Shown in pieces: positions 1 through 64,000 of a stretch of DNA of 64,000 bases. The position numbers and the translations under genes are program-made. The DNA comes from Acidimicrobiales bacterium (lineage in GTDB: Bacteria; Actinomycetota; Acidimicrobiia; Acidimicrobiales; SZUA-35), in the NCBI GenBank assembly GCA_020628065.1, contig JAHDFR010000005.1, positions 12,397 through 76,396 of the forward strand, given 5' to 3'. The notes under the pieces were generated by a model. That model worked only from the letters and a program-made list of their open reading frames with translations, made no database searches and had not been told where the DNA came from. How positions within the stretch are numbered: position 1 is the first letter of the stretch; each line of letters begins with the position of its first letter.

Positions 1-1
1 T

Positions 2-247
2 TTGGTTCACGATCTTCCCCGCTCCGGCCCCCGCAGCTTCCGGCAACTCACCGAAGGGCTCACCGAACGTATCGAAGTGGTGGTTGTCTTTCTGGCCGTT
101 CTCGAGCTCTACAAGCAGGGCATGGTCGACATGGAGCAGCCAACCTGTTTCGGTGATCTGACGGTTTCCTGGCTGGCCGATGGCGAGCGTGACCAGGAAT
201 CGGTGGTCGAGCTAGTGGTTTCCGGCGCAGACGCCTACGACGGCTGA
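2..247 (+). CDS. scpA: Segregation and condensation protein A, C-terminal fragment (5' end outside window)
   Basis: The ORF runs off the left edge. The segment LTERIEVVVVFLAVLELYKQG matches the conserved ScpA C-terminal region. Stop TGA 245-247 overlaps the scpB ATG at 247. Confidence 0.75.
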   Translation: MVHDLPRSGPRSFRQLTEGLTERIEVVVVFLAVLELYKQGMVDMEQPTCFGDLTVSWLADGERDQESVVELVVSGADAYDG

Positions 248-1023
248 TGTCAGTAGCTCATTCCGCCATACACACCGAGGCCCGTCGCGCCATCGAAGCC
301 ATGGTGCTGGTCGCCTCGGAGCCTCTACCAGACGACGTGCTGGCACAGGTTGTGGAGCTTCCGGTCGACGAAGTAGCTGCCCTCTGTCAGGCCTTGGCAG
401 CCGAATACGAAGAGCAACAGCGCGGGTTTCAACTGATCTATGTTGCCGGAGGCTGGCGCTATCAGACTCATCCGGACATGTACCCCTACGTCGAGCGCTA
501 CGCGTTGGAGGGGATGCCCAATCGCATCTCAAGCGCGGCTCTCGAGACGTTGGCCATAGTTGCTTACAAACAGCCGATTTCCCGTAGCCAAATCGCTGCC
601 ATCCGTGGCGTCAACGTCGACGGCGTGCTCCGGACCCTCGAACAACGAGGCTATGTCATCGAGGTTGACCGAGACACCGGACCGGGGCAGGCGGTCCTAT
701 TCGGCACCACGCCGTTCTTTCTGGAGCGACTGGGTTTGGCCAACATCGATCAACTCCCGGCGTTGGGAGACTTTGTGCCTTCAGCCGAAGTCCTGGAGGC
801 TCTGGAAAACACGCTGCGTATCTCCGATGACGAGGATCCGGTGGTTGAGGCCAACGGCGAGGTTGATGACGTCGACGCTGATGAGGTCGACGTTGAGACC
901 GACACCGACGAGACCGCAGACGTATCGCCGTCACCGGCCTCGACCGCTGATGACACTCCGACTGACCCGCCGACCGGAGACTCCAACGGCGACGACCCCA
1001 TCAGCCTCGACCACCTCGATTAG
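247..1023 (+). CDS. scpB: Segregation and condensation protein B
   Basis: 258 aa. ScpB-type winged-helix segments are present (EARRAIEAMVLVASEPL; SSAALETLAIVAYKQPISRSQIAAIRGVN), followed by an acidic low-complexity tail. It sits directly after scpA. Confidence 0.9.
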   Translation: MSVAHSAIHTEARRAIEAMVLVASEPLPDDVLAQVVELPVDEVAALCQALAAEYEEQQRGFQLIYVAGGWRYQTHPDMYPYVERYALEGMPNRISSAALETLAIVAYKQPISRSQIAAIRGVNVDGVLRTLEQRGYVIEVDRDTGPGQAVLFGTTPFFLERLGLANIDQLPALGDFVPSAEVLEALENTLRISDDEDPVVEANGEVDDVDADEVDVETDTDETADVSPSPASTADDTPTDPPTGDSNGDDPISLDHLD

Positions 1024-1044
1024 GCAAAGACCGGCGGCCACTCC

Positions 1045-1779
1045 ATGGAACACCTTGAACGCAGCCCGGATGCGGGGGAGAGGGTACAGAAGGTTCTGGC
1101 CAAAGCCGGGTTTGGTAGCCGGCGGCTGTGCGAGGATCTCATACGTGACGGCAGAGTCGCCATCAACGGTGACACTGTCGGCTTGGGTGCCCGCCTTCGT
1201 ACCGGTGACGCGCTTGCCGTTGATGGGGCTGTCATCTCGACATTGCCTGACGCTGTCACCTATCTGCTCAACAAACCGACGGCCGTGGTCACCACTGCTT
1301 CGGACCCTCACGGCCGCCCGACGGTGGTTGATATTGTTCCGGGCGAACCGCGAGTGTTCCCGGTCGGTCGGCTGGACATGGATACCGAGGGTCTGCTCTT
1401 GCTCACCAATGACGGCGACATGGCGAATCGGCTCACCCACCCCAGTTTCGGAGTCGAGAAAGAGTATTTGGCTCACATCACCGGCAGTCCCGGCCGGGCT
1501 TCGCTGCGTCGTCTCCGCGAGGGTGTAGAACTCGAGGACGGCATGACGGCACCGGCGAAAGTGTCCAACCCTTCTCCAGGATTGCTTCGGATAACCATCC
1601 ACGAAGGGCGCAACCGTCAGGTACGTCGCATGTGCGAGGCAGTCGGTCATCCGGTGAAGAGGCTTGTGCGGGTGCGGATCGGCCCTCTAGCCGACCGAAC
1701 GCTAAAGCCGGGCCACTGGCGCCGGTTGTCGGTTAACGAAGTGTTGGAACTGCAACGGGCAACCGCACAGGCCCGATAG
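1045..1779 (+). CDS. rluB: 23S/16S rRNA pseudouridine synthase, RsuA/RluB family
   Basis: N-terminal S4 domain (RVQKVLAKAGFGSRR) and the catalytic Asp motif PVGRLDMDTEGLLLLTNDG. The scpAB-rluB synteny is typical of actinobacteria. Confidence 0.85.
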   Translation: MEHLERSPDAGERVQKVLAKAGFGSRRLCEDLIRDGRVAINGDTVGLGARLRTGDALAVDGAVISTLPDAVTYLLNKPTAVVTTASDPHGRPTVVDIVPGEPRVFPVGRLDMDTEGLLLLTNDGDMANRLTHPSFGVEKEYLAHITGSPGRASLRRLREGVELEDGMTAPAKVSNPSPGLLRITIHEGRNRQVRRMCEAVGHPVKRLVRVRIGPLADRTLKPGHWRRLSVNEVLELQRATAQAR

Positions 1780-1791
1780 ATTGCCTGTCCA

Positions 1792-2172
1792 ATGGCAGTT
1801 CGAGCAATACGCGGCGCAACTACGGTCGAGGCTGATACCCCCGAGGAGGTTTCGACCCGAACAGTGGAGTTGGTAGCAGCCCTGTTGAATCAAAACGGGT
1901 TGTCGGCCGACTCCTTGATCTCCGTCTTGTTCTCGGCCACATCCGACATCGTGAGCATGGCACCGGCCACCGGTCTACGGGGCGGGCTTGATGTGGCCGA
2001 TGTTCCCTTGTTGTGTGTCGGGGAGATGGTTGTCGACGGAGCTCTGACCGGGTGTATCCGGGTGTTGGCCCATGTGGAAACCGACATTCCGCGCCGCGAA
2101 CTCAATCACGTCTTCATGCGCGGAGCCACGGTGCTTAGACCGGACCTGGCTGGAGGTGGGTCAGATGACTGA
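1792..2172 (+). CDS. aroH: AroH-type monofunctional chorismate mutase
   Basis: 126 aa. MAVRAIRGATTVE...CIRVLAHVETD...HVFMRGATVLRPDL aligns end to end with B. subtilis AroH as I remember it. Confidence 0.85.
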   Translation: MAVRAIRGATTVEADTPEEVSTRTVELVAALLNQNGLSADSLISVLFSATSDIVSMAPATGLRGGLDVADVPLLCVGEMVVDGALTGCIRVLAHVETDIPRRELNHVFMRGATVLRPDLAGGGSDD

Positions 2173-3334
2173 CGTGGTTGGACCAGCCGATCCGATTGAC
2201 TCTGCTCAACGGGCCAATGTGATCGGAGCCGGACTCATCGGCGGATCAATCGCCATGGCCTTGAGAGCCCAGGGTTGGCGGGTTTCAATCTCCGACGTCA
2301 ATAGTGAGTCGGCTTCCCGGGCGGTAGAAGTGGAGGCCGCCGATGAAGTTGGCTTTGACCACGGTGCAGATCTGACGGTGATCGCCACACCGGTCAGTTC
2401 GATACCGGATGCGGCAAAGTCCGCCCTTGAGAAAACATCCGGCATGGTCACCGACGTCGGATCGACCAAAGCGGAGATCTGCGCCGCCGTTCGACACTCA
2501 CGATTCGTCGGTGGACACCCAATGGCCGGATCGGAGCAGGACGGTATCGCCGGTGCCCGAGCCGACCTTTTTGAAGGAGCGGTCTGGGTTCTCACCCCGA
2601 CCGACGAGACCGACGAGCGGATCTTCGCCCGGGTCCGTGGCGTTATCCGTCGTTTCGGCGCCGAGGTGATGACGCTGCCTCCGGCGACCCACGACGCTCT
2701 GGTCGCCCAGGTCAGTCATGTTCCCCATCTGACCGCCGCCGCCCTGATGAATCTCGCCGATGGTGGCGCGGTGGAGCACCGGGCGTTGCTGCGACTGGCG
2801 GCCGGCGGCTTCCGCGACATGACCAGAATCTCCGCAGGTCGAGCAGTCATATGGCCCGATATTTGTGTGGCCAACAGCACCGCCATTGTCGGCGCACTTG
2901 ACGACTTGGTTGATCGCCTGCAAGGTATTCGAGCCATGGTTGACCGCCAAGACAAGGTTGCGCTGTTCCAGATGCTGGATCGGGCTCGGACTGCGCGTCT
3001 CAATCTCCCCGTCGGTTATGGAACGGTTGAGCAGGTGACGGAGATCGCCGTTCCTATTCCGGATCGACCCGGCGAGTTGGCAGCCATCACCACGCTGGCG
3101 GCCGAACTGGATGTCAACATTTTGGATCTTGGAATCTCGCATTCGGGTGAAGGGCGTCAAGGCACCGTCTCTTTGGTCGTCGACGCCAACAAGTCCGAGC
3201 GGCTGATGGGAGGTCTGATGGCTCGTCGCTACAACCCGACTGTTCAGGGCTACAACAACCTCCAGGGACAACGCCCGGTTGACGGCTCCTCCGAGGTCGG
3301 CTCCGGTCAGGATCGGAACCAGACAGGTGGCTGA
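2165..3334 (+). CDS. tyrA: Prephenate dehydrogenase with C-terminal ACT-like domain
   Basis: Rossmann motif VIGAGLIGGSIA, GGHPMAGSE motif and an ACT-like tail (IAVPIPDRPGELAAITTLAAEL). I moved the start from track position 2072 to ATG 2165, which overlaps the aroH stop (ATGACTGA). Confidence 0.85.
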   Translation: MTDVVGPADPIDSAQRANVIGAGLIGGSIAMALRAQGWRVSISDVNSESASRAVEVEAADEVGFDHGADLTVIATPVSSIPDAAKSALEKTSGMVTDVGSTKAEICAAVRHSRFVGGHPMAGSEQDGIAGARADLFEGAVWVLTPTDETDERIFARVRGVIRRFGAEVMTLPPATHDALVAQVSHVPHLTAAALMNLADGGAVEHRALLRLAAGGFRDMTRISAGRAVIWPDICVANSTAIVGALDDLVDRLQGIRAMVDRQDKVALFQMLDRARTARLNLPVGYGTVEQVTEIAVPIPDRPGELAAITTLAAELDVNILDLGISHSGEGRQGTVSLVVDANKSERLMGGLMARRYNPTVQGYNNLQGQRPVDGSSEVGSGQDRNQTGG

Positions 3335-4010
3335 GGACGGGAGTCTCCTGGTGGTGGCCATCGACGGCCCGGCGGGCTCCGGAAAGTCAACTGTGGCCCG
3401 GCGGCTGGCTGACGCCCTCGGATTGCAGTACCTGGACACCGGAGCCATGTACAGGGCTGTCACTTTCGCCGTGTTGGCCCGTGGGGTCGAGCCCGACGCC
3501 GAGGAGGCGGTGGCTGAACTTGCTGAAGCCCTCAAGATCGAACTTGGGGCCGATGGCGCGGTTCTGGTCGACGGGGTCGATGCAACCACGGAGATTCGAA
3601 GCCCGGAGGTCTCCCGATGCGTCTCCGAGGTAGCCAACAATCAGCGAGTACGCAGGGAACTGGTCTCTCGCCAACGGGAGTGGACCCGTCAGCGAGGCGG
3701 GGGAGTGCTGGAGGGTCGCGATATTGGCTCGGTGGTGTATCCCGACGCAGATTTGAAGGTGTACTTGACCGCTAGCCCCGAGGTTCGGGCTCGGAGGCGG
3801 GCCTTGGAGACATCCGACGTGAGCGAAGAGTCTGTGGCCCGTGATTTGGCTCGTCGCGACGCCTACGATTCGCAGCGCGTCAACGACCCTCTTCGGCAAG
3901 CTGACGGCGCTGTCACCGTCGATACCAGCGACTTGACCATCGATCAGGTGGTCAACCGGTTGGTCGAGTTGTTAAGAGTCGCTGATCCCGGCGGCGGGCC
4001 GACGGACTGA
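3327..4010 (+). CDS. cmk: Cytidylate kinase
   Basis: P-loop AIDGPAGSGKST followed by YLDTGAMYRA. GTG 3327 gives an 8-nt overlap with the tyrA stop and a normal N-terminal length. ATG 3279 is the alternative start. Confidence 0.85.
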   Translation: MAEDGSLLVVAIDGPAGSGKSTVARRLADALGLQYLDTGAMYRAVTFAVLARGVEPDAEEAVAELAEALKIELGADGAVLVDGVDATTEIRSPEVSRCVSEVANNQRVRRELVSRQREWTRQRGGGVLEGRDIGSVVYPDADLKVYLTASPEVRARRRALETSDVSEESVARDLARRDAYDSQRVNDPLRQADGAVTVDTSDLTIDQVVNRLVELLRVADPGGGPTD

Positions 4011-4711
4011 TGAGCGGCCAAGTTGCCGCTCCGACCGCCGCCCGGATGAGTCTTGTCTCTCGAGGTGTCTTCCGGACGCTCCGGCTGGCGTTAAACGGAG
4101 TGCTTAGAGTTTGGTTTCGCTTGGCGGTTGAGGGGCGAGACAATGTGCCTGTAACTGGCCCTTTCGTGTTAGCCCTCGGCGGACATCGGTCGATCCTCGA
4201 CACACCGCTGGCCTCGGCCACGACATCCAGGGTTCTCCGTTACATGGGGGCTGAAAGCTATTTCGCCATTCCTGTTCTGGGCGGATTCCTCACCGCCATG
4301 GGTGGCTTTCCGGTTGAGCGGTCGGCTACGGATAGGGCAGCTCTACGAGCCGCTGAGTCGATACTGGCGGGCGGCGAGCCACTGGTGATCTTTCCCGAAG
4401 GAACCCGCCAAAGCGGCCCGGTCATCAACGAGATGCGCCAGGGAGCGGCGTTTCTCGCCTGTCGGGCCAAGGTGCCAATCGTTCCCGTCGGAATCGGAGG
4501 GGCTGAGCGGGCTATGCCCAAAGGCCGTCGATGGGCTCGTCCTCGACGGATCGCTCTGGTCATAGGGCCGGCTATTGAGCCACCGGTTTCGGAGGGAACG
4601 TCGCGGGTGCGTCGCTCGACGGTTCAACAGGTGAACGACGAGCTTCAGACTTCGCTGCAAACGCTCTTTGACCGGGCCCAGGCCCGGGTGGGGATTGCTA
4701 CAGAGCGCTGA
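4010..4711 (+). CDS. plsC: 1-acyl-sn-glycerol-3-phosphate acyltransferase family protein
   Basis: HX4D motif (GGHRSILD) and FPEGTR motif. The ATG overlaps the cmk stop (TGATG). Confidence 0.8.
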   Translation: MSGQVAAPTAARMSLVSRGVFRTLRLALNGVLRVWFRLAVEGRDNVPVTGPFVLALGGHRSILDTPLASATTSRVLRYMGAESYFAIPVLGGFLTAMGGFPVERSATDRAALRAAESILAGGEPLVIFPEGTRQSGPVINEMRQGAAFLACRAKVPIVPVGIGGAERAMPKGRRWARPRRIALVIGPAIEPPVSEGTSRVRRSTVQQVNDELQTSLQTLFDRAQARVGIATER

Positions 4712-5723
4712 GTACTTCCGACGCTCCGATGGTGCGATCTTTGAGTTCGGGGTGATCGCCCACCGGACCGCCCAGCCCGAGGGTGGCCACCGCCCCGACA
4801 CCGGCCAGCAGTTCGCGGAGATTGCGTGGCGGCGGGAAGTATTCGTCTTCGTCGGTGATCGAGACTTCCTCCACGCCGTCGACCGGATTTAGGAAGCTGA
4901 TCACCGCCTGGACGACGTCTTCCGGCGCCGACGCCCCTGCTGTAACCCCCACCGTCCCTGAGAGATCGTCCGGTAGCTCATCAGGTCCGTTGACCCGGAA
5001 GACCCGGTCGCAACCCGCTTCGATCGCCAACTTGGCCAGGGCATTGGTATTTGAGCTGTTGGACGATCCGATCACGACGAATGCGTCGCAACGATCAGCC
5101 ACGCTCATCAAAGCGGACTGACGATTGGTGGTGGCGAAGCACAGATCGGATCTGCCCGGGGTGAACAAGTCGGGGAAGCGGTCGCGGGCGGCGTCGGCCA
5201 CATCCGCCCAGTCACGGTGGCTCAGCGTTGTCTGGGCCAGCAGCGCCGTTGGTTCGTTGAACTCGGGGAGCCGATGCACGTCGTCCACTGTCTCGACCCG
5301 GTGGATCGAGTCGGGAGCGACCGCCATAGTACCGACAGCCTCTTCGTGACCTTCGTGACCTATGTACACGATTTGATAGCCCTTGCCGGCCCGAACCTTG
5401 ACCTCGTGGTGAACCTTGGTCACCAGGGGGCAAACGGCATCGACCACGTAGCTGCCGCGGTCCCTGGCCGCTACCACGACTTCGGGGGCCGAGCCGTGAG
5501 CCGAGAGCATGATTGGCCGACCCGGTGGAACCTCGGCGATGTCGTCGACGAACACCACGCCCCGTTCTCGGAACCGATCCACCACCAACTTGTTGTGAAC
5601 TATTTCGTGGTAGCAATACACCGGTGGCTCGAAAGCACGAACCATCCAGGCCAAAGCCTTGATAGCCATTTCCACCCCGGCGCAGAATCCTCGAGGGGCA
5701 CACAACACGACGTTGTCGACCAT
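4698..5723 (-). CDS. ispH: 4-hydroxy-3-methylbut-2-enyl diphosphate reductase
   Basis: 341 aa. N-terminal LCAPRGFCAGVEMAI, GHEGHEE and SSNSSNT motifs of IspH/LytB. The 3' end overlaps plsC convergently by 14 nt. Confidence 0.9.
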   Translation of the reverse strand: MVDNVVLCAPRGFCAGVEMAIKALAWMVRAFEPPVYCYHEIVHNKLVVDRFRERGVVFVDDIAEVPPGRPIMLSAHGSAPEVVVAARDRGSYVVDAVCPLVTKVHHEVKVRAGKGYQIVYIGHEGHEEAVGTMAVAPDSIHRVETVDDVHRLPEFNEPTALLAQTTLSHRDWADVADAARDRFPDLFTPGRSDLCFATTNRQSALMSVADRCDAFVVIGSSNSSNTNALAKLAIEAGCDRVFRVNGPDELPDDLSGTVGVTAGASAPEDVVQAVISFLNPVDGVEEVSITDEDEYFPPPRNLRELLAGVGAVATLGLGGPVGDHPELKDRTIGASEVLSAL

Positions 5724-5799
5724 GGCTTCAGCTTAGGTCGCTGTCGGCTCTTGGGCGCAGGGAACGGACTGAGCCGCCTGTCACCGCCAGTATCCTGAG

Positions 5800-7293
5800 T
5801 TGGTGGCCATTCCCCAGGTTCTCTCGGTGACTCCCGGTTCACCGGCCGACGCGGCCGGTGTAGTGGCCGGCGACGGTTTGGCGTTGATCAACGGCGAAGT
5901 TCCTCGAGACGTCATTCAGTATCAGCTGCTGATCGACGGCCCGTCAGTCGACCTTGATCTTGACCGGGGCGGAGTTGTGCGATCGGTCAGCGTCGACAAG
6001 GGCGACGGTGAGCCGTTGGGCATCGAGGTGCAGAGCGCCCTCTTTGATCAGGTCAGAACCTGCGACAACCATTGCAGCTTCTGTTTCATCTACCAGCTAC
6101 CCCCTGGGATGCGGAGGAGCCTGTATCTGAAGGACGACGACTACAGGCTGTCGTTTCTCTACGGAAACTTCACCACCCTGACCCGCTTCACCGAAGCCGA
6201 CCTTGAACGGATTATCACCGAACGACTCTCACCGCTGTATGTGAGCATTCACGCCACTAACGGTGAGGATCGCAGCGCACTGCTTCGCAACCGGAGGGGT
6301 GCAACCAGCCTTCGCTGGCTAAGGGCACTACTTGACGCCGACATCGAGGTCCACGGCCAGGTTGTCGTCTGCCCCGGTGTCAACGACGCAGATGTTCTGG
6401 CGGAGACGTTGCTGGGCATTTGCGACGAGTTTCCGGAGTTGGCATCGGTTGCCGTCGTGCCTTTGGGAGTCTCGGACCACTCAAACGAGCCCGACATGCG
6501 CCCCCACACCACCGAAGAAGCCGCGGCCGTGGTTGATCTGGTTGAGCAGTGGCAGCAGGTCTTCCAGGAGGCCCTCGGCCGTCCGGTGGTGTACCTCGCC
6601 GACGAGTATTACCTCTTGGCCGGCCGGTCGTTTCCTTCGGCCGAGAGCTACGGGGCCTTTGACATGCACGAGGACGGCGTCGGCATGGCCCGGAACTTCG
6701 AATTGGAGTTCAGCGGACGTAAAGCCGACGCCCTCGGCACGGCCAACGGCTTCTTTGCCTGGGTCGACGGCGCACCTGCGGCCGGCTATCGGGCGCCCCG
6801 CCAGGACGAATCACTTCGAGTGGACGGTCGTATGGTTCCGACCTTGACCCCAAATCAACAGCGCACAGAGATTGATGTGGCTGGGTCAGATGTTGAATCT
6901 GGTGAGACGGTGTCGCCTGTGCCCGATCGATCCCAACCTGTGACCCTTGGGCCGTCGCGTACGGCTCCGATCGGGATTTTGACCGGAACCTACGGCCGTC
7001 AGGTGCTGGAACCGCTCCTGGCCGGCGTTGAAGACTACGAGTCCGGCAGGATTCGGCTCGTTGAGATTCCCAATCGATTCTTCGGCGGCAACATCGGGGT
7101 GACCGGTCTGCTTGTTGGTGGCGATATCGCCGATGTGCTGGCTGACGAGCCCGTCGGCCACCGTTATCTACTCCCGGATGTGTGCCTCTCCGGGGATCGC
7201 TTTCTGGATGGGACGTCGGTGGCCGATCTTCCCCGTCCTGTTGAGGTGCTGGCCACCGATGGCCACGCTCTACGAGAGGCTTGCGGACTATGA
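5800..7293 (+). CDS. DUF512 / TIGR03279-type radical-SAM-like protein with N-terminal PDZ-like segment
   Basis: CDNHCSFCF cysteine cluster and LSFLYGNFTTLT motif. The N-terminus VTPGSPADAAGVVAGD is PDZ-like. The start is TTG 5800 or GTG 5803. Confidence 0.75.
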   Translation: MVAIPQVLSVTPGSPADAAGVVAGDGLALINGEVPRDVIQYQLLIDGPSVDLDLDRGGVVRSVSVDKGDGEPLGIEVQSALFDQVRTCDNHCSFCFIYQLPPGMRRSLYLKDDDYRLSFLYGNFTTLTRFTEADLERIITERLSPLYVSIHATNGEDRSALLRNRRGATSLRWLRALLDADIEVHGQVVVCPGVNDADVLAETLLGICDEFPELASVAVVPLGVSDHSNEPDMRPHTTEEAAAVVDLVEQWQQVFQEALGRPVVYLADEYYLLAGRSFPSAESYGAFDMHEDGVGMARNFELEFSGRKADALGTANGFFAWVDGAPAAGYRAPRQDESLRVDGRMVPTLTPNQQRTEIDVAGSDVESGETVSPVPDRSQPVTLGPSRTAPIGILTGTYGRQVLEPLLAGVEDYESGRIRLVEIPNRFFGGNIGVTGLLVGGDIADVLADEPVGHRYLLPDVCLSGDRFLDGTSVADLPRPVEVLATDGHALREACGL

Positions 7294-8651
7294 CGACATC
7301 GACAAACCTGAACGCCTCCGGCGTTGACCACGATCTGCCCGAGGTGGTGATTGTTGGTCGTCCGAACGTCGGTAAGTCGACGCTGCTGAATCGGATTCTT
7401 GGCCGGCGGGAGGCGATCGTTGAAGAACGACCCGGGGTCACCAGGGACCGCAAGGCGGTCGAAGCGGACTGGCGTGGCCGAGAGTTCACCGTGGTTGACA
7501 CCGGTGGCTGGTTAGCCAGCGGCACCGAGCTCGATCAGAAAGTCTCACGCCAGTCGGAGAACGCTCTCGACAATGCCGCCGTTGTTCTCTTCGTGGTCGA
7601 TGCCACGGTGGGTGTCACCGACGAAGACGCCCAGGCGGCTCGTGTGCTGCGCTCAAGCGACCGGCCCATGTTTCTGGTTGCCAACAAAGTCGACCACGAT
7701 GGACAGAGCAACGACATCTGGGACCTGGTCCGCCTAGGCCTCGGCGATCCTTTCCCGGTCAGCGCCATTCACGGAGCCGGAGTGGCGGACCTCTTGGACG
7801 CCATCGTCGACGCCCTGCCGGAGCCTGACACCTCAGGCCATCGTCTGACGTCACCGGAGGAGGCCGGAGCCACCTCGGAGCGAACCTTCAGTATCGCTCT
7901 TGTCGGACGACCGAACGTGGGTAAGTCCACGCTGTTCAACCGGCTGCTGGGGGAGGAGCGTTCCGTTGTCCACGACATGCCCGGAACGACAAGGGATGCC
8001 GTCGATACCGTGGTCGACACAGAGATCGGGCAGGTTCGTTTTATCGATACTGCGGGAATGCGCCGGAAGTCCCGAATCAGCGAGGACACCGAGTACTACT
8101 CGGTTGTCCGGTCGCTGAAGGCGGTTGACAAAGCCGATGTCGCCCTTCTGGTATTGGACGCCAGCGAGGGTGTCACCCAGCAGGATCAGCGCCTGGCGGA
8201 ACGGGTGGATGCGGCCGGCTGTCCCATCGTGGTCATCTTGAACAAGGCCGACCTGCTGTCAACCGACCAGCGAGAGGACTTGACCGATCAGCTGCATCGA
8301 AAGCTCGGTTTTTTGCCGGACGGCGGAGTGCATCGGATTTCCGCTCTGAGCGGTAAAGGTGTTCAGAAGATCCTGCCGTCACTCCGGTCGGCACTGGAGG
8401 CCTATCAGGTCCGAGCTCCGACCCGTAAAGTCAACGATATTGTTCGGCTGGCTCAGCAGTCTCAGCCGGCTCCGGGCGGAGCAAGAATTCTCTACTCTAC
8501 TCAGGGAGCCACCGATCCGCCGACGTTCACCTTGTTCGCCAACCGGAACATCCCGGATCACTATCTGCGCTACATCGAGCGCAGCCTACGAGACGATCTC
8601 GATCTTGGTCCGACCCCGATCAAGATTCGGGTGCGGCGACGCTCCGAGTAG
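7290..8651 (+). CDS. der: Ribosome-associated GTPase Der/EngA
   Basis: Two tandem G domains (GRPNVGKSTLLN ... NKVD; GRPNVGKSTLFN ... NKAD) plus a KH-like C-terminus. ATG 7290 overlaps the upstream stop (ATGA). The track start at 7281 is a TTG. Confidence 0.9.
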   Translation: MTTSTNLNASGVDHDLPEVVIVGRPNVGKSTLLNRILGRREAIVEERPGVTRDRKAVEADWRGREFTVVDTGGWLASGTELDQKVSRQSENALDNAAVVLFVVDATVGVTDEDAQAARVLRSSDRPMFLVANKVDHDGQSNDIWDLVRLGLGDPFPVSAIHGAGVADLLDAIVDALPEPDTSGHRLTSPEEAGATSERTFSIALVGRPNVGKSTLFNRLLGEERSVVHDMPGTTRDAVDTVVDTEIGQVRFIDTAGMRRKSRISEDTEYYSVVRSLKAVDKADVALLVLDASEGVTQQDQRLAERVDAAGCPIVVILNKADLLSTDQREDLTDQLHRKLGFLPDGGVHRISALSGKGVQKILPSLRSALEAYQVRAPTRKVNDIVRLAQQSQPAPGGARILYSTQGATDPPTFTLFANRNIPDHYLRYIERSLRDDLDLGPTPIKIRVRRRSE

Positions 8652-8726
8652 TTGTTGTAGTCAGGGTCGTCGGGCTCTAGAGGTGTTCTGAGGCGGCTGC
8701 AGCGCCGGTGAGCTAGCATTGACGCC

Positions 8727-9806
8727 ATGGAACGGCTTCTGCCTGCCCTTGCGGCCATTGTTTGTACGGCTGCCGCTGTTGTGTGGGCCCGAGCCGCCAT
8801 TCAACGTCACAGGGTTGCCACCCGCCTGGCGGAGGATCAGACCGACCTTGACATCTGGCGGTTGGCCAACAACGACTATCGGCGAGACCTGCTGACAACA
8901 ATATTCATGGCCATCGCTGCCCTCGGGCTGGTGACCGTGACGTTGACCGGCGTCGGATTCTTGACGGCCCTTGTGCTTTCCCTTTTGGCGGTTCCAGCGG
9001 TGATTTCCCTCGTGGGTCGAGGTTCACAGACCGAGATCGCCCGGATCGCGGCCAGTCGGGCCGACGTTGAACAAAAGGCCCGTGAGGTGCTGACTCAGGA
9101 ACAGTTGGCGCCACTGCAGTGGGCGGCTCGACTTGCTCCATCCGATCTTCCGGACCTTCCGGGCTTTGAGATTGGTCAGGCCTACCAAGCGGGCAGCGGG
9201 GCAATGGCCGGAGACTTCTACGATGTCTTCAAGGTCGACGAGTCCCGGGTGGCGGCTGTTATCGGCGACGTCACCGGTCACGGAATTGAGCCGTCGATCA
9301 CAGCGCTCCAGGCCAAGTACCTGCTTCGGGCATTCCTGTTGCAGTTTCGTGATCCGGGTCAGGCGTTGGAGCAGCTGAACGCCCAGCTGTCGGTTTTGGA
9401 GAGGGGCGAGGAGTTCATTTCTCTGTGCGTCCTGGTTTTTGATCTTGATGTGGAGACGTTGCGGTATGCGTCAGCCGGACACCCGGCTGCCTTTGTTTGG
9501 CACGAGCGAGAAGTACGTCCGCTCGGGGCGACCGGGCCATTGTTGATGTTGGATTCCACCGCTCCGTATCACTCTCGCGAGCTGCCGTGGATGCATGACG
9601 ATGTTGCCGTGATGTACACCGATGGCCTGGCCGAGGCCCGAAACGGGCAGATCCTGTTCGGGGAGGATGGCATTGCCGCCATGATCCGTCGCGATCCAAC
9701 GGCGTCACCGGATGTCTTGACCAAGCAGTTGGTTGAGGCCGCCCGAGACTTCGCCGGTGGCCCGATAGGCGACGATGTGGCCGTACTTGTCCTGCGGCGG
9801 GTCTGA
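8727..9806 (+). CDS. Membrane-anchored PP2C/SpoIIE-family serine phosphatase
   Basis: Hydrophobic N-terminal helices are followed by PPM motifs GDFYDV, GDVTGHG, YASAGHP and YTDGLAE. Confidence 0.75.
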   Translation: MERLLPALAAIVCTAAAVVWARAAIQRHRVATRLAEDQTDLDIWRLANNDYRRDLLTTIFMAIAALGLVTVTLTGVGFLTALVLSLLAVPAVISLVGRGSQTEIARIAASRADVEQKAREVLTQEQLAPLQWAARLAPSDLPDLPGFEIGQAYQAGSGAMAGDFYDVFKVDESRVAAVIGDVTGHGIEPSITALQAKYLLRAFLLQFRDPGQALEQLNAQLSVLERGEEFISLCVLVFDLDVETLRYASAGHPAAFVWHEREVRPLGATGPLLMLDSTAPYHSRELPWMHDDVAVMYTDGLAEARNGQILFGEDGIAAMIRRDPTASPDVLTKQLVEAARDFAGGPIGDDVAVLVLRRV

Positions 9807-9892
9807 TTCAGCCTCCCGCAATTGAACAGCGATTGATTTCTGGCCAATTCACGTCCGACCCGGCTGGTGTCGCGCTACTATTCGAGTCGCCA

Positions 9893-9967
9893 CGGGCTGT
9901 GGCGCAGCTTGGTTAGCGCGCTTGACTGGGGGTCAAGAGGTCGGGAGTTCGAATCTCCCCAGCCCGA
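9893..9967 (+). tRNA. tRNA-Pro (anticodon GGG)
   Basis: Cloverleaf folded by hand. Acceptor stem CGGGCTG/CAGCCCG, anticodon stem CTTGA/TCAAG with loop CTGGGGG (GGG), T arm GGGAG-TTCGAAT-CTCCC, discriminator A. No encoded CCA. Confidence 0.9.
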
Positions 9968-10023
9968 CAAATCATCGTACGGAACGCAATCACTACCTTC
10001 GTCGGCACGTAGAATCGACCTCG

Positions 10024-10242
10024 ATGCCGTGGTGTGACTCGTGCGACAAGTATCTGGCCCCATCGGCGGCGGCGTCGGACGGGTCATGTCCCGATTGCGG
10101 CTCGAGGCTTGATGCCGGAGATGCCGTCGCTCAAACGGAGCAGCCGATTCCGTGGCACTTCTGGATTGTTGTGGTTGCACTGGTGGCCTACCTCGGATGG
10201 CGGCTGGTCGACGGTGCCCGCTGGTTTCTTGAGCGCACCTAA
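10024..10242 (+). CDS. Small zinc-ribbon protein with C-terminal transmembrane helix (hypothetical)
   Basis: 72 aa from ATG 10024. It has CxxC-x15-CxxC (CDSC ... CPDC) and the hydrophobic helix WHFWIVVVALVAYLGW. The track ORF start at 9922 would run through the tRNA, so I rejected it. Confidence 0.5.
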   Translation: MPWCDSCDKYLAPSAAASDGSCPDCGSRLDAGDAVAQTEQPIPWHFWIVVVALVAYLGWRLVDGARWFLERT

Positions 10243-10329
10243 TCGTTGCCGTCCATTGGTCGCCGTGTTCCAGTCGGTTCGGCGTCAACATGCCGATTGC
10301 CCCCACTACATCGAGTACGGTTGTGGGCA

Positions 10330-11037
10330 ATGTGCGGTCGATTTGTGTCAGCATCGAGCCCGGAAGACCTGGCCGACTATTTTGATGCCGCCATTGATCA
10401 GGCCGCCTTGGGCGCCAACTTCAATGTGGCCCCAACCCATGAGGTTCCGATTGTCCGAGCGGTCGAGCGAGATCGCACGATAAGCGTCGTCCGGTGGGGT
10501 CTGGTTCCGTTCTGGGCCAAGGACCTCAAGATCGGCTCCAAGATGATCAATGCCAGGGCCGAAACGGTGGCCGAGAAGCCGGCCTTTCGAAGCGCCTTCG
10601 CCAAGCGAAGGTGTTTGATTCCTGCGGACGGCTTCTATGAGTGGGCCAAGATTCCGGGGCAGAAGAACAAGCAGCCCTACTACATCTACCGCACCGACGG
10701 CGAGCCTCTCGTGTTCGCCGGTCTTTGGGAGCGATGGAAGCCGAAGGACGACGCCGGAGAAGTTCTAGAGGATGAGCTGGTCGAGACGTTCACTGTTCTC
10801 ACCACCAGCGCCAACGGCGACATGGAGCCGGTTCACAACAGAATGCCGGTCATGGTGCCCCCGACTGCCTGGGACTCGTGGCTTGACCCGGCCACCGATC
10901 AAGATGAGCTTCTCCAATTGGCCGTGCCGGCGCCCGATGGTCTGCTTGAACTGCGTCCGGTGTCGACCGCCGTCAATCGAGTGGCCAACAACGCCGCTCA
11001 TCTGCTGGATGTCGTAGATGTGGCGGAGCAGGGCTAG
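10330..11037 (+). CDS. SOS-response-associated peptidase (SRAP / DUF159, abasic-site processing protein)
   Basis: The N-terminus MCGRF has the obligatory Cys2 nucleophile, which fixes the start at ATG 10330 rather than 10246. Also NARAET and HNRMPV motifs. Confidence 0.85.
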   Translation: MCGRFVSASSPEDLADYFDAAIDQAALGANFNVAPTHEVPIVRAVERDRTISVVRWGLVPFWAKDLKIGSKMINARAETVAEKPAFRSAFAKRRCLIPADGFYEWAKIPGQKNKQPYYIYRTDGEPLVFAGLWERWKPKDDAGEVLEDELVETFTVLTTSANGDMEPVHNRMPVMVPPTAWDSWLDPATDQDELLQLAVPAPDGLLELRPVSTAVNRVANNAAHLLDVVDVAEQG

Positions 11038-12531
11038 ATGGCCGTTCTTCGTCGGGAGGCCAACAGTAGGCGACTGAACCGGGCGGTGGTCAGGGCACAG
11101 GCTCGCCTGGAGGCCGGAATTGGCGATCGGTGGATTCCATCGTTGCTGGCCACCCTGCTCGGGGTTTCGCTTGCGTGGGCGGGCTTGGAACGCATTGACG
11201 GACTGATGACGGGCGACGACTTGGCCGGCTACAGCCAAGCCCTATGGCTTATCACCCAAGGATTCGAGCCGAGAGCCTCGATGTTCGGTACCGGAGTTCA
11301 CCTGCTTGAGCTTCGATGGTCATTCATCATGTACCCGTTGGCTTTGGCCGGGTTGCTGTTTGAGCCGGCCAAAGTGCTTGTTGTCGCCCAGGGCATCGCC
11401 TTGGGGCTGGCTGTCCTCCCCATCTGGGGCCTTGCCCGTCGGGTGGCCAATCTGAGAGTGGGTGCGGCCTCTGCCCTCAGTCTTGCCTACTGCCTGCATC
11501 CGGCTACGCATCGCATCGGGACGATTGACTTTCATCCGGGGGCTCTGGCCATCCCGGCGCTGCTCGGTGCGGCTTACTTCGGAGCGACCAAGAAGTGGGT
11601 GCCCTATTGGATATGTGTCGTCCTGGCACTGTTGTGTCGGGCGGACATTGGTTTGGCCGTGGGCCTATGGGGCGTAGTACTGCTGGGTGATGGTGAGCGT
11701 CGGTCCGGCGTTTGGACGCTCGGCGTGGGACTGGTCTGGTCGTTGGCCTTGCTGCTTGTGGGACAGCCCATCATCGCCGAGCCCGGTCTGGCCGTGGCGT
11801 GGAGTGCATACAACGGACAGACGTTGAGCGACACGGTTCTAGGGTCACTCCGGAGTCCGATGACGTCACTGGGAGACCTACTGACCCAGGACAACATCAC
11901 GCTCGTCGTCTCGCTGCTCACCCCCGTTATCTTCTTGCCCGTTCTTTCGCTCCGTCATTTGCTACCGGTGGCACCGTTGGCCGGGCTGCTGCTGGTCACC
12001 AGCTCTTCGCAGACGCCCTTCGCCGAGCAGTCGGCTGTTCTGTTGGCCTTCGTGATGATCGCCTGTGTCTACGCTCTCAATCGACTGGGAACCATGGGGG
12101 TGGACAGAGTTTTTCTTGATCTCCGGATCCTGTTCGCCCTGGCGGCCGCCAGCGGGTTGTCGTTTGTGGTGTCGTCGCCGATGTCGCCCTACGAGCAGCC
12201 CTGGACCTGGGGAGATCAGGATCCTGTTGATGTGGCCATTCTGGAGGCGATTGATGAGCTCGATGCTGACACTCCCGTCAGGGCGTCGCCGTCGGCTCTG
12301 GTGAAGCTATCGAACCGGCCGTGGTTGTATCCGTTGGCCACTGACATCGCCCCGATAACGAGCAACATGGGTTTTCCGGACTTCACCAGGGCGGTCCTGA
12401 CTGTTGACCGCGATTTGCCGGACCGAACACCGGAGAGCCGTCAGGACTTCGATGCACGGATGGCTCAAGAGCTGGAGTTTGTTCTGCAATATGACAATTT
12501 GGATAATGGCGTCGCCCTCTACGTCCGCTGA
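11038..12531 (+). CDS. Polytopic membrane protein, DUF2079-like
   Basis: 497 aa with many hydrophobic helices. The N-terminal region (YSQALWLITQGFEPRASMFG...HLLELRWSFIMYPLA) resembles the DUF2079 family as I recall it. The ATG directly follows the SRAP stop. Confidence 0.55.
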   Translation: MAVLRREANSRRLNRAVVRAQARLEAGIGDRWIPSLLATLLGVSLAWAGLERIDGLMTGDDLAGYSQALWLITQGFEPRASMFGTGVHLLELRWSFIMYPLALAGLLFEPAKVLVVAQGIALGLAVLPIWGLARRVANLRVGAASALSLAYCLHPATHRIGTIDFHPGALAIPALLGAAYFGATKKWVPYWICVVLALLCRADIGLAVGLWGVVLLGDGERRSGVWTLGVGLVWSLALLLVGQPIIAEPGLAVAWSAYNGQTLSDTVLGSLRSPMTSLGDLLTQDNITLVVSLLTPVIFLPVLSLRHLLPVAPLAGLLLVTSSSQTPFAEQSAVLLAFVMIACVYALNRLGTMGVDRVFLDLRILFALAAASGLSFVVSSPMSPYEQPWTWGDQDPVDVAILEAIDELDADTPVRASPSALVKLSNRPWLYPLATDIAPITSNMGFPDFTRAVLTVDRDLPDRTPESRQDFDARMAQELEFVLQYDNLDNGVALYVR

Positions 12532-13096
12532 GGCCGGCCGATCCTGGGGCCCGATTCTCACCTGGCCCAATGCCTTCACTCTGCTGAGGTTGCTGTGTAT
12601 CCCGCTATTCCTGTGGTTGCTGTTCAGCGTTGAGAACCGTGGGGTTGCGGCGTGGTTGCTGGGACTGCTCGGAGCTACAGATTGGGTTGACGGTTGGCTT
12701 GCCCGGCGACTCGACCAGCGCAGCGAGTTTGGCGCCGCCTTCGATCCGGTTGTTGATCGTCTGCTGTTCGTGGTTGCCGTTCCCAGTCTCATGTTGGTCT
12801 CGTCGATACCTGTAGCTGTGGCGGTGGCGGCGCTATTGCGAGAAGCGGTGACGGTTGTTCTGGCCGTGATAGCAGCAACCAGGGGCCCTTCAAGGATCGA
12901 CGTCACTTGGGAAGGTAAGACGGGTGCGTTCTTGTTAATGTTCGCCGTGCCGATGTTCCTGGGGGCCAGCAGCGAGCTGAGTTACGCTCCCGTCTTGGCT
13001 TGGCTGGCTTGGATCTTCGCCCTGCCCGGCCTGGCCTATGGGTGGTACGCCACAGTCTTTCAGTATTTGCCCCATGTCCGAGGCCGAACTGGTTGA
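12506..13096 (+). CDS. CDP-alcohol phosphatidyltransferase family protein
   Basis: Signature D-G-x2-A-R-x8-G-x3-D-x3-D is present (DWVDGWLARRLDQRSEFGAAFDPVVDR). ATG 12506 is preferred over track start 12404. Confidence 0.8.
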   Translation: MASPSTSAEAGRSWGPILTWPNAFTLLRLLCIPLFLWLLFSVENRGVAAWLLGLLGATDWVDGWLARRLDQRSEFGAAFDPVVDRLLFVVAVPSLMLVSSIPVAVAVAALLREAVTVVLAVIAATRGPSRIDVTWEGKTGAFLLMFAVPMFLGASSELSYAPVLAWLAWIFALPGLAYGWYATVFQYLPHVRGRTG

Positions 13097-13266
13097 TTGC
13101 TCGCCGCCTGTTCTCACACGCTGCGTCCGGACTCATCATGCGGCCTGGTGGGCCGTCGGCTCGCTGACGGGCGTTCGGCCGGGCTTTGATCAGCGCCGGT
13201 CGGCGCCCCGAACTCAGATCTTCGAGCATGTGCAGAGTCAGGTTCGGCTCGGCTAGCGTAGTGGAA

Positions 13267-13647
13267 ATGTTGATACCGGATAATCTTCGCTATTCGACTG
13301 ATCACGAGTGGATTCTCCTTGACGGGAGCCGAGCCAAGGTCGGGATCACCGACTACGCCCAGGACGCACTCGGTGACATCGTGTTCATCGACTTGCCACA
13401 AGTAGGGGCGGAAGTCGAAGTCGGCCAGTCCATCAGTGAGGTCGAGTCAACCAAGTCGGTTTCCGACATCTACGCACCCTTGACCGGAACCGTGGTGGAG
13501 GTCAACGAAGATCTCGGCGACACACCGGACAAGCTCAACTCCGATCCCTACGGTGAGGGCTGGATTTTCGTCGTCGAGTTGGCTGACGCTGCGGCGGTCG
13601 AGTCCCTCTTGGACGCGGCCGGCTACGCCGAATTGACGGAAGGCTAG
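13267..13647 (+). CDS. gcvH: Glycine cleavage system H protein
   Basis: 126 aa from ATG 13267. YSTDHEWI, GITDYAQDALGDIVF and the lipoyl-lysine motif EVESTKSVSDIYAP. Confidence 0.9.
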   Translation: MLIPDNLRYSTDHEWILLDGSRAKVGITDYAQDALGDIVFIDLPQVGAEVEVGQSISEVESTKSVSDIYAPLTGTVVEVNEDLGDTPDKLNSDPYGEGWIFVVELADAAAVESLLDAAGYAELTEG

Positions 13648-13648
13648 A

Positions 13649-14125
13649 ATGGCCTCGAGTTGTCCCAACTGCGGTTACGAGAATCCGGCTGCGGCCCGAT
13701 TTTGTAGTTCGTGCGGCACGCCGCTTCACGACCGCTCGGACGTCGACTCCACCGAGGCATTCGATTTTCCCCAAGATCCCGAATTGGCTGATCTTGATGT
13801 GGATGTTGATTTTCCCGAGGGAACCGTCGGGATGTTTGTCGTCCGTCAGGGTCCAAAGAAGGGGAGTCGCATCGCCCTTGACAGCGAAGAGATCTCCATA
13901 GGACGTCACCCGGAAAGCGACATCTTCCTAGACGACGTCACGGTCTCCCGCCGCCACGCCATGGTGAGACGCAACGGCGGCGGCTACGTGGTGTACGACG
14001 CCGGAAGCTTGAACGGAACCTACATCAACCAGGAACGGGTCGAAGAGCAGGACCTGTCGGATGGCGATGAGGTGCAGGTAGGCAAATTCAAACTGGTCTA
14101 TTTGGCTCTCACTCGACAGGACTAA
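13649..14125 (+). CDS. FHA-domain protein, GarA/OdhI-like, with N-terminal zinc ribbon
   Basis: The FHA core GRHPESDIFLDDVTVSRRHA...GSLNGTYIN...GDEVQVGKFKLVYL is nearly collinear with M. tuberculosis GarA. The N-terminus carries CPNC-x10-CSSC. The gcvH-garA-DUF151-merR synteny is conserved. Confidence 0.85.
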   Translation: MASSCPNCGYENPAAARFCSSCGTPLHDRSDVDSTEAFDFPQDPELADLDVDVDFPEGTVGMFVVRQGPKKGSRIALDSEEISIGRHPESDIFLDDVTVSRRHAMVRRNGGGYVVYDAGSLNGTYINQERVEEQDLSDGDEVQVGKFKLVYLALTRQD

Positions 14126-14215
14126 CGGAAGTGATCGACGCCCCTCACGCCCAAACGGATTTTGCGATCCTGAGCAGCGCCGAGCCCAAGGCGGTCCGGC
14201 GGTTAGGACCTGAAT

Positions 14216-14716
14216 ATGACGGTTGAAATGGAACTTGTCGGGGTCCGGGTACAGATGCCTGCCAACACACCGATTCTGCTTCTCAGAGAATCGACAGGTC
14301 GTCGTCGGATTGTTCCCATCTATATCGGCGGCCCTGAAGCCCACGCCATCGATCTCGCCCTCCAGGGGGAGCCGCCGGCGCGTCCGATGACCCACGATCT
14401 GTTTGCAGAAGTGATCGACGGTCTTGGGGCGGCCCTTGATCGGGTCGTGGTGACCGAGCTTCGAAGCGGCACGTTCTTCGCCGAGCTTCACCTCAAAGAC
14501 GTGTCGGGAGGAAATCAGATCATTTCGGCTCGACCTTCCGACGCGGTGGCGTTGGCCGCTCGGACCGGAAGTCCCATTTTCGCCGACGAAGACCTGGTTG
14601 AGCAGGCCGGTATCGAGGAGCCACAGTCTGATGATCAGGGTGACGAAGAAGAAATGGTCCTCGAGCTGCGTCGATTTCTCGATGAGGTGAATCCCGAGGA
14701 CTTTCTTCCGGATTAA
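14216..14716 (+). CDS. Bifunctional nuclease family protein (DUF151)
   Basis: MELVGVRVQMPANTPILLLRE...IYIGGPEA.AI...RPMTHDL matches the DUF151 family. Its position corresponds to Rv1829 in the conserved cluster. Confidence 0.8.
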   Translation: MTVEMELVGVRVQMPANTPILLLRESTGRRRIVPIYIGGPEAHAIDLALQGEPPARPMTHDLFAEVIDGLGAALDRVVVTELRSGTFFAELHLKDVSGGNQIISARPSDAVALAARTGSPIFADEDLVEQAGIEEPQSDDQGDEEEMVLELRRFLDEVNPEDFLPD

Positions 14717-14777
14717 GTCCGGGCTCGACCCGGCCTGTGAGCTGCTGTCGCTGCAGCATCTCAACCAGGAACCGTGG

Positions 14778-15773
14778 CTAGGGCCCGTCGAGTAGCTCCG
14801 CCACCTCGAGATCGACAAGGGCTTGGCCGATTCTGCGAACACTCATGGCCGCGACCTGTCGAAGGCGGGGTGAAGGCAGCTGCCTCTGGATTAGTAGCAG
14901 GACCAGCAACGCCGGTACTGCGAAGCCGGCTCGGTAGGTCTTGAAGCTCCCTCCGTAGCTTTCCACCAGCGACCGCTCACAAGAACGTCTGGCTGCGGTG
15001 TCCAGGCTCGTTGCCGCCAACCATGACAGGTCGAACTCTCCTGGCTGGATGACCACCTGCTGCCAATCGAAGATGATCGGACGGCCGTCGGGGGCGAACA
15101 CGATGTTGTCTGCACGAGGATCGCCGTGGCATAGAGTCAGATTGTTGTGGTTGGTGTTCTTGCCGCTGATGTTTCCCGCCACGCCCACCAGGCGCTCGAA
15201 TGCTCTCACCGATTCGTCTTCGATGCCATCACCCCACTGGGCTCGCAGTTCGGCCAGTCCGGCATCGAGAGATGCTCTGCCCAACTGTGAGGTGATGGTG
15301 CGGCCAATGGAGGGCAGCTCGATCTCTCCCAGCCTGCTGGCCCAGTGCTGATGGAATCGGCTGAGCACGGTGGACACCGCATGTGCGTCCACTGTGTCCA
15401 ACCCATCCAGTTGATCGGTTCGGCGTAGCCCGGTCAGATCCTCCAAAAGAAACGAAAACCGATCATCGGCGCTGTTGACGATGGCCAAGGATTTCGGTAC
15501 ATCCACGGGTGAACCGGGTAGTAGCCGACGGTAGGCCTCTGCCTCGCGACGGTATGCCCCCGACTTGGCTGCCGCCGTGCCGTTAGGTCCCTCAACCGGA
15601 AGCTTTGCCACCACGTACCTCGGTAGATCAACTGACGCTGTCGGTGGTTCGAGTTGCAGCCGTCGGACGTGGCTGAAGACGCCGTGGTCCTGCCCGGCAT
15701 CCGTGTTGGTCAGGACCGTTGGAACGGGCTGGCCGAAGGCGGCCTGCAGTAGCTCTGTCAGTAGAGGATCCAT
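14778..15773 (-). CDS. Phosphotransferase (APH/choline-kinase-like) family protein
   Basis: 331 aa. Brenner-type catalytic motif LCHGDPRADNIVF followed by IIFDWQ. Confidence 0.7.
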   Translation of the reverse strand: MDPLLTELLQAAFGQPVPTVLTNTDAGQDHGVFSHVRRLQLEPPTASVDLPRYVVAKLPVEGPNGTAAAKSGAYRREAEAYRRLLPGSPVDVPKSLAIVNSADDRFSFLLEDLTGLRRTDQLDGLDTVDAHAVSTVLSRFHQHWASRLGEIELPSIGRTITSQLGRASLDAGLAELRAQWGDGIEDESVRAFERLVGVAGNISGKNTNHNNLTLCHGDPRADNIVFAPDGRPIIFDWQQVVIQPGEFDLSWLAATSLDTAARRSCERSLVESYGGSFKTYRAGFAVPALLVLLLIQRQLPSPRLRQVAAMSVRRIGQALVDLEVAELLDGP

Positions 15774-15804
15774 GAAACTGATCGGTTATCCGATTGAGAG
15801 AAAA

Positions 15805-15855
15805 TTGACGCTGTGCGCGCGAATCATTGACTCTACGCGCGCAGCTTACTACGAT
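15805..15855 (+). promoter_or_regulatory. Candidate merR promoter/operator
   Basis: Lower-GC 196-bp intergenic region. TTGACT (15827-15832), 17-bp spacer, TACGAT (15850-15855). A second TTGAC-n5-GCGCGC copy lies 22 bp upstream. An imperfect inverted repeat GCTGTGCGCGCG / CGCGCGCAGC (15810-15845) brackets the -35. Confidence 0.35.
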
Positions 15856-15969
15856 CATAGACAGGCAAATACGCAGCCCGTAATTACGTTGTTCGTAGTA
15901 TCGCTGCGCGGGGCATGTATCGATGACTTTGGCGGCTACTGCCTTGAAGTGGCGAGGAGACTACATCCA

Positions 15970-16443
15970 ATGTCAGTAGAAGCTAGTTTCTCGGGTAAGC
16001 GCACAGCTGAGATCGTAGGTATCACCTACCGCCAGTTGGACTACTGGGCCCGAACCGATCTGCTTCGTCCGTCGGTGTCCGATGCTCAAGGCTCCGGATC
16101 TCGGAGGCGTTACTCCTACAAGGACCTACTTGAGCTGAAGGTCATCAAGACCTTGCTGGACGCCGGAATCCGGTTGGAGTCGGTGCGTGAGGTCTTTACT
16201 TTCATGCGGGAACAACTGGGTGAAGACATCGCGTCAGCCAATCTGGTCATTCACGGCTCTACGTCTGTGCTCACCCGAAGCGGCGAAGAGTTGATTGATC
16301 TTGTCCGCCAAGGTCAGGGTGTGCTGAACGTTCTGCCTCTGGCCGGTATCAAAGACGAGGTCGACGCCAAGATTGTGGCGTTGAACCCTCAGGCCGGGTC
16401 GGGCGAATCCTCAGCACAGTCGGTCACCGCCGAGTTGGGCTGA
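15970..16443 (+). CDS. MerR-family transcriptional regulator (Rv1830-like)
   Basis: 157 aa from ATG 15970. HTH segment KRTAEIVGITYRQLDYWARTDLLRPS...RRRYSYKDLLELKVIK. The track start at 15565 overlaps the divergent kinase gene and I rejected it. Confidence 0.8.
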   Translation: MSVEASFSGKRTAEIVGITYRQLDYWARTDLLRPSVSDAQGSGSRRRYSYKDLLELKVIKTLLDAGIRLESVREVFTFMREQLGEDIASANLVIHGSTSVLTRSGEELIDLVRQGQGVLNVLPLAGIKDEVDAKIVALNPQAGSGESSAQSVTAELG

Positions 16444-16444
16444 G

Positions 16445-17842
16445 CTACCACAACTGGACCTGGTTCTTTCCGGCCTCTTTGGCTTGGTATAGCGCTTGGT
16501 CGGCGCGGTCGAAGGTTTCGGCGACATCAACCTGGTCGTCATGCAGGGCGACCCCGGCGCTCAGCGTGGTGGAGTGACCGGCGTCGGCCCATCCCCTGAG
16601 GATTCGTTTGGCCACGGCTGCCGGGTCGGCGAAGGCTCGTCGCGCCACAACCAGAAACTCGTCACCACCGAGTCGTGCTGAGGTGTCGGAATCACGAAGG
16701 CATTGCTGTAGGTGGTGTCCGAGGTCCAACAGCACCTGATCACCCGCCGCGTGGCCGTAGGTGTCATTGACCGCCTTGAAGCCGTCGAGATCAAGCAAAA
16801 TCAGCGCATCACCGCCATCGAGCGAGTTGAGCAGGGCGTCGGCATGCTTGCGGTTCCCGATTCCGGTCAGCTCGTCGCGGGTGGTGGCCCGCTCCAACTG
16901 ATTGATGACGAACAGGTGCTCAATTGCGATTCCGACCTGGGTGCCGAACAACCGGGCGAGATCAACGGTGTAAGCCGGATCTTCGTTGGGGACCGGGTGT
17001 ACTACCACCGCTCCGGCAGGAACGTCGGCGGCGGGAAGTGGAAGAACCAGCATGGTCTCACGTCCGGATGGCACAAGACGAGGCTCATCGCCTCCGATTG
17101 CTTCCGCTACCAGTACCGCGGTCTCGGCATCCGGGGTTTCCCCGCTGAAGGGCCCCACGGTGACCGGAATCAGACCGCCGCTGACATCGCGAAGTACAAC
17201 CGTGGACCGGGTCGCTTCGAAGATCTCTCTCGCTGCCTGAGCGACCTCTTCGGCTGCCTCGGGCAGAGTGGAAGGCCGACGGAAACGACGCAGAACGTCG
17301 TCCAGGCGGGCCAATCGTTCGGTACGGGAGGAGAACCACCGGGCGGTTCGAAGGCTTCGGTCGACCAGCGCTGAAATCAGCTCACCGACAGCAGCGGCCA
17401 CCGGCACGCCGATGAGGGGTACGGCTAGACTGACCCGAAAAGCCTCCTGGCGGTTGGCCAGCAGAACGACGCCGATTACCAGTGGGCTGAACAGCAGCGA
17501 GGAGCCTGGCGGCAGCACGAAGCCGATGTAGGCGAGGATGAGTACCGAGGCGGCGGCGAATCCGATGACGGCGTGTGACGTGTCTGCGGCCTGAGCCCAG
17601 TAGATCGAAGCCACCATTGCTCCGAGGAGGGCCAGCGCCGGCAGCAGTCGAAACGGCTGGGCTAGTCGGTCCCAGTCGGTGAAGAACGACCAGATTCCGG
17701 CGAATACCAGGGCCAGGCCCAGGTACAGCACCGAAGTGCCTCGCTGAGCCGGGTCGCGGGCCAAGAAGTCGAGGACGGCCAAGACGGCGCCCATCATCAG
17801 CAGGGTGCTCGAGGCTATTTTGTACCGTTCTCGCCAGAACAA
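16445..17842 (-). CDS. Membrane-bound diguanylate cyclase (GGDEF) with sensory linker
   Basis: About 6 N-terminal TM helices, a GAF-like middle region, and a C-terminal GGDEF domain (DELTGIGNR; RLGGDEFLVV). An RxxD I-site (RDSD) lies 5 residues upstream of GGDEF. Confidence 0.85.
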   Translation of the reverse strand: MFWRERYKIASSTLLMMGAVLAVLDFLARDPAQRGTSVLYLGLALVFAGIWSFFTDWDRLAQPFRLLPALALLGAMVASIYWAQAADTSHAVIGFAAASVLILAYIGFVLPPGSSLLFSPLVIGVVLLANRQEAFRVSLAVPLIGVPVAAAVGELISALVDRSLRTARWFSSRTERLARLDDVLRRFRRPSTLPEAAEEVAQAAREIFEATRSTVVLRDVSGGLIPVTVGPFSGETPDAETAVLVAEAIGGDEPRLVPSGRETMLVLPLPAADVPAGAVVVHPVPNEDPAYTVDLARLFGTQVGIAIEHLFVINQLERATTRDELTGIGNRKHADALLNSLDGGDALILLDLDGFKAVNDTYGHAAGDQVLLDLGHHLQQCLRDSDTSARLGGDEFLVVARRAFADPAAVAKRILRGWADAGHSTTLSAGVALHDDQVDVAETFDRADQALYQAKEAGKNQVQLW

Positions 17843-18158
17843 CTACAGCTCCATGGTGCCGGTGGCGATGCCTAAACAATTGTGTGAAGGTCGTTGACCG
17901 ATGGTGACAATGTCGGTAGAACAAGCCTACGTTCCGTCACCGATGTTCCGCCACCAGGCGTGTCATTGGCAATACGCTAAGTGGCCAACTTTGCCAAGGG
18001 TACTTGACCAGCGAGGCTACGCAGTACGACTGGGTTGTTTATCCAGCTAGGCGATCTTTTTGGTGAAGCGTTGGCGGTTGCGGCCCTGATCGGTCACTTG
18101 CCTTCACATCCACAAGCATGGCGTCCCCGGTCTTCAATCGGGTCTAAGCTCTTCGGCT

Positions 18159-20309
18159 ATGAAACAATCGCCCGCCGACGGCTCCGAGCCACTTTCGCCG
18201 CCGCAGGCCCGCAAAGAAACCTACGAGCGAACCCACTGGGGAGATACGGTTGTCGACGACTACCGCTGGCTGGAGGACAAGGAGTCCCCCGAGGTTCTCG
18301 ATCATCTTCAAGCCGAGAATCGCTATACCGAAAATGTCCTCAGTCCAACGGACGAGCTCAGAGCCGAGATCTACGCCGAAATCAAGGGACGTATCAAAGA
18401 GACCGACCTTTCGGTGCCCGTCATCCGCGACGACTGGGTGTACTACAGCCGCACAGTTGAAGGGCAGGCCTACCCCATCCACTGTCGGCGGCCGTTGGGT
18501 CCAGCGGGCGGCGGCAAAATGGTGGATCTGCTTACTCTCATGGCTGATGGTCAGGAGCCGGGGCCCGATCTAGCCGGCGACGAGCAGGTGCTTCTCGACG
18601 AGAACGTCGAGGCCGGGAATGATCCGTTCTTCCAGATCGGCATTTTCGAAGTGTCGCCTGACCACAACCAGTTGTTGTGGGGCTATGACCGAGAAGGCGA
18701 CGAGCGATTCAGCGCCGTACTGCGTGACCTCGGCGATGGTTCCGACACCTCGTTGAATCTGGAGGGTCTGAGCTATGGCTCGGCCTGGGCCATGGACAAC
18801 ACCACGTTCTTCTATATCCGGTCCGATGAGGCCAATCGGCCCTATCAGGTTTGGCGGCACCAGCTTGGCTCGTCGGCCGAACCCGATGCGTTGATTCATG
18901 ACGAGCCCGACGAGCGGTTCTTTGTCGGCGTCGGTCGGGAAAAGGACGACTCCTACATCCAGATCGCGATGTCATCGAAGGTGACGGATGAGGTCTGGGT
19001 GATTCCCGCCGACCAACCGACCCAAGACAAGCGCGTGATTGCCCCCAGACAACAGGGGGTTGAATACAGCGTCGCTCACGCTGAGGAGCGGTTCGTCATA
19101 CTCACCAACGACTCCGCCCTGAACTTCAGAGTTGTGGAGGCACCTGAAACATCACCAGGTCCGGAGAGCTGGCGCGAACTCATTGCCGGGTCCGACGACG
19201 TCACTATTGGTGACATCGACGTCTGCCGCCGCCATCTCACGCTCTATGAGCGTTCGGCGGGAACCACCCGCATTCGGTTACGGGTGTGGGAGACCGGCGA
19301 ATACGAGTTGGTCGAGCAGCCGGAGGCGGTGTCAACCGCCTGGCCGGGAGCGAACCCGGACTTCGACTCTGCGGTGTTGCGCTACGGCTACTCATCGATG
19401 GTGACGCCGCCATCGGTCATTGTGTTTGACCCCGAAACAGGTGAGCGCTCGGTGGTGAAGCAGCAAGAGGTCATGGGAGGCTACGACGCTGACGCCTATC
19501 GCACCGATCGAGTTTGGGCCACGGCAACAGATGGCACCCGGATACCGGTAAGCATGGTGCAGCGGACTGACAGGGCCGACGGGCCCGGACCGACGCTGTT
19601 GTACGCCTACGGTTCCTACGAGGCGTCAATGGATCCGGCCTTCTCAACCGCCAGGCTCTCCCTGCTCGACCGAGGCTTTGTCTTTGCCATAGCCCACGTG
19701 CGAGGTGGAGGAGAGATGGGCCGGCAGTGGTACCTGGACGGCAAGATGGCAAACAAGATGAATACGTTCACCGATGTTGTCGCGGTGGCCGATCACCTGG
19801 TCGCCACCGAGGTGGCGACACCGCAGCAACTCGTATTGCGAGGAGGATCTGCTGGCGGGCTAATGGCGGGCGCGGTCATGAATCTGGCACCGGACCGGTT
19901 CGAAGCCGTCGTCGCCCAGGTGCCTTTCGTAGACGCTCTGACGACGATCCTTAACCCGGAGCTACCCCTGACCGTCACCGAGTGGGAGGAGTGGGGCAAC
20001 CCGCTGGAGGACGAGGATGCGTACAGCGACATGCGGGCCTACTCTCCGATCGACAACGTGGACGCACTCAGCTACCCGTCGGTGCTGGCCACTGCCGGGC
20101 TCAACGACACCAGGGTTAGCTATTGGGAAGCAGCCAAATGGGTGCAAAAACTGCGGGAGCGGTCGGTCTCGGACAAACCGATTCTGCTGTGGACCGACCT
20201 TGAGTCCGGGCACAGCGGGCCATCGGGTCGCTATGAAGCGTGGAAGGAAGAAGCCCGAATCCTGGCATATATCGTCTGGTCGGTTGGTTACATCAACCAG
20301 GCGACGTGA
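18159..20309 (+). CDS. ptrB: Oligopeptidase B (S9A prolyl oligopeptidase family)
   Basis: 716 aa. N-terminal HWGDTVVDDYRWLEDKESPEVL, catalytic-Ser motif GGSAGGLM, C-terminal D...GH triad region. Confidence 0.9.
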   Translation: MKQSPADGSEPLSPPQARKETYERTHWGDTVVDDYRWLEDKESPEVLDHLQAENRYTENVLSPTDELRAEIYAEIKGRIKETDLSVPVIRDDWVYYSRTVEGQAYPIHCRRPLGPAGGGKMVDLLTLMADGQEPGPDLAGDEQVLLDENVEAGNDPFFQIGIFEVSPDHNQLLWGYDREGDERFSAVLRDLGDGSDTSLNLEGLSYGSAWAMDNTTFFYIRSDEANRPYQVWRHQLGSSAEPDALIHDEPDERFFVGVGREKDDSYIQIAMSSKVTDEVWVIPADQPTQDKRVIAPRQQGVEYSVAHAEERFVILTNDSALNFRVVEAPETSPGPESWRELIAGSDDVTIGDIDVCRRHLTLYERSAGTTRIRLRVWETGEYELVEQPEAVSTAWPGANPDFDSAVLRYGYSSMVTPPSVIVFDPETGERSVVKQQEVMGGYDADAYRTDRVWATATDGTRIPVSMVQRTDRADGPGPTLLYAYGSYEASMDPAFSTARLSLLDRGFVFAIAHVRGGGEMGRQWYLDGKMANKMNTFTDVVAVADHLVATEVATPQQLVLRGGSAGGLMAGAVMNLAPDRFEAVVAQVPFVDALTTILNPELPLTVTEWEEWGNPLEDEDAYSDMRAYSPIDNVDALSYPSVLATAGLNDTRVSYWEAAKWVQKLRERSVSDKPILLWTDLESGHSGPSGRYEAWKEEARILAYIVWSVGYINQAT

Positions 20310-20437
20310 GGCAATCGAACAACGCCATGCTTGCGAGGATGAAACGATGAACGAAAGCTATGGCAAGCCTTTGCTTGACGCATTCGGCATCGAGCCGACA
20401 AGAGGTGTAGGGTCCGTACGAAGACCTGGTAGAGGAG

Positions 20438-22207
20438 GTGGTCGCCGTCGGGACCGCAGATAATGAAGCTCAGCCGCCGGACAATCTGGCCGAAGTCGAG
20501 GAGCTGCACAGCCAGCTTGCCGCGATGGAAGACGAGGTTGTCGCCTTACGTCGGCGCCTTCAAGACGCACCAAAACGTGTCCGCACCCTAGAGGAGCGGT
20601 TGCTCGATACCAAAGGACAGCTCGCTCAGGCGGTAAGCCAGAACGAGAAGCTGACCTACACCCTCCGAGAGGCCAGGGAACACATCGCCGCGCTTCGCGA
20701 GGAGGTCGACAAGCTCACTCAGCCGCCCAGCGCCTATGGCACTCTTCTGGGCCCGAATGACGACGGTACGGTCGATGTTTACTCGAGCGGCCGCAAGATG
20801 CGGGTTGAAGCCCATCCGTCGATCGAGGTCACTGAACTGGTCCGGGGCGCCGAGGTGGTGTTGAACGAGTCGTTGAACGTTGTGATGGTGCGGGAACCGG
20901 ATCAGTCCGGCGAGGTCGTCACCATCAAAGAAATGTTCCCCGACGGCAAGCGGGCATTTATCGTCGGTCGAGCCGACGAAGAACGAGTAGTCGATCTGGC
21001 CGAGCATCTGGTGGGAACCGGCGTACGGGCCGGCGACTCGATGCTGCTGGATGGCCGGTCTTCGGTTCTGGTGGAGAAACTTCCGAAGGCTGAAGTGGAA
21101 GATTTGGTCCTGGAGGAGGTGCCCGATGTCAGCTATGACGACATCGGTGGCCTCGACGACCAAATTGAAACGATTGTCGATGCGGTCGAGCTTCCGTTCC
21201 TTCATGCCGATCTGTACGCCGAGCATCAACTACCGGCCCCCAAGGGAATTCTGCTCTACGGGCCGCCTGGTTGCGGTAAGACACTCATCGCCAAAGCGGT
21301 GGCCAACTCACTGGCAAAAAAGGTGGCTGAGGTCGCCGGTGACCATGAAACCCGGAGCTTCTTCCTGAACATCAAAGGTCCGGAGCTGCTCAACAAGTAC
21401 GTCGGCGAGACTGAACGTCAGATCCGTTTGATTTTCCAACGGGCTCGGGAAAAGTCAGCTGAAGGCTGGCCGGTCATCATCTTCTTCGACGAGATGGAAT
21501 CATTGTTCCGCACCAGGGGCAGCGGCATCAGCTCTGATATCGAGAGCACCATCGTGCCTCAGCTGCTGGCCGAGATCGACGGCGTCGAGACGCTGAAGAA
21601 CGTAATCGTGATCGGCGCCTCCAACCGCGAGGATTTGATTGATCCCGCCATTTTGAGGCCGGGCCGTCTTGACGTGAAGATCAAGATTGAGCGGCCCGAG
21701 CCCGATTCGGCCCGGTCCATCTTCGCCAACTACCTGACCAAAGAGATTCCCATCCACGACTCCGAGCTGCGCCAACACGGCGAGATCGAGGGTGCGCTGG
21801 CCGCCATGATCGACTCCGCAGTCGAGTTCATGTACCGGGCTGACGACGATACGAGGTTCCTTGAAGTCACCTACCAGAACGGCGACAAGGAGATTCTGTA
21901 CTTCCGCGATTTCGCTTCCGGCGCAATGATTGAGAACATCGTCCGTCGCTCGAAGAAGCTTGCCATCAAGCGCTTCCTTGGATCACAGGAAAAGGGAATC
22001 AAGACTGAAGACCTTCTGACGTCCGTGACCCAGGAGTACAAGGAGCACGAGGACCTGCCGAACACCACGAACCCCGACGACTGGGCCAAGATTTCCGGCA
22101 AGAAGGGTGAGCGTATTGTTTATGTCCGTACGCTGGTAGGTCCATCAGGTGCTGAGAAATCCGGCGGACGGGCCATCGAACAGGTAGCCACCGGACAGTA
22201 TCTCTAA
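20438..22207 (+). CDS. mpa: Proteasome-associated AAA ATPase Mpa/ARC
   Basis: N-terminal coiled coil, Walker A GPPGCGKT, Walker [10 protein letters not shown] and the diagnostic C-terminal GQYL. GTG 20438 is the only start available after the in-frame stop at 20408. Confidence 0.9.
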
Positions 22208-22237
22208 GCGCCTCCTCGTCGCAGCGCACAGGGCTTT

Positions 22238-23749
22238 ATGGCTGTCAACAAGATCGTTGGAATCGAAACCGAGTACGGGATCATGGTCCGTGGCTCAGCG
22301 GATTGGAACCCGGTCTCGGCTTCGTCACTGCTCATCAACTCCTATGTGGGGTCCGACGTGGGCAGTGTCGAGGACCGAACCGCCCCGATCGCCTGGGACT
22401 TCATTGACGAGACGCCAGGCGCTGACGCCCGAGACGCGTTGGCCCCGGACTTCGCCATGCCGCCGGAGGTTGAGACCCACCTGGTCAATGCCGTCTTGAC
22501 AAACGGGGCCCGATATTACGTCGATCACGCCCACCCGGAACTCTCCACTCCCGAGTGCCGCGACGCGCTGTCGCTGGTGCTGTATGACCGGGCGGCCGAA
22601 CTGATCCTGGCCGACTCCATGTTGGCGGCGGGTGATGCTTTGCCTCCAGGTCAGGAGGTTGTCATCTACAAAGACAACAGCGACCGCAAGGGCAACGCTT
22701 ACGGCTGCCATGAGAACTACCTGCTGGACCGGAATTTGCCGTTCGGGCAGATCATTGGGCTGGCTACGACTCACTTTGTCACCAGGCAGGTGTTCACCGG
22801 CTCGGGAAAGGTCGGCAGCGAGCTTCCCGGTGTCACCGCCCGCGACGTTCCGTATCAGCTGACCCAGCGGGCCGAGCACTTCGAAGAAGAGGTCGGGCTG
22901 GAGACAACGCTGAAACGTCCCATCGTCAACACCCGGGACGAACCTCATGCCGATAGCAACAAGTATCGTCGCCTGCATGTGATTGCCGGTGACGCCAACA
23001 TGGCCCAGAACGCCACGCTGTTGAAGGTCGGCACCAGCGCCATCCTGTTCGCCATGTTGGAGGACGGCGCCTATGACAGCCCAATCCTTTTGGATCAGCC
23101 GGTCGAGGCGATGCATGCCGTCAGTCATGACCTGAGTTTGAAAAAGCCGCTGACGCTGGATGACGGTTCTACAGCGACCGCAATCGAGATTCAGTGGAAG
23201 CTACTGGAGCAGGCGAGGTCGTGGGCCGACCGTCACGGGTTGGAGGCCGTGGGGGAGGAGTGTGGCAAGCTGGTGTTTGAACGGTGGGAGCGTGTTTTGT
23301 CGGGTCTTGAATCCGATCCCGTTTCCGTCGCTCCGTGGGTTGACTGGGTGGCCAAACAACGGCTACTCGAAGGCTTCATGGAGCGTCACGACTGTGAGTG
23401 GGATGACTCTCGGCTGCGGGCCCTCGACCTTCAATACCATGATCTTCGACCGGCGAAATCTCTTGCCGCTCGGGCCGGGCTTGAGCAGTTGGTGACCGAC
23501 GATCAGGCTCGAGTGGCGACAACCGAGCCCCCTGAAGACACACGAGCCTATTTTCGTGGTCGATGCCTCCAGAAGTTTGCCGACAACATCGTGGCGGCCA
23601 ACTGGGATTCGATCGTGTTTGATGTCGGCGAGGATCCGCTGCGACGTGTACCGATGTTGGAGCCTAATCGTGGTACTGCGTCACACGTGGCAACTATTCT
23701 GGACGAAAGCGCATCCGTCATCGAGTTACTGGACAAACTAGGTGCATAG
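22238..23749 (+). CDS. dop: Pup deamidase/depupylase Dop
   Basis: 503 aa. N-terminal IVGIETEYGI and the CHENYL motif of the Dop/PafA family. It is longer than the pafA paralogue (Dop-loop insertion) and sits immediately upstream of pup. Confidence 0.85.
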   Translation: MAVNKIVGIETEYGIMVRGSADWNPVSASSLLINSYVGSDVGSVEDRTAPIAWDFIDETPGADARDALAPDFAMPPEVETHLVNAVLTNGARYYVDHAHPELSTPECRDALSLVLYDRAAELILADSMLAAGDALPPGQEVVIYKDNSDRKGNAYGCHENYLLDRNLPFGQIIGLATTHFVTRQVFTGSGKVGSELPGVTARDVPYQLTQRAEHFEEEVGLETTLKRPIVNTRDEPHADSNKYRRLHVIAGDANMAQNATLLKVGTSAILFAMLEDGAYDSPILLDQPVEAMHAVSHDLSLKKPLTLDDGSTATAIEIQWKLLEQARSWADRHGLEAVGEECGKLVFERWERVLSGLESDPVSVAPWVDWVAKQRLLEGFMERHDCEWDDSRLRALDLQYHDLRPAKSLAARAGLEQLVTDDQARVATTEPPEDTRAYFRGRCLQKFADNIVAANWDSIVFDVGEDPLRRVPMLEPNRGTASHVATILDESASVIELLDKLGA

Positions 23750-23817
23750 GCGGATGGGCCGAGGAGAATCTGATCGGTTGTCCCCACCCGGGGTAGGCCC
23801 CGACGAGGAGAACGAAA

Positions 23818-24012
23818 ATGGCTGAACGAGAACAGAAGCGAAAGCCCAAACCTGAGTCTCAAGAAGAGGTCGTAGAGGACGTTCCGGCCGGCAGCGAGTC
23901 TGGCGAGGCTCTCAAAGCCGAGTTAGATGACCTGCTCGACGAAATCGACGACGTGCTGGAAACCAACGCCGAGGACTTCGTCAAGAGCTACATTCAAAAA
24001 GGTGGCCAATAG
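23818..24012 (+). CDS. pup: Prokaryotic ubiquitin-like protein Pup
   Basis: 64 aa, acidic, with the C-terminus ...[22 protein letters not shown] lies upstream. Confidence 0.9.
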
Positions 24013-24090
24013 CGCGTAGTTGGCGGATGCGGAGTCTCCGTCAGGCGGTCGCTCGAAGGCCGGGATGGCTCCGCTAGGCTGGGCCGCTGT

Positions 24091-24921
24091 ATGAACTTTC
24101 CAGTTTTTGATCCCACTGATGATCCTGGACCCAGCTTCGAGGCGTTGCTGAAAAAGACCGGCCTCGTGTCGTCCGACCATTCGCACGGCGCCTCCACCAG
24201 CTCATCGGGGTCGCCGGAGATCACCCACGGAACAACTGTGGTGTCGGCCAAGTACGACGGCGGTGTGATCATCGCCGGTGATCGTCGGGCCACGTCCGGC
24301 AACCTCATCAGCCACCGGAACATGAAGAAGGTGTTTCCGGCTGATCGGTGGTCCGGTGTGGCCATCGCCGGTGCTGCCGGGCCGGCGCTCGAAATGGTAA
24401 AGGTGTTTCAACTTCAGTTGGAACACTACGAGAAGGTGGAAGGCCATCCACTCTCGTTGGAAGGCAAAGCAAACCAGCTGTCGCAAATGTTGCGAGGCAA
24501 CCTGCCGGCCGCCATGCAGGGTCTAGTGGTAGTTCCGATCTTCGCCGGGTTCGATCGCCGCCGTAACTACGGTCGGCTGTTCGCCTACGACGTGACAGGT
24601 GGACGCTACGAGGAGGAAGACTTTGTGGCCTCCGGGAGCGGAAGTCTGTTTGCCAGGACGGTGATCAAAATGGGTCATCGTGACGATCTCAGCCAGGGCG
24701 ATGCCGTTGACCTGATGATTCGGGCGCTGTTCGCCGCTGCCGATGACGATTCGGCCACCGGTGGACCGGACAGCATGAGAGGTATCTACCCCATCGTCGC
24801 CACCATCTCGGCCGACGGGTATCAGGAGTTGGACGAGTCGGATGTCGCCGGGCGGTTTGAGCGGGTGCTCGCAGAGTTCTCTGACCAACAGAACGCCACG
24901 GCTACGGGAGGTCAAGCCTGA
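24091..24921 (+). CDS. prcB: Proteasome beta subunit (with propeptide)
   Basis: Propeptide ends ...EITHG, followed by the catalytic N-terminal Thr (TTVVSAKYDGGVIIAGDRRATSG). Confidence 0.9.
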   Translation: MNFPVFDPTDDPGPSFEALLKKTGLVSSDHSHGASTSSSGSPEITHGTTVVSAKYDGGVIIAGDRRATSGNLISHRNMKKVFPADRWSGVAIAGAAGPALEMVKVFQLQLEHYEKVEGHPLSLEGKANQLSQMLRGNLPAAMQGLVVVPIFAGFDRRRNYGRLFAYDVTGGRYEEEDFVASGSGSLFARTVIKMGHRDDLSQGDAVDLMIRALFAAADDDSATGGPDSMRGIYPIVATISADGYQELDESDVAGRFERVLAEFSDQQNATATGGQA

Positions 24922-25598
24922 TGAACATGCCGTTCTATGTTGCTCCCGAGCAGCTGATGAAAGATCGGGCGGATTTCGCCCAGAAGGGCATCGCCCGTGG
25001 TCGAAGCCTGGCTGCGGTCGAGTTTGCCGACGGCATGCTGCTTTGTGCCGAGAACCCATCACGGAATCTGCGAAAGGTTTCGGAAATCTATGACCGTATT
25101 GCCTTCGCCGGTGTCGGTCGCTACAACGAGTACGACCAGCTGAGGATCGCCGGTATTCGTCACGCCGACATCAAGGGCTACACCTATTCCCGAGATGACG
25201 TCGACTCTCAAGCCTTGGCCAATCAGTACGCCCAGATGCTCGGTCAGATCTTCACCCACGAGACCAAACCGTTGGAAGTGGAGATTCTCGTCGCCTCGGT
25301 TGGATTCGACACCTCCGGCGACCGCTTGTTCCACATCCGCTACGACGGTTCGGTCAGTGATGAGGACGGGTTTGCCGTGCTTGGTGGTGAAGCCGAAGCA
25401 ATTCGTGAGCGACTGGGAGCTTCGTACGCCGCCGGAATGGCGCTCGACGGCGCTCTACAGGCCGCCGTTTCGGCCTTGGCCGGTGATGATCGTTCGCTGA
25501 GCAGCGGTGAGCTTGAAGTAGCGGTACTTGATCGTCTCGACGGTGGGCGGTGCTTCCGGCGACTGGAGAACGGCGAGATCGACGAGCTGCTGGCATGA
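24921..25598 (+). CDS. prcA: Proteasome alpha subunit
   Basis: 225 aa. MPFYVAPEQLMKDRADFA N-terminus and 20S alpha fold motifs. The ATG overlaps the prcB stop (TGATG). Confidence 0.9.
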   Translation: MNMPFYVAPEQLMKDRADFAQKGIARGRSLAAVEFADGMLLCAENPSRNLRKVSEIYDRIAFAGVGRYNEYDQLRIAGIRHADIKGYTYSRDDVDSQALANQYAQMLGQIFTHETKPLEVEILVASVGFDTSGDRLFHIRYDGSVSDEDGFAVLGGEAEAIRERLGASYAAGMALDGALQAAVSALAGDDRSLSSGELEVAVLDRLDGGRCFRRLENGEIDELLA

Positions 25599-25705
25599 AT
25601 GTTGGTGCCGGCTTGTGTGTAGACCTGCCGGCATCGGCCTTCCACTGAGTCGACTCAGAGCATCCCGATCTGCGTCGCTGAACGCTGGGGAGTAAGTTGG
25701 TAGCT

Positions 25706-27067
25706 GTGTTCAAACGCCGCATCTATGGCCTCGAAACCGAATACGGGGTTACCTGTACGCTGCGAGGACAACGCCGACTCAGTCCGGACGAAGTCGCCCG
25801 CTATCTCTTCAGACGGGTCGTGTCATGGGGCCGCTCCTCCAACGTCTTTCTCGTTAACGGAGCTCGTCTCTATTTGGATGTTGGTTCGCACCCTGAGTAC
25901 GCCACCGCCGAGTGCGACTCGATCGGTGAGGTCGTCGTCCATGACAAGGCGGGCGAGCGAATCCTTGAGGAATTACTCAGCTCGGCCGAAGACCGTCTGC
26001 TTGATGAGGGCATCCGGGGCACCGTTCATCTGTTCAAGAACAACACCGATTCGGCCGGCAACTCGTACGGCTGTCACGAGAACTATCTGACCAGCCGAAC
26101 CGATGAACTCAATCACTACGACGAGATCCTGATTCCGTTCCTGGTGAGTCGACAAATCTACGCCGGTGCCGGGAAGGTGCTGCAGACGGCAAGGGGCCCG
26201 ATGTTCGCCTTGAGCCAACGGGCCGAACACATTTGGGAAGGCGTCTCGTCGGCGACAACCCGTTCGCGTCCGATCATCAACACCCGGGACGAACCGCATG
26301 CCGACGCCGAGCACTATCGGCGACTCCATGTGATCGTCGGCGATTCGAACATGAGTGAGTACACCACCTATCTGAAGGTTGGTGTGATGGCTGTACTACT
26401 CCGAATGGTTGAAGATCCGTCATGTATTCTTCGAGACTTCACCCTGGAAAACCCGATTCGGGCAATCCGGGAGATCAGCCACGACCTCACCTTGACCCGA
26501 CGGGTACGACTGGCTGACGGGCGAGAGATTTCTGCGCTTGAGATGCAGTCCGAGTACCTCGACCGGGCACTTCGATACTCCGCCACTCACGGACTCCCCG
26601 AGGACGAGCAGCGGGCGTTGCAGATGTGGGAACACGTCATGACGCAGTTGGAGAGCGACCCGCTCAAGCTGGACTCACAGCTCGACTGGGTAATAAAACA
26701 CAACTTGATCGAGGCGTACCGTGAGAAGCACGGGCTGAGCCTGTCACACCCCCGGGTGGCGCTGATGGATCTGCAATACCACGATATTTCTCGCCATCGG
26801 GGGCTGTTCTATCGACTTCAGGCCAGAGATCTGGTTGAGCGAACGCTTGATGACTCGGACATGTTCGCCGCCGTCGATCAGCCCCCGCAGACCACCAGGG
26901 CCAAGCTGCGCGGTGACTTCATTCGTAGGGCCAAGGAACGCAAGAGGGATTACACCGTCGACTGGGTGCACCTCAAGCTGAACGACCAGGCCCAGCGCAC
27001 GGTCTTGTGCAAAGATCCGTTCCGAAGCGAAGACGACCGGGTGGCCAAGCTAATAGAGAGCCTGTAA
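25706..27067 (+). CDS. pafA: Pup-protein ligase PafA
   Basis: [12 protein letters not shown]-terminus and CHENYL motif. GTG 25706 is preferred (GGGGAG lies 13 nt upstream). TTG 25697 is the track start. Confidence 0.85.
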
Positions 27068-27104
27068 CCGCAGGCGGTTCGCCGCTGGCTAGGGTTATCT
27101 CGTC

Positions 27105-28112
27105 ATGTCGGTCAATAAGCTCGAGCGTCTGCTCAATCTGACGGCGGTGCTCCTCGACACCCGGCGACTCTTGACCGCCGAGGAAATCCGTCGAAAAGTT
27201 GAGGGCTACCCTCCGCCCGGTCCAGCGTTTCATCGTGCGTTTGAGCGGGACAAGGACGACCTGCGGGTTCTGGGCATCCCGTTGACAGTCGAGAAGGTCC
27301 CAACCACCGATCCGCCGATCGACGGTTATCGCATCGATCCCGATCAGTACTATTTGCCCGACCCGGGTCTGCAACCCGATGAGCTGGCCGCTCTGCATTT
27401 GGCATCGCTCACGGTGCGACTGGAGGGCCTGGAGGATCGCGAAGCACTGTGGAAGCTTGGGGGCCTCGACCCGGCCGGCCACCTCGCTGTCAGCCCCAGC
27501 ACGCCAAGCCCGGCCAGCTCGGAAATGTCATCGGGCGTAGTCGCCTCGCTCCCGGTTGACCCGGCACTGACTCCCTTGTTTGAAGCGATCACCAGCAAAC
27601 GCTCGGTGGTCTTCACTTACAACGATCAGGAGCGAACGCTGGATCCGTGGCGCCTGGATTTCCAGAGGGGTCGCTGGTACGTCACAGGCTTTGATCACCT
27701 GCGCTCCGCTGAGCGCAACTTCCGCCTTGACCGGATCTCTGGCGCAGTCACGGTGACCGAACTGGCGGTGGAAACTACTCCCGGCCGGGAGCGAACAGGA
27801 CCACTCCAGGCATGGGAGATCGGAAGTGAGGATCCGACCAAGACCCGCCTGTGGATCGATGGATCACGGGTCGAGAGCGCCAGCCGGCTTTTGGGTCCCG
27901 ATGCTCATCGCATAGACGGTGACGACGGGTCTGCCGTCTTCGAGATCGAGGTTGTGAACTTCGACGCGTTTCGCACCTTCGTACTTGGCTTTCTCGATCG
28001 AGCCGAAGTCTTGGACCCTCCGGAGTGGCGAACGGCAATCATCGGCTGGCTGGAAGCTGTGGCAACCGGGTCCGTGCCTGACAACGGTAGGCAGGATGGT
28101 AATCATGGCTAG
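27105..28112 (+). CDS. pafB: HTH/WYL-domain regulator PafB
   Basis: N-terminal HTH (KLERLLNLTAVLL) and WYL-domain segment (GRWYVTGFDHLRSAERNFRLDRI). It follows pafA. Confidence 0.8.
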   Translation: MSVNKLERLLNLTAVLLDTRRLLTAEEIRRKVEGYPPPGPAFHRAFERDKDDLRVLGIPLTVEKVPTTDPPIDGYRIDPDQYYLPDPGLQPDELAALHLASLTVRLEGLEDREALWKLGGLDPAGHLAVSPSTPSPASSEMSSGVVASLPVDPALTPLFEAITSKRSVVFTYNDQERTLDPWRLDFQRGRWYVTGFDHLRSAERNFRLDRISGAVTVTELAVETTPGRERTGPLQAWEIGSEDPTKTRLWIDGSRVESASRLLGPDAHRIDGDDGSAVFEIEVVNFDAFRTFVLGFLDRAEVLDPPEWRTAIIGWLEAVATGSVPDNGRQDGNHG

Positions 28113-29061
28113 ATCTACCGCTTCCGATCGCATGCGGCGGGTACTGGCCATCGTCCCTTGGATTGTCGCCAATCCCGGCCGCCACACCTCGGAAGTGGCC
28201 GCCCGTTTCGGCCTGACCGAAGCCGAACTGTTGAACGATCTGAGCGTGGTGTTCATGGTGGGGCTGCCGCCTTACTCACCTGACGCTCTGGTTGATGTGC
28301 AAATCGACGATGACGGGCGGGTGTCCATCCATCTGGCCGATTTTTTCTCCCGCCCACTTCGTCTCAACGCCGCTCAAGGCCTGGCATTGGTAGCCGCCTC
28401 CGACGCTTTGTTGTCTGTTCCCGGAATGGATGCCGATGGGGCGCTGGCCCGTGCGATCGCCAAGTTGGCGGATGCTCTCGGGGTTGATGACGCCAATCCG
28501 GTCGACGTTCATCTCGGCAATGCCGAGGCGGAACATCTCAGCGTCCTGCGGTCGGCGGCGGAAGGCGGCAATGAAGTAGAAATCGACTATTACTCGTTCG
28601 GCCGCGATGTACGCACCCGCCGTCGCATTGCCCCCTGGAGAGTGTTTGCCGACTCAGGCAGTTGGTATGTGCACGCCTGGTGCCGAAAGGCTGAGGGGGA
28701 GCGAATCTTCCGCCTGGATCGGATTGAGAACTTGGCGGTTCTGGAAGAAACATCTCAGGGTGCCCCCGATGGTCGTGGGGAACAGCCCGCCATTTTCAAT
28801 CCCAAAGCAGAGACACCGGTCATCACGTTGACCTTGGATTCGGACGCGGCCTGGGTGGCGGAAACCTATCCATGTGAGCGGGTTGAGACCCTCGACAATG
28901 GGGCCACTCGGGTGACGTTGGCGGTGACGGCCATGCCATGGCTTGAACGGTTGTTGGTTCGGCTCGGGCATCATGGACAGGTTGATGCCAAGAACTCTTT
29001 TGATGGTGCGGACGGCCTCGCTGCCACCGCAGCGGAACGTATTCTCGCCCGATACCGGTAG
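28105..29061 (+). CDS. pafC: HTH/WYL-domain regulator PafC
   Basis: RMRRVLAIVPWIV HTH and WYL segment (GSWYVHAWCRKAEGERIFRLDRI). ATG 28105 overlaps the pafB stop by 8 nt. ATG 28096 is an alternative. Confidence 0.8.
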   Translation: MARSTASDRMRRVLAIVPWIVANPGRHTSEVAARFGLTEAELLNDLSVVFMVGLPPYSPDALVDVQIDDDGRVSIHLADFFSRPLRLNAAQGLALVAASDALLSVPGMDADGALARAIAKLADALGVDDANPVDVHLGNAEAEHLSVLRSAAEGGNEVEIDYYSFGRDVRTRRRIAPWRVFADSGSWYVHAWCRKAEGERIFRLDRIENLAVLEETSQGAPDGRGEQPAIFNPKAETPVITLTLDSDAAWVAETYPCERVETLDNGATRVTLAVTAMPWLERLLVRLGHHGQVDAKNSFDGADGLAATAAERILARYR

Positions 29062-29180
29062 TTGAGGCACCAACGGCGCTCATGGCGTAGACCTGGGGGC
29101 CGACGATGCCAGTAGTGGTGCAGTGGTCTAGACTGCCAAGTGGCGTAGGTTCTTCATAATCGAGGACATTTCGGAGTCGT

Positions 29181-30662
29181 ATGCAGCAAAATAACGGACG
29201 GGGGTCGGATCAACCCTCTCCTGAGGACCCCACTGCGTCGATGGAGCGGACCACCGCGGGCCGTTGGGCGGCCCCGCCTGCGTCGGTAGCGAGGTCGAAG
29301 CCATCACCCAGACCTGCTCCTGCGGCCTCTGCGCCGGAGGTCGATCCAAACCTGGCCTCTGCGCCTCCGATCGCCCAAAACCCGGCTCAACCCGGAGCGC
29401 CGTCAGCCGAGTCCAACGGGCGCTGGGTGCCGGATCCCACGGTCCAACTGACCCGTCGTGGACCCGACGATGTGCCACCGACACCGGAACCCGGAACCGA
29501 CGAGGCCGTCGAGTGGGGCGGCGATAACCATGGCGGCCCCACGAATGGCTACGAGCAGTCCTACGTCCCGAACGGGATTGACCAGGCCAACGGTTACGAA
29601 CAGATGAACGGCCCCTATGGTCTTCCAGGGGCTGAGCCGCCGAACGGAGGGGGCCATGGCGATCTGAATGGCCTACCGATGGGCTTCAACGGTGACAACG
29701 GGTACGACGACGGTCAGTACGGTGTGCCCGGCGGTTTTGACGACCCGTGGACGCCGGATACGTCACACCCATCGTCAAATCTCCATCAGTTCGATTCCGG
29801 CCAGATCAACGGCATCGGCGAGGCGCCGACCGACTTCTTCGACCGTTCGGGTTATGACGAGCGGGGCGTCATCGGTCCCGGATCGGGGGCGGCACCGTCC
29901 ACCGGCGCTTTTGATGTAGTTGATGGTCTTGGCCCTGGTGGGCCCGCTGGCCCATACGGGCCGTCAAATGGATTCCAGGACTCGACCGGACCTTCTCCAT
30001 ATGCCGCCGACGACGGCTTCGGCGATGATGGCTTCGGAGACGACGATTTCGGTGGATCGGATCCGATAGACGCCATCGACAATGCCGGCCGCAACTTTGA
30101 CGAAGAAGAGCTGGAAACCGGGATGGCGGCGCGGCGCAACGCTATCGAGTGGGCGGTAGTTCTTGTAGCCGCAGTGCTGCTCGCTTTGGTTCTGCGGGCC
30201 GTTCTGCTCCAGGCGTTCTACATCCCGTCGCCTTCGATGGAGGACACCTTGCTGGTGGATGACCGGGTCCTGGTGAACAAACTCAGCTATCGACTCAACG
30301 ACATAAGCCGTGGCGACATTGTTGTGTTTCACCGGACGGAAGCGGAGATTGCCGCCTCGGGTCCGAACGACCCTAAAGACGTCATCAAGCGGGTGATCGC
30401 CACCGAAGGGGAGCGAATCGAAATCCGCGACAACCAAGTGCTGATCGACGAACAGTTGTTGGTTGAGCCCTATCTTGACCCCAACGTGTCGATGGCCGAT
30501 TTTGGACCGCAGGTCGTACCGGAAGGCCACATCTTCGTGATGGGTGACAATCGAAACCTGTCATCCGACTCAAGAGGCGAGACCGGCCCGGTCCCTGAGG
30601 AGCGGGTGGTCGGTCGAGCGTTCTTCCTCTTCTGGCCGCTTAATCGGCTAACGGCTCTCTAG
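29181..30662 (+). CDS. lepB: Signal peptidase I with long disordered N-terminal extension
   Basis: The C-terminal third is a TM helix (AIEWAVVLVAAVLLALVL), the catalytic Ser box IPSPSMEDTL, the Lys box VIKRVIATEGE, and GDNRNLSSDSR. The first ~317 aa are P/G/D/N-rich low complexity. Confidence 0.85.
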   Translation: MQQNNGRGSDQPSPEDPTASMERTTAGRWAAPPASVARSKPSPRPAPAASAPEVDPNLASAPPIAQNPAQPGAPSAESNGRWVPDPTVQLTRRGPDDVPPTPEPGTDEAVEWGGDNHGGPTNGYEQSYVPNGIDQANGYEQMNGPYGLPGAEPPNGGGHGDLNGLPMGFNGDNGYDDGQYGVPGGFDDPWTPDTSHPSSNLHQFDSGQINGIGEAPTDFFDRSGYDERGVIGPGSGAAPSTGAFDVVDGLGPGGPAGPYGPSNGFQDSTGPSPYAADDGFGDDGFGDDDFGGSDPIDAIDNAGRNFDEEELETGMAARRNAIEWAVVLVAAVLLALVLRAVLLQAFYIPSPSMEDTLLVDDRVLVNKLSYRLNDISRGDIVVFHRTEAEIAASGPNDPKDVIKRVIATEGERIEIRDNQVLIDEQLLVEPYLDPNVSMADFGPQVVPEGHIFVMGDNRNLSSDSRGETGPVPEERVVGRAFFLFWPLNRLTAL

Positions 30663-30675
30663 CGGTTTGTCGGCC

Positions 30676-31086
30676 TTAGCTTCGGGAATCGGAGAGAATT
30701 CGCTGCGCTTCCGGACCGACCAGTAGCCCTCGCTTCGCCTGATCAACCAGAACGCTGCTGACAACGTCGATGAAGACGTCTGTCGCCCGAGCATCGGCGT
30801 TGCTTGGCGGGGCCAGAACCACCAGGAGGCTCGAGTCCTCCGCCCCTAACCGATCGTGAAGTGCTTCGTGTGCAGCATCGAGGTTGTTCCCGAACCACTC
30901 GGGAAGCTGCAGGTCTCGAGCGAAGGCAGCGAGCATGTCGTCCTTGGTCAATGCCTGGGCAGTGTCGAGGACGAGTATCGAGCGGTTGAAGCTGTTGATC
31001 AGCGCCTTGTTGGTGGCGGAGAGCCGATCTAACGGCGTCAGCCCCGGCTCACTTGCGCCGAGGAGTAGGGCCAGCAGCGGAGTCAT
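30676..31086 (-). CDS. Barstar-like ribonuclease inhibitor
   Basis: DLQLPEWFGNNLDAAHEALHD aligns with barstar ELALPEYYGENLDALWDCL. ATG 31086 overlaps the RNase stop (ATGA). GTG 31095 is the track start. Confidence 0.7.
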   Translation of the reverse strand: MTPLLALLLGASEPGLTPLDRLSATNKALINSFNRSILVLDTAQALTKDDMLAAFARDLQLPEWFGNNLDAAHEALHDRLGAEDSSLLVVLAPPSNADARATDVFIDVVSSVLVDQAKRGLLVGPEAQRILSDSRS

Positions 31087-31556
31087 GGCCGCCACCCGAT
31101 GATTTCGGAGAACGACGAGTAGTGATCGGCGGTGTAGTACAGCTCGCCATCCGATCCGGCCACGATGCGTCTGGCTCCACGATCATCACTCCCTGGGGTG
31201 ATCACAGTGAACTCCTGATAGTGGCCGTTTGGCCGGTCGGGAAGAATGCCTTCACGGTTCTGGAAAGTGAGTCCGTCCCGGTCGAAAGGGAACGGTCCAC
31301 CGGAGTCTATGAGATCCAAGGTGTCAAGGGCCTCAGCGGGCAGACCATCGGATGTGATTGAGGGCAGGTCTGAGAATTGAGTTCCGTCTGATTCGCCGAT
31401 GGAAACAACCTCGGCCGGTTGGGATTCGGACGTTGATTGCAAGGCATCGGCGCCCCACACCAGTCCGATCAGCGCCGCTAAGACAGCGACCGCCAATCCC
31501 AGACCCGACTGTCGTTTCGGCCCTGAAGTGCCACGTCGCCCGTTTGATGTCGCCAT
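31083..31556 (-). CDS. Secreted guanyl-specific ribonuclease (RNase Sa / N1-T1 microbial RNase family)
   Basis: LPAEALDTLDLIDSGGPFPFDRDGLTFQNREGILP...YQEFTVITPGSDDRGARRIV...YYTADHYSSF is collinear with RNase Sa, including the catalytic Glu, Arg and His positions. An N-terminal hydrophobic signal/anchor is present. Confidence 0.85.
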   Translation of the reverse strand: MATSNGRRGTSGPKRQSGLGLAVAVLAALIGLVWGADALQSTSESQPAEVVSIGESDGTQFSDLPSITSDGLPAEALDTLDLIDSGGPFPFDRDGLTFQNREGILPDRPNGHYQEFTVITPGSDDRGARRIVAGSDGELYYTADHYSSFSEIIGWRP

Positions 31557-31619
31557 AGGCGCTCACTCTATCGACGGGTGCCGGATTGGGCGTCAGGCCC
31601 TCAAGCAGAGGAGGAGGTC

Positions 31620-32363
31620 CTATCGGTATTGACGCACGACGGCGACAAGACGGTGGGGGAATGCCGTCTGAACTGCGTCGATTCCGCTATCGATCACTGT
31701 GGCCATCTCCCGTTCGTACTCGCAGCCCCAGGCGTAGGCCAGGATGCCGAAGCGGTGGCAGAGGGCGATAGAGCCTGCCGACCACTCTTTGTGCGGTAGA
31801 GCCAGCACATCGATGCCCATGTCATGCATGGTGGCGACCTGACGCTCCAGGCCTCCGTCCGGCGATGATGTCGATGACCAGTACACGAGACGAGCACGGG
31901 TTCTCGTCCGGTTTCTGGACAGGGTCTCAAGATCGGTCGATGCGATCCACACGCCGTGATCGGAGGCGACGCCATTTATGTCTTCGGCTGAGGGCGAGGG
32001 CAGCCTCGCGACATCTATGTCTTCGGCTGAGGGCAGCTTGGCGACAATGGCGTCAATCGTATGTTGGCTGTCGGCGATGATCAGCAGATGAGCGAAGGCG
32101 TCAGCACCAGGAGGTGTCGGCGCGCCGGTGAAGCGGGTGACGGAGGCGTCAAGGTCGGCATCGGTCAGCTTGGCGATCCGTCGACGGCGCAGCCCGCCTC
32201 CGATCACAGCGCTCGAATGGAGGACAATGTGGCCGTCGGACGTCAACCATGCCGGCGACGCCAAGCCGTCAATGCCCACGACGGGCTGTCCGTTGGATTG
32301 CTGCCGGCCGGGCTCAGTAAAGACCAGAACCTGGTTGCGTAGGGAAGGATGGCGGGTCCGCAC
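31620..32363 (-). CDS. Glycerophosphodiester phosphodiesterase-like protein, catalytic motifs not recognisable
   Basis: GIDGLASPAWLTSDGHIVLHSSAV resembles the GDPD E-x-D-v-x-l-T-x-D-G...HD segment, and the C-terminal GIDAVQTAFPHRL resembles GvDgiiTD.P. The N-terminal HRG...ENT motif is absent. The gene contains a 39-bp in-frame imperfect duplication. Confidence 0.45.
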   Translation of the reverse strand: MRTRHPSLRNQVLVFTEPGRQQSNGQPVVGIDGLASPAWLTSDGHIVLHSSAVIGGGLRRRRIAKLTDADLDASVTRFTGAPTPPGADAFAHLLIIADSQHTIDAIVAKLPSAEDIDVARLPSPSAEDINGVASDHGVWIASTDLETLSRNRTRTRARLVYWSSTSSPDGGLERQVATMHDMGIDVLALPHKEWSAGSIALCHRFGILAYAWGCEYEREMATVIDSGIDAVQTAFPHRLVAVVRQYR

Positions 32364-32619
32364 CGCTCCATAGTGCCTGGGTCCGGCCTTGTTTCGACGT
32401 CATTCGGCTGTTTGGACCTGTGGTCACAATCGCTCGTTGTGGCCTCTAAAGCCACGTTTAGTAGTTCCTGTCACTCACCGTGGTTGACGGGTGGGCGGGT
32501 GGTCCTACCTAGCACCAAGAACCGGTGGTGAATCCTCACCGCAATCCTTAAGGGGTCCAAATCGCCTGCCGAAACAAAGGAACGACCAGTCGGAAAAGAC
32601 GGGCGAGAGGATCTGCCAA

Positions 32620-32949
32620 ATGGCGACAATTCGTGCAAGCTGCCCAGATTGTGGCGACGTTGAACTGACAACCGTCGACGTGCATGTGCGCATCTGTGAC
32701 GACAACAACCAGGGGACGTATGCTTTTCGCTGTCCCCACTGCTCAATGATGGTGGTCAAACCGGCGGAGAGTCGAACAATTGACCTTCTGGTGGCGTCCG
32801 GTGTGGCGTTTACCACCTGGCGGCTACCAGCCGAGCTTTCCGAGGTTCATATCGGGGAGCCGATCAGCCACGATGACTTGCTCGACTTCCATCACTTCGT
32901 GCAGGACGACATCCGGCTCAATGCCGCACTGGCCGAGCTGACCCAATAG
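32620..32949 (+). CDS. Zinc-ribbon protein (hypothetical)
   Basis: 109 aa from ATG 32620, with a GAGAGGA RBS-like element upstream. It has CPDC ... CPHC. I recognise no family. Confidence 0.5.
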   Translation: MATIRASCPDCGDVELTTVDVHVRICDDNNQGTYAFRCPHCSMMVVKPAESRTIDLLVASGVAFTTWRLPAELSEVHIGEPISHDDLLDFHHFVQDDIRLNAALAELTQ

Positions 32950-32955
32950 GGGCCC

Positions 32956-32989
32956 AGCGGCGGTGGTACGTCAAGATGTCGCCGCCGCT
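32956..32989 (+). terminator. Candidate stem-loop terminator after the Zn-ribbon gene
   Basis: AGCGGCGGTGGTA (32956-32968) pairs with TGTCGCCGCCGCT (32977-32989). The core is 8 perfect GC-rich bp extended by G-U/A-U pairs, with an 8-nt loop. There is no U-tract. Confidence 0.3.
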
Positions 32990-33066
32990 CGTGACAGTGC
33001 GGTGCGACCGTGCGGTGTGACAGTGCGGAGTGACAATGCGGAGTGACAGTTCGGTGTGACTATCGG
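32989..33066. repeat. Tandem array, 6 x 13 bp, consensus G(T/A)GTGACAGTGCG
   Basis: Read directly as six contiguous units: tcgtgacagtgcg, gtgcgaccgtgcg, gtgtgacagtgcg, gagtgacaatgcg, gagtgacagttcg, gtgtgactatcgg. It is intergenic and the period is not a multiple of 3. Confidence 0.85.
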
Positions 33067-33130
33067 CGGGGAGACATTTTCAGCGGCCGACACCGGACCC
33101 GACCAGCGTCCGGTCCGGTAGCCTAAAGGA

Positions 33131-33550
33131 GTGTTTTTCAACATCGGGACCGGTGAGATGATGCTGATCGCCGTTGCCCTGTTGATCGCGGTCGGCCCGG
33201 AACAGCTTCCTGGTCTTGTGCGAAAAGTTGGCACCACCGTCGGCCAGTTCAGGTCCCTGAGCGATCGTCTGCGGTCGGACTTTACCGCCGGGATGGAGGA
33301 GTTGGACCGCGCCACAGACGTGAAAGGCTGGACGGAGCTTCCCACGCCGGACTTCACCGGCCGGGACCCGGCGGCCGATTCGGCCCGCCCGCCCAACCGA
33401 CCGAACGTGCAACAGTACGACCCGGCGTCTTTGGAGGACGGTGTAGTGCCAGGCGATCCTCTCCCTCCTGCCGCGGACCCTCAGATCGATTCTTCGGTCG
33501 AAGATGCGTCGGCTTCGGGATCGGGTGATTCCGAGGAGCTTGAGTCGTGA
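33131..33550 (+). CDS. tatB: Twin-arginine translocase subunit, TatB-like (TatA/E family)
   Basis: MFFNIGTGEMMLIAVALLIAVGPEQLPGLVRKVG... matches the TatB-type N-terminus (F-x-I-G-x-x-E ... GP-x-x-LP). GTG start with an AAAGGA RBS. The C-terminus is disordered and acidic. Confidence 0.75.
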   Translation: MFFNIGTGEMMLIAVALLIAVGPEQLPGLVRKVGTTVGQFRSLSDRLRSDFTAGMEELDRATDVKGWTELPTPDFTGRDPAADSARPPNRPNVQQYDPASLEDGVVPGDPLPPAADPQIDSSVEDASASGSGDSEELES

Positions 33551-34350
33551 GGCTCCCGTTTCGGAAGAAGAAGCCTGCTCAAGGTCATCTTGGGGAGATG
33601 TCACTACTCGATCATTTGGTCGAGCTTCGGAAACGCCTCATCAAGTCGGTCATCTCCGTGGTGGTCGCCGCCATTGTCGTTTGGATTGTCCGAATTCCCC
33701 TCCTTGAGTTCATCGAGGCACCGTACTGCTCGTTCCAGCTGGCCAACTCCGACGAGGAGACCTGTCGATTCCTGCAGAGTGCACCAATGGAAGGCTTCTC
33801 CGTATCACTGACGGTGGCCGGCTACGGCGGCATCCTGCTGGCCACCCCCATCATCTTGTACCAGATTGGGCGGTTCGTTCTTCCCGGCCTGTACCCGAAC
33901 GAGAAGCGTATGCTGTTCCCGTTTATCGGGGTGTCCGTCGTTCTTCTCGTGGCCGGGATGGTGTCGGCCTTCGCCCTGTTGCCGAAGGCCCTGGACGTAC
34001 TGTTCGGCTTCGGGCCCGAGAGCTACGAGCCGCTCTTCGCCCCCAGGGAGTACATCGGTTTCTTCGTGAAGATGCTGTTCGCCTTCGGGCTGGCGGCACA
34101 GTTCCCGCTGGTTCTGATTTTCCTGCAGCTGGTTGGAATCGTTCAAACCTCGACGCTGGCCGGTAACCGTCGCATTGCCTTCGTCGGGGTCCTCATCCTC
34201 GGAGCCATCATTACTCCAACCGGCGATCCGTTCATGCTGGCGGTAATCTCCATACCCATGTACATCTCCTACGAATTGGCCATTCTGGTAGGTAGGCAGA
34301 TGACCAAACGGCGAGAAGTCAAGAGCGCCGCCGGAGGCTTCGCCACCTGA
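33547..34350 (+). CDS. tatC: Twin-arginine translocase subunit TatC
   Basis: MSLLDHLVELRKRLIKS and six hydrophobic helices. GTG 33547 overlaps the tatB stop (GTGA). ATG 33598 is an alternative start. Confidence 0.9.
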   Translation: MRLPFRKKKPAQGHLGEMSLLDHLVELRKRLIKSVISVVVAAIVVWIVRIPLLEFIEAPYCSFQLANSDEETCRFLQSAPMEGFSVSLTVAGYGGILLATPIILYQIGRFVLPGLYPNEKRMLFPFIGVSVVLLVAGMVSAFALLPKALDVLFGFGPESYEPLFAPREYIGFFVKMLFAFGLAAQFPLVLIFLQLVGIVQTSTLAGNRRIAFVGVLILGAIITPTGDPFMLAVISIPMYISYELAILVGRQMTKRREVKSAAGGFAT

Positions 34351-34351
34351 C

Positions 34352-37084
34352 GTGAGCGACTCTTCAGCCGACGTTCGAGAGCACTTCTTTTCCGGTCTGT
34401 CGTTTGCTCCCGATCGATTCCAGGTCGAGGGCTGTGATGCCATCGACCGGGGGGAACACTTGGTTGTGGCCGCGCCTACCGGAGCTGGAAAGACATTGGT
34501 GGCGGCCTATGCCGTGGCTGCGACGCTGGCCCGTGGTCGCCGGATTTTCTACACCACGCCGATTAAGGCGCTTTCGAACCAGAAGTATCAGGACTTCTGC
34601 GCCCAGCACGGCCCCCACAACGTGGGGCTGTTGACCGGTGACAACAACATCAACGGCGATGCTCCCGTTGTAGTCATGACAACCGAAGTTCTGCGCAACA
34701 TGCTGTACGCCGGGTCGACACTCGACGCCCTCGACATCGTTGTCCTGGATGAGGTTCACTATCTGCAGGATGCGTGGCGGGGGCTGGTATGGGAAGAAGT
34801 CATCATTCACCTGCCCCGCCCGGTCAAGCTGGTATGCCTCTCGGCCACCGTGTCCAACGCCGATGAGTTGGCCGGCTGGATTCGAACCGTACGCGGAGAC
34901 ACCTCTCTGGTCACCGAATCGCGTAGACCGGTTGAGCTGACCAACCACTACGCCGTTTCGGAGCGCAGTGGTTCAAAGATGCAGATCATCAAGACTCTGC
35001 AGGGAGGCGACGCCAACAGCAAAGGCTTCCGGTTTGATCCCGGCGACTCCGGTGGGCGGCCACGTTCGAAGCACCAACGGGGCCGAGGTGGACAGAAAGG
35101 CCCGGCTCGCAAGTGGCGAACGCCCCGCCGCGACCGGCTTGTGGCCAATCTGGCGTCACGAGATCTTCTGCCCGCCATCTTCTTCGTGTTCAGCCGAGCC
35201 GGTTGCGACGATGCAGCAGCCTCACTCAGCCGCAGCGGCCTCTTGTCGGTCTCACCTCAGGAGCGGCGAGAGATTTCCGAGATCGTTGCCCGTCATACGG
35301 GTGAACTGAGTCGGGCGGATCTCGACATTCTGGGCTTCGACGACTTCGTGGCCAGTCTGCACTCCGGAGTAGCCGCCCATCACGCCGGCATGGTTCCCCC
35401 ATTGAAGGAAGCGGTTGAGGCCTGCTTCGTCGCTGGTCTAGTAAAGGTGGTGTTCGCCACCGAGACGTTGGCTCTCGGAGTCAACATGCCGGCCAGAACG
35501 GTTGTTATCGAGAAGCTGACCAAGTTCAACGGTGAGGGACACGAGTTTCTAACGCCTGCGCAGTACACCCAGCTGACCGGGCGGGCCGGGCGGCGGGGTA
35601 TTGATACTGCTGGGCATGCGGTTGTTCTGTGGTCACCGTATGTCGACTTCGAGAAGGTGGCCGAGCTTGCGGCCAGCCGACACTACGTCCTCAAGTCATC
35701 GTTTCGCCCGACCTACAACATGGCTGCCAACCTGATTCGGCGTTACAGCCCTGAACGGTCTCGGCAGCTGCTCAACCTGTCGTTTGGCCAATATCGATCC
35801 GATACCGAGGTTGTGCAATTGGAGCGGCGCCTCGAGCGTCTGGAACAACGTCGCCAAAAGATCATTGGTGATCTTGAACGTGAGTATGGCCCAATTGAAT
35901 CGTTGCGGGCCGAGCGGTCGACCGGACGCACGACGGGTCGCTCCGATGACGGTCTCCTGGAGGAGGCCACCTCGGCACTCTCGTTGACCAAGCCCGGCGA
36001 TGTCCTCAGAGTTCGGTTGAGCGGCGAGGACGGCCAGTCAGTTGAGTCGGTCGTGGCCTTGCTGAGTGTGGCCTACCGCAAGAAAGGCCGGATTCGGGTG
36101 GCGGCCGTTGACGTCGACGGCCAACCCTTGGAGTTCACGGCCAAGGAGTTGGAGGCGATACCCGAGACTGTTGGACAGGTTGAACTTCCGCAGCCGTACA
36201 TGCCGTCGAGCATCAGCTATGGCTTCGAGGTGGCGACGCTGCTTCGACGATCGCGAGTAGCGAAATCCAAAAGCAATGGTTCGGGTCGTTCGGGCAAGTC
36301 CAAGTCTGGAAAGTCACGGTCGGGGGGCGAAGGGAAGCAGAACAGTCAGAACGCCGGCGATCGGAAACTGGACGGCTCGGCGGTGCGTAAGCTGCAGCGT
36401 TTGGAGCGGGTCGAATCTGATATGGATCGTCACCGCCGATCGACCGCCAGCGCTGTCGACTCTCTGGCCACGCAGTTCGACCGCGTGGTCCAGTTGTTGG
36501 ACGAACGGGGACACGCTTCGGGTTGGTCGCTGAGCGAGAGCGGCGAACGAATCGCCCGGCTCTACCACGAGAGCGATCTGTTAGTGGTCGAAGCGTTGGA
36601 GCAAGGCATCTTCGATGATTTGAACCCTGCCGAGGTGGCAGCGCTGGCCTCGGTCTTTGTGTACGAGGAGCGAAGTTCAGCAGCGCCGCAGCCGTGGTAT
36701 CCGTCGAAGGAGCTACGACGCCGATATCGGGAAGCCGTCGCCGTCCATCTGGCTGTGGCCTCCAGCGAGCGTAAACATCGGCTGCCCGAGTCGCGCTCGC
36801 CAGATCCCGGTTTCTTGGCTGCAGCGCATGCCTGGGCGTGTGGAGGCACGTTGGAGGACGTGTTGGCCGAGGAGGACTTCACCGCCGGTGACTTCGTACG
36901 CGTCGCCCGGCAACTAATCGACCTGCTTCGCCAGCTGGGGCAGCTCGCTCCGGTGCCGGCTACAGCCAAGGCCGCTCGCAGCGCCGCTGAAGCCCTCAAC
37001 CGGGATCTGGTGGCGGCCTCATCGCGGGTGTCGACTGCTTCTGAAGAGGACATGAACGGTCCCGAAGACATCAATGACGATTGA
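34352..37084 (+). CDS. helY: Ski2-like DEAD/DEAH-box RNA helicase HelY
   Basis: 910 aa. Walker A APTGAGKT, DEVH box (VLDEVHYL), SAT motif (LSATVSN) and a C-terminal DSHCT-like region. The tat-helY synteny matches mycobacteria. Confidence 0.9.
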   Translation: MSDSSADVREHFFSGLSFAPDRFQVEGCDAIDRGEHLVVAAPTGAGKTLVAAYAVAATLARGRRIFYTTPIKALSNQKYQDFCAQHGPHNVGLLTGDNNINGDAPVVVMTTEVLRNMLYAGSTLDALDIVVLDEVHYLQDAWRGLVWEEVIIHLPRPVKLVCLSATVSNADELAGWIRTVRGDTSLVTESRRPVELTNHYAVSERSGSKMQIIKTLQGGDANSKGFRFDPGDSGGRPRSKHQRGRGGQKGPARKWRTPRRDRLVANLASRDLLPAIFFVFSRAGCDDAAASLSRSGLLSVSPQERREISEIVARHTGELSRADLDILGFDDFVASLHSGVAAHHAGMVPPLKEAVEACFVAGLVKVVFATETLALGVNMPARTVVIEKLTKFNGEGHEFLTPAQYTQLTGRAGRRGIDTAGHAVVLWSPYVDFEKVAELAASRHYVLKSSFRPTYNMAANLIRRYSPERSRQLLNLSFGQYRSDTEVVQLERRLERLEQRRQKIIGDLEREYGPIESLRAERSTGRTTGRSDDGLLEEATSALSLTKPGDVLRVRLSGEDGQSVESVVALLSVAYRKKGRIRVAAVDVDGQPLEFTAKELEAIPETVGQVELPQPYMPSSISYGFEVATLLRRSRVAKSKSNGSGRSGKSKSGKSRSGGEGKQNSQNAGDRKLDGSAVRKLQRLERVESDMDRHRRSTASAVDSLATQFDRVVQLLDERGHASGWSLSESGERIARLYHESDLLVVEALEQGIFDDLNPAEVAALASVFVYEERSSAAPQPWYPSKELRRRYREAVAVHLAVASSERKHRLPESRSPDPGFLAAAHAWACGGTLEDVLAEEDFTAGDFVRVARQLIDLLRQLGQLAPVPATAKAARSAAEALNRDLVAASSRVSTASEEDMNGPEDINDD

Positions 37085-37688
37085 ACGTTTCGGCGACTGG
37101 GGAAGGCCGGTTGATGGTTCCGATGCGGTCGGAGCGCTTGCCGGTGACGCTGAACTGGCTGTCGCCGCCTACGAGAGTATTCAGACGGGAGGCTCGACGC
37201 GAGCCTCGCTGGCCGGCGGAGACTTAATGCGAACGCTCGGCCTTGACGCACCGCGTCTTGCCGATGACAGGTACGAGTACCCGATTGACCTTGGGCTGGC
37301 CCGGTCAACGTCGGTCGACGGCGACGACGACTGGGTCCCGTTTTCGGCCCATGCCGCTGCCGGGCGAGTGTTGGGTCCCGGATGGTTTTGTGCGGTAATG
37401 AACGCGCCGTGGCTTGGTGGTTGGCGCCTAGGGCCAAAGGCGCACCCTAATGACGGAAAGTTGGATGTCACCAGCGGCACCATCCCCTTACGACAAGTTC
37501 CGGAGGCTCGTCGCCGTGCCGCCACGGGAACTCATATACCTCATCCCGGTCTTCGACAGCAACGCACGGCTGAGGCCCGGATTGACTTTCCTCGACCCCT
37601 CGTGGTTCGACTCGATGGTCGGGTGGTCGGCCGCTGGCCCGGGTTTGATCTAAAGGTCCTGGACGATGCGGCCACGCTGGTGGCGTGA
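37074..37688 (+). CDS. Hypothetical protein resembling the C-terminal half of DAGK/YegS-type lipid kinases
   Basis: The ATG overlaps the helY 3' end by 11 nt. GPKAHPNDGKLDV and ...VRLDGRVVG resemble the accessory beta-sandwich domain of diacylglycerol-kinase-like proteins. Only a degenerate LAGGDLMRTL stands in place of GGDGT. Confidence 0.4.
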   Translation: MTIERFGDWGRPVDGSDAVGALAGDAELAVAAYESIQTGGSTRASLAGGDLMRTLGLDAPRLADDRYEYPIDLGLARSTSVDGDDDWVPFSAHAAAGRVLGPGWFCAVMNAPWLGGWRLGPKAHPNDGKLDVTSGTIPLRQVPEARRRAATGTHIPHPGLRQQRTAEARIDFPRPLVVRLDGRVVGRWPGFDLKVLDDAATLVA

Positions 37689-37778
37689 AGGCGCAGTCAT
37701 CATGACTGGTCGTCAGTAAAGGGTTGGCGTGGGTGACGGCGACAGGCATGGTCGTCGGCGGTTGTCGGATACCTTGAC

Positions 37779-38441
37779 GTGGTGGACCCAATGAGCACCG
37801 CCAGAGCGTCGGCCAATGCTCGGCAGGCGCCATCAAGCCCCGGCGGATCCCTGAAGCGGAAAGGCCACTTTTGGGTTCGGTGGATTCACGTGTACTCCAG
37901 CATGCTCGGCCTGGTGCTGATGCTGTTCTTCGGTGTTACCGGTGTAACGCTCAACCATCCGGATTGGAGCATCAGTAGCAACGAGCAAATGACCGATTCC
38001 ACCGGGATCCTGCCCCCGGAAACCATCAGTGGATTCACTGAGGGTACGGAGGTCCTGATCGCGGTTAGCGAATACGCCCGCTCCGACCTTGGAGTTTCGG
38101 GCGAGGTGGTGGACTTCGGGCTTGAACAGGCTGACGGCTTCATCAACTACCGCGCCCCCGGGTACGCCGCCGACTTGTTCTTCGACGCAGGAACCGGCGA
38201 CTACCAGCTGACCACTCGTCAGCAAGGCTTCGTTGGGATTATGAACGCCCTCCATGCCGGTCGGGATACCGGCAGCGGCTGGAAACTGGTTATAGACATC
38301 AGCGGTATTCTGCTGACAGTGATAGCCATCACCGGCATCGCCATACAACTGTTTATGCGCAAGCGGCGACGAAGCGCCATCACAGTCATGGCAGTCGGAG
38401 CGCTGTTGACCATCCTTCTCATCGTGATCGCCATGCCCTAG
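37779..38441 (+). CDS. PepSY-associated TM-helix domain protein
   Basis: WVRWIHVYSSMLGLVLMLFFGVTGVTLNHPDW and C-terminal TM helices (WKLVIDISGILLTVIAITG...). ATG 37791 is an alternative start. Confidence 0.65.
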   Translation: MVDPMSTARASANARQAPSSPGGSLKRKGHFWVRWIHVYSSMLGLVLMLFFGVTGVTLNHPDWSISSNEQMTDSTGILPPETISGFTEGTEVLIAVSEYARSDLGVSGEVVDFGLEQADGFINYRAPGYAADLFFDAGTGDYQLTTRQQGFVGIMNALHAGRDTGSGWKLVIDISGILLTVIAITGIAIQLFMRKRRRSAITVMAVGALLTILLIVIAMP

Positions 38442-38457
38442 AGCCGGCGGAGCTTGG

Positions 38458-39375
38458 TTGTCGTTGTCACTCAGACGGCGCTTGGTGTCATCCGATTCGT
38501 CGCCTACCATCCGAACCGTGGTCCGTGATCCAGCCGACTTTTCGCAAGCCCGATCGATTTTGATCGCTCCAGCTGTTCGGGCCGACTTTCTGGCCAAACT
38601 GCCAAGTCGCGGTGCTGACCTTCTGTTCATCGACTGTGAGGATGCCGTACCGGCGGCAGCAAAGAATGAGGCGAGGTCCCTCGCCGCCGAGGCAACGACC
38701 ACACTGGGGGAGCAGGGTTGTGCAGTGGTGGTGCGAGTCAACGCCACCGAGTCGGAGTGGTTCGGTGGTGATGTGGCCGGTCTGTCGTCAGCGGTTGCCG
38801 GTGTGGTGATTCCGAAGATCGAAACGCTTGAACAGATTGACGCCGCCACCTCTGCGCTTGACCGGGCAGGCCTGACCGCCATCGGTATTGTGGCCGGCCT
38901 GGAGACGGCCCTGGGTGTCTATGAAGCCAGACACCTACTTCAACACGATCGGATTGTTGCCGCCTACTTCGGGGCAGAAGATCTGATCGCCGACTTGGGG
39001 GGTGTGCGAACGGAGTCAAACGACGAGGTGGCGTCGGCCAGGGCGCTTACTGCGCTGGCCGCTCGCATCGCCAACAAACCGTTGTGGGACCAAGTGGTTA
39101 CCGACTTCCGAAACAATGAACGCTTTTCTAGGGAGGCGACCGAGGCTCGCAACATGGGGTACGTCGGAAAGCTGTGCATCCACCCCGCTCAGGTGACCCT
39201 GGCCAGGGACGCGTTCACACCGTCGAAGGACGAGGTGGACCAGGCCCGGCGATTGTTGGCGGCCTATGAGGAGGCATCGGCCGGCGGCCTGGCCGCCATC
39301 GACTTCGAGGGCCGCATGGTGGATGAGCCGCTGGCGATACAGGCCCGCCGGCTCCTTGATCGAGTCCGGGAATGA
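38458..39375 (+). CDS. citE: HpcH/HpaI aldolase / citrate-lyase-beta-like (acyl-CoA lyase) family protein
   Basis: ADLLFIDCEDAV, VVRVN, GAEDLIADLG and KLCIHPAQV motifs of CitE-like lyases. The true start is probably downstream (e.g. GTG 38518). Confidence 0.75.
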   Translation: MSLSLRRRLVSSDSSPTIRTVVRDPADFSQARSILIAPAVRADFLAKLPSRGADLLFIDCEDAVPAAAKNEARSLAAEATTTLGEQGCAVVVRVNATESEWFGGDVAGLSSAVAGVVIPKIETLEQIDAATSALDRAGLTAIGIVAGLETALGVYEARHLLQHDRIVAAYFGAEDLIADLGGVRTESNDEVASARALTALAARIANKPLWDQVVTDFRNNERFSREATEARNMGYVGKLCIHPAQVTLARDAFTPSKDEVDQARRLLAAYEEASAGGLAAIDFEGRMVDEPLAIQARRLLDRVRE

Positions 39376-39418
39376 GTCGAACCGTGGTAGTCGAGGAAGT
39401 AGTGAAGGAAGACGCGAG

Positions 39419-39904
39419 ATGAGCGATGCGCCCCGGCCGCACACTGGTCGATGGTTGGAGGAACTTGAGCCCGGCATGGTGATCTCTCATGCGATCCGTC
39501 GCTCCATCACCGAGTCCGACAACGTCATGTTCACCTCGATGACCATGAACCCGGCTTGGTTGCATCTTGACTTCGACTATGCCGAAAACGAGACCGAGTT
39601 TGGTCGGCCGCTGGTCAATTCAATGTTGACATTGGCCATGGTGATCGGCATCAGCGTTCACGAGACGACGCTGGGCACGACGGTGGCCAACCTTGGGTTT
39701 TCCGAGATCGCGTTCCCGTCACCGATGTTTCACGGCGACACACTACGAGTGGAAACCGAAGTCATGGCTGCCCGGCACTCCAAGTCCAGGCCCGGTCAGG
39801 GAGTGGTGACGTTTGAGCATCGGGGCTTCAACCAGAGTGACGTGCTGTGCTGCCGGGCAGTACGCAATGCCCTCATGTTGTCGCGGCCCGAGGGTGAGGA
39901 GTGA
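39419..39904 (+). CDS. MaoC-like (R)-specific enoyl-CoA hydratase/dehydratase, single hotdog
   Basis: 161 aa from ATG 39419. DNVMFTSMTMNPAWLHLD...GFSEIAFPSPMFHGDTL matches a hotdog hydratase motif region. Confidence 0.8.
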   Translation: MSDAPRPHTGRWLEELEPGMVISHAIRRSITESDNVMFTSMTMNPAWLHLDFDYAENETEFGRPLVNSMLTLAMVIGISVHETTLGTTVANLGFSEIAFPSPMFHGDTLRVETEVMAARHSKSRPGQGVVTFEHRGFNQSDVLCCRAVRNALMLSRPEGEE

Positions 39905-39909
39905 ACTGA

Positions 39910-40734
39910 TCAGGACGATATGTCGGAGGCAGGGGGCCCATCAGTTGCCCCACCGGCAAATGCCTGAGCTTTGACCATCCAGTCGAATGCGCTGAAGCCG
40001 ACGATGTCCAGATCGGTATCGTCCGGATGCCGTCGCTGGGTCACCACCAAACAGAAGTCTACGGCCGAGCCCGAGATCCGATTGGCGCTGTCGGTGGGTC
40101 CGAAACGCCAAGACGCTCCGGCAGGGCTGGTGAGATCAACCAGAATCGGCTCGTCTGGTGGTTCGAGTCCGCGGACGACATATGACCAGCCTCGAGTGTT
40201 AACGCCGAGTCTGGCGATGTGGGCCAACCGCTCCGTCGGCTCGATGCCGGCGCCCACGGCGTCGGCAACGTCCTGTCCGTGGGCCCATGTCTCCATCAGA
40301 CGGGCGGTCAGGAATGACTTGGCTCCCATCCACGGCCCGTACCACGGCACTCTGGCCTTGTCCTCCAGCGTGCCGGCTTGTTTGATCAAGGCGGCCCGGT
40401 TGGCCCGCCACGACGACAGCAAGTCATCGGGCGCCATGGCACGAAACGCGCCGAGAGTGAGGTCGTCGACGGTCTGCGACGACTCAGGATCCATAGCCTC
40501 GATCAACGCCGCCTTTTTGGCCTCGAAGTCGTCCGGCGATTCGATGGCCAAACGAGCAGTGTCGTCGAAGTACGTGAGATGTCCGATCTGATCCCTTACC
40601 GTCCATCCCGGACTAGCCGTGGGGCGATCCCAATCGTCGGCGTCGAGCGAGGCGACCAGACGGTCGAGATCGTCATGTTCCGCCGCCAGTTCAGACGCCA
40701 ACTCGGCCACGGTCACGGTGCCCTCAATTGCCAT
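39910..40734 (-). CDS. DinB / mycothiol-dependent maleylpyruvate-isomerase-N-terminal family protein (TIGR03084-like)
   Basis: AELASELAAEHDDLDRLVASLDADDWDRPTASPGWTVRDQIGHL is the typical N-terminal four-helix metal-binding domain of this family. Confidence 0.7.
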   Translation of the reverse strand: MAIEGTVTVAELASELAAEHDDLDRLVASLDADDWDRPTASPGWTVRDQIGHLTYFDDTARLAIESPDDFEAKKAALIEAMDPESSQTVDDLTLGAFRAMAPDDLLSSWRANRAALIKQAGTLEDKARVPWYGPWMGAKSFLTARLMETWAHGQDVADAVGAGIEPTERLAHIARLGVNTRGWSYVVRGLEPPDEPILVDLTSPAGASWRFGPTDSANRISGSAVDFCLVVTQRRHPDDTDLDIVGFSAFDWMVKAQAFAGGATDGPPASDISS

Positions 40735-40817
40735 GGCTGATCCTCCGCTTGTGGTTCACCCGCATGCTCAAACAACTGAGTGGTAGCGTAGCCCAGCCGC
40801 CAACTACGGTGTGAGCC

Positions 40818-42707
40818 GTGAGCCCAGCTGACAATGATCGACGGCCGGTGAGGATCGCCAACTGTTCCGGCTTTTTCGGCGACAGGGCCAGCGGTGCTGA
40901 GGAGATGGTCGACGGTGGCCCTATCGACGTTCTCACCGGGGATTGGTTGGCCGAGCTCACCATGCTCATTCTCGGGCGGACCAGGGCCCGAAAGGGCGCT
41001 GGCGGTTTCGCCACGACGTTTGTCCATCAGGCCGAGCAGGTGTTGGAGCGCTGTCTTGATCGAGGGATCAAGATTGTAAGCAACGCCGGTGGTCTCGATC
41101 CGATGGCTTGCGGGGAGGCTCTGGCCGACCGTGCGGCCGCCCTTGGACTCTCACCCAAGATCATGTGCGTGACCGGAGATAATCTGATGGGCCGGATGAA
41201 CGAGCTGTTGGACAACGGAGCTCTCATGTCGTTTTTGGACGACCGTCCACTACCAGGCAGGGGTCCCAACGAGGCCGGTGCAGCCAAGTACGAGACGGCG
41301 AACGCCTATCTCGGGTGTTGGGGAATCGTTGAAGCGCTGACCGGCGGGGCGGACGTCGTGATTACCGGCCGCACCACCGACGCTGCGGTCGTATGCGGCC
41401 CCGCTGCGTGGTACCACAACTGGACGCCGACAGATTTTGACCGCCTGGCGGGAGCGGTGGTGGCAGGTCACATCATCGAATGCAGCGGCCAAGCCACTGG
41501 GGGGAACTACTCCTTCTTCACCGAACTACCGAACTTTGCCACCGAAGACTTCGTCCCGCGGGTCGGGTTTCCGTGGGCTGATATCGCCGCCGACGGATCG
41601 AGTGTGATCGGTAAACATGACGGCACCGGCGGCGCGGTCACGGTTGGAACCGTCACCAGCCAGCTGCTGTACGAGATCGGAGCACCTGACTATCTGGGGC
41701 CGGACGTGACGGCCAAGTTCGAATCGATTCGGTTGTCGCAACTCGAACCTGATCGTGTCGGTGTGTCCGCCGTAGCCGGGGTTGCACCGCCTTCAACGCT
41801 CAAAGTCTCACTCAATCAAGCAGGAGGCTATCGAAACTCCTTTTCGGTGGCGCTCACCGGGCTTGACATTGAAGCCAAGGCTGAGTTGGCCCGACGCAGC
41901 TTCTGGGATTTGTGTCCCTACAGTCCGGGAGACTTCGACTACGTCGAGGACGTCGTCGTCGACACAGCCCAGATGGACCCAGCGACACAGGAAGCGGCCA
42001 CCGCCATATGGCGTGTCTCGGTCAAGGACGGCGACGAACGAAAAGTCGGCCGAGCCTTCAGCAACGCCATGGTCCAAACCGCCCTCAGCTCGATCCCCGG
42101 CATGTACGGTCTGGGCGGAGGCCCATCGGCGGCCAAGCCGTTCGGTGTCTTTCAACCGGCCAAGCTGGCCCGTCACCTCGTTCCCCAATTTGTCCAACCG
42201 GTGTCGGGAGAGGCCGGGGACAGCCCGACTCGAAAGGTGACCGACACCGTTGAGCTGATTCGAGCCATCGACGCTACCGAAACAGACACTGCGGCGAAAC
42301 CGACACCGACTGCGGACCAGGGGGGATCGATCAACGCCCAGTGGGGCGCGTCGCCGACTCGAGACGCGCCCCTGGGCACAGTGTTCGGTACGCGCTCGGG
42401 GGACAAGGGAGGCGACGCCAATCTTGGCATCTTCGCCCGCTCCGAGGTCGCCTGGCAGTGGCTGGACAGCGAAATGACCGTGGAGAGACTGCGTCAACTC
42501 CTGCCGGAAACCGTAGAGATGGCAATTGAGCGTTACCGTCTGGAGAACCTGTGGTCATTGAACTTTGTGATCCGCGGGCTCCTTCAAGAGGGGGTGGCGG
42601 CTTCCACCCGGCAGGACCCGCAGGCCAAAGCAATCGGTGAATGGCTCCGGGCCCGTGTCGTTTCGCTGCCGGTCGAGGTGCTTGAGGCCAAGTCGGTGTG
42701 GCTCTAG
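40818..42707 (+). CDS. AtuA-like acyclic terpene utilisation family protein (DUF1446 with fused C-terminal domain)
   Basis: VRIANCSGFFGDRASGAEEMVDGGPIDVLTGDWLAELTM is the N-terminal DUF1446 signature. The C-terminal GTRSGDKGGDANLGIFAR region is typical of the fused form. Confidence 0.75.
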   Translation: MSPADNDRRPVRIANCSGFFGDRASGAEEMVDGGPIDVLTGDWLAELTMLILGRTRARKGAGGFATTFVHQAEQVLERCLDRGIKIVSNAGGLDPMACGEALADRAAALGLSPKIMCVTGDNLMGRMNELLDNGALMSFLDDRPLPGRGPNEAGAAKYETANAYLGCWGIVEALTGGADVVITGRTTDAAVVCGPAAWYHNWTPTDFDRLAGAVVAGHIIECSGQATGGNYSFFTELPNFATEDFVPRVGFPWADIAADGSSVIGKHDGTGGAVTVGTVTSQLLYEIGAPDYLGPDVTAKFESIRLSQLEPDRVGVSAVAGVAPPSTLKVSLNQAGGYRNSFSVALTGLDIEAKAELARRSFWDLCPYSPGDFDYVEDVVVDTAQMDPATQEAATAIWRVSVKDGDERKVGRAFSNAMVQTALSSIPGMYGLGGGPSAAKPFGVFQPAKLARHLVPQFVQPVSGEAGDSPTRKVTDTVELIRAIDATETDTAAKPTPTADQGGSINAQWGASPTRDAPLGTVFGTRSGDKGGDANLGIFARSEVAWQWLDSEMTVERLRQLLPETVEMAIERYRLENLWSLNFVIRGLLQEGVAASTRQDPQAKAIGEWLRARVVSLPVEVLEAKSVWL

Positions 42708-42786
42708 TTCGGGCCGGGTTGAAGTCGTTGGCACAAGATCGGACGAAAGCTGGAATATCGGCGTCAGTCCACGCCAGACTGGAATA

Positions 42787-43959
42787 ATGCGCAACCACGT
42801 AACGGACATGTTCGGTATCGACGTGCCGATCTTCGCTTTCACCCATTGCCGGGACGTGGTTGTTGCCGTCTCCAAGGCCGGAGGGATGGGGGTCCTTGGG
42901 GCGGTGGCGCACACTCCGGAACAACTCGAAATCGATCTCCAATGGATTGAGTCCGAGCTTGGTGGAAGGGCTCCTTATGGAGTCGACTTGATTGTTCCCC
43001 TGCGGTACACGGGGTCGGACGACGGCGGTCTAACGGTGGCCGACGTGATCGAGGCCATACCAGGGGCCCACCGCCAATTTCTCGACGAGCTCCTTGAACG
43101 CTACGACGTGCCCGACCGAACTGACGACTCCAATCGAAGTCATGATGGAGACTCGAATGTCAGAACTTCGAACTTCGCGTCGTCCGGTGAACGACCGGCC
43201 CCCTTCTCCGCCGACCAGGCCGGGCCTCAGCTCGACATAGCGTTGGCTCACGAGCCGACGTTGCTCGTCAATGCGCTTGGGCCTCCGCCGCAGTTCATGA
43301 TCGACCGGGTGAAAGAACAGGGCAGGAAAATCGGTGCGCTGGCCGGGAAGCCACAACATGCCTCCCGCCACATCAACGCCGGGGTCGACTTGTTGATAGC
43401 TCAGGGCTATGAGGCCGGCGGTCACACCGGTGAGGTCGGCTCGATGGTGCTTATTCCCGAAATCGTCGACGCCGCCGGCGGCATTCCGGTGTTGGGCGCC
43501 GGTGGAATTGGGCGAGGGCGGCAGATGGCAGCGGCTATGGCGCTCGGAGCTCAGGGTGTCTGGTGTGGCTCGGTTTGGCTGACAACCGAAGAGGCCGAAA
43601 CCCATCCCGTGGTCAAGTCCAAGTTCCTGGCCGCCTCGTCGTCGGACACGATCCGCTCAAAGTCAAGAACCGGCAAACCTGCCCGGCAGCTGAGATCGGC
43701 CTGGACCGACGAATGGGAGCGACCTGATACGCCAGATCCGCTCGGCATGCCGATGCAGCCGATCCTGGTGGCTGAGGCCCTTGATCGAATCGACCGGGCA
43801 GCTCACAAGTCCGGATCCGGGGCCGAACAGTTGGCCAACTACTTCGTCGGGCAAATCGTTGGTGAAATGAACAAGATCAAACCGGCATCACAGGTCGTGT
43901 ACGAGATGATCGATGAGTTCATCGATGCCGTACGCTCGCTTGGAGTTTACGTTGAGTGA
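42787..43959 (+). CDS. Nitronate monooxygenase (NMO / 2-nitropropane dioxygenase-like FMN enzyme)
   Basis: 390 aa from ATG 42787. FGIDVPIFAFTH, AQGYEAGGHTG and GAGGIGRGRQMAAAMALGAQGVWCGS motifs. Confidence 0.8.
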   Translation: MRNHVTDMFGIDVPIFAFTHCRDVVVAVSKAGGMGVLGAVAHTPEQLEIDLQWIESELGGRAPYGVDLIVPLRYTGSDDGGLTVADVIEAIPGAHRQFLDELLERYDVPDRTDDSNRSHDGDSNVRTSNFASSGERPAPFSADQAGPQLDIALAHEPTLLVNALGPPPQFMIDRVKEQGRKIGALAGKPQHASRHINAGVDLLIAQGYEAGGHTGEVGSMVLIPEIVDAAGGIPVLGAGGIGRGRQMAAAMALGAQGVWCGSVWLTTEEAETHPVVKSKFLAASSSDTIRSKSRTGKPARQLRSAWTDEWERPDTPDPLGMPMQPILVAEALDRIDRAAHKSGSGAEQLANYFVGQIVGEMNKIKPASQVVYEMIDEFIDAVRSLGVYVE

Positions 43960-46468
43960 GCTAGACCTTGAACGGGCGGCCGTAGCCCGAATTTGGGCGG
44001 CCCACTCGGCCTACCTGGATCAGGTCCGGGCGGTGGCCGAAGGCCTTGCGGCCGAAGCGGCTGAAGCGGTCGATGACGGTATCCGTGATCTGGTCGATGA
44101 GGACGCTGAGGCCGACGCTGCGGTCCAAGCGGTGTTGGTGAGACAAATGTCGGAGCGGGCCATGTATGCCGCCCGCAGGGTAACGGACCTCGAGTCTCAG
44201 GGCGACGCATTGGCCTTTGGGAAAATGGTGACCGCCTCCGATGGAGAAATGTATGTCGGTCGTCGAACCGTCCTGAGCGGCGACGACGCGCTATTGGTGG
44301 ATTGGCGGGCCCGAGCGGCCATACCGTTCTATCGGGCGACGCCGGTTGAACCGATGGGTCTTACCGGGCGTCGCCATCTGTTGTACGACGACCCGTCGCC
44401 CGGTAGTGAGTCGACCTTGGTCGACTACTCCGACGAGTGGTTCGACGCGGGGGCGATGGACGAGCTGCGAAGTCGCAGCCGACGAGGGGAGCTAAGAGGC
44501 GAAGCGGCGCTACTGGCATCGCTCACCGCTCCAACCAGCGATCGAATGAGATCGGTGGTGGCGACGATTCAAGCCGAACAGGACGCCGTGGTTCGGGCGC
44601 CGTCAAATCGCCCGCTGTTGGTGCAAGGCGGTCCCGGAACAGGCAAGACGGTGGTGGCACTGCACCGCGCCGCCTACCTGCTGTACGACCAGAGGGAAGA
44701 GTTGGAGGAGTCGGGCGTGCTTATTGTGGGCCCGACCACGCGCTTCCTCAGCTACATCTCCGGCGTGCTCCCGTCGCTGGGGGAGAGCGGCGTTGTTTCG
44801 GTGACGGTGGCTCGTTTATTGCGAGGCGTTCGGTTGGGTCACGATGAGGCCCCCTCGGTGTCGGCGATGAAGGGCGATCGACGCATGGTGGCGGTTATGG
44901 CCGCTTCGGTTGCCGCCCGTCAGCGTCTTCCACGAGCGGATCTTGTCGCATGGTACGGATCGCAAAGGGTGCGTATCACCAACGATGCGTTGGTTCGCAT
45001 GTTCAAAGAAGCGCAGCGGAACACTTTGCACAATGACGGGGCCCGCCAGCTCAGACGCATGGTGGTCGACGCGGCAGCCGGTCAGGTGTACGACCGGGCC
45101 TTTCACAATCTCGATGATGCCCGACAGTCGTTCGAACGGAATCCTGATGTCAAGGAGTTCTGTCTCCGGCACTTCCCACCGCTAACCCCTGAACAGGCTC
45201 TGAACGACCTGCTGGGCTCTCCCAATTTGTTGGCTGATGTTCTCAGCGCTGCCGGTTCACCTCCTGATTGGGCTTGCTCGCTGCACCGCCAACGGACCCC
45301 CGAGGCCGATCTGGACCGTCGGGCGTGGTCGGAGGCCGACAGTGCGCTTCTTGACGAGTTGTTGGCCCGTCTGGGTCCGACCGTCGACGACGACATTGAT
45401 GGACCAGTGTCCGCCCTCGAGTCACGTATGGCCGAAGACGAGTTCGCCGAGATGTACAAAGAGGAATCCCTCTTCGACCAGCCACCCGAACGCGGCGACG
45501 AGCCGGGAGACGTGGCGTTCGAGCTTGCGTTCAACGATCCCTACATCGAGGACGACGATGATGCGGAGTGGGCCGACAAGGCCAAGGCTGAGGAAGGGGC
45601 AGGGGCAGGACGATCGGCCGACGAACCGATCGGCCTGGACGAAGCAGCGGCCATGGAGGAAGAAGATCAGCAGCGATGGCAGGATGGGCGTGCTGCTCCG
45701 GAGTACGACGGCGCGCCGGCTGAAGATCTGAACCTGGAAGGCGTCGACGCTCTGGCCGAAGACGGTGCCACCGTAGTGGAACTGGTGGCCAACGAACGTA
45801 GCTGGCAGTTCGGTCACGTCATCGTCGACGAAGCCCAGGAGCTGTCGGCCATGGAGTGGCGGATGGTGGCCCGCAGGGCTTTCGACGGATCGATAACCAT
45901 CGTCGGGGATCTGGCGCAGCGCAGCGCCGGGGCGGTGGCCAGTTGGTCGGAGCTCCTGCCGTCAACCTTCCAGGAACACCAGTATCGAGAACTGACGGTC
46001 AACTATCGCTCACCCGTCGAGCTACAGGCGCTGTCGGAGGCGCTACTGGCCGACATCGCCCCGTCAATCCGTCCATCATCGGCGATTCGGTCATCCAGTC
46101 GGCCGGTCCAGGTACGGACAGTCAGCGATGCCGCCGAAGCCACGACCCAGGCCGTAGCCGCCGTCGTAGCCTGCCGCGGCGCGGAACGGGTGGCCGTTGT
46201 AAGTCCGGCGTCTCTGGTTGATGAGATCGGCAGCCGGTTCGACGTTGGCGATGGCGCGGTCAGTGTCGAAATACTCACACCGACCGAGTGCAAAGGCTTG
46301 GAGTTCGACACGGTGGTTCTGGTTGAGCCCGGTCGGATCGAGCGTGAAGAAGGCGGGCTACCTGCGGTCTACGTGGCCGTCACCAGACCGACCCAGGAGC
46401 TGATTGTGATCACCACTGAAGAGCTCCCTTCGGCATTTCAAACAGCTGATCCGGCACTGCCGGCATGA
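43913..46468 (+). CDS. helD: HelD-like UvrD-family ATPase (RNA polymerase-associated helicase-like protein)
   Basis: Walker A GGPGTGKTVVALHRAAYLLY, motif II VIVDEAQELSAMEWRM and C-terminal KGLEFDTVVLVEP, with a long acidic insertion between Walker A and B. The start is uncertain (ATG 43913 or TTG 43952). Confidence 0.75.
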   Translation: MSSSMPYARLEFTLSELDLERAAVARIWAAHSAYLDQVRAVAEGLAAEAAEAVDDGIRDLVDEDAEADAAVQAVLVRQMSERAMYAARRVTDLESQGDALAFGKMVTASDGEMYVGRRTVLSGDDALLVDWRARAAIPFYRATPVEPMGLTGRRHLLYDDPSPGSESTLVDYSDEWFDAGAMDELRSRSRRGELRGEAALLASLTAPTSDRMRSVVATIQAEQDAVVRAPSNRPLLVQGGPGTGKTVVALHRAAYLLYDQREELEESGVLIVGPTTRFLSYISGVLPSLGESGVVSVTVARLLRGVRLGHDEAPSVSAMKGDRRMVAVMAASVAARQRLPRADLVAWYGSQRVRITNDALVRMFKEAQRNTLHNDGARQLRRMVVDAAAGQVYDRAFHNLDDARQSFERNPDVKEFCLRHFPPLTPEQALNDLLGSPNLLADVLSAAGSPPDWACSLHRQRTPEADLDRRAWSEADSALLDELLARLGPTVDDDIDGPVSALESRMAEDEFAEMYKEESLFDQPPERGDEPGDVAFELAFNDPYIEDDDDAEWADKAKAEEGAGAGRSADEPIGLDEAAAMEEEDQQRWQDGRAAPEYDGAPAEDLNLEGVDALAEDGATVVELVANERSWQFGHVIVDEAQELSAMEWRMVARRAFDGSITIVGDLAQRSAGAVASWSELLPSTFQEHQYRELTVNYRSPVELQALSEALLADIAPSIRPSSAIRSSSRPVQVRTVSDAAEATTQAVAAVVACRGAERVAVVSPASLVDEIGSRFDVGDGAVSVEILTPTECKGLEFDTVVLVEPGRIEREEGGLPAVYVAVTRPTQELIVITTEELPSAFQTADPALPA

Positions 46469-47916
46469 GTACCGCAGCAGCCGACAGCCCTGGCCACGGT
46501 GCCGACGACCGTTCGGTTTCGAAAGTCGACTTGTTCTCCCAGGCGGCGGCCCGGGCCGGCTCCTACATCAGTCAAGAACGCGTCGGTCGTGTCTTCCCCA
46601 GCCGAGAGTCATTGCAGGCGCTGAACGCCCTGACCGATTGGTCATTGGCCCACCCTCTCCCGGCCGAAGAGGTGGTGGATCGACTGGCCGACATCGGGGC
46701 GGCCAGCGCGGTCCGATCGACCGGGGGAAGATACTTCGGATTTGTAACCGGCGGGACCGAGCCGACCGCCCTTGCCGCCTCGCTGCTGTCTCTGGCTTGG
46801 GACCAGAACGGAGCGCTTCCGGCCATGTCGCCGATGGTGTCCACCATCGACACTTTGGCCGCTCGCTGGATTGTTGAGCTACTAGGACTACCCACCCAGG
46901 CCGTGGCCTCGTTCTGTGGGGGGGCGTCGGTGGCCAATCTGATTGCCGTTGTCGCAGCCAGAGATTCGCTCCTGGCCGCTCGGGGTTGGTCTGTGGCCGA
47001 ATCCGGCTTGAGGGGGGCGCCGACGGTACACGTGATCACTTCACGTGAGTCCCACTCTTCGGTCGGCAAGGCTCTGCGGATCGCAGGATGGGGAAGCGCA
47101 GAGATCCATCAGGTCGACACCGATGAGCTTGGCCGACTCAGGGTCGACGACATGCCCAATGTGACAGGACCGGTTGTAATCGTCGCCCAGATGGGCAATG
47201 TCAATACGGGGCATTGCGACCCCATCAACGAGATTGCCGACTGGGCCGATGCGCGGTTCTCGGCCGGGAACTACTGGATCCACATCGACGGGGCATTCGG
47301 CCTCTGGGCGGCGGCGTCACCCCGGCAGCGCCACCATGCTGTCGGGGTGGATCGGGCGCATTCGTGGGCGACAGACGCCCACAAGTGGCTGAACACCCCA
47401 TACGACTGCGGAGTGGTGATTGCCCGAGACGGTATGGATCTTCGTCGGGCCATGTCGGCCACGGCGGCCTATCTGCCGGGCGACTCAGCAACTGCCGATG
47501 CCGGTTGGAGTGACGAGCTGCGGGAGCCAATGCATCTCGGGTTGCAGATGTCCCAGGCTGCACGTTCCATTCCGGTGTTCGCCGAGTTGGCCGTACTGGG
47601 ATCAAACGGTGTGGCCGAGTTGGTTGATCGTTGTTGTCGACATGCGGAGCGTCTGGCTTCGTTACTGGCCGAAGGCGGTGTTGACATTCCGGCTCCTCCC
47701 GGTCTCAACCAGACGCTGGCTCGGTTCGATTCCGATACCACGACCGATGCGGTGGTCAACGCCATCCAAGATGGGGGTCGGTGCTGGGCCGGAGCGACAA
47801 CCTGGAATGGTCGCAGAGCGATGCGTCTCAGCGTGTGCGATGTGTCAACCACCGCCGATGACATCGAGACCTCGGCCCAGGCCATTCTGGCGGCTTGGGA
47901 CTCGGTGACGGGTTGA
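46465..47916 (+). CDS. Pyridoxal-dependent (group II) amino-acid decarboxylase family protein
   Basis: 483 aa. SHSSVGKA and the PLP-lysine motif DAHKWLNTPYDCG. The ATG overlaps the helD stop (ATGA). Confidence 0.8.
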   Translation: MSTAAADSPGHGADDRSVSKVDLFSQAAARAGSYISQERVGRVFPSRESLQALNALTDWSLAHPLPAEEVVDRLADIGAASAVRSTGGRYFGFVTGGTEPTALAASLLSLAWDQNGALPAMSPMVSTIDTLAARWIVELLGLPTQAVASFCGGASVANLIAVVAARDSLLAARGWSVAESGLRGAPTVHVITSRESHSSVGKALRIAGWGSAEIHQVDTDELGRLRVDDMPNVTGPVVIVAQMGNVNTGHCDPINEIADWADARFSAGNYWIHIDGAFGLWAAASPRQRHHAVGVDRAHSWATDAHKWLNTPYDCGVVIARDGMDLRRAMSATAAYLPGDSATADAGWSDELREPMHLGLQMSQAARSIPVFAELAVLGSNGVAELVDRCCRHAERLASLLAEGGVDIPAPPGLNQTLARFDSDTTTDAVVNAIQDGGRCWAGATTWNGRRAMRLSVCDVSTTADDIETSAQAILAAWDSVTG

Positions 47917-48002
47917 TCTTGTAGGTTTGGCTCCGGCGGCCAAGGTAACGCCGCTGACCGGATTCGCTGTTCGTCGTTAACGGACGACTATGGTCGCCTT
48001 TG

Positions 48003-49025
48003 ATGACTGAGAAGATGTTCATGGTTCCTGACGACGGCCCGTTTTATGACGATCTGGAGCCGGGAATGACTCTCGATCCGCAGCCGCCGGTCACCATCGA
48101 CGTTGGGCTCGCCGCTTGGTACCAGTCGATCGTCGGTGAGGTCTTTCCCCTTTGCCTCGACCACAGGTTGTCGGCCGACGTAACCGGACAACCGTCGCCG
48201 CTGGCCTCACCCGGCCTGGTTGTGAATCTGGCGGTCGGCCAGTCGACAGTGGCGACCCGGCGAGCCATTGCCAATCTCTTCTATCGCAACATGCGAATCG
48301 CCCGGCCCGTCCACGTCGGTGAGACCCTTCACACAACGGTGCGCATCGAGGCCATGGCTGATGCCAAGCCCCGTGATGATCGCCCCAACCGAGGCAAAGT
48401 CCTGCTTGGCATACAGACAACTGCCGACGACGATGTCGTGCTTGATTGTCAGCGATGCGCGCTGCTGCCCATACGAGGAAGCGACCTCCCAGGGCATGCG
48501 CAGGACACCGGGCGAGCTCCGGACGATATCGACATAGCCGACTACGCCGACCTGGTACCGGAACGGTGGAACACCGAGGCTCTACCTCTTGCTCGTTCAT
48601 GGCCGTCAGGCGACGCACGGAGCGACATCACCCGCGACGTCGTCGATCAGGCCACTGGGCTGGCTCGATTGACCCACAACCGGGCCATCGTGCACCGCGA
48701 CGCCTCGGCGTCGGCTTACGGTCAACGCCTGGTCTACGGCGGGCACGTTCAGGCGTTGGCGCAGGCGTCACTGAGCCGGTTGGACCCTGCGATGGGAACA
48801 ATCGTTGCCTGGCACACATGCAACCACCTGGCTCCAGCCTTTGAAGGGGATCTGCTGTCCTTCAGCCACCGACTCATCGCCGAACATGTCACCGACAACG
48901 GTGTCGCCGTACGGGCCTTCGAAACCATAGGTGTGGCCAATCGCACGGTCGCCGACGGGTCCAACCTGCCGGCTGAAGCCGAAGTGCTGCGTTGGGTACC
49001 TGTGGCCATCGCTCGAACAGCTTGA
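48003..49025 (+). CDS. Double-hotdog MaoC-like (acyl dehydratase) family protein
   Basis: About 340 aa, two hotdog-length halves. Its size and layout resemble Rv0216-type double hotdog proteins. Motif-level support is weak. Confidence 0.55.
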   Translation: MTEKMFMVPDDGPFYDDLEPGMTLDPQPPVTIDVGLAAWYQSIVGEVFPLCLDHRLSADVTGQPSPLASPGLVVNLAVGQSTVATRRAIANLFYRNMRIARPVHVGETLHTTVRIEAMADAKPRDDRPNRGKVLLGIQTTADDDVVLDCQRCALLPIRGSDLPGHAQDTGRAPDDIDIADYADLVPERWNTEALPLARSWPSGDARSDITRDVVDQATGLARLTHNRAIVHRDASASAYGQRLVYGGHVQALAQASLSRLDPAMGTIVAWHTCNHLAPAFEGDLLSFSHRLIAEHVTDNGVAVRAFETIGVANRTVADGSNLPAEAEVLRWVPVAIARTA

Positions 49026-49042
49026 CGTCCGGTGCCTGATCG

Positions 49043-50011
49043 ATGACACGCGCCGACGGCCATTGGGTACCGTCGATTGAGGAACTTTCGCTCGCTCGGC
49101 GTCGTATCCGAGACCACGTTCACGTCACGCCGATAATGACATCGGGGCTCATCGATGATCACGTGGGATCACGGGTCTCGCTAAAGTGCGAACATCTGCA
49201 GAAGGCGGGGGCCTTCAAGGCCCGAGGCGCTCACAACGCCGTTTTCAGCATGAGCGAAGCGGAGGCCGCCAGCGGCGTCTTGACTCACTCGTCGGGTAAT
49301 CATGGAGCGGCGTTGGCCCTGGTGGCCCGGTCGCGAGGTGTGCCCGCCCACATCGTCATGCCTTCAAACGCGCCGACGGTGAAGAAGTCGGCCGTGCTTG
49401 GCTACGGGGCCGCCGTCACCGAGTGCGAGCCGACGCTCATGGCCCGCGAGAAGGCTGTAGATCAGCTGCAGCGCTCGACCGGTGGGTACGTCGTGCATCC
49501 CTATGACGATCGGGCGGTTATCTGCGGGCAGGCCGGTGTCGGCCTGGAGCTGTTGGAACAACTGGCCGATGATCCCCCGGACGCCGTTGTCGTCCCTGTC
49601 GGCGGCGGTGGACTGCTGTCCGGTGTAGCCACCGCAGTTAAGGCCCGCTTGCCCGGCTGCAAAGTGTACGGAGCCGAGCCCGTTGGAGCCGATGATGCAA
49701 AACGAAGCTTCGATCTCGGCTATGTCGTACCGCAAACCGGGCCGGACACCATCGCCGATGGTCTGCTGACATCACTCGGACAGCTGACCTTCCCGCTCAT
49801 CAAACGCAGCGTTGACGACATCTTGCTGGTGGGCGATTCTGAAATCGTGGACGCCATGCACCTCCTGTACACCCGGGCCAAGCAGGTCGTTGAGCCGTCC
49901 GGGGCGGTGACTCTCGCTGCCGTCAATACACATCGACAGGTGTTTGATGGTCTGCATGTGGCGGTGGTCCTGTCCGGGGGAAACGTGGATCTGGCCGAGT
50001 TGCCGTGGTGA
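49043..50011 (+). CDS. PLP-dependent serine/threonine dehydratase family protein (serine-racemase / threo-3-hydroxyaspartate ammonia-lyase-like)
   Basis: LKCEHLQKAGAFKARGAHNAV (PLP lysine), SSGNHG and GGGGL motifs of the fold-type II family. Confidence 0.8.
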   Translation: MTRADGHWVPSIEELSLARRRIRDHVHVTPIMTSGLIDDHVGSRVSLKCEHLQKAGAFKARGAHNAVFSMSEAEAASGVLTHSSGNHGAALALVARSRGVPAHIVMPSNAPTVKKSAVLGYGAAVTECEPTLMAREKAVDQLQRSTGGYVVHPYDDRAVICGQAGVGLELLEQLADDPPDAVVVPVGGGGLLSGVATAVKARLPGCKVYGAEPVGADDAKRSFDLGYVVPQTGPDTIADGLLTSLGQLTFPLIKRSVDDILLVGDSEIVDAMHLLYTRAKQVVEPSGAVTLAAVNTHRQVFDGLHVAVVLSGGNVDLAELPW

Positions 50012-50053
50012 GGCGAGCAGTCGTACCGTCGAAGTCGATAGGAGAGGGCCGTC

Positions 50054-51166
50054 ATGCTTTCATTCGAACTTGATCCAGAACTACAGTCGCTACGCCAGCG
50101 GGCGGCTGAGCTCGCCGCCGTGGGAGTAGAGCGTTTCGGACGTTGGAACGACAGTTGGATCAACGGCTTCTCCAAGGAGTTTGCCGGGCTGATGGCCGAC
50201 GAGGGATGGATCGGCATGGGCTGGCCGAAGGAGTTCGGGGGTGGCGAGCGTCCACCAATTGAGCGAGTCATCGTTGCCGAAGAAATGATCAGCGCCGGCG
50301 CTCCCATCGCCGCCATGTGGTTCGCCGACCGGCAAATGGGTCCGGCCCTGATTTCCTACGGTTCCGACGACCAGCGGGACGAATTTCTCCCGGGCATGCT
50401 TTCCGGTGAGACGACCTGGTGCATCGGAATGAGCGAGCCGGACTCCGGCTCCGACCTCGCTTCGCTCAAGACCTCTGCCATTCGTGACGGCGACGACTGG
50501 GTCATCAACGGTCAGAAGATATGGACAAGCTTTGGGGAGGTGGCCGACTACTGCTACTTGATCTGCCGCACATCGACTGAGGGTCCGCCCCACCGGGGCA
50601 TATCGGAAATCATCGTGCCGATGGACTCTGACGGCATCGAGGTGCGACCCATCACCGACATGACCACCAACCGCCATTTCTGCGAGATCTACTTCACCGA
50701 TGTTCGTGTCCCGGTGGTCAATCTGGTTGGCGTCGAGGGCGACGCCTTCAAGCAGACGATGCGCCAGCTGGAGCACGAGCGAGGAGGCATCGACCGCTTA
50801 GTCTCCAACCGGGCTCTCTACGAGATCGCCGTGGCGGCCGCCGACGCTTCAGATCCGTTGACCCGCCAGGAAATGGCCGACCTTGAGATCGGCTATCGGA
50901 TTGGTCGGCTACTGGTCTACCGAGAGGTTCTGCGTCAGGCTCCCGCCGGGTTCAGCGCTGCCACTAAGTGCTTTTGCACTGAACATCAGTGGCGGGTTGC
51001 CCAGTTCGCCGCCAGGGTGCTGGGACCCACAGCCGGTCTGGCCGACGAGGTCGGCCTGGGCTTGGCCTACGCCCCGGCCTACACAATCATGGGCGGAACC
51101 TCGAACATCATGAGGAACATTCTGGGCGAGCGGGTGCTCGGCCTGCCGAGAGAGCCTCGCCTTTAG
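50054..51166 (+). CDS. Acyl-CoA dehydrogenase family protein
   Basis: 370 aa. MSEPDSGSDLASLKT motif and C-terminal GGTSNIMRNILGERVLGLPRE. Confidence 0.85.
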   Translation: MLSFELDPELQSLRQRAAELAAVGVERFGRWNDSWINGFSKEFAGLMADEGWIGMGWPKEFGGGERPPIERVIVAEEMISAGAPIAAMWFADRQMGPALISYGSDDQRDEFLPGMLSGETTWCIGMSEPDSGSDLASLKTSAIRDGDDWVINGQKIWTSFGEVADYCYLICRTSTEGPPHRGISEIIVPMDSDGIEVRPITDMTTNRHFCEIYFTDVRVPVVNLVGVEGDAFKQTMRQLEHERGGIDRLVSNRALYEIAVAAADASDPLTRQEMADLEIGYRIGRLLVYREVLRQAPAGFSAATKCFCTEHQWRVAQFAARVLGPTAGLADEVGLGLAYAPAYTIMGGTSNIMRNILGERVLGLPREPRL

Positions 51167-52092
51167 CCTGTCTGGTTGAACATCTCCTGCGCCAGCTGGC
51201 GAACTTGGGCGACCAGAGGTGACGGCTCGTTACGCCGAGTCATCAATAGCAGCGGAATTGAGGCGTCAGTGTCGTTGATGGTCAGAAACGTCAGATTTGG
51301 TGGCCGTAGCGTGCGGACACTGTTTGGTACCAGCGCAACTCCTTGACCTGATGCCACCAGTCCCAAGATGGTGGCGTATTCCGTGGCCTCGATGACCGGT
51401 TCGTAGTCGATGCCGCGATCGACAAGCATGGCTGCAAGCTCCCGATGGAGGCTGGGCGACACCTCACGATCGAACCCGATAAACGGTGAATCGGCCAGGT
51501 CGGCCAGCGACACGGATTCCTCCGATGCCAGTGGGTCGTCGCCGGGCACCGCCACGGCCAGCGGTTCGTGCTGAAGCACCAGGGCTTCGAGGGTGCCTTT
51601 GGTCATGGCTGAACCCCCGGCGGTGCGACTCAGACCAAGATCGATCCGGTCTTGGCCAAGGGCCGCAATTTGCTCGTCGGAAGACATGCTCCGCAGCTCG
51701 TACTCGACGCCGGGCCACCGAAGCCGGTAAGCCTTCAGAAGCCGGGGCATGGTGTCGTAGCTGGCGGAGTCGACGAAGCCGACCCGCAACGTGCCACGGG
51801 TTCCCGACCTGACTTCTCGTACCCGTTGCTCGAACCGTTCGAATTCGGCCAGAACCCGGCTGGCTTCGGTGTACAGCTCTCTTCCCGCCGCGGTGAGCGA
51901 GACCTTTCGAGTGGTCCGCTCAAACAGTGAGACGTTCAGTTGTTCTTCCAGGAGGCGTATTTGTTGGCTTAGCGGTGGCTGAGCCATGTGGAGGCGTTCG
52001 GCCGCTCGACCGAAGTGGAGCTCTTCGGCTACTGCGCAGAAGTAGCGAAGTCGATTTACGTTCAATAACAGCCTCCTGGTTTGGCCGGCCAT
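51163..52092 (-). CDS. LysR-family transcriptional regulator, divergent from the sox operon
   Basis: HTH LRYFCAVAEELHFGRAAERLHMAQPPLSQQIRLLEEQL. ATG 52092 is preferred over track start 52152. The 3' end overlaps the acyl-CoA DH stop by 4 nt. Confidence 0.85.
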   Translation of the reverse strand: MAGQTRRLLLNVNRLRYFCAVAEELHFGRAAERLHMAQPPLSQQIRLLEEQLNVSLFERTTRKVSLTAAGRELYTEASRVLAEFERFEQRVREVRSGTRGTLRVGFVDSASYDTMPRLLKAYRLRWPGVEYELRSMSSDEQIAALGQDRIDLGLSRTAGGSAMTKGTLEALVLQHEPLAVAVPGDDPLASEESVSLADLADSPFIGFDREVSPSLHRELAAMLVDRGIDYEPVIEATEYATILGLVASGQGVALVPNSVRTLRPPNLTFLTINDTDASIPLLLMTRRNEPSPLVAQVRQLAQEMFNQTG

Positions 52093-52179
52093 GCCCCTGA
52101 TGCACCGATCGGCAAATCTGCACCCGTTATCTCGGGTCGCCCTTACTGCCAAGGTTAGCCCAGTAAGAGTTAATCAGTA

Positions 52180-52205
52180 TTAAGTATTGGCTCACTAATA
52201 CTTAA
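52180..52205. promoter_or_regulatory. Candidate LysR operator: perfect 9-bp inverted repeat TTAAGTATT-N8-AATACTTAA
   Basis: Read directly in the AT-rich 146-bp lysR/soxB divergent intergenic region (52093-52238). Confidence 0.4.
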
Positions 52206-52238
52206 GTCAGATGAAGTCTCGTAGTAGGGTAGCGAGCT

Positions 52239-53564
52239 ATGGCTGACCGATCGCTACGCAGTAGGCGGAATGGGAATGGCAAGGGGCCGGAGCGTTACTC
52301 GGCTTGGGGACTCTTGCGAAAGGGCTTGGCTCAAGAGAATTGGCCGAGAGCATGGCGGGAGGTCCCGCTCCGGGATACCTACGACGCTGTGATCATAGGT
52401 GGGGGCGTTCACGGCTTGGCCACCGCGTACTACCTGGCGGTGAACCACGGCATCACCAACGTCGCCGTGGTCGACAAGGCCTACATCGGAAGCGGCGGTT
52501 CAGGCCGAAACACCGCCATCGTCCGCTCGAACTACCTGACACCGGAGGGCGTCGCCTTCTACGACCGTTCGCTTGAGTTGTACAACTCCATGGCCAGCGA
52601 CTTGAACATCAACGTCATGTTCTCGGAGCGGGGGCACCTGACGTTGGCCCACAACGACGGTGCAGTCCGCACCATGCGGTGGCGAGCCGAAGTAAACAAA
52701 CTCCAAAACATCGACTCCTCGGTCATCGGACCGGACGAGATCAAGAAGCTGGTCCCCAGCCTCGACACGACATCGGATGCCCGCTACCCGATCATGGGCG
52801 CGCTCTATCACCCACCGGGTGGAATCATTCGACACGACGCCGTGGTCTGGGGGTACGCCCGGGCTGCTGATCACTACGGAGTCGAAATCCACCAAAAGAC
52901 CGAGGTGCTTGACATTTTGGTTGAGGGCGGATCCGGGCCCGACGGTAAGGGCCCCGGAGGAAAGGTCACCGGAGTTCGCACCAGCAAGGGCGACATCTCC
53001 GCTCCAATCGTGGTCAACTGCACCGCTGGCTGGGCGTCACTGATTGCATCCATGGCGGGCATCAAGTTGCCAATTCACACCCGCCCGCTTCAGGCCGCAG
53101 TAACCGAGCCGGTGAAAGTCTTCCTTCCAGCGGTCGTCGTCTCCGGCTCGCTCCACGTGTACGTCAGCCAGACTGATCGTGGAGAGCTGGTCTTCGGCGC
53201 CGCCGTCGATCCGTTCAACAACTACAACATCGCCGGCTCGCTTGACTTCACCGAAGGGCTGGCCGGACACATCCTCGAATTGATGCCGGGCGTTTCCAAG
53301 ATGCGCCTACTGCGCCAATGGGCCGGCTTGTGTGACATGACACCGGACTACTCACCCGTCATGGGTTTCACCCCGGTCGAAGGCTTCCTGTGCGACGTTG
53401 GTTGGGGCACCTACGGCTTCAAGGCGGGCCCGGTATCGGGCGAGACGATGGCGGAGTGCATCGCCACCAACCAGACCCCCAAGCTCATCGCCCCGTTCGC
53501 TCTCGATCGTTTCCCTGAAGGAACGCTCGTTGGCGAGAAGGGAGCGGCTTCCGTTGGCCACTAG
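52239..53564 (+). CDS. soxB: Heterotetrameric sarcosine oxidase, beta subunit
   Basis: 441 aa. FAD motif YDAVIIGGGVHGLATAYYLA. Followed by soxD, soxA and soxG. Confidence 0.9.
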   Translation: MADRSLRSRRNGNGKGPERYSAWGLLRKGLAQENWPRAWREVPLRDTYDAVIIGGGVHGLATAYYLAVNHGITNVAVVDKAYIGSGGSGRNTAIVRSNYLTPEGVAFYDRSLELYNSMASDLNINVMFSERGHLTLAHNDGAVRTMRWRAEVNKLQNIDSSVIGPDEIKKLVPSLDTTSDARYPIMGALYHPPGGIIRHDAVVWGYARAADHYGVEIHQKTEVLDILVEGGSGPDGKGPGGKVTGVRTSKGDISAPIVVNCTAGWASLIASMAGIKLPIHTRPLQAAVTEPVKVFLPAVVVSGSLHVYVSQTDRGELVFGAAVDPFNNYNIAGSLDFTEGLAGHILELMPGVSKMRLLRQWAGLCDMTPDYSPVMGFTPVEGFLCDVGWGTYGFKAGPVSGETMAECIATNQTPKLIAPFALDRFPEGTLVGEKGAASVGH

Positions 53565-53630
53565 CCGATATCTGACAGTGGCAGTGCCAAGTGGCGGCCA
53601 TCAAACTCACCAGCAAAGAGGTGACTCGAC

Positions 53631-53903
53631 ATGTTGATCGTTCCCTGCCCACACTGCGGACCACGAAACTCGTCTGACCTTCGATACGTCGGCGAATCGC
53701 ACAGCCGTCCCGATCCGAACACCGCCACTCCCGAGCAGTGGCGGGACTACCTCTACATGGAAGACAACCCGGCGGACTGGCTCAAAGAGACCTGGTACTG
53801 CCGCTCCGGTTGCCGGCGCTATTTCACCCTCGAACGCCACACCGGGTCAAACGAATTCCGGAACCCGCCGATCCCGGGCAACAAGAAGGGGACAAAGGCA
53901 TGA
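53631..53903 (+). CDS. soxD: Sarcosine oxidase, delta subunit
   Basis: 90 aa. MLIVPCPHCGPRN ... WYCRSGCRRYF zinc-binding pattern typical of SoxD. Confidence 0.9.
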   Translation: MLIVPCPHCGPRNSSDLRYVGESHSRPDPNTATPEQWRDYLYMEDNPADWLKETWYCRSGCRRYFTLERHTGSNEFRNPPIPGNKKGTKA

Positions 53904-56770
53904 GTACCTCAAGACTGTCGGCCCGCTCCGGCGAGGTCATCGACCGGACCAAGACGGTTCCCTTCACATGGAACGGCCGTTCATTGTCGGGTTACGACGG
54001 CGACACCATCGGGTCGGCCCTGCTGGCGAACAATGTGCGCATTGTTTCCCGAAGCATGAAGTACCACCGGCCACGGTCGTACATGAGCATGGACTACTGG
54101 GACCCCAACGCCCTACTTCAGGTCGGAGACGAACCCAATGTTCGCTCGGCACATCGCCGGTTGGAGTCCGGTATGGACGTTTCCGCTCAGAACGTCTGGC
54201 CGTCGGTGGATCGTGACATCAAGGCGGCCAACGGCTTGGTCGGACGGTTCCTGACAGCCGGGTTCTACTACAAAACCTTTATCAACCCGCAGCGTCTGTG
54301 GCCACTGTACGAGAAGGTGCTGGCCACCTTCGCTCCCGGTGGCAAAGTCGATCTCGATACTCCGCACGGCTACTACGACAAGCGATACGCCCATCCCGAC
54401 GTTGTAGTCGCCGGCGGAGGTCCAGCCGGAATGGCGGCCGCCATATCGGCTGCCGAGGCCGGTGCCAGCGTGATGTTGGTCGAGCACGAATACGGACTCG
54501 GCGGACACCTGCGATGGGGAGACGACAGCGATCGGGCCATCGTGGCCGAGATGAGCCAACGGCTCATCGACCTTGGGGTTGAGGTACTGGTCGACTCGAC
54601 GGTAACCGGCCGATACGACGACAACTGGATCTCAATCGCTCAGCGAAGCCATCCCGGTGTCATCGAACGACTGATCAAAGCCAGGGCAAAGATCCTGGTG
54701 GTGGCCGCCGGTCTCATCGAACGTCCATACGTCTTCTCCGGCAATGACAAACCCGGCGTGATGCTGTCAGGTGGCGTCCGTCGCCTGGTCAACATGTACG
54801 GCGTGCGCCCCGGCAGCCGGGCCGTAGTTCTGACCGCCAACGAGTCGGGCGACCAAGCGGCCGCCGACTTGGAAGCGGCCGGCGTTTCAGTAGTCGAGCT
54901 GGTCGACGCTCGAAACGGTGGAGGGGTAACGGCGGTCGAAGGCTCTCCCAGCCAGGTTGAGAGCGTCACGCTGGCCGACGGTTCAACCCGGGAGGCCGAC
55001 CTGCTGGTGACGGCCGTTGGTTGGACGGCTCCAACGTCGCTGCTCAACATGTCGGGCGATCGCCCGTCATACGACGCATCGGCGGCCCGATTCTTCCCCA
55101 GCGCCCCGCCTGATACGGTGCTGGCCACCGGCGGCATGGTTGGCGACGGAACGCTTGACGAGCTGGTTGGTCATGGAACCGCCACCGGCCAACTGGCGGC
55201 GGCCAGGGCGGCCGTCACCGCCTACCGGTTGCAGTCAACTACGGCTCGCGCACTGCCGGTCGACGGACCGGAACCGGACTGGCCTTCCGATCAACGAGCC
55301 CCGCTGGCTCACCGGCAACATCCAGAGCTGTACCGATCGTCAACCCACGGGATGGTCGACTTCTCCGAAGATGTTTCCTCCAAAGATCTGGTAGCGGCAG
55401 CAGCCGAAGGATTCGACTCCGTGGAGTTGCTCAAGCGGTTTACCACAGCCACCATGGGCCCTTCCCAGGGCAAGCTGGAGACCGTCAACACCGTCGCCGT
55501 CCTGGCCGAGGCTCGGGGCGAGACCATCGAACAGGTTGGCACCACCGTGTGGCGTCCTCCCTATGCACCGATTTCGTTGGGAGGCCTCGCCGGTCGGATA
55601 TTCGAGCCGGTTAGACGTTCACCCATGCAGGACTGGCACGAAGCCCACGGAGCAACTCCGCTGGTCGCCGGAGCGTGGATACGGCCCGACCACTACGGCG
55701 ACGCCGCCGAAGAGGTCCGTAACACCCGCCGCAACGTTGGCATCATCGATGTCAGCCCTCTCGGCAAGCTTGACCTCCAGGGACCCGACGTACCCCAGCT
55801 TCTGAATCTGCTGTACACCAACAAATGGTCGAAGCTCCCCGTCGGCGGGGTTCGGTACGGCATTATGTGCGCCGAAGACGGCGTCGTCCTTGACGACGGC
55901 GTGACCGGCCGACTCAGCGACAACCGCTACCTGATGACGACTACCAGCTCCGGCGCCGCCTCAGTGTGGGAGTGGGCTGAGAACTGGTTGCAGACCGAGC
56001 GTCCATCATGGAAGGTCGACGTGACCCCGGTAACCGGGGCCTACGCCAGCATCAATGTGGCTGGTCCCAAGAGTCGGGAGCTGATCGGGCGACTGGCCCC
56101 CGAGCTTGATCTTGACCCCGAGCGGTTCAAGTACATGCAGGTCCGCACCGCCACCGTGGCCGGCGTTGACAACTGTGTTGTTTGGCGAATTGGCTTCACC
56201 GGCGAGCTGTCCTACGAGGTCCATGTGCCTGCCGGATACGCCCTCCACCTGTGGTTGCAACTCATGGAACAGGGCCTAGACCTTGGTGTCGCCCCGTTTG
56301 GTATCGAAGCGCAGCGCATCATGCGGCTGGAGAAGGGTCACTTCATTGTCGGGCAGGACACCGACGGATTGACAAAGGCCCCGTCGACCGGAATGGGGGC
56401 GCTGATCAAGATGGACAAAGAAGACTTTGTCGGCAAACCCGAGCTGGCCTGGGAGCTTGAGAATTCTGATCCTGACGTATTGAAGCGCCGCCCTGCAGTT
56501 GTTGCCCTCCAAACGTTGGACCCCCAGATTGTGCCCGAAGAGGCATCTCAGCTGGTGCGGGGCACAACGACCGAAATCATCGGTCGCATTACCTCCAGCC
56601 GTATGTCACCGACATTGGGTCGTTCGATCTGCCTCGGACAGATCGAACAACAGTATGCCGACGCCGGCAACATCGTCACCATCTTGCTGACGGACGGCCG
56701 TCGAATCGAAGCCGAAGTGCAGGCGCATCACGCCCACTACGATCCCGAAGGAGAGCGACTTCGTGGTTAA
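53900..56770 (+). CDS. soxA: Sarcosine oxidase, alpha subunit
   Basis: 956 aa from ATG 53900 (ATGA overlap with the soxD stop). N-terminal F.WNG..L.GY.GDTIGSALLANNV, NAD/FAD-binding VVVAGGGPAGMAAA, and a C-terminal GcvT-like folate-binding domain. Confidence 0.9.
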   Translation: MSTSRLSARSGEVIDRTKTVPFTWNGRSLSGYDGDTIGSALLANNVRIVSRSMKYHRPRSYMSMDYWDPNALLQVGDEPNVRSAHRRLESGMDVSAQNVWPSVDRDIKAANGLVGRFLTAGFYYKTFINPQRLWPLYEKVLATFAPGGKVDLDTPHGYYDKRYAHPDVVVAGGGPAGMAAAISAAEAGASVMLVEHEYGLGGHLRWGDDSDRAIVAEMSQRLIDLGVEVLVDSTVTGRYDDNWISIAQRSHPGVIERLIKARAKILVVAAGLIERPYVFSGNDKPGVMLSGGVRRLVNMYGVRPGSRAVVLTANESGDQAAADLEAAGVSVVELVDARNGGGVTAVEGSPSQVESVTLADGSTREADLLVTAVGWTAPTSLLNMSGDRPSYDASAARFFPSAPPDTVLATGGMVGDGTLDELVGHGTATGQLAAARAAVTAYRLQSTTARALPVDGPEPDWPSDQRAPLAHRQHPELYRSSTHGMVDFSEDVSSKDLVAAAAEGFDSVELLKRFTTATMGPSQGKLETVNTVAVLAEARGETIEQVGTTVWRPPYAPISLGGLAGRIFEPVRRSPMQDWHEAHGATPLVAGAWIRPDHYGDAAEEVRNTRRNVGIIDVSPLGKLDLQGPDVPQLLNLLYTNKWSKLPVGGVRYGIMCAEDGVVLDDGVTGRLSDNRYLMTTTSSGAASVWEWAENWLQTERPSWKVDVTPVTGAYASINVAGPKSRELIGRLAPELDLDPERFKYMQVRTATVAGVDNCVVWRIGFTGELSYEVHVPAGYALHLWLQLMEQGLDLGVAPFGIEAQRIMRLEKGHFIVGQDTDGLTKAPSTGMGALIKMDKEDFVGKPELAWELENSDPDVLKRRPAVVALQTLDPQIVPEEASQLVRGTTTEIIGRITSSRMSPTLGRSICLGQIEQQYADAGNIVTILLTDGRRIEAEVQAHHAHYDPEGERLRG

Positions 56771-57362
56771 CACAACAGATCTGGATTTGACCAACTCCGG
56801 TGTCGAGGCGCCGACGTACCGAACCAGTGTGGTTGTGACCCCGGCAACGTCAGGCCTGGCCGACGGCGGTGGCGGTGTCGCCCTTGTTGATAGAGGCGAT
56901 CACACCAAGCTCATGCTTCGATGCGACGCCGGTAGCGCGGCGGCGGCTGCCTTGGGTGTTTCGTTCGGTAGCAGCCGGATCACCGACTCCGGTGTCGTCA
57001 TCACCGGACTCCGGCCCGACGAGTATTGGCTGATCGGCACAGCTGAATCGGTCACCGGTGAGCGTGCGGGCCTACCTGCCGATGGTTTGCGCTCTGAAGT
57101 TGACCTGACTCACGGACGTACCCTCATCGAAGTTTCGGGACCGAAGGCCACCGGCATGCTGGAGAAGGTCTGCGGACTTGACTTTTCCGATGCCATGACT
57201 CCCCGTGGTGCTGCAACCTCGGCCAGTGTGGCCAAAGTCAGCTGCGACATTGTTCGGGCGGGCGACAGCTATCTAGTCGCCTGCGACCGCTCATTTGGCC
57301 AGTATCTGATGGAATCGTTGGCCGACGCTGCTCGAGAGTTTGGTCTTACCCTGGGAGACTGA
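56763..57362 (+). CDS. soxG: Sarcosine oxidase, gamma subunit
   Basis: 199 aa. GTG overlaps the soxA stop by 8 nt. Size and position fit SoxG. The sequence itself is weakly diagnostic. Confidence 0.75.
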   Translation: MVNTTDLDLTNSGVEAPTYRTSVVVTPATSGLADGGGGVALVDRGDHTKLMLRCDAGSAAAAALGVSFGSSRITDSGVVITGLRPDEYWLIGTAESVTGERAGLPADGLRSEVDLTHGRTLIEVSGPKATGMLEKVCGLDFSDAMTPRGAATSASVAKVSCDIVRAGDSYLVACDRSFGQYLMESLADAAREFGLTLGD

Positions 57363-57458
57363 AGCGGCGAGCTGCCCGAGCCGGTACGTCGCCGCCAGGT
57401 GAGATTGTTCGCCGAGCCCCGTATTCGGTTTCGGCGGCGACCCGGAAAGTGGTGTGAG

Positions 57459-57857
57459 ATGAGTCCCGAAGAGCTGTCGCTTGAACAGGCATGGGAGATG
57501 CTGCAGGTCCCCGACACGGTGCTCATAGATGTTCGCACCAACGCCGAATGGTCCTTTGTCGGTGTTCCCGATCTCAGTGCATTGGGTAAAGAGGTACGTC
57601 TCGTGGAGTGGACGTCTTTCCCAACCGGTGAACGCAATCAGCGCTTTCTGGAGCTCGCTACAGACGGCCTTAGTCCTGATCAGCCCGTCCTGTTGCTGTG
57701 CCGCTCGGGGGCCCGCTCCAAGGCTGCCGGCCTGGCACTGATGGCCGCCGGCTTCACCCGTGCCTATAACGTCACCGCCGGGTTTGAGGGGCCTCTGGGG
57801 CCTGACTCGCACCGCAGTGGCGGCTGGAAGGATGAGCTTCCCTGGCAACAGTCCTGA
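57459..57857 (+). CDS. Single-domain rhodanese (sulfurtransferase) protein
   Basis: 132 aa from ATG 57459. LIDVRTNAEW and the active-site loop LLLCRSGARSKAAG. Confidence 0.75.
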   Translation: MSPEELSLEQAWEMLQVPDTVLIDVRTNAEWSFVGVPDLSALGKEVRLVEWTSFPTGERNQRFLELATDGLSPDQPVLLLCRSGARSKAAGLALMAAGFTRAYNVTAGFEGPLGPDSHRSGGWKDELPWQQS

Positions 57858-57908
57858 TCTTTACCGCCGCCGTGGCACCTTGGGCCTCGTTGGCGGCGGA
57901 GAGCTGAC

Positions 57909-58793
57909 ATGCCGGAGGGGGACACCATCCACCAGTCCCGGCTTCAGGTAGCTCCGGTGCTTGAGGGCTATCGGCTGGAGGAGTTCTGGGCTCGAAAGAT
58001 TCGGGGTCACCGGCCGCGAGCCGGTCAGCTGGTTGAGGGCATACGGGTTCATGGCAAACATCTACTGATCGACTTCGATCGGCAACTCAGCCTCCGGGTC
58101 CACCTCGGCATGGGTGGTTACTGGCGAACGATGGGACCCGGCTCGGCGGGCCTCGCCGACCGCAATCCAAAACTGCGTTTGGTGATGGTCACCGAGGCCG
58201 GCACTGCCCGCTGCTACAGCGCTCCAGCGGTCGAAACGTTTCTCCGCAGCGATTCTCTCTCACCGCTCGCCAACCTGGGCCCTGATCTCGTGGTGGCGGC
58301 GCCGGATCGCGATGAAGTGGTGGCCATGGCGATTCGCCGGGCTCGACTACGTTGCAAGCCCGAGGAGTACATCGCCGATGTTCTCCTCAATCAGGAAGTG
58401 GCTGCCGGGATTGGGAACGTGTACAAGTCCGAAGTGCTGTTTCTGGTGGGTGTCCACCCGCTCAGGGCTTTGGGATCGCTGTCCGACGACCAGCTGCTGG
58501 CGTTGTACACCGAGGCGTCGCGACTGCTTCATCTTCATTCTCAACCGGGCAACGCCTATCGGATAACAACGACCGCTCGTCCAAGGATCGACGGCGAAGA
58601 CGTCGTATCGATAGGTCGCCGTCCGGCTGGTGGAGTACCACGGCATTTCGTCTATGAGCGCTGGCGGGCCCCGTGTCTGCGCTGCCACACCCCGATTCGG
58701 CGGACCTACGAGGGTCGACTTGGGCGAAGCACCTACTGGTGTCCCAGTTGCCAGCCGGCGCCTCTGAGCGAGGGTACTCCGGCCTCGGGTTGA
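57909..58793 (+). CDS. nei: Fpg/Nei-family DNA glycosylase (endonuclease VIII-like)
   Basis: N-terminal MPEGDT (catalytic Pro2/Glu3), H2TH region (NQEVAAGIGNVYKSEVLF) and a C-terminal zinc finger CLRC...YWCPSCQ. Confidence 0.85.
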   Translation: MPEGDTIHQSRLQVAPVLEGYRLEEFWARKIRGHRPRAGQLVEGIRVHGKHLLIDFDRQLSLRVHLGMGGYWRTMGPGSAGLADRNPKLRLVMVTEAGTARCYSAPAVETFLRSDSLSPLANLGPDLVVAAPDRDEVVAMAIRRARLRCKPEEYIADVLLNQEVAAGIGNVYKSEVLFLVGVHPLRALGSLSDDQLLALYTEASRLLHLHSQPGNAYRITTTARPRIDGEDVVSIGRRPAGGVPRHFVYERWRAPCLRCHTPIRRTYEGRLGRSTYWCPSCQPAPLSEGTPASG

Positions 58794-58863
58794 TTCCGGT
58801 AGAGTCGGCACCGGCCGCTGGTTCATTGATCCGAGAAACAAACCCGAGTAACCAAGGAAACTC

Positions 58864-59256
58864 ATGAGCGACAAGATCCCGCCCCGATTTCGCAAGACCA
58901 AGACTGACAAGTGGGCTGTAATGGCCCCGGCCGAGGATCTGGAGAAAGCTCTGGCCGAGGGCGGAAAGATCGACGTTCAGAAGAAGTCCGGCGACTGGTC
59001 CAGCTTCACCGTAGGTTCACTGGGGCGTCCATTTGACGTCGACGGAGTCCAGATGTGCTACGGCTATGCCCCCGAGGCCGAGGGTGATGACAGCGGTCAA
59101 CCGGCCGGCAACCCGGGTGGCATTCAGGGTGCTCCATCGGCACCGGCACGGCAACAACCTCCCCGCCAGAACCACAGCGCCCCACCGAGTGATCCGTCGG
59201 AGCCCATCCCTGAATATCAGGGCGATGCATACGACGAGTGGGACGGCGGTTTCTAA
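58864..59256 (+). CDS. Hypothetical protein: small basic N-terminal domain, P/G/Q-rich linker, acidic-aromatic C-terminal tip
   Basis: 130 aa with an AAGGAAA RBS upstream. I recognise no family. The C-terminus is ...EYQGDAYDEWDGGF. Confidence 0.5.
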   Translation: MSDKIPPRFRKTKTDKWAVMAPAEDLEKALAEGGKIDVQKKSGDWSSFTVGSLGRPFDVDGVQMCYGYAPEAEGDDSGQPAGNPGGIQGAPSAPARQQPPRQNHSAPPSDPSEPIPEYQGDAYDEWDGGF

Positions 59257-59311
59257 AGCGGTATCGGTCTATCCGCCGCCACCGGGACGGCGCCTAAGTG
59301 CTGCCTGTTGA

Positions 59312-61546
59312 CTAGGCCCGGAAGTCCGCCAGGATCTGATTGAAGGTTGCACTCGGCCGCATCGCCGCATCGGCCAGCTCATCGCTGGGGTAGTAATACC
59401 CGCCGATGTCCATTGGCTGGCCCTGAACCGCGTTCAGCTCGCCGACGATGGTGTCTTCGTTGTCGGCCAACGAGGCGGCCAGAGGGGCGAACTGGGCGGC
59501 AAGATCGGCGTCGTCGGTTTGCGCTGCCAATGCCTCTGCCCAGTAGAGAGCCAGATAGAAGTGCGAGCCTCGATTGTCCAGTTCGTTGACTTTGCGTGAC
59601 GGTGACCGACCCTCATCCAAGACTTTGCCGGTGGCGCCATCGACGGTGTCGGCCAGGATCTGGGCTCGTGTGTTGCCTGCTGATTCAGCCAGGTGTTCAA
59701 ACGAGACGGACAGGGCCAGGAACTCACCGAGCGAGTCCCATCGCAGGTGGTTCTCCGCTTCGAACTGTTGCACATGCTTTGGAGCCGATCCACCGGCACC
59801 GGTCTCGAACAGGCCGCCGCCGTTCATCAGTGGCACGATGGACAACATCTTGGCGCTGGTTCCCAGTTCAAGGATCGGGAAGAGGTCGGTCAGGTAGTCG
59901 CGAAGGACGTTGCCCGTCACTGAGATGGTGTTCTCTCCGGCGCTTGATCGCTCAAGCGTAAACTGGGTCGCTTCCGCCGGGGCCAGAATCTCGATTTGTA
60001 GGCCATCGGTGTCGTGGTCCGCCAGGTAGGCGTTGACCTTGGTGATCAGCTGCTGATCGTGCGCTCGTGTGGAGTCGAGCCAGAATACTGCGGGCCACCC
60101 GGTAGCACGAGCTCGTGCCATCGCCAGCTTGACCCAGTCCCGGACGGCTTCGTCCTTGACGGTGCACATTCGCCATATGTCGCCGGCACCGACCTCATGT
60201 TCCATCACGGCATCGCCACCGGAGTTGACCACCCGCACCGTTCCGGCCGACGGCAACTCAAAAGTCTTGTCGTGAGAGCCGTACTCTTCAGCCTTCTTCG
60301 CCATCAAACCGACGTTGGGAACGGTCCCCATCGTGGTCGGGTCGAAGGCGCCGTTTTCACGACAGAAGTCGATGGTGGCCTGGTACAGAGCTGCGTAGCT
60401 GCTGTCGGGGATGACGGCCTTGGTGTCTTGAAGCTCACCATCGCCGTTCCACATCTGACCAGAGCTGCGGATCATGGCCGGCATGGACGCATCGATGATT
60501 ACGTCGCTCGGCACGTGCAGGTTGGTGATTCCTTTGTCCGAATTCACCATGGCCAGAGGCGGGCCGTCGGCTAGATCCTGAGCCAGCGCGGCCTCAGCGG
60601 CGGCCTTGGTTTCGACCTCCAACTCATCGAAGGCGGCGATCACGTTGCCCAACCCGTTGTTGGGATTGGCTCCGGCTTCGTCGAGAGCATCACCGTGCTG
60701 GTCAAACAGGCCGGAGAAATAGGTGCGAACAGCGTGGCCGAAGATGATCGGATCCGAGACCTTCATCATGGTGGCCTTCATATGCAGAGAGAACAACACA
60801 CCTGTCTGCTTGGCCTCGGCCACTTGCTCTGACAGGAACGACGTCAGCGCAGTCTTTGACATGAACGTGGTGTCGACAACCTCGCCGGCCAGGATCGGCA
60901 GTTCATCGCGGAGAACGACGGGTTCGGCACCGTCCGAAGGGTGAAACTCGATGCGGTAAGCGTCGTCGCCTGCGCTTGTCAATGACTTCTCGTTCGAGCG
61001 GAAGTCTCCCGACGACATCGTGGCAACGTGCGAGGCTGAGTCCGGAGACCAGGCTCCCATGCTGTGGGGGTGCTTCTTGGCGTATTCCTTCACGGCTCGC
61101 GGCGCCCGGCGATCGGAGTTGCCTTCCCGAAGAACTGGGTTGACGGCGCTGCCCTTGACCTTGTCGTACAAGGCTCGAATGGTTCGCTCCGACTCGTCTT
61201 GGGGGTCGTCCGGATAGTCGGGTAGCGACGAGTAGCCGGCAGCTTGAAGCTCGGCGATGGTCGCCTTCAACTGCGGGACCGAAGCACTAATGTTCGGCAA
61301 CTTGATGATGTTGGCCTCGGGGGTCAGAGCCATCTGGCCAAGTTCAGCGAGGGCATCGGGCACACGCTGGTCTGCGGGCAGGTATTCCGACAGGGTGGCC
61401 AGTACCCGTCCGGCCAGTGAGATGTCACGGGTTTCCACCGCCACGTCGGCCGCACCGGCGAATGCTTCAATGATGGGAAGCAGCGAGCGAGTGGCCAGCG
61501 CCGGGGCCTCGTCGGTACGGGTGTAAATGATCTTGCCTGAACTCAT
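59312..61546 (-). CDS. icd: Monomeric NADP-dependent isocitrate dehydrogenase
   Basis: 744 aa from ATG 61546 (GGAGAA RBS 8 nt upstream; track start 61561). [16 protein letters not shown]-terminus and the ~740-aa length are diagnostic of the monomeric IDH type. Confidence 0.9.
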
Positions 61547-61633
61547 GGCGGGGTTCTCCACTAGGCGGTTTCAGCGTTGTCGCGAGCGCATCCTATCGTA
61601 GGCACAGACTGGTAGAACGATTGGAGAAGGTGA

Positions 61634-62284
61634 ATGACGACGCCACCAAACGAGGTGTCCGACGATGTCGGTTCAGCTTCGGGCCACGGCAATGAGACCG
61701 TTTCCTGGACGGCCATGGCCGACGGAACCCGGGCTGACTACGCGATGCTGGCTGAGCTCTACGAGGGGCATGCCCGAGGAACTCTGACCGACAACCTTCT
61801 CGCACTCCTGGAAGGTCTCAAGGGACCGAAGCTCGGGTACCAGATCGATCGGTACGCTCACTCGCTGCAGTCGGCCAGCAAGGCCGTGCGGGCTGATGAG
61901 TCGCCGGATCTGGTCGTCGGTGCGCTTCTGCACGACATCGGGGATGTCATCGCTCCCCACAATCACAGCGAGACGGCGGCAGCCATCCTCGCCCCCTACG
62001 TCGACGACGAGACACATTGGGTGATCAAGCACCACGGACTCTTTCAGGGCTATTACTACTTCCATCATCATGACGGTGACCGTCATGCTCGTGAGCTGTA
62101 TCGATCGTCGCCCCACTATGAGGCTTGTGTGCGGTTTTGCGCTCAGTACGATCAGGACTGTTTCGATCCTGACTATCCGAACCTGGAAGTTGACGCATTC
62201 CGTCCGCTGCTCGACGAGGTCTTATCCCGCCCGTCGCGGATTCCTGGCGTGGCCCCAATGGTCTCGTCTCCCGATGAGGCATAA
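61634..62284 (+). CDS. HD-domain protein with PhnZ/MIOX-like (possible diiron oxygenase) ligand pattern
   Basis: YAHSLQSA ... GALLHDIGD ... HNHSETAAAIL ... IKHHG ... QYDQDCFD gives an H / HD / H / H / D series that aligns with my recollection of PhnZ (LEHSLQCA ... AALLHDLGH ...). Confidence 0.6.
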   Translation: MTTPPNEVSDDVGSASGHGNETVSWTAMADGTRADYAMLAELYEGHARGTLTDNLLALLEGLKGPKLGYQIDRYAHSLQSASKAVRADESPDLVVGALLHDIGDVIAPHNHSETAAAILAPYVDDETHWVIKHHGLFQGYYYFHHHDGDRHARELYRSSPHYEACVRFCAQYDQDCFDPDYPNLEVDAFRPLLDEVLSRPSRIPGVAPMVSSPDEA

Positions 62285-62359
62285 GCTGACGATGGATCAA
62301 GTAGATAATGACGACGGCTCGCGGCGAATAGTCGTGGCCTCCAGCCCCAAGGAGTTGAG

Positions 62360-63580
62360 ATGACTGTTCCCAACAACCTGCTTCACCCGTTTGCCTACCC
62401 GGCAAAGAGTGAGAGCGAGTTCGTCAATGTTGTATCGGGGGAGGGCGCCGTCATCACCGATGACACCGGCAAGCAGTACATCGACGGCATGGCCAGCCTC
62501 TGGTACTGCCAGGTCGGTCACGGCCGCCGCCCGATTATCGAAGCCATACAGAAGCAAGCTGACAAGTTGACGACGTACAACGTCTTCGATCCCTTTACCA
62601 ACGAAGCGGCCAGAGAAGTTGCCGCCCTAATCGCCGAGAAGTCGCCTTTCGACGACCCACGGGTCTTTCTCGGTTGTTCGGGCTCCGAAGCCGTAGACTC
62701 GGCGCTCAAGATTGCCAGGATCGTCCAGCAACGGCGAGGGCACTCCGGGAAGCAGATCATTGTTCGGCGGACTCACGGCTATCACGGAACAAACTTCGGG
62801 GGAACGTCGGCTCAGGGTATTGCCCTCAATCGCGAAGGTTGGGGCGATCTGGTGCCCCACTTCCTTGAGGTGCCGAACAACAACATCGAAGAGCTGTCGA
62901 AGGTTTTCGCCGAGCACGGCTCCAATATCGCTGCCGTCATCTCCGAGCCGGTTCAGGGTGCCGGGGGAGTGTGGCCTCCCGAAGACGGCTATCTGCAAGG
63001 CATGCGGAAACTGTGTGACCAGCACAACGCCTTGCTCATCTTCGATGAGGTGATCTGTGGTTTTGGCCGCACCGGGTCGTGGTTTGGTGCTCAGACCTTT
63101 GGAGTCACACCGGATCTTATGACCTTTGCCAAGGGCGTCAGCTCCGGGTACGTTCCATTGAGCGGCGTCATCGTCGGCGATTCGGTGGCCCAAGAGATGG
63201 CAGCCGAGTCGGACTTCCTGTTCCGCCACGGCTACACATACTCCGGACACCCTCTGTCGTCGGCCGCCGGGGTCGCCAATATCAAACTCATCGAGTCCGA
63301 AGGGTTGATCGATCGGGCCAACCATGTCGGGAAAAAGACCGTCGAGGGCCTTGATGCTCTGGTGGCCGATGGAATCGTCAAGGGCTACCGGGGGGTGGGG
63401 GCCATGTGGGCCGCCGACATCGGTCGTGATGCCATTCCGGTACGCAATGACATGCTGACCCGAGGGGTGATCGCCCGAGGCGTGGGCGAGGCCGTCATCT
63501 GGTGTCCGCCGCTGATTGTGGAGGACGAGCAGGTTGGCCAGTTCGTCGAGACCCTGGCATCCAGCCTGGCCGCGGTCTAA
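62360..63580 (+). CDS. Class-III (omega) aminotransferase
   Basis: LWYCQVGHGRRPIIEA, SGSEAVDSALKIAR, DEVICGFGRTGSWFG and the PLP-lysine segment TFAKGVSSGY. Confidence 0.85.
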   Translation: MTVPNNLLHPFAYPAKSESEFVNVVSGEGAVITDDTGKQYIDGMASLWYCQVGHGRRPIIEAIQKQADKLTTYNVFDPFTNEAAREVAALIAEKSPFDDPRVFLGCSGSEAVDSALKIARIVQQRRGHSGKQIIVRRTHGYHGTNFGGTSAQGIALNREGWGDLVPHFLEVPNNNIEELSKVFAEHGSNIAAVISEPVQGAGGVWPPEDGYLQGMRKLCDQHNALLIFDEVICGFGRTGSWFGAQTFGVTPDLMTFAKGVSSGYVPLSGVIVGDSVAQEMAAESDFLFRHGYTYSGHPLSSAAGVANIKLIESEGLIDRANHVGKKTVEGLDALVADGIVKGYRGVGAMWAADIGRDAIPVRNDMLTRGVIARGVGEAVIWCPPLIVEDEQVGQFVETLASSLAAV

Positions 63581-63604
63581 CACCGTCCGAGTTATCACGT
63601 TCCT

Positions 63605-64000
63605 GTGCCACGCGCTGAGCTACATATCCATCTAAACCGCATCGGCGAAAACTACCGGGCGATTCAAGCCAGAGTCGGTTCGAACGTCGCTGCCGCGGCG
63701 ATGGTCAAGGCTGATGGCTACGGATTGGGTTCAGTCGAGGTTGTACGGACCTTGCGGGCTGTTGGTTGTCGTATGTTCTTCGTTGCTCGGTTGGACGAGG
63801 CGTTGGCCTTGGCCGACGTGGCTGCCGACTGCTCAATTCTGGTGCTGGATGGGCCGGACGAAACCGATGTTGACCAGTACGTGCCCAACGGTGTCTTTCC
63901 CGTCCTGAACAGTTGCGCCCAGCTGGAACTTTGGAGGCGTGAGGCAGGTGTGGTTGGGCAGGCTCTACCGGCTGTGCTCCACGTCGACACCGGGATGTCA
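63605..64000 (+). CDS. alr: Alanine racemase, N-terminal fragment (3' end outside window; not in the ORF track)
   Basis: My own translation from GTG 63605 gives ...NYRAIQARVG...AAMVKADGYGLG (PLP-lysine motif) ... LHVDTGMS, open to the window edge. It is in the same frame as, and just after, the aminotransferase stop. Confidence 0.75.
   Translation, partial: MPRAELHIHLNRIGENYRAIQARVGSNVAAAAMVKADGYGLGSVEVVRTLRAVGCRMFFVARLDEALALADVAADCSILVLDGPDETDVDQYVPNGVFPVLNSCAQLELWRREAGVVGQALPAVLHVDTGMS

Follow-up and report, generated by a model that had tools for sequence, protein, structure and literature searches.

The locus and its flanking elements

The DNA analysed here, referred to as the window, is a 64-kb stretch from a member of the Acidimicrobiales. 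It carries, in order, pafA-pafB-pafC, an S26 peptidase gene, a barstar/barnase pair, a GDPD-like gene, a gene for a Zn-ribbon protein, tatB, tatC and a HelY-type helicase gene, and an array of 13-bp tandem repeats lies in the spacer between the Zn-ribbon gene and tatB (Table 1; loci and contigs retrieved for comparison are given labels of the form L001). The genes for the barnase-like ribonuclease (PF00545) and barstar (PF01337) occupy the minus strand (window 30676-31556; L001:4057-4937) and, together with the S26 signal peptidase gene, form an insertion between pafC and the tat genes; the peptidase has a long low-complexity N-terminal region. In mycobacteria, tatA is found directly 3' of pafC.

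Table 1. Features of the Zn-ribbon-tatB-tatC region, in window coordinates
Feature	Coordinates	Strand	Basis or remark
Zn-ribbon gene; conserved uncharacterised protein of 109 aa, CxxC...CxxC	32620..32949	+	ORF
GC-rich stem-loop: AGCGGCGG, 18-nt loop, CCGCCGCT	32956..32989	+	Inverted repeat, 8 nt, 100% complementary; MFE and centroid fold
Five well-preserved 13-bp units, consensus GTGACAGTGCGGT	32991..33055	.	11-13/13 identity; expanded minisatellite part, absent in L210
Terminal degenerate unit GTGACTATCGGCG	33056..33068	.	7/13 identity to consensus; only unit shared with L210
Second hairpin: ACCGGACCCGAC CAGC GTCCGGTCCGGT	33092..33119	+	Inverted repeat, 12-nt arms, 92% complementary; fold
Predicted -10 hexamer TAGCCT, followed by 6 nt and GTG 33131	33119..33124	+	Start-anchored profile
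tatB (so named in the first-pass annotation), TatA/B-family translocase gene	33131..33550	+	Pfam PF02416; NCBIfam TIGR01410 (residues 3-60 to profile 1-60)
tatC, operon partner, overlapping the tatB stop codon	33547..34350	+	PF00902, E = 1.7e-56

The Zn-ribbon protein has 1245 homologues, confined to Acidimicrobiales/Acidimicrobiia MAGs, and none of them carries a Pfam domain; comparison of the protein itself with Pfam gives sub-threshold Zn-ribbon matches only. It is strongly conserved, with two CxxC pairs and 46 invariant columns in 40 sequences. The gene is syntenic with tatB-tatC-helY across the Acidimicrobiales, and most of the 80 genome loci retrieved preserve the order of Zn-ribbon gene, tatB and tatC; the protein may be functionally linked with Tat export or with the Pup-proteasome locus.

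Two hairpins flank the array. The first follows directly 3' of the Zn-ribbon gene and constitutes the left border of the array, its 8-bp stem (32956-32963/32982-32989) adjoining the repeats, in agreement with the earlier description of an array that begins at the foot of a stem-loop. We presume that it is a terminator hairpin, albeit one without a U-tract; it was not among the intrinsic terminators called by a simple scan. A hairpin in this position is also kept in L210 (~595-625), with different pairing partners: the arms are AGCGGCGG/CCGCCGCT in the window and CCGTC/GACGG in L210. The second hairpin adjoins the predicted -10 box of tatB and, in the comparison of the window with L210, is found abutting the box only in the species of the window. 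A G>A SNP at 33118 falls in its 3' arm in L003 and L004, and many relatives, among them L029, L030, L032, L037, L065, L066 and L080, show a GC-rich hairpin just upstream of the -10 element.

The tatB start and its predicted promoter

Automatic gene calls put the start of tatB at ATG 33158, giving a protein of 130 aa. The NCBIfam TatB/TatA profiles, in contrast, align from residues 1-3 of the protein that starts at GTG 33131, and its N-terminal codons, MF(F)NIG, are conserved in 73 orthologues. An exact-sequence look-up found the ATG-33158 version and no record of the GTG-start version, because gene callers use ATG 33158. Judged from sequence, the true start is GTG 33131, and the automatic calls lie 27 nt too far downstream.

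For the promoter, a profile was built from the 60 nt before each tatB start in 73 orthologous loci (including L006-L085, L209 and L210), aligned on the start codon. It shows G at -14 (77%), T/A at -12, A at -11 (68%), C at -8 (60%), T at -7 (75%), C at -1 (66%) and a purine at +1: a conserved TAnnCT -10 box stands 6-7 nt before the tatB GTG/ATG in these Acidimicrobiales loci, and the start-anchored profile contains no Shine-Dalgarno sequence. The tatB mRNA is therefore probably leaderless, the predicted transcription start site (TSS) in the window being the G of the GTG at 33131, and the profile predicts that the tatB-tatC mRNA would be leaderless across the Acidimicrobiales. The genome-wide TSS map of Mycobacterium tuberculosis centres the -10 motif 7-12 bp upstream of the TSS, counts 22-26% of genes as leaderless, and reveals a preference for a pyrimidine at -1 and T at +2 (PMC3898074). 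The tatB loci resemble the leaderless architecture of that organism, in that they likewise combine a TANNNT -10 box with a start codon at the TSS.

Because a conserved -10 box lies 6-7 nt before the start codon in the 73 loci, the array is placed upstream of the core promoter. It spans about -63 to -140 relative to the predicted TSS near 33131, and its end at 33068 is 50 nt upstream of the predicted -10 hexamer, such that it falls outside the core promoter.

Sequence and statistics of the array

The array extends from 32991 to 33068 and reads GTGACAGTGCGGT GCGACCGTGCGGT GTGACAGTGCGGA GTGACAATGCGGA GTGACAGTTCGGT GTGACTATCGGCG, in that order. TRF describes it as a repeat of period 13 with 5.4 copies and 84% matches (32991-33060), and its score of 98 is the highest of any tandem repeat in the window; when the window was shuffled 100 times with its dinucleotides preserved, the best TRF score had a mean of 46.6 and a maximum of 65. 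Identities of the successive units to the consensus GTGACAGTGCGGT are 13, 11, 12, 11, 12 and 7 of 13 positions. The first-pass annotation had proposed six head-to-tail units of 13 bp at 32989-33066. The array as such is confirmed, and that frame merely starts 2 nt before 32991 on an identical array; the sixth copy, however, is degenerate, so that the 'six copies' are better described as five good units and one degenerate unit. The tatB GTG does lie 64 nt after 33066, as had been stated, and every core is in direct orientation, so the description of the cores as direct repeats and not a palindrome also holds. Units of this type, when arrayed, are described by the pattern GTGACNNNNCGG. At up to two mismatches, the unit matches 11 sites in the window against 9.5 expected, and five of the 11 are inside the array; elsewhere in the 64 kb, no further copies occur above chance.

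Coding capacity and structure

A single ORF crosses the array: an antisense frame of 141 aa (32971-33396) that overlaps tatB. It is this frame that lends some colour to the view that the repeat is a piece of an unannotated gene, if not simply an assembly artefact. The frame is antisense to tatB, and neither Pfam nor NCBIfam profiles match it; moreover, the gain or loss of one 13-bp unit between alleles shifts any reading frame. As regards an artefact, six independent assemblies, made from five samples, contain the same array, and its units are individually distinguishable, hence placeable by short reads. We regard this explanation as effectively refuted already and attach a negligible probability to it. 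The earlier judgement that the array is non-coding is upheld by its period, which is not a multiple of three, by the one-unit indel between alleles and by the lack of homologues of the spanning ORF.

Structure might instead reside in RNA, with the array transcribed either as a 5' leader of tatB or as a 3' UTR of the Zn-ribbon gene, and acting through RNA structure or as a sponge for a protein or sRNA. The two flanking hairpins are in keeping with such a role, and the first of these lacks a U-tract, so read-through from the Zn-ribbon gene is possible. The folding calculations point the other way: the whole intergenic RNA is no more stable than its shuffles (z = -0.26), the centroid fold of that RNA leaves the array essentially unpaired, and the array, as single-stranded DNA, folds worse than shuffles (z = +1.62). 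A search of Rfam over 32000-34000, with E values up to 10, returned nothing relevant, the array is unconserved in relatives, and a leaderless TSS at 33131 would leave no 5' leader to be structured. A role in RNA is consequently rated as extremely unlikely, and the structured 5' leader offered in the first-pass annotation is disfavoured both by the fold statistics and by a predicted start that lies downstream of the array.

Variation within the species

Exact-sequence look-ups yielded five contigs (L001, L002, L003, L004 and L213), all independent assemblies, that we group with the window as one species: their Zn-ribbon genes are 99.4-100% identical to that of the window at the nucleotide level, and longer alignments give 99.6% over 12.3 kb for L001 and 97.7% over 3.3 kb for L003. 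All six contigs carry the array (97.7-99.6% nucleotide identity). It comprises six units in the window, L001, L002 and L213, and seven in L003 and L004, which are independent assemblies from two different sequencing runs; the extra unit, GCGACCGCGCGGA, is placed before the terminal unit. Copy-number polymorphism thus does exist within the species, and with it sequence polymorphism, as the six contigs represent four haplotypes of the array. The suggestion of a slippage-type VNTR, made from a single sequence, is well served by these length alleles and haplotypes.

The variation is concentrated in the repeats. Of the 40 mismatches that separate the window from L001, three fall within the 78 bp of the array, which is ~10-fold the background rate (p = 0.002), and five of the six segregating sites in a 300-bp alignment are inside it (p = 0.006), with the 50-60 bp on each side invariant among the same-species contigs bar one SNP. 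At the same time, the six contigs show only two length alleles, and the array is never lost across up to 2.3% divergence, being present in every sampled contig of the species.

Distribution in related lineages

In the closest relatives outside the species, the array is missing. The nearest sister lineage is represented by L210, with a Zn-ribbon gene that is 89.7% identical in nucleotide sequence and 99% identical at the amino acid level. Its junction reads ...GTCAAGATGTCGACGGT|GTGACTATCGGCG|AAGAGAC..., i.e. exactly one unit between flanks that are homologous to the window on both sides, and this single unit, GTGACTATCGGCG, equals the terminal degenerate unit of the window. In the BLAST alignment, the window coordinate jumps from 32981 to 33052 across nearly adjacent bases of L210, leaving the segment 32982-33051 without a counterpart. 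A MITE-like insertion, considered on account of the flanking inverted repeat, is rejected in view of the contiguous homologous DNA with one unit in L210. In the somewhat more distant L006, L007 and L206-L209 (82-84% nucleotide identity), no array unit is found in the corresponding intergenic regions of 88-135 bp. Of these close relatives, then, L210 alone has a unit, and only one.

The terminal unit, being the only one shared with L210, is probably the ancestral seed copy. Expansion in the lineage of the window after its split from L210 would be the simplest history: a single GTGACTATCGG-like sequence would have given rise to the array via replication slippage or unequal recombination, and the array would since have decayed by point mutation, with the occasional gain or loss of a unit. 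Contraction in the L210 lineage, instead of expansion in that of the window, may have produced the same difference.

The spacer between the Zn-ribbon gene and tatB varies from 36 to ~470 bp among relatives, and TRF detects no other 13-bp arrays in 472 kb of orthologous loci. Tandem duplications unrelated to the array occur in the same spacer in L031 (84 bp x 2.2; 3407-3587), L047 (87 bp x 1.9; 3337-3506), L060 (89 bp x 2.1; 3330-3508), L048 (34 bp x 2.1; 3383-3452) and L059 (40 bp x 2.9; 3350-3477), and some of them are built from GC-rich palindromes, e.g. CGGGGGGCTGCGCCCCCGG. The spacer is a recurrent site of duplication in the Acidimicrobiales and evidently tolerates insertions. Of the other tandem repeats in the 472 kb, almost all have a period that is a multiple of three, as would be expected of coding repeats. 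Many relatives carry long tandem repeats with in-frame periods of 12, 15, 18, 27, 30 or 90 bp, in up to nine copies, a few hundred bp 3' of the tatB start (L010:3930-4040, L041:3759-3911, L042:3781-3893, L019:4050-4256, L021:3724-4015 and L026:3912-4075); these probably encode part of the acidic C-terminal tail of TatB.

Similar arrays elsewhere

The pattern GTGAC-N4-CGG-N, at 2.4 repeats, matched at least 120 loci in a metagenome-wide scan, and the matches listed collapse to 97 independent loci with GC contents of 0.30-0.79. Across these 97 loci, the five unconstrained positions of the unit are compositionally random and their similarity to the array unit is as expected from the binomial distribution (two loci with four of five matches versus 1.4 expected); furthermore, among the matches listed, none has a Zn-ribbon or tat gene beside it. 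On these three counts, we reject the notion that arrays of this pattern form a family: the 97 metagenomic loci are independent 13-bp minisatellites that fit the pattern by chance. One form, GTGAC[T/C]TGGCGGA, is arrayed in 6-35 units on metagenome contigs of 63-66% GC (L162:1650-2150, L086, L098, L119, L138, L164, L171, L184 and L196), and has no relation to the tat locus. L162 has several of these arrays, set apart by a conserved spacer of ~120 bp, giving a higher-order satellite of >2 kb, within which there is no convincing ORF.

A possible role of the array as a regulatory site

Sites of the CRP/FNR family have the form TGTGA-N6-TCACA, and a resemblance to their half-site had been noted in the first-pass annotation. 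Some array units do contain TGTGA (GGTGTGACAG), but the inverted TCACA half-site is missing: all cores are direct, and TCAC does not occur on the plus strand between 32989 and 33070. The resemblance thus does not extend to the palindrome that characterizes these sites.

Another possibility would be an iterated operator, in which the units bind a direct-repeat regulator of the OmpR/PhoB family, such as MtrA, and so control tatB. The likeness to the operators of this family (MtrA box, GTCACAgcg-like) consists in the direct repetition and the GTCAC/GTGAC core; the minus strand of two units, GTCACACCG, agrees in eight of nine positions with the MtrA box 9-mer GTCACAGCG (PMC4285127). Additionally, no haplotype departs from the GTGAC core other than in GCGAC units, and a position of -63 to -140 is where activators bind.

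Several observations count against an operator. First, the array is absent in sister species in which the tat operon and its promoter are conserved. Second, GTGAC/GTCAC is not enriched in 72 non-identical orthologous intergenic regions (11.3 kb), where 21 occurrences compare with 21.4 expected from shuffles, nor does it have a preferred position in them; the only GTSAC-type case with 13-bp spacing among the 72, a GTCGCA...GTCACA pair in L209, is a single instance and is treated as chance. Third, the window contains 17 occurrences of GTCACAGCG at up to one mismatch where 26 are expected, which puts the MtrA-box resemblance at chance level. Fourth, tandem dimers of the OmpR type are spaced at 10-11 bp, and the 13-bp period departs from this spacing, just as it differs from the period of about 11 bp in the direct-repeat operators of the family; nor is the array conserved in orthologous promoters.

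The invariance of the core also turns out to be what chance predicts. Among the 11 distinct non-terminal units of the four haplotypes, six of 13 positions are invariant (G1, G3, A4, C5, G11 and G12), whereas 9-12 random substitutions over 13 positions would leave 5.0-6.3 untouched, the probability of six or more being 0.31-0.80. Given that the invariance equals the chance prediction, the 'conserved GTGAC core' is, as far as these sequences go, without a signal of selection. Invariant GTGAC and GG in units that are ~84% identical would be compatible with weak selection on the core, although chance predicts the same pattern.

The presence of pafB and pafC 4 kb upstream suggested PafBC as a further candidate. 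Its RecA-NDp promoter pattern is TGTCRGTG-N8-TANNNT-like; with this consensus and up to one mismatch, the window contains one match (29462-29483), at chance level, and the array none. In view of the missing RecA-NDp-like motif, the link to PafBC was dropped.

Taken with the missing CRP/FNR palindrome, these results make an iterated operator quite improbable, and the first-pass suggestion to that effect fails on the absence of the array from the closest other species and on the unenriched core. Of the outcomes that the first-pass annotation had named as refuting its reading, two agree with the data, in that the array is unconserved in relatives and the predicted TSS lies downstream of 33066; a third, the lack of copy-number polymorphism, is contradicted by the alleles of six and seven units. 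It is highly unlikely, but conceivable from the sequences, that the units are a recently evolved, copy-number-variable cluster of weak response-regulator sites, with a GTGAC/GTCAC core and resembling the MtrA box on the minus strand, that would provide a new, tunable input to the leaderless tatB-tatC promoter. Were it so, the cluster would represent regulatory sites born by minisatellite expansion in one Acidimicrobiales species.

Copy number and expression

The number of units, not their sequence, could also be what matters: copy number would alter the distance or phase of upstream elements (the terminator hairpin, read-through transcription or some other upstream site) relative to the tatB promoter, resulting in heritable variation in Tat expression. 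Alleles of six and seven units are indeed seen, and the array lies within 140 nt of the predicted TSS. There is, moreover, a precedent in another actinobacterium: variation in the copy number of promoter tandem repeats in M. tuberculosis is reported to have a phenotypic effect, the repeats acting by altering promoter strength (PMC12817950). The likeness to our array is that of actinobacterial, promoter-adjacent repeats with copy number varying among close relatives; here, however, the predicted -10 box is 50 nt downstream and the units are without TANNNT.

A scan for sigma-70 promoters and intrinsic terminators found no consensus of either in the array, and TANNNT occurs nowhere in it. The 84% identity of the units would lower slippage rates, the observed length alleles number only two, and relatives function with unrelated spacers of 36-470 bp, which argues that spacing is unconstrained.

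The repeats of contingency loci, as in Neisseria and Haemophilus, are perfect units of 1-7 bp that mediate high-frequency switching, and their tracts usually separate the -35 from the -10 element or a regulator site from the promoter. Common to both is a slippage-prone repeat near a promoter that could, in principle, modulate expression via spacing; the array differs in its 13-bp units, only 84% alike, in its position outside the core promoter and in having two length alleles. We therefore consider an effect of copy number on tatB expression unlikely. Of the first-pass proposal of a VNTR that changes promoter geometry, the copy-number variation stands, and the change in geometry does not sit easily with an array that ends 50 nt upstream of the -10 box.

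Interpretation

With good confidence, we interpret the array as a lineage-specific, copy-number-variable 13-bp minisatellite (VNTR) that is most likely neutral. It would occupy a non-essential spacer, bounded by the hairpin 3' of the Zn-ribbon gene on one side and by the putatively leaderless tatB-tatC promoter on the other, and, lying outside the core promoter, would most likely be without a sequence-specific function.

As such, it has much in common with the intergenic VNTRs of bacteria, e.g. the short-unit VNTRs and the MIRU-VNTR loci used for typing in Mycobacterium and Burkholderia: short, imperfect, non-coding units are arranged head to tail, their copy number varies between strains, substitutions are denser within the array than around it, and the sister species have a single copy or none. 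It differs from MIRUs in unit length (13 bp, compared with 40-100 bp). It differs from bacterial VNTRs more generally in being confined to a single locus, with no dispersed family in the window or in the 472 kb of related loci, and in that no source other than metagenome assemblies of one uncultured Acidimicrobiales species is known for it.

The array is, on this interpretation as a neutral minisatellite, another ordinary intergenic repeat of little consequence for biology at large. Its use may go no further than strain typing in an uncultured Acidimicrobiales population, and it offers a small example of the birth of an array from a single-copy seed in an insertion-tolerant spacer. Should the array tune Tat expression after all, repeat expansion would here have created regulatory novelty, though no finding points in that direction. 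More useful than the array itself is a by-product of its analysis, namely, the probably leaderless tatB of the Acidimicrobiales and the misplacement of its start by automatic gene calls.
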